Of a stretch of 34,364 nucleotides of DNA, positions 1-34,364 are shown piece by piece. This DNA is from Nitrospirota bacterium (GTDB taxonomy: Bacteria; Nitrospirota; UBA9217), in NCBI GenBank assembly GCA_041491325.1, contig JBGPUS010000001.1, forward strand, positions 1 through 34,364, given 5' to 3'. Under the pieces are notes generated by a model that did no database searches, was not told the origin of the DNA, and was given only the letters and a program-made list of their open reading frames with translations. How positions within the stretch are numbered: position 1 is the stretch's first letter; each line of letters opens with the position of its first letter. The translations under genes and the position numbers were made by a program.

Positions 1-516
1 CAAGTGGCGCCGAAGAGCGTTTCCTGGGGCGGCTCTCTGACCTTCGGCAAAACCGGACTGGGAGACGCGTTGCGGAGCCTCGGCGGGCTTACCCTACTGG
101 ATGCCTATGAACCCGGCATTTCTCCCGCGGACATGTACGAGCGGCGGCGGCAAGCCCTGCTGACGGACCTCTATTTCACGGGGACCAACGCCGTTACCGA
201 GGACGGCCAACTCGTCAATCTCGACATGACCGGCAATCGCGTGGGTGCGCTCCATTTCGGTCCGAAGCACGTTGTTGTTCTCATCGGACGGAACAAGATC
301 GTTGCGGGCATCGAGGACGCCATGATGCGTATCAAAGACTTTGCAGCGCCCGTGAATGCAATGCGGCTGGACAAGAAAACCCCGTGCGTGACCACCTCCG
401 AGTGCCAGGACTGCAAGAGCGCGGAACGAATCTGCAACGTCTGGACGATCACGGAGAAGTCGTTTCCGAAAAACAGGATCAAGGTCATATTGATCAATCA
501 GGACCTCGGAATCTAA
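1..516 (+). CDS. LUD-domain (DUF162, YkgG/LutC-like lactate-utilisation family) protein, C-terminal part; the 5' end lies outside the window
   Basis: The frame is open from base 1. The C-terminal sequence GTNAVTEDGQLVNLDMTGNRVGAL...VVVLIGRNKIV...CQDCKSAERICN resembles LUD-domain proteins of anaerobes. Family assigned from memory of the motifs only. Confidence 0.6.
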   Translation, partial: QVAPKSVSWGGSLTFGKTGLGDALRSLGGLTLLDAYEPGISPADMYERRRQALLTDLYFTGTNAVTEDGQLVNLDMTGNRVGALHFGPKHVVVLIGRNKIVAGIEDAMMRIKDFAAPVNAMRLDKKTPCVTTSECQDCKSAERICNVWTITEKSFPKNRIKVILINQDLGI

Positions 517-539
517 AAAGGGGAAGGAGAACAGCTCAT

Positions 540-890
540 ATGCAGGTGAAGGAGTATTCAGCGATCAAGGCCACGCACATAAACAATGACGCGGCAAAGG
601 GCATCGCGGCCCGTGTCGTTATCGGCAAGGCAGACGGCGCCCCGAATTTCTGCATGAGGGTTTTTGAAATCGCCGCGGGAGGAAATACCCCGCGCCATTC
701 CCATGATTGGGAACATGAAATGTTTATTCACTCCGGCGAAGGCGAAGTTTACGGCAAGGGCATGTGGACTAAGATAAAAGTCGGCGGCGTAGTATTCGTT
801 CCGGCCAATGAAGAGCACCAGCTAAGGAACCAGGGGAAAGGCGTGTTCACCGTCGTCTGTCTTGTTCCGTCCAAGGCCCCGGAACTATAA
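540..890 (+). CDS. cupin-domain protein (116 aa)
   Basis: ATG at 540 is preceded by the RBS aaaggggaaggaga. The cupin metal motif is present: HSHDWEHEMFIHSGEGEV ... VFVPANEEHQLRN. Confidence 0.75.
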   Translation: MQVKEYSAIKATHINNDAAKGIAARVVIGKADGAPNFCMRVFEIAAGGNTPRHSHDWEHEMFIHSGEGEVYGKGMWTKIKVGGVVFVPANEEHQLRNQGKGVFTVVCLVPSKAPEL

Positions 891-937
891 AAAGTAACTC
901 CGGTGACGGGCGAGGAGTCGCCATGGTTTTGCTTGTT

Positions 938-1754
938 TTAATGCCGATCCCGGTTATGCCCTCGCATATGCCACGCTCCCACATGCAGCTCCTTGGAAGA
1001 ATGCCTTGAGGCGGAGCCCAGCGGCGCAATCTCCCACCACCACGACGCATCAGGCCGGGATAGGGACAAACTGCCGATTGTGGAGCCTTGCTCGATCACG
1101 CTTCCTTCCTTGTTCTTGTAAACATATTCATGGTCGGCAATGAGACAAACCTCGCACGGCATTGCTTGAAGCGCATGATAATGGGCTTCATGGATCTGAT
1201 CACACCATGCGGCAATGGTCTCCTCGTCATACTCAGGCAACTTCTTCCGAACATAATCCTGAGGGATGGTTGAGAGCTGCGAGAGAATGTTCAAGGATAT
1301 GACAAGGCCGGTGCTTGCATCAATCTCAGGGATTGTCGGCTTGCTCACGGGAAGCTCATTCCGGCCCTGTTGCACATTCCAGAAAAGCGTTTCCGCCACG
1401 TTAGTGATGTCGCCTTGGATAGTTCGCGCATTTTTGTACTGCCTGATTCGCTTACGTACTTCCGGCAAATGCACTACATCCGCCAGCACCACGTCACGAA
1501 ACATTTTTGTCAGGGCCTCGACTCATCGCCGCGTCGAGCAGAAGACCCGAACCCAGTACTACGACCTTGTCCCGCTTTTGGCACTTTCCCGCAGCAGCAA
1601 GAATAAACTCTTTTGTGTTGTCGAGATGCGGTTGCCACCCGGCGTGTCGTCGTTGGTATCTTCCCCTGAGTGCAATTGCCTGGTAGAGATATTCCATGGA
1701 ACGGACATATTGAGGACACGGCGTTGTTATAGAGGTGATAATTTCACGCAGCAT
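938..1754 (-). pseudogene. class I SAM-dependent methyltransferase-like gene interrupted by a +1/-1 frameshift near 1505-1535
   Basis: ORF 1494-1754 ends just after a motif-I-like KVVVLGSGLLLD. ORF 938-1504, in a different frame, continues with VEALTKMFRDVVLADVVHLPEV, as expected after motif I. The two frames overlap by about 11-40 nt. Confidence 0.5.
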
Positions 1755-1830
1755 AGGTGTGGATTATACCAGAAGGATTTAAATATTGCAGGTAATTCAG
1801 TTTAGGGAGAATACGCGGCACTCGAAAGCG

Positions 1831-2814
1831 TCAGGGGCGGGTCCGCACGATTCCGATTTTATTGACGCCGCTGCATGCGATATAGACATCGCCGCTCGAA
1901 GTCGCAGCCATGTTGCGGATGACCCCGCCGCCCGAGGGCACGTGCCATTTAGTAAATTCCGTATTTTTCGGATCAAAGCGAACGATGGTGTTCGGTTCCG
2001 GCCCTGATTCGCTGTACCATACCGTGCCGTCCGGCGTGATCGCGATACCATAGGGTCTCGCGCGTTTTCCCCCTGGTGACGGCCACTCATCAACCTTGCC
2101 GGTTTTCGGGTCCAGCCTTCCGAGATAACCACGCTGATAATCCGTATAGTAGATCATATCGTCGTGAGTGATTGCCATTCTGCGAGGCCGCGACCCTTTC
2201 GGCAATACGAATTCAGTGAGCGTCATTGTTTCTGGGTCTATCCTCCCGATCCTATTGGTCCCGAGCTCGCAGAAAAAGGGAATGCCCCGGGAGTCCACGG
2301 CAATGCCGTACGGTTCCGAGTCGGGCGTGAGGGACCGCTGTAGCGTAACAAGCCCGGTTTCCGGATCGAGCCTGCCCACGAAATTTCCCGTGTGGACCGT
2401 GAACCAGAGTCTGCCCGCGTTGTCGAAGACCAGGGAGTGCGGGTCGCGCGCGGCGCGGTCAGGCATGGGATATTCCTTCACCTCTCCGGTGCGCGGGTCA
2501 AGCCTGCCGATGTAGCCTTTGTAGTTGGCCGTGAACCAGATGTTTCCTTCCCTATCCGCAACGAGTCCGTGCGGCCCGGAATCAGGAGTTTTGAGCCGGT
2601 ACTCCTTTATCGCGCCGGTAGACGGATCGAGCTTCCCGAGCGTGTTGGCCGTCATGCCGGTATACCAGAGCGAACCGTCAGGCCCCACCGCTGGATCGTG
2701 GGGAAATGATTTCGGCGTGGGCACGTCCCATTCTTTAATCGAGACAGTCTCGGTGCCGACTGCGGCGAGTGATACGAAAGCAATAAGGAAGAGTGAGAGG
2801 GTTTGAATGATCAT
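1831..2814 (-). CDS. secreted beta-propeller protein of the virginiamycin B (streptogramin) lyase-like family
   Basis: ATG at 2814 is preceded by GAGGAGG. Signal peptide MIIQTLSLFLIAFVSLAAVG. There are about 7 repeats of the type G.iWFT....g.iGRLDP.TG.v.Ey. Confidence 0.75.
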   Translation of the reverse strand: MIIQTLSLFLIAFVSLAAVGTETVSIKEWDVPTPKSFPHDPAVGPDGSLWYTGMTANTLGKLDPSTGAIKEYRLKTPDSGPHGLVADREGNIWFTANYKGYIGRLDPRTGEVKEYPMPDRAARDPHSLVFDNAGRLWFTVHTGNFVGRLDPETGLVTLQRSLTPDSEPYGIAVDSRGIPFFCELGTNRIGRIDPETMTLTEFVLPKGSRPRRMAITHDDMIYYTDYQRGYLGRLDPKTGKVDEWPSPGGKRARPYGIAITPDGTVWYSESGPEPNTIVRFDPKNTEFTKWHVPSGGGVIRNMAATSSGDVYIACSGVNKIGIVRTRP

Positions 2815-2933
2815 AGGCGCCTCCTCTGTATACAATTATTATACAACAGAAAAGAGCCTTTTTTTTCTTGCCACATTGGCCGGTCTATTGTACTCTTGCT
2901 GTACAGGGGATAATGGCTTAAAGAGGGGGTTTC

Positions 2934-3332
2934 ATGAACTGGAAAGTCGAAAATCGACGAATATTTCTATATCTAATCAGCGCCATTGTCCTGCTGGTCG
3001 GTTTAGGAAGCGCTATCTTGATTTATCAATCGGCAATGGACGATTCGGAGAGCAGTTCAGCGTATGAAATTGTTGGTGGACGTCTTTATCCGGGTTCCGG
3101 ATATGACAAAAAGTATGTTCACGACCTGCAACTCTACGGCGGACAGGCTGCTGTGCTTGCGGACCGGTTCATGCGCTGGTTCGACGGATTGTGGCATGGA
3201 GAGTCACTCGCCTATACAGTAGCCGTGATTACACTTCTGATAGCGTTGGTCTTTTTCGTCGCTGCCAAGAAGTCGCGAGCCCGTTTGTCATCTGATGGCC
3301 GCAATGAAAACAGCCGGGATGGGACTGTGTAA
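2934..3332 (+). CDS. hypothetical membrane protein with two predicted TM helices
   Basis: RBS agagggggt lies upstream of the ATG. Hydrophobic segments IFLYLISAIVLLVGLGSAILI and YTVAVITLLIALVFFVAA. No recognisable domain. Confidence 0.5.
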   Translation: MNWKVENRRIFLYLISAIVLLVGLGSAILIYQSAMDDSESSSAYEIVGGRLYPGSGYDKKYVHDLQLYGGQAAVLADRFMRWFDGLWHGESLAYTVAVITLLIALVFFVAAKKSRARLSSDGRNENSRDGTV

Positions 3333-3362
3333 TTGATTGATAGACAATTATAGAGAGATGCC

Positions 3363-4067
3363 ATGACCGCACAGATACTTAAGCAAAAACTACAAAAGCT
3401 CGCGAACAAAGACAAAGCAAAACTTCTCCAGGGTTTTTTCAAGACCGGGCTCGGGGAGTACGGGGAAGGGGACATCTTTCTTGGTATCAATGTGCCGACG
3501 CTCAGGATGTTGTCAAAAGAGCATGATGGCATCTCCTTGAATGAGACGATGAAGCTTCTCAAATCCCCGATCCACGAAGAACGCTTGCTCGCTCTTTTAA
3601 TGCTTGTTCGCGCTTTTTCAAAGGGCGACGAAGCTCTTCAAAAAAAGATCTATGACTTTTACCTCAAGAACACAAAATATATCAACAATTGGGACCTCGT
3701 GGATCTGACTGCGCCGAACATTGTCGGGACGTATCTCCTGGGCAAGAACAAAAAGCCACTTTACGAGCTTACGAAATCGAGTGATCTCTGGAAACGCAGA
3801 ATCTCGGTCCTGTCGACGTTTTCGTTTATCAAGCAGAATGATTTCTATGACGCTTTCAAAATCGCGCATTGTCTTTTGGCGGACGAACATGATTTGATCC
3901 ACAAAGCCGTGGGTTGGATGCTGCGCGAAATAGGAAAGCGCGATCTTTATGCAGAGGAGCAATTTCTCAAATCTCGGTATAAAAAAATGCCGCGCACCAT
4001 GCTTCGGTATGCTATCGAGCGGTTCCCGGAAGCGAAGAGGAAGCAGTATCTGAACGGGAAAGCATGA
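3363..4067 (+). CDS. DNA alkylation repair protein (AlkD-like HEAT-repeat family)
   Basis: Family hallmarks are present: KDKAKLLQGFFKTG.GEYGEGD.FLGI.VP, NNWDLVDLTAPNIVG, HKAVGWMLRE.GK. Confidence 0.8.
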   Translation: MTAQILKQKLQKLANKDKAKLLQGFFKTGLGEYGEGDIFLGINVPTLRMLSKEHDGISLNETMKLLKSPIHEERLLALLMLVRAFSKGDEALQKKIYDFYLKNTKYINNWDLVDLTAPNIVGTYLLGKNKKPLYELTKSSDLWKRRISVLSTFSFIKQNDFYDAFKIAHCLLADEHDLIHKAVGWMLREIGKRDLYAEEQFLKSRYKKMPRTMLRYAIERFPEAKRKQYLNGKA

Positions 4068-4295
4068 AAAGTACAGGTGAGGTCGTTTAGGGCTTCTGTG
4101 CAGCCTGCATTCGGCCGTGGTCTGTTATGAGATCGCACCCATGTTCTTTTTCTTCTCTTCTTCTATGATCGCTTCAGTACTTGTATTTGCTGCCTGCTTC
4201 AGCTCATTGCATGACGGCTGCGCTGGGAGCCGGTTGCGAAGGTTTTCATAAATGTTCTGAACGGCCTTTCCGGCATTTTCTCGACCATTGTAAAG

Positions 4296-4841
4296 TTGCA
4301 CTACCGAAAACGGGGCGACGTGAAAAGTATTAATTATGGAAAGACCGGTTTCACCGTTGTCATGGCTGTTTACGGGATCATCTGCGCCCGGGACGTCACG
4401 GTCTACCGCTTCCTCGACCGGGTGGATTTGATCGCGCACGAAGCGGGACATCTTTTCTTCAGTTGGTTCGGTGAGTTTATCCAGGTCGCGGGCGGAACGA
4501 TAGGCCAGCTCTTTGTGCCGGCTGCCCTTACCGGGTACTTCTTTTTCCGGAAAGAATTATTCCCCTCGTCAGTCACGCTTTTCTGGATCGGCCAGAACCT
4601 GTTTAACATATCGATTTATATCAGAGACGCGCAAGCCATGGCACTGCCGTTGGTATCGGTGGGCGGCGGAGAAGATACGATTCATGACTGGAACTATCTT
4701 CTATCGCGCGTAGGGCTTCTTCGTTACGACCATACAATCGGCTCTTTGATCTATGGCCTTGGTCTGCTCGTCATGATTGCCGCAGTCATCATGGCCGCTT
4801 ATTGGTCGATCGACACGGAATCTGAAGCTGATCCTAAGTAA
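4296..4841 (+). CDS. hypothetical integral membrane protein with an HExxH (HEAGH) motif; start uncertain (TTG 4296 or ATG 4362)
   Basis: GC-rich third codon positions from about 4362 onward. Several hydrophobic helices. HEAGH lies next to a helix, reminiscent of membrane-embedded zincins. No strong RBS at either start. Confidence 0.5.
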   Translation: MHYRKRGDVKSINYGKTGFTVVMAVYGIICARDVTVYRFLDRVDLIAHEAGHLFFSWFGEFIQVAGGTIGQLFVPAALTGYFFFRKELFPSSVTLFWIGQNLFNISIYIRDAQAMALPLVSVGGGEDTIHDWNYLLSRVGLLRYDHTIGSLIYGLGLLVMIAAVIMAAYWSIDTESEADPK

Positions 4842-4886
4842 AGATAACAAGGTTGCGGCGTCGAAAAAAAGGGAAGGGTTTTTCGA

Positions 4887-6143
4887 GTGAATAAAAAGCA
4901 GATCATCAGCTGGTGTTTCTTCGACTTCGCGAACTCAAGCTACTCCGCGGTCATTGCCGCGGTCGTTTTCCAGGTTTATTACATCAACGTAATCGTGGGA
5001 AATGCCGGGGGCAGCGGCGATCTCTGGTGGGGGAGGGCCATCTCGCTCAGCATGCTTGTGGTGTCGCTCTCGTCCCCGTTTCTGGGCGGGATCGCGGATT
5101 ACGCGGGCCGCAGAAAAGGCCTGCTCGCCGGTTACACGTTCGTCTGCATCGCCGCGGTCGCCGGATTCGCCCTGCTTTCTCCCGGTGCGATTTTTATCGG
5201 GTTTGTGCTGATCGTGCTCGCGAACATCGGCATGGAAGGGGGACTCGTCTTTTACAACTCTTTCCTGCCCCAGATAGCGCGACCGGACTACCAGGGACGG
5301 GTCTCGGGCTGGGGGTTCGGTGTCGGGTACGCAGGCTCGATCGTTTCGCTCCTGATCGCGCTCCCCCTTGCGCAGACAGGGCGTTTTGATCTTATCTGGC
5401 TCATGGTTGCCGCGTTCTTTGCAATTTTCTCTCTCCCCGCTTTTCTGTTCCTGCCCCATGATACAACGACGGGCGCTTCCGTATTCCGGGCTGGAATCAA
5501 CGGCAGCAGGAACGCGCTGAAGACGCTTCGGGAAATCTGGTCCCGCAAAGAGCCGAGAAAATTCCTCCTCGCCTACCTGATCTACGAGGACGGGGTCAAC
5601 ACCGTGATCGTTTTTTCGAGCAGCCTGGCGGCCACGACGTTCGGGTTCAACCAGGGCGAACTCATAGCGCTGTACCTTGTCGTTCAGGTCACGGCACTTG
5701 TGGGAGCGGTTCTTCTTTCCAAGCCGACGGACACCTGGGGGCCTAAGAACGTGGTGCTCGTTTCCCTCCTTCTCTGGGCGTTTGTGGCGGTGGCCGCGTA
5801 TTTCGTCCAAACCAAAGGCGAGTTCTGGTTTATCGCCTGCACAGCGGGCCTGGGGCTCGGTTCGGTGCAGGCCGGGACCCGCGCATTCTTTACGCAGTTT
5901 GTGCCTGCGGGAAAGGAAGCCGAGTATTTCGGCGTTTACTCCTTTGTGGGGAAATCCTCGGCCGTTCTCGGCCCGCTTGTTTTCGGCCAGGTTTCCGCCG
6001 CGTTCGGGAGCCAGCGTCCCGCCATACTTTCCATTGCCGCATTCTTTGTGGTCGGGCTGGTCCTGCTCGGCAGAGTGAAGGGGGGAGGGCCGAATGTAGT
6101 TGCTCGGCATTCAGCAGGAGGGGATTCCGCATCCGGCGCGTGA
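4887..6143 (+). CDS. MFS transporter, UMF1/Atg22-like family
   Basis: GTG start after gggaaggg. N-terminus WCFFDFANSSYSAVI is typical of the UMF1 family. About 12 hydrophobic helices. Confidence 0.85.
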   Translation: MNKKQIISWCFFDFANSSYSAVIAAVVFQVYYINVIVGNAGGSGDLWWGRAISLSMLVVSLSSPFLGGIADYAGRRKGLLAGYTFVCIAAVAGFALLSPGAIFIGFVLIVLANIGMEGGLVFYNSFLPQIARPDYQGRVSGWGFGVGYAGSIVSLLIALPLAQTGRFDLIWLMVAAFFAIFSLPAFLFLPHDTTTGASVFRAGINGSRNALKTLREIWSRKEPRKFLLAYLIYEDGVNTVIVFSSSLAATTFGFNQGELIALYLVVQVTALVGAVLLSKPTDTWGPKNVVLVSLLLWAFVAVAAYFVQTKGEFWFIACTAGLGLGSVQAGTRAFFTQFVPAGKEAEYFGVYSFVGKSSAVLGPLVFGQVSAAFGSQRPAILSIAAFFVVGLVLLGRVKGGGPNVVARHSAGGDSASGA

Positions 6144-6145
6144 AT

Positions 6146-6181
6146 AAGGCGGGAAAGCGTTTGCTCGCGCTTCCCCGCCTT
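6146..6181. terminator. strong hairpin between convergent genes (possible bidirectional terminator)
   Basis: aaggcgggaaagcg / cgcttccccgcctt gives 13 bp with one mismatch. No clear U-tract on either strand. Confidence 0.45.
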
Positions 6182-6227
6182 CGTAATGGATTGCCTATCT
6201 CAGTTTCCCGGGTATAATAAAGGCGGG

Positions 6228-6566
6228 TTACTGTGATACGTCGGCTCTTCGATCATTATGCTTTTTCCGGGCGATGTTTTTGCTCGCTCTGTTTTGCTCC
6301 CTCGTGAGCTTCCGTCGTTCCTTCTTGGTGAGCTTGCCGTCGGATTTCATACGCGCTTCGTCCTGCTTGATCTTGGTTTGCTGTTTCTCAAGCCTTCCCG
6401 CTTCACCGGGCGTGAGCTGGCCGCTTTTCTCGCCCTGCTCGATCCGCTTTTCCTGGTTCTGCTCCCGTTTCTGAATGCGGGGGTCATCCGTACCCGCATA
6501 GAGCGCGGAGGTCATCAGGAACGTCGCAGCGCTGATGCCGAGAATGGTTTTCATGCAAAGTTTCAT
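6228..6566 (-). CDS. small secreted K/E/Q/R-rich protein, possibly a CpxP/Spy-like LTXXQ-motif periplasmic protein
   Basis: RBS AAGGAG lies 8 nt upstream. Signal peptide MKLCMKTILGISAATFLMTSALYA. Charged, helical-looking remainder with one exact LTXXQ (LTREQ). Confidence 0.55.
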   Translation of the reverse strand: MKLCMKTILGISAATFLMTSALYAGTDDPRIQKREQNQEKRIEQGEKSGQLTPGEAGRLEKQQTKIKQDEARMKSDGKLTKKERRKLTREQNRASKNIARKKHNDRRADVSQ

Positions 6567-6906
6567 GGTGTATCTCCTTATCGAGTGATGGAATTTCTAA
6601 TTACGTATTGCAGCATCCGTGAACGTGCCGCTCCTCCTTTCTCATGGTAATCACGTTCTCTCTGGAGCATCGACAAACTGCTCTATTAGACAGCTCGGTC
6701 AACCAAAGGTTTAACGCTCCATAAAATCTTTTATGTTGAACATTCAGACGAAATATGATGTAATGATAGCACTGTTCTTAAAAGCGGCCTTTGCAACAGC
6801 GGATGATACCCTGCATTCGCGGCAAGCGCTCATAGACGCTGGGCACGAGACACCGTGAAATCCAAAAATCAATAACGTAAGTCAGGAAAAAGTTTCTACG
6901 ACGCCT

Positions 6907-7422
6907 ATGCTCATAACTATCATCGCAGCGATGGACGAAAACCGTGTGATCGGCCGTGACAACCAAATGCCCTGGGACCTTCCTTCGGACCGGAAACGGT
7001 TCCATGCCATCACGCGGGCGCATCCCGTTATCCTGGGCAGGAAAACCTTTGAAAGCATCGGCCGCCCGCTTTCGAACAGGAAGAATATCGTGCTCTCCAG
7101 GCAGGAGGACTACCACGCGGCGGGCTGCACAGTCGTCCACGGTCTGGAAGCGGCGTTTGCCGCGTGCGCGGGCGCGGCCGAGGCGTTTATCTGCGGAGGC
7201 GAAGAGGTCTTCCGCGAGACCATAGCGCTGGCGGACCGCCTCTACCTTACGATCGTGCATGAGGAGTTCGACGGGGACGCCTACTTCCCGGAGATTCCGC
7301 CGTTTTTTGAAGAAGTCGGGCGGAGGACGATCGAGGACTTTATTTCTTATGATATTGTTTTTTACAAAAAGAAGGAACCCATCGCAGTCGCCGAACCGCT
7401 GATGAGCGAGGGACGCCCGTGA
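6907..7422 (+). CDS. folA: dihydrofolate reductase
   Basis: MLITIIAAMDENRVIGRDNQMPWDLPSDRKRF...VILGRKTFESIGRPLSNRKNIVLS is the canonical DHFR N-terminal pattern. Confidence 0.9.
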   Translation: MLITIIAAMDENRVIGRDNQMPWDLPSDRKRFHAITRAHPVILGRKTFESIGRPLSNRKNIVLSRQEDYHAAGCTVVHGLEAAFAACAGAAEAFICGGEEVFRETIALADRLYLTIVHEEFDGDAYFPEIPPFFEEVGRRTIEDFISYDIVFYKKKEPIAVAEPLMSEGRP

Positions 7423-8792
7423 TGAAATCGAAATCCAAAACCGTGTACGTCTGCCAATCCTGCGGGACCCAGTCTCCGCGCTGGATGGGCAAGTGTCCGG
7501 ACTGCGGCCAGTGGAACACCATGGTCGAGGAGCGGGTTGAGAAGCCGAAGGACGTGGGGAGCGCAAAGCGCCGCGACGGGGCGGAGCCGCTCCTGCTGGG
7601 CGATATCCAGACGAGCGACGAGGACCGATTCGTTACGAAGATCGGCGAACTCGACCGCGTGCTCGGCGGCGGCATCGTGTCCGGCTCCGTGGTGCTGATC
7701 GGCGGAGATCCCGGCATCGGCAAGTCAACGCTCGTACTCCAGATGCTTCGGCAGGTATCGGAACTGCGCGGCAAGGCACTCTACGTCTCCGGCGAGGAAT
7801 CGCCGGCGCAGATCAAGATGCGTGCGCTCCGTCTCGGCGTCAAGACGGAGAACCTCTATGTGCTTGCGGAAACGCAGCTCGAGGAAATTATTCACGCGGC
7901 GGATGGATTGCAGCCGCAGGTCCTGGTCGTCGATTCGGTACAAACGGTATTCACCTCGGAGCTTCCGTCGGCGCCGGGCAGCGTGGGCCAGGTGCGCGAG
8001 GTGTCCGGCAGGCTCATGCTGCATGCCAAACGCACGGGCATGCCCACCTTTCTTATCGGTCATGTGACCAAGGATGGCGCCATTGCCGGACCGCGCGTGC
8101 TCGAACACATCGTGGATACGGTGCTTTATTTCGAGGGTGACAAGGGGCACTCTTTCCGCATTTTGCGCGCGGTCAAGAACCGTTTCGGTTCCACGAACGA
8201 AATCGGCGTGTTCGAGATGAAGGAGAGCGGGCTCGCCGAAGTTTCAAATCCGTCGGAAATATTTCTTGCGGAGCGGCCCGCGGACGCAACCGGCTCCGTG
8301 GTGGTCTCGTCCCTCGAGGGTACGCGGCCGATCCTCGCTGAACTCCAGGCCCTGGTCGCCCCGTCGAAGCTTACGATGCCCAGGAGAACCTGCATCGGCG
8401 TCGATTTCAACCGCGTTTCGCTCCTGCTTGCCGTGCTCGAAAAGCGCGTGGGTATGCACCTCATGGGCATGGACGTGTTCGTGAACATCGTGGGCGGGCT
8501 CAAGATCGACGAACCGGCCATCGACCTCGGCGTGATCGCGGCTGTGGCGTCGAGTTTTCGCGAGCGGGCTATCAACGCTCAGACCGTGGTGATGGGTGAA
8601 GTCGGACTTGCCGGCGAAGTACGCGCTATTTCTCAGGCCGAGGCGCGGATCAAGGATGCGGCCAAGCTCGGATTCACGCGCTGTGTGCTGCCTGCGTTGA
8701 ACGTCGAGAAGATGGAGAAATCCGCCGCGATCAGGAAAATGGAACTTATCGGCGTGCGCACGGTGGATGAAGCGATGGAACGCCTTTTTTAA
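7419..8792 (+). CDS. radA: DNA repair protein RadA/Sms (start GTG 7419 or ATG 7422, overlapping the folA stop)
   Basis: Zinc finger CQSCGTQSPRWMGKCPDCGQWNT, Walker A GDPGIGKST, KNRFG motif, Lon-like C-terminal domain. Confidence 0.95.
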   Translation: MMKSKSKTVYVCQSCGTQSPRWMGKCPDCGQWNTMVEERVEKPKDVGSAKRRDGAEPLLLGDIQTSDEDRFVTKIGELDRVLGGGIVSGSVVLIGGDPGIGKSTLVLQMLRQVSELRGKALYVSGEESPAQIKMRALRLGVKTENLYVLAETQLEEIIHAADGLQPQVLVVDSVQTVFTSELPSAPGSVGQVREVSGRLMLHAKRTGMPTFLIGHVTKDGAIAGPRVLEHIVDTVLYFEGDKGHSFRILRAVKNRFGSTNEIGVFEMKESGLAEVSNPSEIFLAERPADATGSVVVSSLEGTRPILAELQALVAPSKLTMPRRTCIGVDFNRVSLLLAVLEKRVGMHLMGMDVFVNIVGGLKIDEPAIDLGVIAAVASSFRERAINAQTVVMGEVGLAGEVRAISQAEARIKDAAKLGFTRCVLPALNVEKMEKSAAIRKMELIGVRTVDEAMERLF

Positions 8793-8835
8793 AAAGCGAC
8801 GGCAAAATTCCAAATCACAAATATCAAATAATATC

Positions 8836-8889
8836 CAAGCGCCAAAGTCTCAAATTCCAATGATTTGGAATTTGGCGCTTGATTTTTGG
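8836..8889 (+). terminator. rho-independent terminator candidate downstream of radA
   Basis: Lower stem caagcgccaaa (8836-8846) pairs with tttggcgcttg (8871-8881). Upper stem ttccaa pairs with ttggaa. The hairpin is followed by aTTTTTgg. Confidence 0.6.
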
Positions 8890-8933
8890 AATGTATTTGT
8901 CATTTGAAGCTTGCGATTTGGTGATTGATTAAT

Positions 8934-10868
8934 ATGGCTATCGGCAAACTCTGGAAATTCTTCGGCAGCAGAACAGGCATGGCAATCCTCCTGGCCCAGC
9001 TCGCCCTCGTTTTGCTGTTCATGTATTTCTATTCCGGCTATCAATCCAGCGACAAGTGCGTCGCCTGTCATGCGAACAAAGAGCGCATGACCACGCTCGG
9101 CTATCCCCAGTTCGTGATGACCCGGGCGCAGGTGCAGAAAGAGGCGCGCCATCCGAACACGGAATGCCGCGATTGCCACTTGGGCAACGGCCTGTCGGAC
9201 GAGCCCGCAAAAGCCCACAGGGGCATCCTGAAGCTGATCGTGCTCGATAACAATTTCGACGTTATGCCGCGCGGCGAACTCGTGAAACAGCTCCTCCCCT
9301 CGGGCAACGACCGGCAGCGGGCCATGCTTCCCCGGCTTCCCGACGGTTCTCTTGTGTACGAAGTCGGCACCATCCTTTACCACGATCGGAACACGACAAC
9401 GCTCGGCTACGATCCGGCACTTGCCGAGAAAACCTGCGGCAAGGCCGCGTGCCATCCCGAAGAAGTAAAGCAGTTCTCTTCGAGTATCATGGGCTCGAAC
9501 TTCCGCCAACGGTCCATGCGCACGTGGAACGACATCCACGGCCCGAATAACTGAGGGCCGTCCTTTGCGGACACCCAGCCGGTCGGCTGGGCCAGAGGCG
9601 ACAAGTTCTCCTTTGAAAATACGGGAAAAATCCGGAAGCAGATCAACCTTCCGCTTTCGAACGATCAGGCAATCGCCAAGCAGAAGGCATGCAATATCTG
9701 CCATGCGGGCTGCCTCGATTGCCACTACGCGCCAACGCGCGAGCGCGGCGCCCACGCATTCAGCCGCACGCCGCCGTCGCCGAACTGCACCGGCGGAGGA
9801 AGAAGCACCTTTGTCTGCCACGCAGGTTCCATGGAAAGGCGGCGCGGGGACAGTTATCTGGGAAAAGAATTATCCGAACCCCCGGGGCTTCCCGAGGATG
9901 CGCACGTCTCAAAGAAAATCGAATGCGCGGACTGTCATCAGACTGGGCCGGGCGGCATGGGCCACCTCGAGCGAAAGGCGACGTGCCAGGACTGCCACCT
10001 CGAGATAGAGCGCGCCGTGCCCGTGAGCATCCACAAGAACCTGACGTGCGAGGCCTGTCACGTGAAAGTCCTCGGCGGATATGAGATGACCTCCTGGGGG
10101 CCGGGCAAAATTGCGTCTCAACCGAACCCGTTTAAAAAGTATTCTTTATATTACGGACCGCAGGGGCCGCCGGTCCTGATCAAAGATCAAAACGGCCGGT
10201 GGATGCCGACGAAGATTTGGCCGAACAGCATGGGAGGATTCAAGGACACGGTCGCTCCGACGCCCGGCCTAACGTTCCGCTGGCCCACGGGAGAAACCCG
10301 GGACGCATACGCGCAGCTCGGGACGTTCAGTTTCCCCGGCGGAAACAACAACTACCTTGCCTGGATTCAGGTCGAGCAGGTGGCGCACCCGCTCGGGAAG
10401 CCCCGCTCATGCAAGAGCTGCCACGGCTCCTCTTCACAAGTCAGTCACGCGACGTGGCGATACTTCGACTCGCAGGGAGCCGAGCCGTTTACGGGAAGTC
10501 AGACGGTGGTGGCGGACGAGAACGGACTTCGGGTAAAAGACATCAAGGCCACGTCGAAGATCAAGTTCATGGAAGACGGCAAAACGGAGTATTTCGCGGC
10601 ATGGCTGCGCTTAGGCGATATTTGGAAGACCAGCGGAAATTTTTCAATTGCCAAGGCCGACCCGGGAAAATACCGCGCTCTCGAACGGGGTTTGAGCAAG
10701 ACGCTTGCAGAACTTGCTGCTATCGACAGGAAATTAAAGTCCCGCGAGGCCAGGGGCCTGGACGTGAAGAAACCGCGGCGCGCGTGGAAAGAGGCAAAGG
10801 CGACGGCGTCGCACGATCCGGGGAGTGCTGCAGCTATGATACGTGAACTTTCCGTTCTGCTTAAATAA
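8934..10868 (+). CDS. membrane-anchored multihaem cytochrome c (644 codons), read through an in-frame TGA at 9552-9554 as a candidate selenocysteine
   Basis: ORFs 8925-9554 and 9831-10868 share a frame. My translation of 9555-9830 has no stop and no ATG/GTG/TTG, and it contains CNICH and CLDCH. Overall there are 8 CXXCH (CVACH, CRDCH, CNICH, CLDCH, CADCH, CQDCH, CEACH, CKSCH) plus CGKAACH (CX4CH). The only TM/signal anchor is at the N-terminus. Confidence 0.7.
9569..9593 (+). promoter_or_regulatory. bacterial SECIS-like stem-loop downstream of the in-frame UGA
   Basis: CCCAGCC (9574-9580), loop GGTC (9581-9584), GGCTGGG (9585-9591): 7 perfect bp. The stem extends through GG (9569-9570) pairing with CC (9592-9593) across an aca bulge. 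The hairpin base lies 14-19 nt after the UGA and the loop about 29 nt after it. Confidence 0.6.
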
Positions 10869-10932
10869 GAGAAGGACTGGAACAGCACACAACAGAAACC
10901 ACGCGGAGGCGCTTTTGACCGTCATCTCAAAC

Positions 10933-11511
10933 ATGTCAGATTACCGAAAACCGGACCACGAAATCTCGCCGATCTTCATAAACCGCTGGTCGCCGAGGGC
11001 CATGTCGGGTGAAGAGCTAGGAAAAGAAGAGCTTATCCAGCTCTTTGAAGCGGCGCGCTGGGCGCCTTCGTCCATGAACAACCAGCCTTGGCGTTTTTTG
11101 TATGCCTTGAAAAACACGGCGCACTGGGAAACGTTCTTCGGACTGCTGACGCCGAATAATCAGACCTGGTGTAAAAAAGCGGCCGCGCTCATCGTCGTGA
11201 TCTCGAAGAAGACGTTCGATTTCAACGGCAAGCCGGCGCGCACGCATTCCTATGATGCCGGCGCAGCCTGGGTGAGTCTCGCGCTCCAGGCTTCCTTCCT
11301 GGGTCTTGTCGTCCATGGAATGCAGGGGTTTGACTACGAGCGGACAAAGATGGAGCTCCGCGTGGGCGACGAGTATCAGGTGGAGGCCATGGCGGCCGTC
11401 GGCAGGCCGGGCAAGGCCGATGACCTGCCGTTTGCCCTGGAACAGCGGGAGTTCCCCTCCAACAGGAAAAAGCTTGAAGAGCTGGTATTCGAGGGCGGCT
11501 TCGGCGGGTGA
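10933..11511 (+). CDS. nitroreductase-family flavoprotein
   Basis: RWSPRAM...LFEAARWAPSSMNNQPWRF...DAGAAWVSLALQA is a typical nitroreductase fold signature. Confidence 0.85.
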   Translation: MSDYRKPDHEISPIFINRWSPRAMSGEELGKEELIQLFEAARWAPSSMNNQPWRFLYALKNTAHWETFFGLLTPNNQTWCKKAAALIVVISKKTFDFNGKPARTHSYDAGAAWVSLALQASFLGLVVHGMQGFDYERTKMELRVGDEYQVEAMAAVGRPGKADDLPFALEQREFPSNRKKLEELVFEGGFGG

Positions 11512-11654
11512 AGCCGTGTTTATGACGGCTTCGCGCTTGAACATTTGAACGTTGATTGATATAGTTATCCTGCCGGGCGCAACCCATCGTCATGACCTTG
11601 TGGCGCGCTCCGGCGGGAAACGGACCGTGCGATCGTAAGTCCGGAGGAGGCTGC

Positions 11655-12131
11655 ATGACCATGAAAAAAGTGATGATGTTTCTTGGATACGTTTTCATGG
11701 CCGTTCTCCTTATCGTTGCAGCAGGGGCGGCGACCGTGGCAATTATCGGAACAACGCTGGACAAAGAGAGCAAAGAGTTCGTCGATGCCGCCGTGCCCGC
11801 GATTGCCGCGGAGTGGGACATCAAGGAACTTCAGAAACGAGCAAGTCCCGAGTTTAACGAGAGTGTGGATTACGATGACCTCGCGTTTTTTTTTAACGCG
11901 CTTCAGGACCTGGGGGAGCTCACGGAGTATAACGGTTCAACGGGGGAATCGCACATTCATCTGTCTTTTCGAAGCGGGTATGAGCTTACCGCCTTGTATA
12001 CCGCAAGCGCGGACTACAACACTGCCTCCGCGGAAATTCAAATCTCCCTGATCAAACACCGCGGCCAGTGGCAGATCCTCGGCTTTCGGGTGAGCCCCCA
12101 GGAGTTTAGAGAGAGAAAAGATATAATCTGA
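11655..12131 (+). CDS. hypothetical N-terminally membrane-anchored protein
   Basis: RBS GGAGGAGG lies upstream of ATG 11655. One TM helix (MFLGYVFMAVLLIVAAGAATVAII) followed by a soluble domain. The stop overlaps the next gene's start (TGATG). Confidence 0.6.
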   Translation: MTMKKVMMFLGYVFMAVLLIVAAGAATVAIIGTTLDKESKEFVDAAVPAIAAEWDIKELQKRASPEFNESVDYDDLAFFFNALQDLGELTEYNGSTGESHIHLSFRSGYELTALYTASADYNTASAEIQISLIKHRGQWQILGFRVSPQEFRERKDII

Positions 12132-12742
12132 TGAACACCCTCATCAAGACCATTGAGGTCCTTGGCATCATCGCTTTTGCCCTCACCGGAATCTACGAAG
12201 CCCGGAAGAAAAAAATGGACCTCATCGGCGTCTATTCCGTCGCCATGATAACTGCCTTCGGCGGCGGATCCTTGCGCGATATCATCCTGGACCGGCATCC
12301 GTTGTTCTGGATTGAACACTACCAATATACCATCCTCCTCCTGGCGTTATCGATCCTGTCCATCGCCTCACTCGAAGACATGCTGAGCAGAAAGAACATG
12401 CTCACGCTCGTGCTGGCGCTCGATGCGCTGGGACTCGGCTCTTTCAGCGCGTCGGGCGCTTCCATTGCCGACAAGCTCGGCTGCGCGACCTATGTATCAG
12501 CGCTCCTCGGCGTGATTACCGGTGTCTTCGGCGGTGTCATGCGTGACATCATCTGTAACGAGATCCCCTATGTGTTCCAAAGGACGGAACTGTACGCCAC
12601 CTGCTCCTTTGTCGGCGCCTGGGCATACCTGCTGGTAGCGAGAACCGTGGAACCTGAAGTTTCCGCGGTCATTGCCTGCATCGTCGTCACGGTCGTATTG
12701 CGAATGCTTGCGATCCGGTATAAGATCAGATTGCCGCTGTAG
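12131..12742 (+). CDS. trimeric intracellular cation channel-like / UPF0126 (YadS/YicG) family membrane protein
   Basis: Duplicated UPF0126 signature: GIIAFALTGIYEARKKKMDLIGV....AFGGGSLRDIIL and a second GVFGGVMRDII. Confidence 0.85.
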   Translation: MNTLIKTIEVLGIIAFALTGIYEARKKKMDLIGVYSVAMITAFGGGSLRDIILDRHPLFWIEHYQYTILLLALSILSIASLEDMLSRKNMLTLVLALDALGLGSFSASGASIADKLGCATYVSALLGVITGVFGGVMRDIICNEIPYVFQRTELYATCSFVGAWAYLLVARTVEPEVSAVIACIVVTVVLRMLAIRYKIRLPL

Positions 12743-12857
12743 CGTGTTTCCCTTTGTCGCTCAGGGCGCGGGCAAGGTTAATCCTGAAAAAAGCAATTAA
12801 CCACACCCTGCACTCGCGCACACACTCGTAAACGCCGGGCGCAGGCAGATGAACACA

Positions 12858-13002
12858 GATAAATACTGATAATTCAAAAACATAAATCAAATTCCCGTAT
12901 CACCAGATAAGTGAAAGCCTTAAATGAACTAAATTACTGATTTTGTTTTTCATCTGCGTTCATCTGTGTTTATCCGTGGTTCCAACCGCAGTTTTTAGGT
13001 TA
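12858..13002 (+). repeat. interspersed repeat family 1, copy A (about 145 bp, ATCTGYGTT-rich, ends in CCAACCGCAGTTTTTAGGTTA)
   Basis: Aligns along its whole length with 29830-29971, roughly four-fifths identical by eye. The left end gataaatactgat is partly inverted relative to atctgtgtttatc near the right end. Confidence 0.8.
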
Positions 13003-13050
13003 CTTGCTTGCGGAGCGAACCTGCAGGCGATGAGGCATACCATAAAGATC

Positions 13051-13122
13051 GTCATCCCCGAGTGCTTCTATCGGGGAGCTGGTTAAAACCGGATTCCCGC
13101 TCAGAGTCGCCGCGGGAATGAC
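13051..13122. repeat. interspersed repeat family 3, copy A (double-hairpin element GTCAT...ATGAC)
   Basis: gtcatCCCCGAgtgcttctaTCGGGGag...ggATTCCCGCtcagagtcgccGCGGGAATgac has the same architecture as 32004-32073. Confidence 0.7.
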
Positions 13123-13188
13123 ATGAGGAGTTTAGCGATACGCTAACGTCGTTACTATTACGAGGCGCTTACTAAGAGGAGGACGGTC

Positions 13189-13395
13189 ATGCCGTTTGTA
13201 AATATCAAAATAACGAAAGAAGGCGCTACCACTGATCAGAAGGCCCGTCTTATCCAGGGAGTAACGCAACTGCTCGTTGACGTCCTGGGTAAAAATCCGC
13301 AAACAACGGTCGTGGTCATCGAGGAAGTAGAGATGGACAATTGGGGCATCGGCGGCGAGAGCGTCACGGTGCGGAGGAAGCGGGAGCGGAAATAG
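13189..13395 (+). CDS. 4-oxalocrotonate tautomerase family enzyme (68 aa)
   Basis: RBS AAGAGGAGG. MPFVNIKITKEGATTDQKARLIQGVTQLLVDVLGK carries the catalytic Pro-1 signature. Confidence 0.85.
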   Translation: MPFVNIKITKEGATTDQKARLIQGVTQLLVDVLGKNPQTTVVVIEEVEMDNWGIGGESVTVRRKRERK

Positions 13396-13431
13396 GTCTC
13401 TCATCGTAACGGCGGTCGGGGTCGCCGCGGA

Positions 13432-13923
13432 TTACTGTGGCTGTTCCGGTGTGGCCGGTTGCGTGGTTTGGGGCGCGGCAGGTTCTGTCGGCTGGGTTTG
13501 CTCCGGCGTCGGTTGAGCTGTCGGTATTTGCGTCACGCCCGTTTCCTGTTCTTTCGGGAGTTCTTTTGCCGGGGCGGGTTCAGTCGGTTTGTACCGGGTC
13601 GGAGAAAAATTTGGGTCTATCTCGTATGCATTATCGAAGTTTTCCAAGGCCTTTGTTCTGCTCTCTTTGTCTCCTTTTCTGCCCTTCAGATAATATGCAT
13701 AGCCCAAGTAATAATAGGCCTCGGCATCGGGGTTGATTTCAACGGCTTCCTCAAATTCCTTGACGGCTGCGTTGTAGTTTTTGGCCTTGAGGAAGGAAAT
13801 GCCCTGGTCCAGACGTTTGGTCGCGGCTGCCGTGTCGAAGAGCTCCTCTTCCGCAAATGCCGTTGCCCCGAGCATGATGGCCAGGACCGTTGCAACAACG
13901 GCCGCTAAAAAGTTCTTTTTCAT
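13432..13923 (-). CDS. secreted TPR-repeat protein with a P/T/Q-rich C-terminal tail
   Basis: RBS gagggaggag lies upstream of ATG 13923. Signal peptide MKKNFLAAVVATVLAIMLGATAFA. TPR-like AKNYNAAVKEFEEAVEINPDAEAYYYLGYAYY. Tail TQIPTAQPTPEQTQPTEPAAPQTTQPATPEQPQ. Confidence 0.75.
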   Translation of the reverse strand: MKKNFLAAVVATVLAIMLGATAFAEEELFDTAAATKRLDQGISFLKAKNYNAAVKEFEEAVEINPDAEAYYYLGYAYYLKGRKGDKESRTKALENFDNAYEIDPNFSPTRYKPTEPAPAKELPKEQETGVTQIPTAQPTPEQTQPTEPAAPQTTQPATPEQPQ

Positions 13924-14044
13924 GGCTTCTCCTCCCTCACGCACCGCTACCATGACTTCAGGGTCCAGTATCCAGGGTCTAGGAAACTCTCCCGCGCACC
14001 GCTACCATAGCACAGCGTTTGCGCCGCTGTCAACAGCCGATGAG

Positions 14045-14085
14045 CCTAAAAAAGCAGTTAATCCCCAACCGCCGTTTTAGGGTGA
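14045..14085 (+). repeat. short relative of repeat family 1 (cctaaaaaagcagttaatcc + CCAACCGCCGTTTTAGGGTGA)
   Basis: The tail matches the CCAACCGCnGTTTTTAGG ends at 12983-13002, 29952-29971 and 32216-32237. The head resembles cctgaaaaaagcaattaacc at 12783-12802. Confidence 0.35.
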
Positions 14086-14095
14086 GTGCCGTGCA

Positions 14096-15037
14096 TCACG
14101 GCCACCACAGATACATAAAGGCCGCGCCGGGCTGCAGCATGGCGCCCGCATCGATGTTGATAAAGCTCATGGAATAGAGGTTGGGGCGGTATTCGCCGGG
14201 CCGGAAGTAAGTCACGACCGAAGCCTGCCCGAGGCCGGCCATTTTCTTCGCCTGCTCGATCGCTTCATCCAAATAGCCGATGCCGTCAATGAGGCCGGCA
14301 GATTGCGCTTCCGAAGCGGTATAAATGCGGCCATCGGCGAGCTTCTTCACCCGGTCGAGCGGCAGCTTTCGTTCCTCGGCCACGGTGTTGACGAACCGGG
14401 TTTGGAGGCTGTCTACCAGATTTTGGAAAAGTTCGCGCTCCTCGGGAGAAAACCGGCGAAACGGCGAGCCCATGCTCTTTTTGTCCCCTGAGGAAATTTC
14501 GTAAGACTGGACGCCAATTTTTTGCATCAAGCCTGAGGCATCAACGCGGAACAGGATCACCCCGATGCTCCCGGTCACGCTCGTGGGTTGCGCGGTGATC
14601 TTGTCCGCGGCAAGCGCCAGATAGTAGGCCCCTGATGCGCCCGTGTCCATAAAATGGGCGAGCACGGTAACGCCGGTATCACGCTTGAATTTTTTTATTT
14701 CGTGATAGAGCATGTCCGAGGCGGTAACGCCGCCGCCGGGGCTGTTGATCCTGAGCACGAGGGCCTTCACCTGCTTGTCCGACCGCGCCCGGTCAAGCTC
14801 TTCCCTTATCTGGGCGAGGAGCCCCGCCTTCTTCTTGGCGCTGAACAACGTCGACGAGTCCTCGCTCGTAATGAACCCGGAGATGTCGAGAAGGAGCACT
14901 TTGTCCCTGCCCTCGCCGGAAATCACCCGCTCTGCAAGCGGCAACGTTTCATCTCCGAGCGAAACCTTGAACACGGTGCAGCTGGTCGAAAACGACAAAA
15001 GCGCGAGCGCACAGCCCGCAAGAGCTATTTTTTTCAT
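14096..15037 (-). CDS. sppA: signal peptide peptidase SppA, 36K type
   Basis: Lipoprotein-like signal MKKIALAGCALALLSFSTSC. LRINSPGGGVTASD and TGSIGV motifs of the S49 peptidase family. Confidence 0.9.
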   Translation of the reverse strand: MKKIALAGCALALLSFSTSCTVFKVSLGDETLPLAERVISGEGRDKVLLLDISGFITSEDSSTLFSAKKKAGLLAQIREELDRARSDKQVKALVLRINSPGGGVTASDMLYHEIKKFKRDTGVTVLAHFMDTGASGAYYLALAADKITAQPTSVTGSIGVILFRVDASGLMQKIGVQSYEISSGDKKSMGSPFRRFSPEERELFQNLVDSLQTRFVNTVAEERKLPLDRVKKLADGRIYTASEAQSAGLIDGIGYLDEAIEQAKKMAGLGQASVVTYFRPGEYRPNLYSMSFINIDAGAMLQPGAAFMYLWWP

Positions 15038-15048
15038 TTGAAATCGCC

Positions 15049-15765
15049 TCACCTTATAGGGTCGCCCTGTCTTCGCGGCTGCCCGTTCATGCCCACGCGT
15101 ATGTCCGCCTTGCTCCGGAGCTCGGCGAGGTACTGGTCAAGCTGGCGGCCGGTCTTCTGTCTTGTCAATCGGGCCAGGATGTCTTTCTGAACTTCCTGAA
15201 AACGCTTGCCCCGGTAATCGGCGCGGTGCATTTCGAAGTAGCTCTGGGCTTCGTCGCGGGTAACGCGCACGAACAGGCCGACCTTTTTTTCAATGAACCG
15301 TTCGACGAGCAGCCGTTCGCGGAGCATCTGGGAGAGTTCCCCTGGCGTCATGCCGAATTCTTCCAAAAAAGCGCGGAAAGCCGCGTCGGAACCGAACCGC
15401 GCGGTAAGCCCGCTGATCTCTCCTGCTGTTTCCTGATCCGAGATTTCGACGAATTTAAGCCGGAGCGCCTCTTGTACGAGCATCCGCCTGGTGATCAGGC
15501 CGTCGAGCGTCTCGGCTTCGAGCGCTTTCCGGTTCGAGCCGGCAGCGCCAAAACGCGCATTCAGTGATACCGCAAAAGCGAGTTCGCTTCCCGTGATAAT
15601 GTCATTGTTGACTGCTGCGGCAATGCGGTCGATGAGTTCTGCCCGCGCAGGGGCGGGCGCCATGAGGATACAGAGGCACAGCGCGAGAGCGCCCATCCCC
15701 TTGCGCAGTCCGCTGGCCAGGACCGCTCGGAGCCTGACACCGTGAATTTTTTGATCAGCACCCAT
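15049..15765 (-). CDS. SurA N-terminal-domain-like periplasmic chaperone with no PPIase domain; start uncertain (15804, 15765 or 15696)
   Basis: The signal-like segment MGALALCLCILMAPAPARA is followed by ELIDRIAAAVNNDIITGSEL, as in the SurA N-terminal domain. Lies 11 nt upstream of sppA on the same strand. Confidence 0.7.
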   Translation of the reverse strand: MGADQKIHGVRLRAVLASGLRKGMGALALCLCILMAPAPARAELIDRIAAAVNNDIITGSELAFAVSLNARFGAAGSNRKALEAETLDGLITRRMLVQEALRLKFVEISDQETAGEISGLTARFGSDAAFRAFLEEFGMTPGELSQMLRERLLVERFIEKKVGLFVRVTRDEAQSYFEMHRADYRGKRFQEVQKDILARLTRQKTGRQLDQYLAELRSKADIRVGMNGQPRRQGDPIR

Positions 15766-15825
15766 GATAGGATTTTCTCTGCGCCTCTGCGTCTCGGCGG
15801 TCAAATTTTACGTATGGCGAGTCCA

Positions 15826-16614
15826 TCACTCTTGTATGAGGTCCGTCATCTTAACGCCCCTGAGGTATTCCACGATCTTTTCCTGTTTTATTTTTTCCAC
15901 CCGCTCGATAACCTTAGCTATTCTGAGCGCATTGTCCAAAATAATGTCCAGCCGCTCCGTGAGGTCGGGATCTTTTTTATCGTAGCGTTCGAGCAGCAAC
16001 TCAATATTGCCGATGACCGTCGTGAGAGGGTTGTTGATCTGGTGTCTCATGGCGATTCCCACCTGCCCGATCGCGCCGAGACGTTCAGCCTGAACGAGCT
16101 TCTCCCGCATTTTTTTCTGCGTGGTCATGTCGCGCGCGGAAATTTGGAAACCGACATTCGTGCGGGCCTTCAGCAGCTTACGGACGCTCACGTCGAGGAA
16201 AGCGCGGCTCCCGTCCCGCTTGGCGACTTCCAGTTCTATAATCCGGGGCGGATTGCCGCCGAGGAGCCGTGTGGCAACTTGGGCGCTTTCGCGCGTCAGA
16301 AAGTAAAGAACATTTTTCCCGATCAGCTCGATCTTCGGATACCCAAGAAAATTTTCCGCCGCATTGTTCACCGCCGTAAGTCTGCCTATGGGGTCCACAG
16401 TGAAGAGAATATCGCGTGAATTTTCGAACAAGTCCCAGTACTTTTCGCTCGCGTCCTTGACCTCGGCGTAGAACCGTAAGTTCTCAATTGCAAGGCCGAG
16501 TTGCAAGCCGATCATCTCCAGCATCTGAAGGTCCGAGGGATTCAGGCTGAAGCCCTTGTTCGTGAAAAGAACAAAAACCCCGAGAACAACATCTCTGGCT
16601 TTGATGGGGACATA
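15826..16614 (-). pseudogene. 3' part of an IS-disrupted sensor gene: end of GAF, PAS, and a HisKA-like dimerisation/phosphoacceptor domain, with no HATPase_c domain
   Basis: The frame is open from the TAG at 16615-16617: YVPIKARDVVLGVFVLFTNKGFSLNPSDLQMLEMIGLQLGLAIENLRFY is a GAF C-terminus. DILFTVDPIGRLTAVNNAAENFLGY is PAS-like. The H-box RHQINNPLTTVIGNIELL follows, and the protein ends 45 aa later. Confidence 0.75.
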
Positions 16615-24218: not shown

Positions 24219-25946
24219 GTGCAGAAAGAAATGAATGGGGCTGAAATCATGGTCAAGAGCCTTGAGGACCTTGGGGTAACCCGGATCTTCGGCTACACCG
24301 GCGCAACCATCCTTCCCGTGTATCACGCCCTCGGAAGGAGTTCCATTGCCATAACCGTGAACGCGAATGAGCAAGCAAGCGCCTTCAGCGCCGCGGGATA
24401 TTCCCGGGCGAGCGATCGCGTGGGAGTGGCGGTGGTCACCTCGGGACCCGCCATTACGAATACGCTGACGGCGGTCGCGGATTCGTTTGCCGATTCCGTG
24501 CCCCTGCTCGTGTTTGCCGGACAGGTGCAGCAGAGCCGGCTTGATACCGATGAGTTTCAGCATATTAACGTTAAGGAAGTATTCGCCAAGGCCGCCAAGA
24601 AGGTGATCCTGGTGAACGACGGCTCTGATATCGAAGAGACGATCAAAGACGCCTACTACTATGCGAAGTCGGGCAAACCGGGTCCGGTGGTAATTGATTT
24701 TCCCTACGATATCCAGCGCAAAACAGGCCTCTATCAAGCCAGGGACATTGAGCGGTATCGCCGGAAATACGACCACGAGACCCATCTCGGCAGCAACCAA
24801 TGCCTGCAGTTTTTCGACCTGCTCCAGGGCTCAAAACGGCCCCTGCTCTACATCGGAGGCGGCCTCAATTCCCAGAGGGCCAGCGACAAGATCCGCGAGT
24901 TCAACCGGAAGTTCAATATTCCCTCCATCAATAGTCTCATGGGAAAAGGCATCCTCGACGAGTCGCTCGATACCTCGCTCGGAATGCTGGGGATGTTCGG
25001 AACTCCCTATGCGAACATGGCCATCCAGGAGACGGACCTCTTCGTCGCCTTCGGCGTCCGATGGAACGACCGGGTGGTGCAGAAGGTCGGCGAGTCCGGT
25101 CTGAAAGCCGAGATCGCCTATATCGACATCAATGCCGAGAAAGTACAGGAGGTGCGGGTCACCCGAAACCCGAAGTTCTCCTTTATCGGCGACGCAAGCA
25201 CCGTGCTTGAGGACCTGATTGGATATGCGCAAAAGAACCCCGTCACTTTGAATATTCGTGAATGGCAGGAGCGCGCTGCTTCTCTCAAGCGGCGCTTCCC
25301 GCTCAACTACAATCGCCAGGCAAAAGAGCTCCAGGCTGCCGAGGTGGTGGACCTTCTATCGCGCTCCATGACGGAGGACACTAAAGTCACCACCGGTGTC
25401 GGCCAGCACCAGATGCTCGCCGCGCAATACATGAAGACGGCGCGGCCGAAGTCGTTTATGACGGCGGGGGCCTTCGGGACCATGGGCTTTTCGCTTCCCA
25501 ACGCTATCGGGGTCCACTTTGCGGCCCCGAAAGCCAGGGTGATCGCCATCGACGGAGACAGCAGCATAAAAATGAATATGGGAGAGATCCATACCATCGG
25601 TTCTCTGGGGCTTCCGATTAAAGTACTGCTTCTGAACAACCACGCAGACGGCATGGTAAGAACCATCCAGGCGGTGTTCTACGATCGCCGGTTTACCGCG
25701 TCGGAACGGGGTTTTGACGCGAACTTTGCCGCCATCGCCAAAGAGTGCGGGTTCTTGTGGTGTCGCAAGATCAGCAAACGCGAGGAACTGGAACCGTCGA
25801 TGAAAGAATTTTTGACCGCCGAAGGGCCCTGTTTCCTCGAAGTTGTCACGGACCAGGAGGAGGGGGTCTTTCCGGTCATTCCGCAGGGCAAGGGATACAA
25901 AGACATGATCCTCGGCCCCTCTATCAAGGAAGTTGCGGAAGGCTGA
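24219..25946 (+). CDS. acetolactate synthase large-subunit-like thiamine-pyrophosphate enzyme; no small-subunit gene follows
   Basis: RBS AGGAGG lies upstream of the GTG. GAEIMVKSLEDLGVTRIFGYTGATILPVYHAL (TPP N domain). GTMGFSLPNAIG...IDGDSSIKMNMGE (TPP-binding GDG motif). Confidence 0.85.
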   Translation: MQKEMNGAEIMVKSLEDLGVTRIFGYTGATILPVYHALGRSSIAITVNANEQASAFSAAGYSRASDRVGVAVVTSGPAITNTLTAVADSFADSVPLLVFAGQVQQSRLDTDEFQHINVKEVFAKAAKKVILVNDGSDIEETIKDAYYYAKSGKPGPVVIDFPYDIQRKTGLYQARDIERYRRKYDHETHLGSNQCLQFFDLLQGSKRPLLYIGGGLNSQRASDKIREFNRKFNIPSINSLMGKGILDESLDTSLGMLGMFGTPYANMAIQETDLFVAFGVRWNDRVVQKVGESGLKAEIAYIDINAEKVQEVRVTRNPKFSFIGDASTVLEDLIGYAQKNPVTLNIREWQERAASLKRRFPLNYNRQAKELQAAEVVDLLSRSMTEDTKVTTGVGQHQMLAAQYMKTARPKSFMTAGAFGTMGFSLPNAIGVHFAAPKARVIAIDGDSSIKMNMGEIHTIGSLGLPIKVLLLNNHADGMVRTIQAVFYDRRFTASERGFDANFAAIAKECGFLWCRKISKREELEPSMKEFLTAEGPCFLEVVTDQEEGVFPVIPQGKGYKDMILGPSIKEVAEG

Positions 25947-25969
25947 GGAAGACACTTGAGATCTGAAAT

Positions 25970-25986
25970 GCCGCGCACTCCGCGGC
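25970..25986 (+). terminator. GC-rich hairpin after the TPP-enzyme gene (weak terminator candidate)
   Basis: GCCGCG cactc CGCGGC is followed by the palindrome aagaatattctt. No clean U-tract. Confidence 0.35.
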
Positions 25987-26056
25987 AAGAATATTCTTGA
26001 ATAGAGCTATGCTTTATGTTAAATTTTACACACCGTTTTACCGAGGGGGCGATGGA

Positions 26057-26614
26057 ATGAGAAAGAGGCTGTCGGCTGCGTTTCTCATGGTGGTTTTAAC
26101 TTTGCCGTTCGGTCTCGCGCATGCGTCAGCTGTTGATCAGCAGTACCATAAAGCGGATATGCTGTTCAGCCAGGAGAAATACTCGGAAGCCGTTCTGCTG
26201 TACCGGGCCGTGCTTTCCGCTCCCTCCCGCGCCATACCTTCAGGCGTTCTTCATACCCGGGTCGCGGACTGTTACTTCCGGCTGGGGGATTACCGGAACG
26301 CCCTCGACTCGTACCGCCTGGCGTTGAACAATCAGAAAAAACCCGAACGTCCGCCGACCCAGTACTGGATCGGTTTTTGTGCTTTTTTGCTGGGGAAAGA
26401 CGCGGAGGCTGTAACTGAATTCCTAAAGATACCCGAACTCTATCCGGACTCCGGCATGTGGGCCGTCACGGCGTATTACTGGGCCGGCAGAGCGTCCGAA
26501 CGGATGGGAAAAAAAGAACTTGCCGCCGGGTATTATCGCAAGGCAGGGGGAAACGGCAGGACCGCTCAGGACCGGTTTGCCTTGAAGAGAGCGGAGAAGG
26601 CGAAAGAAAAATAG
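26057..26614 (+). CDS. secreted TPR-repeat protein (YbgF-like)
   Basis: Signal peptide MRKRLSAAFLMVVLTLPFGLAHA. Repeated TPR-like helices (YSEAVLLYRAVL, DYRNALDSYRLAL, AVTAYYWAGRASERMG). Confidence 0.75.
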   Translation: MRKRLSAAFLMVVLTLPFGLAHASAVDQQYHKADMLFSQEKYSEAVLLYRAVLSAPSRAIPSGVLHTRVADCYFRLGDYRNALDSYRLALNNQKKPERPPTQYWIGFCAFLLGKDAEAVTEFLKIPELYPDSGMWAVTAYYWAGRASERMGKKELAAGYYRKAGGNGRTAQDRFALKRAEKAKEK

Positions 26615-26705
26615 GGTCCAGGGCCGGTAAAATAGGGTCCAGGGGCCAGTAGCCAGGGTCCAGTAGTTACCGGACCTCGGACCCTGTACCCTGAACCCTA
26701 TAGGT
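26608..26705. repeat. cluster of direct and inverted GGGTCCAGG-type repeats (repeat family 4)
   Basis: aaaatagggtccagggcc occurs twice in tandem. Next come agccagggtccagtag and the inverted ttaccggacctcggaccctgtaccctgaaccctata. The 12-mer cagggtccagta recurs at 13959-13970. Confidence 0.7.
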
Positions 26706-26709
26706 AACC

Positions 26710-28410
26710 ATGTTAAAAGAACTGAACATAAAAAATTTTGCCATCATCGACCAGCTCCGGGTGGAGTTCACGCCGGGGCTGAACATATTCACCGGTGAGA
26801 CAGGCGCGGGCAAATCCATTGTGGTTGACGCGCTGAACCTCGCCTTGGGCGAACGGGCGAGCGCGGACCTTATCCGCACGGGTTGCCAGGAGGCGGTCGT
26901 GGAAGCCGCGTTTGGGATGGACGGCAACGGCGCGGCAGCCATCATGGCGCTGCTCGCGGACCAGGGCATTGCCGCGGAAGACGGCGAAGACCTGATCGTC
27001 CGCAGGGTGCTCGCTTCGTCGGGCAAGAATAAAGTGTATATCAACGGGAGCCTGGCAAACCTCGCAACGCTCTCGTCCCTCGGAGCGCAGCTCGCGGACA
27101 TCCACGGCCAGCACGAGCACCAGTCCCTCCTCGACCGCGAGCGCCAGATGGACATGCTCGATTCGTTCGGAGGCTTGTTCGGGCTCCGGGAAGAGCTGAC
27201 GCGCTCGTACCGGAGCCTGCAGGACGTTCGGAACGAGCTGGCCGGGCTCGAAGCGGGCGAGCGGGACCGGGCGCAGCGTGAAGACCTGCTGCGGTACCAG
27301 AAGACCGAGATCGAGTCCGCGGCGCTCAAGCCCGGTGAAGATGAAGCGCTGGCGCAGGAGCAGAAGATCCTGATGCACTCCGAAAAACTCGCCGGGCTTT
27401 CCCGCGCGGCGGACGAGGCGCTCTACTCGTCCGACGGATCGGTGCTGGCCGGACTTAAAAAGGCCATGACCAGCCTTCGGGAGATGAACGCCATAGACAA
27501 CCGGCTCGCTCCGGTCCTCGAACTTTGCGAGGCAGGCAGGGCTCAGCTCGAAGAGGCCGCGCATGAAGTATCGTCCTATGCGGGCAGGGTGGAGTTCGAT
27601 CCGGGCCGGCTGGAACAGATCGGCGACCGGCTCGACCTGATTCAAAAATTAAAAAAGAAATACGGCGGCGCGCTTGAGGAGATCAATGCTTTCGGCAGGA
27701 ACGCCTCGGCCGAGCTCGAGCGCATGGAACAGAGCACCGAGGAGATCGCTCGGCTGAAGTCGGAAATCCTGACCATCAAGTCCGGGCTGACGGCATCGGC
27801 GCAGGAACTCACGAAAAAGCGGAGCGCGGCCGCACGGGAACTTGAAAAAAAAGTCGAAGAAGAGCTGGGACACCTCGGCATGAAGAAAACGATATTCAGC
27901 GTGAAGATCACGCAGGAACCCGGCGACGATACGCTTGACAACCATAAACTTGGGCCGCGCGGCGCGGACCGGGTGGAATTTCTCATTTCGCCGAACCCCG
28001 GCGAAGAACCGAAACCGCTCGCGAAGATCGCTTCGGGCGGGGAACTCTCGCGCATCATGCTGGCGCTTAAGACTATCCTTGTCGAAGGAGACAGCATTCC
28101 CACGCTTGTATTCGATGAAGTCGATGCGGGCATCGGCGGCGCGGTCGCGGAAGAGGTAGGGAAAAAACTCAGGCGCGTCGCGGAAACGCGCCAGGTCTTC
28201 TGTATCACCCATTTGCCCCAGATCGCGAGCATGGCCACGAGCCACTACGGGGTTGAAAAGCTCGTGAAGAAGGACCGAACGAGCACCGTCGTGCGCTTGC
28301 TCGTTGAAAAAGAGCGCGTAGACGAGGTCGCGCGCATGCTCGGCGGCAAGACCATCACCGAGGCGACGATCAACCACGCCGAGGAGATGATTGCGCGGGG
28401 AGCGTCGTAA
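26710..28410 (+). CDS. recN: DNA repair protein RecN
   Basis: MLKELNIKNFAIID...FTGETGAGKSI (Walker A), a long coiled-coil, and the C-terminal SGGELSRIMLALK...VFDEVDAGIGG. Confidence 0.95.
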   Translation: MLKELNIKNFAIIDQLRVEFTPGLNIFTGETGAGKSIVVDALNLALGERASADLIRTGCQEAVVEAAFGMDGNGAAAIMALLADQGIAAEDGEDLIVRRVLASSGKNKVYINGSLANLATLSSLGAQLADIHGQHEHQSLLDRERQMDMLDSFGGLFGLREELTRSYRSLQDVRNELAGLEAGERDRAQREDLLRYQKTEIESAALKPGEDEALAQEQKILMHSEKLAGLSRAADEALYSSDGSVLAGLKKAMTSLREMNAIDNRLAPVLELCEAGRAQLEEAAHEVSSYAGRVEFDPGRLEQIGDRLDLIQKLKKKYGGALEEINAFGRNASAELERMEQSTEEIARLKSEILTIKSGLTASAQELTKKRSAAARELEKKVEEELGHLGMKKTIFSVKITQEPGDDTLDNHKLGPRGADRVEFLISPNPGEEPKPLAKIASGGELSRIMLALKTILVEGDSIPTLVFDEVDAGIGGAVAEEVGKKLRRVAETRQVFCITHLPQIASMATSHYGVEKLVKKDRTSTVVRLLVEKERVDEVARMLGGKTITEATINHAEEMIARGAS

Positions 28411-28478
28411 TACGGATTAAGCAGTTCAGGTGTCCTCTCCCCGACAGGGAAAGGGCCGAGGTGAGGGGGCGGAGATAG

Positions 28479-28685
28479 ATGGGCAAGGTCGTCATCAACA
28501 TAGATATCTGCAAAGGGTGCGAGCTTTGTACCACGGCGTGCGCGAAAAAACTCCTCAAGATCGGCAAGGTGTTCAACAAAAAGGGCTACTATACCGTGGA
28601 ATTCCGTGGAAAAGAAGGAGCATGCACGGGATGCGCGCTTTGCGCCGAGATGTGTCCGGACATTGCGATTGAAGTATGGAAATGA
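28479..28685 (+). CDS. 2x[4Fe-4S] ferredoxin, delta-subunit-like component of a 2-oxoacid:ferredoxin oxidoreductase
   Basis: CKGCELCTTAC and CTGCALCAEMCP cluster motifs. Lies immediately upstream of the alpha-subunit gene. Confidence 0.8.
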   Translation: MGKVVINIDICKGCELCTTACAKKLLKIGKVFNKKGYYTVEFRGKEGACTGCALCAEMCPDIAIEVWK

Positions 28686-28752
28686 AATTAAGGAGCCGGA
28701 AGTCAGTAGACAGCAGCCAGGACTGCTACACGCGCAACGAGGACAACAGAGA

Positions 28753-29811
28753 ATGACCAAGGTTTTGATTACCGGAAATGAAGCCCTTGCCGAGGCCGCG
28801 GTGCGCGCGGGATGCAGGCGCTACTTCGGGTATCCGATCACGCCGCAGAACGAAATTCCGGAGTTTATGGCCCGGCGTCTGCCGGAAATCGGCGGGACGT
28901 TCGTGCAGGCCGAGAGCGAGATCGCGGCCATCAGCATGGTATACGGCGCCTCGGCCGTGGGTGAGCGGGCCATGACCTCGTCGTCGAGTCCGGGAATCAG
29001 CCTCATGCAGGAGGCGTTGTCGTTCATGGCGGCCTCGGAACTCCCGGCGGTGATCGTGAACATGCAGCGCGGCGGGCCGGGGCTCGGCAACATTTCGCCG
29101 TCGCAGGCTGATTATTTCCAGGCGGTGAAAGGCGGCGGCCACGGCGATTACCGGCTCCTGGTCTACGCGCCGGCAAGCATCCAGGAGATCGTGGACCTGA
29201 CCGTGCGCGCCTTTGACAAGGCGGACGAGTACAGAAACCCGGTGATGATCCTGGGCGACGGCGTGCTCGGACAGATGATGGAGCCCGTGGAACTGCCGGA
29301 GCTGGAGCCGCGTTTGATCGAGAAACCCTGGGCACTGACGGGCGCCGCGGAAGGAAAACCGGGGAAGGTCATCCGCTCGCTGTTCATGCTGCCGGGCGAA
29401 GACGGCGCGCTCGAACACCACAACTATACACTCAAGGCCAAGTATGAACGCATGGCCGAGCGCGAGGTGATGTGCGAGACCCTCTTGACCGATGACGCTG
29501 AAATCGTGGTAGTGGCCTTCGGCACCTCGGCGCGCATAGCCAAGACCGCGGTCCACATCGCGCGGTCCGAGGGGATCAAAGCGGGCATGGCGCGGCCCAT
29601 TACGCTTTTCCCGTTTCCGGACAGGATTATCGCATCCATCGCGGAGCGCACGAAACAATTCCTCGTCGTTGAAATGAACCTGGGGCAGATGGTCGAGGAC
29701 GTGCGGCTGGCCGTGAACGGCAAAGCGCCGGTATCGTTCTACGGCAGGCCGGGCGGCGCCATTCTCGCTGTCGATGATATCGTCCGGGCCATCAGGCAGG
29801 CCCACGGGTGA
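28753..29811 (+). CDS. 2-oxoacid:ferredoxin (acceptor) oxidoreductase alpha subunit (KorA/VorB/PorA-type)
   Basis: MTKVLITGNEALAEAAVRAGCRRYFGYPITPQNEI...AESEIAAISMVYGASAVGERAMTSSSSPGISLM is the canonical alpha-subunit N-terminus. Substrate specificity not resolved. Confidence 0.85.
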   Translation: MTKVLITGNEALAEAAVRAGCRRYFGYPITPQNEIPEFMARRLPEIGGTFVQAESEIAAISMVYGASAVGERAMTSSSSPGISLMQEALSFMAASELPAVIVNMQRGGPGLGNISPSQADYFQAVKGGGHGDYRLLVYAPASIQEIVDLTVRAFDKADEYRNPVMILGDGVLGQMMEPVELPELEPRLIEKPWALTGAAEGKPGKVIRSLFMLPGEDGALEHHNYTLKAKYERMAEREVMCETLLTDDAEIVVVAFGTSARIAKTAVHIARSEGIKAGMARPITLFPFPDRIIASIAERTKQFLVVEMNLGQMVEDVRLAVNGKAPVSFYGRPGGAILAVDDIVRAIRQAHG

Positions 29812-29829
29812 GAATTTTTTGTGGTTTTT

Positions 29830-29971
29830 GATAAGCACTGATAATTCAGCACATAAATTAAATTCCTTATCACGTGGTACGTGAAAACCTCAAATAAACT
29901 AAATTCCCGATTTTGCTTTCATCTGTGTTCATCAGTGTTTATCCGTGGTTCCAACCGTCGTTTTTAGGTTA
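29830..29971 (+). repeat. interspersed repeat family 1, copy B (142 bp)
   Basis: Full-length alignment with 12858-13002. Internal inverted ends: gataagcactgat (29830-29842) and atcagtgtttatc. It ends 10 nt before the next start codon. Confidence 0.8.
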
Positions 29972-29981
29972 AAAGACCTCG

Positions 29982-30581
29982 ATGATGCCATCGCTCCTGA
30001 AGCGCGTCATAAACCTCATTGTGAAACCGCGAAGCGAGTGGCTGCTCATCAAAGACGAGCACGTCTCGTATCAACGGGTCCTTTTTCGCGATGTTGCGCT
30101 TTTTACCCTTGCGCCGCTTGTTGCTATCAGTCTTCCCGAGCTCCTGCGTTTGCTGAAGCATCCGGACTTGCCGGCCTTCCGGTTTGCCGCGGAGCTTTCC
30201 GTATGGCAGGGTGTGCAATGGTACCTGCTCAATATCATGAACGTCGCAATCATCGGGGCTTTTTTTCAACGCCTCATTCCCATTTCCGCGCATACGAACG
30301 ACCGCGTCCACGGCCTTAAGATATCGGCGTATTCGGCCATGCCGCTTTGGCTGGCAATTTCTTTTACGGCTATTCCTCTCGTTTTTTTCGATTTACTGGC
30401 ATTTTTGGCGTTCCTCTACAGCTTTTACCTCATGTATCTGTCCGTTGTCGTGTTTATGGATGTTCCGAAAAAAAAGGCGGTCGGGTATGCGACGGTCTCC
30501 GTCCTGGCGTCGGCGGGAGCGATCGGTGTCATAGATACCGCCATCATTCAGGCGGTGAGTTACGCGGTCCGGCTCCCTTAG
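29982..30581 (+). CDS. Yip1-domain family membrane protein
   Basis: N-terminus LIVKPRSEWLLIKDE followed by five hydrophobic helices, a typical bacterial YIP1/DUF1282 architecture. Confidence 0.7.
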   Translation: MMPSLLKRVINLIVKPRSEWLLIKDEHVSYQRVLFRDVALFTLAPLVAISLPELLRLLKHPDLPAFRFAAELSVWQGVQWYLLNIMNVAIIGAFFQRLIPISAHTNDRVHGLKISAYSAMPLWLAISFTAIPLVFFDLLAFLAFLYSFYLMYLSVVVFMDVPKKKAVGYATVSVLASAGAIGVIDTAIIQAVSYAVRLP

Positions 30582-30667
30582 ACAGGATAACAGGATTGAC
30601 AGGATTTTTTACGTTTTACCCGCTCTTATCCTGTAATCCTGTCAAAATGAATTCTTGGTTCCGGCTT
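30581..30667. repeat. interspersed repeat family 2, copy 2 (CAGGAT palindromic element; likely also a terminator hairpin)
   Basis: gacaggataacaggat (30581-30596) pairs with atcctgtaatcctgtc (30628-30643) at 15 of 16 positions. It starts on the last base of the Yip1 stop codon. Confidence 0.75.
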
Positions 30668-30707
30668 GTCGGACAGGGAGTCAAATAAAGATTATGAGGA
30701 TTTATCG

Positions 30708-31829
30708 ATGAAACGAATCTACCTCGATTATAACGCCAGCACTCCTGTTGATTCCCGGGTCCTGGATGAAATGCTGCCGTATCTCAGGGAGAAGTACGGG
30801 AACCCTTCGAGCAGCCACTCCTTCGGCGTTGCGTGCAGGTCGGGTATCGAGCAGGCGCGAGAGCGCCTGGCGGTCCTCCTCGGGTGCGAGGCAGCGGAGT
30901 TGATCTTTACCAGCGGGGCCACGGAATCGAATAATATGGTTATCCACGGCGTTGCAGCCTCGGCGCCCGCCGGGAGCCATATCATCACGTCCCGGATCGA
31001 ACATCCGGCCGTGCTGGAGCCGTGCCGTCGGCTTGAAACACGGGGCTACGCGGTAACGTATCTTCCGGTTGACGAGTACGGCATGGTGCGAGCCAAGGAC
31101 CTTGAAAAAGCGATCACGCCCAAGACCGTTCTTATCACGATCATGCACGCGAACAACGAGGTCGGGACCATTCAGCCGATTTCCGAACTCAGCCGCATTG
31201 CGCGGGAACGCGGCGTGCTGTTTCATACGGACGCGGCGCAGAGCGTCGGCAAGATCCCGGTCCGGGTGGAGGAACTCGGCGTGGATTTTCTGACCATAGC
31301 GGGGCACAAGTTTTATGCTCCGAAGGGGATCGGGGCCTTGTTTATAAAAAGCGGGAGGAAGCTCGAACCGCTGTTTCACGGCGCAGGGCATGAGCGGGGC
31401 TTGAGGCCGGGGACGGAGAACGCAGCGTTCATCGTCGGGCTCGGCATGGCAAGCCTGATCTCCGCCGAAAGCCTCGACGTGGAAGGGCCGCGTCAGGCGC
31501 GGCTCGGCAAGCGGCTGTTCGACGGTCTGAAGCAGGCCGGGTTCGGCGTGAGCCTGAACGGGCACCCGGAGAAAAAACTTCCCAACACCTGGAACATAAG
31601 CTTTGCGGGCCATGACGCCGTGACTATCATGGCGTCGCTGACCGACGTGGCGGTGTCTCCCGGCGCCGCCTGTCACGGAGACCTTGTCGAGCCGTCTCAC
31701 GTGCTTTCCGCCATGGGCGCGGACCCCGCACTGGCCCGGGGCGCCGTCCGCTTCAGCCTCGGGAGGGAAACGACCGAGGCGGAAATAGATGAAGTCCTGG
31801 CGAGAATAAAGGCGGAATTGGGCCGGTGA
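30708..31829 (+). CDS. cysteine desulfurase (NifS/IscS-like class V aminotransferase)
   Basis: RIYLDYNASTP...GNPSSSHSFG...FTSGATESNN...HKFYAPKGIGAL (PLP lysine)...SPGAACH (catalytic Cys). Confidence 0.9.
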   Translation: MKRIYLDYNASTPVDSRVLDEMLPYLREKYGNPSSSHSFGVACRSGIEQARERLAVLLGCEAAELIFTSGATESNNMVIHGVAASAPAGSHIITSRIEHPAVLEPCRRLETRGYAVTYLPVDEYGMVRAKDLEKAITPKTVLITIMHANNEVGTIQPISELSRIARERGVLFHTDAAQSVGKIPVRVEELGVDFLTIAGHKFYAPKGIGALFIKSGRKLEPLFHGAGHERGLRPGTENAAFIVGLGMASLISAESLDVEGPRQARLGKRLFDGLKQAGFGVSLNGHPEKKLPNTWNISFAGHDAVTIMASLTDVAVSPGAACHGDLVEPSHVLSAMGADPALARGAVRFSLGRETTEAEIDEVLARIKAELGR

Positions 31830-32003
31830 TTTCGTGTCCCCGTGTCATTTTATGGTTTTTTTTGTCTTCCGTATATGGTACTATTTACCCCTGAAGCAGC
31901 CCCGCTTTATCGGATAGATGCATGCGAAGTTTTGTTTTGTAACACCCAGAGCTTACACCTTCCCTTGTCATCGCCTTTCTTGATAATTGAAAATGGGGTA
32001 TTC

Positions 32004-32073
32004 GTCATGCCCCGTGAAAACGGGCATCCAGCAGGAACTTTAAACCCTGGATTCCCGCCAGCGCGGGAATGAC
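32004..32073. repeat. interspersed repeat family 3, copy B (double-hairpin GTCAT...ATGAC element)
   Basis: gtcATGCCCGtgaaaaCGGGCATcc...ggATTCCCGCcagcGCGGGAATgac has the same layout as 13051-13122. Confidence 0.7.
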
Positions 32074-32180
32074 GGCAAAAAGAGCAGTAATCCTAGAAAG
32101 AGCAGTTGGACGCTGAAGAATCGGATTAACATATGATAAAGGCGTATAAATCTGAAACAAAGCTTTCTTCTTTTTGGTGA

Positions 32181-32237
32181 ACTGATAACCAGAGAAATAT
32201 CCGCTTTTATCTGTGTCAACTGCCGTTTTTAGGGTAA
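32181..32237 (+). repeat. truncated or degenerate copy of repeat family 1
   Basis: It retains the actgataa head and the tail ttttatctgtgtcaactgccgtttttagggtaa. Compare gtttatccgtggttccaaccgcagtttttaggtta in copy A. Confidence 0.5.
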
Positions 32238-32288
32238 TCGTTTTCAGCAAAGTTGTTAAAGACCGATACTACAGGAGGAACAGACGTT

Positions 32289-33530
32289 ATGAACAAAAGA
32301 CAGCTCTCTTACGGCGCAGCAGTCGCAGCGGCCCTATTCCTTTTTCTCGGGATTGCCGGCGTGTTTGCGACGCCTGCATCCGCGAAGAAGAAGCACGCGG
32401 TAAAAGCAGCGCCGCCGCGCGTCACGCTCCAGATCGACAAGAAGGAATACGGACAGGAAGATACCGTGAAGATCAGCGGCACCGCCCCTAAAAACAGACC
32501 GGTATTCATCGAGATCGCCTCGGAGAAAACCGTTGAAGTCCGACGGCTCGACAGCAAAAAAGACAAAGAGACGGGCAAGGTTCCCTGGATCTTTTACTCA
32601 AGCGACAGCATCCCCGCATACTACAGCACGCTTACGCCGAAAAGCGCCAAAACCGGGATAGAGGCGCTGAAATTCCAGAAGGATGATTGGAGCTACTCAG
32701 GCGCGCTCAAGGACCTGGGCATCGACCCCTCGTCCCTGCGCCCGGCGGCCGCAAAAGTCGAACGCCGAAAGACCTCGATTATCGCCGTCATCACGGGTTC
32801 GCGAGGCGAAATTATGGATCCGATGGACGACAAGGGAAATCTCAAGGCGACGCTTCCGCTTTACAAGACGCGTTTCAAATCGCCGGGCAAGCTTTTGCTG
32901 CCGGTGGTGGACATAAAGCCCGACGGCGCTTTTGAAGCGGAACTCAAACTGCCCAGCGGCGTTGCGGACGGTAACTATACCGTGACCGCTTTTATTGACA
33001 AGGAGCTCCGCGCGTCGGCGGTGTTCACGGTGAACCTTCCTGCAGGCACTTGGTACTTCGAGCGGGCCGGCATGGCAACGAACATATTCGGCCCGTTTTT
33101 CCTCGCGCTCATCGTCACCATGCTCGGCGTGCTGATCGGCGCCGGCGGGGGATTCATCCTCACGCCGCTGTTGCTCTGGATTTACGGCCTTCCGCACGCG
33201 ATCGTGGCGGGGACCGTGCTCCCGACCGTGCTCTTCTCGCAGGGCTCGGGCATCTATAATTACAACAAGATCAAGTTCATCAACTGGAAGCTGGGCCTCG
33301 TCATGGGCGTAGCCATGCTTGCGGGCGGGTTCATCGGTCCCGTGCTCACGCAGCTTATATCGCTTTCGCAGTTCAAGAGCCTTTTCGGCATCGTCCTTTT
33401 CATCCTCGCCGGCCTCATGTTCTGGCAGACGCTTCCCGCGCAGGTCGCCAAGAACAAGCAGGAGCAGGAGATCTTGAAGCACATCAAGAAACAGGCCGAA
33501 CAGGGCGCGTGCGAAGTAAAAAAATCATAA
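32289..33530 (+). CDS. fusion of a signal peptide, a roughly 250-aa periplasmic domain and a half-size (4-TM) TSUP/TauE-SafE-family module
   Basis: RBS AGGAGG. Signal MNKRQLSYGAAVAAALFLFLGIAGVFATPASA. The C-terminal third has GAGGGFILTPLLLWIYGLPHAIVAGT, the TSUP first-repeat signature, and four helices. Confidence 0.7.
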   Translation: MNKRQLSYGAAVAAALFLFLGIAGVFATPASAKKKHAVKAAPPRVTLQIDKKEYGQEDTVKISGTAPKNRPVFIEIASEKTVEVRRLDSKKDKETGKVPWIFYSSDSIPAYYSTLTPKSAKTGIEALKFQKDDWSYSGALKDLGIDPSSLRPAAAKVERRKTSIIAVITGSRGEIMDPMDDKGNLKATLPLYKTRFKSPGKLLLPVVDIKPDGAFEAELKLPSGVADGNYTVTAFIDKELRASAVFTVNLPAGTWYFERAGMATNIFGPFFLALIVTMLGVLIGAGGGFILTPLLLWIYGLPHAIVAGTVLPTVLFSQGSGIYNYNKIKFINWKLGLVMGVAMLAGGFIGPVLTQLISLSQFKSLFGIVLFILAGLMFWQTLPAQVAKNKQEQEILKHIKKQAEQGACEVKKS

Positions 33531-33543
33531 GGGAGAACATCAG

Positions 33544-33936
33544 ATGAACATTCATTTTTGCGGACAGGACATAAAGACAAATCCGGTAATCGGCGTGATC
33601 GGCTCTTTCATCATCGCCGTCGCATCTTCCATGTTCGGCTTCGGCGGCGGACCGTTCATGGTGCCGCTCATGACAGTCATCATGGGCCTTCCTATATACG
33701 TAGTAGTCGGGAGCTCGCTCCTTGCCATCTTCTTCAACACCCTGATGGCGACGAGTAAAAACGTTTTTTTTGAAACCGTTGACTACAAACTCTTTGCCCT
33801 CATGGCCGTGGCCGCGATCATCGGCGGTTACCTCGGCCCGCAGATCGCGAAGCGCATCAGCCCGATCTGGGTGAAGCGCACGGCGGTGGTCCTGTTGCTC
33901 GCGCTCGCGTCTCAGCTCGTGGGGTGGTGGGGGTAG
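33544..33936 (+). CDS. half-size (4-TM) TSUP/TauE-SafE-family membrane protein
   Basis: RBS aagggaga. FGFGGGPFMVPLMTVIMGLPIYVVVGSS is a TSUP repeat signature. Four helices. Lies 13 nt downstream of the preceding gene. Confidence 0.7.
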   Translation: MNIHFCGQDIKTNPVIGVIGSFIIAVASSMFGFGGGPFMVPLMTVIMGLPIYVVVGSSLLAIFFNTLMATSKNVFFETVDYKLFALMAVAAIIGGYLGPQIAKRISPIWVKRTAVVLLLALASQLVGWWG

Positions 33937-33988
33937 GGCGCCGCTTGTTCGGCCTTGCAATAGAAAAACGACGATAAGGAGAATGCTC

Positions 33989-34364
33989 ATGATCGACTCA
34001 TTGGAAATGCTCGACGACGTGTCCTTTGCCAAGGCCATGCTCGCCAAAAAATCGCTCAGCAACGCGGACCTCGTGTTTTCGCTCCGCAATCTGCTGCGCA
34101 TGAAATACTATCCCGTGGCCGTTAAATTTTTCTTTGCTCAGGACGAACTCGACGCATTCAAGAAAAACGTCGATTATAAAGTATCGGCGCATCCTTTCAC
34201 GTTCTGCCACTATCTCGCGGCGTCGCGCCAGCGGGGCGATATTCTGCTCAGCACCGTAAAGGGAGTGGGCTGTTCGAACGCCTTATACGTTTTCGGATGG
34301 AAGGGCATGGATGAAGGCGAAATAAAGAGCCACCTCAAGTATGCAAAGGACGCGGCTCAGGCCG
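33989..34364 (+). CDS. DUF169-domain protein, N-terminal part; the 3' end lies outside the window
   Basis: AAGGAG lies 7 nt upstream of ATG 33989. My translation MIDSLEMLDD...MKYYPVAVKFFFAQDELD...FTFCHYLAASRQRGDILL...GCSNALYVFGW matches the DUF169 pattern. The frame is open to the window end. Confidence 0.7.
   Translation, partial: MIDSLEMLDDVSFAKAMLAKKSLSNADLVFSLRNLLRMKYYPVAVKFFFAQDELDAFKKNVDYKVSAHPFTFCHYLAASRQRGDILLSTVKGVGCSNALYVFGWKGMDEGEIKSHLKYAKDAAQA

Follow-up and report, generated by a model that had tools for sequence, protein, structure and literature searches.

Results

A cytochrome gene with an in-frame UGA

The window analyzed in this study, a stretch of 34,364 nucleotides from a Nitrospirota bacterium, encodes on its forward strand a multiheme cytochrome c whose reading frame is crossed by one TGA. 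The segments 8925/8934-9554 and 9555-10868 form a single frame, with no stop besides the TGA at 9552-9554. The mechanical ORF start is a TTG at 8925, and the ATG at 8934 agrees with the N-termini of the homologs. The gene and the elements around its TGA are the following:

8934-10868, forward strand: complete gene of the predicted selenoprotein, a multiheme cytochrome c (644 codons plus TAA; one frame, a single internal TGA)
9552-9554, forward strand: in-frame UGA, probably read as selenocysteine (Sec), aligned with an invariant Cys
9555-9573, forward strand: spacer of 19 nt from the UGA to the stem
9562-9566, forward strand: 5′ strand of a candidate lower helix (alignment columns 11-15; RNAalifold consensus of 34 sequences)
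9569-9570, forward strand: GG, a possible partner of the CC at 9592-9593 over the bulge ACA at 9571-9573, present in the window's fold
9574-9591, forward strand: upper hairpin of the putative SECIS (RNAfold fold, conservation in TGA orthologs, and frozen synonymous sites)
9574-9580, forward strand: 5′ arm of the upper stem, CCCAGCC
9581-9584, forward strand: apical loop, GGUC
9585-9591, forward strand: 3′ arm of the upper stem, GGCUGGG
9594-9598, forward strand: 3′ strand of the candidate lower helix (alignment columns 43-47; RNAalifold consensus of 34 sequences)

The encoded protein has an N-terminal membrane anchor, eight CxxCH motifs plus a conserved CX4CH and a conserved CX9CH, and the putative Sec at codon 207; its Pfam match is Cytochrome_C7. 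Full-length Cys homologs, which begin with MAIGKLW, are 47-70% identical to it, and their alignment places the UGA on an invariant Cys in the motif GP-x-N-C-GPSFAD. Among 80 orthologous loci from species-representative genomes, the window included, the codon in this column is TGA in 39, TGC in 28, and TGT in 13, which gives 41 Cys forms against 39 TGA forms. Residue 207 is the only invariant cysteine outside the heme-binding motifs, and there are six invariant non-motif histidines for ten hemes. GPSFAD and two CxxCH motifs, all of them invariant, are encoded after the UGA and before the next ATG.

In the public gene calls of GCA_041483335.1, the locus is split into proteins of 206 aa and 345 aa, and C-terminal fragments of the family are listed separately in public records as “hypothetical proteins”. 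The two calls are separated by 276 nt that continue the frame and amount to about 90 codons, those with the two CxxCH heme motifs and GPSFAD. A global recoding of TGA was rejected, as TGA is an ordinary stop in the window and the commonest one among its mechanically chosen ORFs (18/33). No further TGA-interrupted ORF was present in the window, where the scan returned only an antisense artifact at 24831.

None of selA, selB, selC, and selD lies within the 34,364 nt, and no tRNA gene was detected in the window or in 40 related loci. The eight neighboring genes, which include those for DHFR, RadA, a nitroreductase, and a TRIC-like protein, are not Sec-pathway genes according to a Pfam scan.

A GGUC hairpin downstream of the UGA

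The original prediction placed a SECIS-like hairpin behind this UGA, and the 19-nt spacer, the 7-bp stem, and the GGUC loop that it described are all found in the sequence at the coordinates given above. Folding of 9568-9597 with RNAfold reproduced exactly this structure at -15.0 kcal/mol (z = -2.0, with equally good folds in 7 of 200 shuffles), and the hairpin together with the lower helix reached -20.7 kcal/mol.

The consensus model of Zhang and Gladyshev for bacterial SECIS elements (bSECIS), in the form in which PMC13188914 summarizes it, comprises a loop of 3-9 nt with a G in its first two positions (G(G/U)), an upper stem of 4-16 bp, a UGA-to-loop distance of 16-37 nt, and a minimum free energy of -7.5 kcal/mol or lower. 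The window shows no difference from the consensus as summarized there: the stem-loop sits in the coding region directly 3′ of the in-frame UGA, the stem has seven contiguous base pairs, the 4-nt loop starts with GG, 26 nt (9555-9580) separate it from the UGA, and the energy is that of the RNAfold structure. The predicted fit of spacing, stem length, and loop content to a bacterial SECIS was thus borne out. However, these properties alone are permissive, because some bSECIS-like hairpin follows 14% of 300 random UGAs taken from both strands of the window; one as stable as the real structure (-20.7 kcal/mol) follows 0.7% of them. The signal in the single sequence is therefore moderate, and it is the comparative evidence that makes the case strong.

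A transcription terminator was rejected, as no U-tract follows the hairpin. Hairpins with a 3-bp G/C stem around GGUC, including the GCC-GGUC-GGC core, were scanned for in the window and in all loci, and no second one with a correctly spaced upstream UGA was found. A covariance-model scan, one of the checks proposed with the original prediction, turned out to be uninformative. Rfam gave no SECIS match over the whole window at the gathering score, and on 9500-9660 at E ≤ 10 it returned no SECIS family, only chance-level hits to ZMP-ZTP and ar15. This negative says little because bacterial hairpins of this type are not known to underlie the SECIS models in Rfam.

The prediction also named the GGUC loop as one shared with the SECIS of E. 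coli fdhF. A literature search on “GGUC” with SECIS found nothing, and the loop was therefore checked directly on E. coli genomes. With at least 99% identity, the fdhF 46-mer is present in 5,413 E. coli records, and its fold places GGUC at nt 22-25, which confirms the shared loop. In both cases the hairpin belongs to the coding sequence directly behind the UGA, the tetraloop is identical, and the UGA can join a longer lower helix. The two differ in host protein and phylum, in the loop-closing pair (C-G in the window, A-U in fdhF), and in the distance from the UGA, since the loop starts after 26 nt in the window (nt 30) and after 18 nt in fdhF (nt 22). Below the upper stem, fdhF has a bulged U that is absent from the fully paired stem of the window; the relatives of the window come closer to fdhF, with three base pairs under the loop followed by a 1x1 mismatch (21 of 33 distinct sequences) where fdhF has its bulge.

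Conservation among the TGA forms

Within the window's clade, each of the 34 TGA genes, drawn from as many assemblies, has the hairpin at +23 to +40, with the pattern CCC-N-GCC GGUC GGC-N-GGG and an unchanged UGA-to-loop distance of 26 nt. The GGUC loop is invariant in these genes, and six of the seven stem pairs are invariant or wobble-compatible. The perfect 7-bp stem of the original prediction therefore holds for the window and not for its relatives in general: the middle pair, A9577/U9588 in the window, is mismatched in 21 of the 33 distinct sequences, typically as A.A, and the stem of most clade members is divided into 3 + 3 bp by a 1x1 mismatch, which sets them apart from the summarized consensus. 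Likewise, the extension of the stem by GG/CC across a 3-nt bulge exists in the window's fold and is not conserved as such, with G, A, or T in column 42 of the relatives. The better-conserved extension is the lower helix, which pairs +11 to +15 with +43 to +47; its pairs are mostly kept, with one-sided changes only, and it is less well supported than the upper hairpin.

Selection on the RNA is visible at synonymous sites. Synonymous variation is close to zero in codons +7 and +9 to +12 (ACC in 34/34, CCG in 34/34, GTC in 34/34, and GGC in 33/34), against a gene-wide mean of 1.37 bits at 187 conserved codons of at least 4-fold degeneracy. The lowest 6-codon synonymous window of the whole gene begins at codon +7, and while codons +7 to +12 are frozen, the codons flanking the hairpin vary freely. 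With a helix so close to invariant, covariation has no power in this clade (score 0.037, against 0.033 in shuffles).

In a second clade of TGA genes (45-48% identical), the same spacing from the UGA is kept by another hairpin, NNNCCUCC-G(G/U)C-GGAGGNNN. It is found at +22 to +40 in 13 of 13 TGA genes, and its loop, a GGC or GUC triloop or the pentaloop CGGCG, departs from the tetraloop of the window and from the bSECIS consensus as PMC13188914 gives it. Three stem pairs are changed on both sides, and covariation reaches 0.200 compared with 0.130 ± 0.019 in shuffles, 3 of 500 of which scored as high. In L089, an E-to-G amino acid change restores a pair, from U-A to C-G. The TGA form occurs in at least 47 assemblies.

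Absence of the hairpin from most Cys forms

The structure kept in the UGA orthologs is dispensable in the Cys orthologs. Median energies of the best local hairpin are -6.0 kcal/mol for the 41 Cys genes and -11.2 kcal/mol for the 39 Sec genes (Mann-Whitney p = 1.3e-7). The peptide encoded by the loop, PVG, occurs in 34/34 Sec forms and in 0/8 close Cys forms. The Cys genes L112 and L113 encode PPAEV like the distant Sec clade, but with GCA GAA in place of GCG GAG, and form no hairpin. Three outcomes had been named in advance as grounds for giving up the prediction: TGA orthologs without a hairpin, TGC orthologs keeping the identical hairpin through their peptide, and background scores from SECIS models. 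None of them came about in a way that speaks against a SECIS. The first was contradicted by the hairpins in 34/34 and 13/13 TGA genes, the second by the difference between the two medians, the distribution of PVG, and the codons of L112 and L113, and for the third the Rfam scan was uninformative. The only Cys genes that keep a hairpin are L063 and L083, both nested inside Sec clades, and their hairpins look like decaying “fossil” copies of a SECIS.

Discussion

Taken together, the position of the hairpin, its conservation with the UGA, and the alignment of Sec and Cys forms in one column of an invariant motif make it highly probable that a bacterial SECIS recodes the UGA at 9552-9554 as selenocysteine, with 9574-9591 as the part bound by SelB. 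The mechanism that we propose follows the E. coli paradigm. With the UGA in the ribosomal A site, the upper hairpin begins 19 nt downstream and would therefore lie just outside the mRNA channel, still folded. SelB-GTP with Sec-tRNA(Sec) would bind the G-rich GGUC loop and, competing with RF2, bring the tRNA to the UGA, after which translation would run on to 10868. The product would be a membrane-anchored, periplasm-facing protein of 644 residues with about ten hemes, in which Sec207 takes the place of the invariant non-heme Cys.

The hairpin could instead be a by-product of the peptide T-Q-P-V-G-W-A and of GC-rich codons, with no function at the RNA level. The region is indeed coding and GC-rich, the fold stands out from shuffles by a z of only -2.0, and random UGAs in the window are followed by bSECIS-like hairpins often enough to invite this reading. 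It is, however, largely refuted by the comparative data, and we regard it as extremely unlikely: synonymous sites are frozen inside the hairpin and free around it, PVG itself is confined to the TGA forms when compared with close Cys forms, L112 and L113 encode the identical PPAEV with helix-breaking codons, and the amino acid change in L089 is one that restores a pair. The public records point in another direction, since their split of the locus in GCA_041483335.1 and their separate C-terminal “hypothetical proteins” are what one would see if the TGA were a real stop, with two genes (206 aa and 345 aa) or a pseudogene and an irrelevant or intercistronic hairpin. We consider this very improbable, as the nucleotides between the two calls stay in frame and encode the invariant GPSFAD and two CxxCH motifs, the frame is intact in 47 independent TGA genes, full-length Cys homologs align without a gap over the junction, the TGA falls exactly on the invariant Cys, and the hairpin lacks a U-tract.

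It is also conceivable that a near-cognate tRNA reads the UGA as Trp or Cys, an ordinary amino acid, and that the hairpin stimulates this read-through without SelB, as the chemistry of the inserted residue is not readable from the sequence. Nevertheless, bacterial Sec genes have as their specific signature a UGA in place of Cys together with a G-loop hairpin 16-37 nt further on (PMC13188914), and TGA is a normal stop in the window. Sec use has moreover been reported for the phylum, with a Sec-type MccSep in Nitrospirota (PMC13510729) and selC embedded in selB in Nitrospirae (PMC13188914). Such read-through therefore has very little to recommend it, and we retain SelB-dependent recoding to Sec as the highly probable function of the hairpin.

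The cytochrome itself apparently belongs to an uncatalogued selenoprotein family, as it was not found in current selenoprotein lists. Its closest counterpart is MccSep/ExtKL (GSU2937-2936), the five-heme Sec polysulfide reductase of Geobacter characterized in 2026 (PMC13510729; PDB 9wt8). Both are multiheme cytochromes c with a single Sec whose in-frame UGA has a SECIS-like hairpin behind it, both are split into two ORFs in public annotation, and both have Cys-type homologs and occur in Nitrospirota. However, the two have no detectable sequence homology. The window protein has about ten heme motifs, where MccSep has five, and 644 aa with a membrane anchor, compared with 450 aa in the deposited PDB chain of MccSep. 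Its putative Sec lies between heme motifs 3 and 4 in NN-U-GPSFAD, whereas that of MccSep lies in a C-terminal Ig-like domain in DG-U-PTPNR. Identity with MccSep/ExtKL was rejected, as NF040886 was not matched and 9wt8 and 9wt9, both in the library, were absent from the family profile's matches at E ≤ 1. A 2026 review lists two further cytochrome selenoprotein families, octaheme tetrathionate reductase (OTR, TIGR04315) and GSU2204 (NF041027), which, like the family of the window protein, comprise c-type cytochromes or CXXCH proteins and have members with Sec. Both were rejected for lack of a match; no NCBIfam model at all matched the window protein at E ≤ 0.1. Searching PDB sequences with the family profile returned only weak local matches to the heme motifs of NrfA and NrfH. 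For the Cys homolog P0001 (70% identical), a Foldseek comparison of its AlphaFold2 model (pLDDT 81.9) with the PDB returned nothing significant and hence no clue to function; apo models of multiheme cytochromes are poor queries.

With six invariant non-motif histidines for ten hemes, residue 207 may be a heme ligand or a nucleophile. We therefore put forward, as an attractive but somewhat doubtful proposal, that this is an uncatalogued, membrane-anchored family of about ten hemes that uses Sec for its single invariant non-heme Cys, that the residue serves perhaps as a distal heme ligand or as the catalytic nucleophile at an open heme, and that Sec reverted to Cys repeatedly, leaving fossil hairpins behind. 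According to a 2026 review, the Sec-to-Cys direction is rare in bacteria.

From a biological perspective, the protein would be a second multiheme cytochrome selenoprotein, unrelated to MccSep, in a phylum with an important part in the cycling of sulfur, iron, and nitrogen. The Sec flags its residue as a likely redox-active or catalytic site and so offers a handle on the function of an uncharacterized cytochrome; a selenolate-heme site, if true, would be new chemistry. For annotation, about 90 codons with two heme motifs are missing from protein databases because public records split the gene into two ORFs. The GGUC loop shared with E. coli fdhF raises the question of how far loop recognition by SelB is conserved across phyla. 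Finally, the family offers a natural experiment on SECIS evolution, with two hairpins at one site and probable fossils in Cys revertants, and one in which the RNA visibly constrains the protein, PVG being fixed in the Sec forms only.

An in-frame UGA within one conserved gene

The UGA at window 9552-9554 lies inside a single reading frame (8925/8934-9554 plus 9555-10868) that has no further stop. The frame encodes a multihaem c-type cytochrome (Pfam Cytochrome_C7 match) with a hydrophobic anchor at the N terminus, eight CxxCH haem motifs and conserved CX4CH and CX9CH motifs. Our search of 5.8 billion proteins returned two classes of match. In the full-length matches, which share 47-70% identity, the UGA position is always occupied by Cys, in the invariant motif GP-x-N-C-GPSFAD. 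The closest relatives (71-78% identity) are found only as 390-430-aa fragments starting just past that position, as would be expected of gene callers that end a gene at a TGA. Among GTDB species-representative genomes, a scan gave 80 loci, the window counted, nearly all labelled Nitrospirota; the homologous codon is TGA in 39 (Sec forms), TGC in 28 and TGT in 13 (Cys forms). There is no global recoding, since TGA is the commonest ordinary stop in the window, ending 18 of 33 mechanically chosen ORFs. The nearest ATG downstream of the UGA is 93 codons away, with the invariant GPSFAD and two CxxCH motifs in between, so that the UGA has to be read through for these to be made.

Public annotation splits this predicted cytochrome selenoprotein gene in two. 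The public record of the contig (GCA_041483335.1, JBGPFK010000011.1) carries gene calls of 206 and 345 aa, and the same split is found on a JGI contig; it corresponds to window 8934-9554 and 9831-10868, and to 6325-6945 and 7222-8259 of orthologue locus L130. The 276 nt left as "intergenic" encode GPSFAD and two CxxCH motifs, and related fragments in databases are unnamed or "hypothetical protein". Two antisense ORFs, one of 323 aa overlapping the cytochrome gene (8850-9821, minus strand) and one with an internal TGA at 24831 (minus strand) opposite a 575-aa gene at 24219-25946, were rejected as mechanical artefacts of GC-rich coding DNA.

The hairpin downstream of the UGA

In the sequence of window 9540-9600, TGA stands between AATAAC and GGG CCG TCC TTT GCG GAC, and the hairpin codons, ACC CAG CCG GTC GGC TGG, run on into GCC AGA GGC.

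Features of the UGA region, from the sequence unless stated
9552-9554, + strand: UGA
9555-9573, + strand: spacer, 19 nt
9574-9580, + strand: hairpin 5' arm, CCCAGCC (sequence and RNAfold)
9581-9584, + strand: apical loop, GGUC (sequence and RNAfold)
9585-9591, + strand: hairpin 3' arm, GGCUGGG (sequence and RNAfold)
9569-9570 with 9592-9593, + strand: possible GG/CC extension across an ACA bulge (sequence and fold)

RNAfold of 9568-9597 gives the same structure (-15.0 kcal/mol, z = -2.0; 7 of 200 shuffles equally good). The TGA, spacer, stem and loop of the original prediction are where it placed them, and the hairpin at 9574-9591 is a real feature. The bSECIS model quoted in PMC13188914 has a loop of 3-9 nt with G in its first two positions (G[G|U]), an upper stem of 4-16 bp, 16-37 nt from UGA to loop and an MFE of at most -7.5 kcal/mol. 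The window element, with a 4-nt loop starting GG, a 7-bp stem, 26 nt from UGA to loop and -15 kcal/mol, agrees with it throughout. With our own implementation of these published criteria, some qualifying hairpin followed 14% of 300 random UGAs of the window, and a hairpin that matches the real element in stability followed only 0.7%; judged by itself, the hairpin is moderately unusual. Rfam gave no SECIS match for this region (window at the gathering score; 9500-9660 at E <= 10).

The GGUC loop is indeed that of E. coli fdhF: the 46-mer 3' of the fdhF UGA, present in 5,413 E. coli records at >= 99% identity and annotated fdhF, folds with an apical GGUC at nt 22-25, three pairs beneath and then an irregularity. 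This resembles the three pairs plus mismatch typical of the window's clade (the 34 TGA orthologues with a GGUC hairpin), although the spacing is 8 nt longer in the window element.

Conservation among the orthologues

All 34 TGA genes of the window's clade carry CCC-N-GCC GGUC GGC-N-GGG at nt +23 to +40 from the UGA, and six of the seven stem pairs always keep standard pairing. The middle pair, among 33 distinct sequences, is U-A in 10, G-C in 1 and A-U in the window only; the remaining 21 have mismatched bases there, mostly A.A. The perfect 7-bp stem of the original prediction is thus present in the window as a peculiarity of its genome, not as a general feature; likewise, the GG/CC extension can pair there but is not conserved as such among relatives. 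A lower helix, joining +11 to +15 with +43 to +47, emerges from RNAalifold of the 34 sequences; it is pairing-compatible in nearly all of them, its changes being one-sided only.

Because the helix is nearly invariant, covariation statistics have no power in this clade (score 0.037, against 0.033 in shuffles), and synonymous sites provide the informative test. Third positions of codons +1 to +6 vary freely (0.5-1.5 bits), whereas codon +7 is ACC, +9 CCG and +10 GTC in 34/34, and +11 is GGC in 33/34. Over the 187 conserved gene codons of at least 4-fold degeneracy the mean is 1.37 bits; only seven have <= 0.2 bits, four of them codons +7, +9, +10 and +11, and the 6-codon stretch of lowest synonymous variation in the whole gene begins at +7. 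The residues P-V-G, encoding C-CG-GUC-GG, occur in 34/34 Sec forms and 0/8 close Cys forms, where PAG, PTG, PRH, PSG or PAR stands instead. Judged from these sequences, the peptide at the hairpin is shaped by the RNA.

It is possible to imagine the reverse, a hairpin that merely follows from the encoded peptide and would persist in TGC genes. We looked for this case: L112 and L113, two Cys genes, have the PPAEV peptide of the distant Sec clade, with codons GCA GAA instead of GCG GAG, and no hairpin. The median stability of the best local hairpin is -6.0 kcal/mol among the 41 Cys genes versus -11.2 among the 39 Sec genes (p = 1.3e-7), and the homologous 26 nt give 0 to -6 kcal/mol in remote Cys genes versus -7.9 to -15.4 in Sec genes. 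The hairpin tracks the UGA rather than the peptide. The Cys genes that retain a hairpin lie inside Sec clades by neighbour-joining ordering.

Cys-type (TGC/TGT) orthologues with retained hairpin sequence
L063, 3628-3681: hairpin intact, GGC loop
L083, 2128-2181: hairpin intact, GGC loop
L090, 2128-2181: stem kept, loop AAA
L019, 3619-3672: outer arms kept, upper arm and loop destroyed

These four look like fossil SECIS elements from recent Sec-to-Cys changes, a reversion described as rare in bacteria in a 2026 review (PMC13188914).

A second, distant TGA clade (45-48% identity to the window protein; five genomes plus eight more from a metagenome scan) has NNNCCUCC-G(G/U)C-GGAGGNNN at +22 to +40, a hairpin of different sequence in the same position. 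Three of its pairs show double-sided changes, one being U-A to C-G in L089, via an E-to-G amino-acid change. Paired cells amount to 93%, versus 38-66% with the partner slid, and the covariation score is 0.200 versus 0.130 +/- 0.019 in shuffles, 3 of 500 of which attain as high a score.

The SECIS interpretation of the original prediction holds: the hairpin is kept with the UGA, the synonymous sites are frozen and the element conforms to the bSECIS model. We therefore regard the hairpin as very probably a bacterial SECIS, functional-looking and predicted to direct Sec insertion.

The residue two before the Sec/Cys site (window 9543-9551) varies with the site: within the distant clade, all Sec forms have GPQN-U and most Cys forms GPHN-C. 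Cys genes with GPQN-C include several placed within or beside the Sec clade (L060, L063, L083, L088), but also L068 and L071. In the window's clade, GPNN precedes Sec and Cys alike. L001 (JBLMWN010000077.1) falls within the Nitrospirota Sec clade, its cytochrome gene sharing 77% identity with that of the window, yet it carries the label "Betaproteobacteria bacterium MAG281"; this points to misbinning, mislabelling or possibly gene transfer.

The protein family and its neighbourhood

The host gene belongs to an apparently uncatalogued family of putative multihaem cytochrome selenoproteins. The three cytochrome-type selenoprotein families in PMC13188914 are ExtKL (NF040886), the GSU2204 family (NF041027) and the OTR family (TIGR04315). 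MccSep/ExtKL, characterised in 2026, has five haems and Sec325 in a C-terminal Ig-like domain, in the motif DG-U-PTPNR (PMC13510729); we considered this identity and rejected it. NCBIfam models gave no match to the window protein at E <= 0.1, and our family profile missed MccSep chains 9wt8 and 9wt9, present in the PDB sequence library, at E <= 1; hence the window protein represents a separate family. For a Cys homologue, AlphaFold2 gave a confident model (pLDDT 81.9) with an alpha-helical haem-binding part, a beta-sandwich (about residues 386-540) and C-terminal helices; the model has no significant PDB neighbour.

Invariant, non-canonical candidate haem motifs
9444-9464 (C171-H177): CX4CH (TCGKxxCH)
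9795-9830 (C288-H299): CX9CH

Only six invariant non-motif histidines serve about ten haems, so for several haems the distal ligand would be something other than His, or the site would be open. As the Sec/Cys residue is also the sole invariant cysteine outside the haem-binding motifs, a putative role as haem ligand or active-site residue is plausible.

The neighbouring genes (DHFR, RadA, a nitroreductase and a TRIC-like protein) give no hint of function. Neither the window nor 40 related loci yielded a tRNA gene, and none of eight neighbouring genes scanned against Pfam belongs to the Sec pathway. In Nitrospirota, Sec-type MccSep has been reported (PMC13510729), as has selC embedded in selB in Nitrospirae (PMC13188914). 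Finally, window 30666-31829 (+ strand), 20 kb downstream, encodes a class-V aminotransferase of the cysteine desulfurase/selenocysteine lyase type (Pfam Aminotran_5), which may be an ordinary NifS/IscS.
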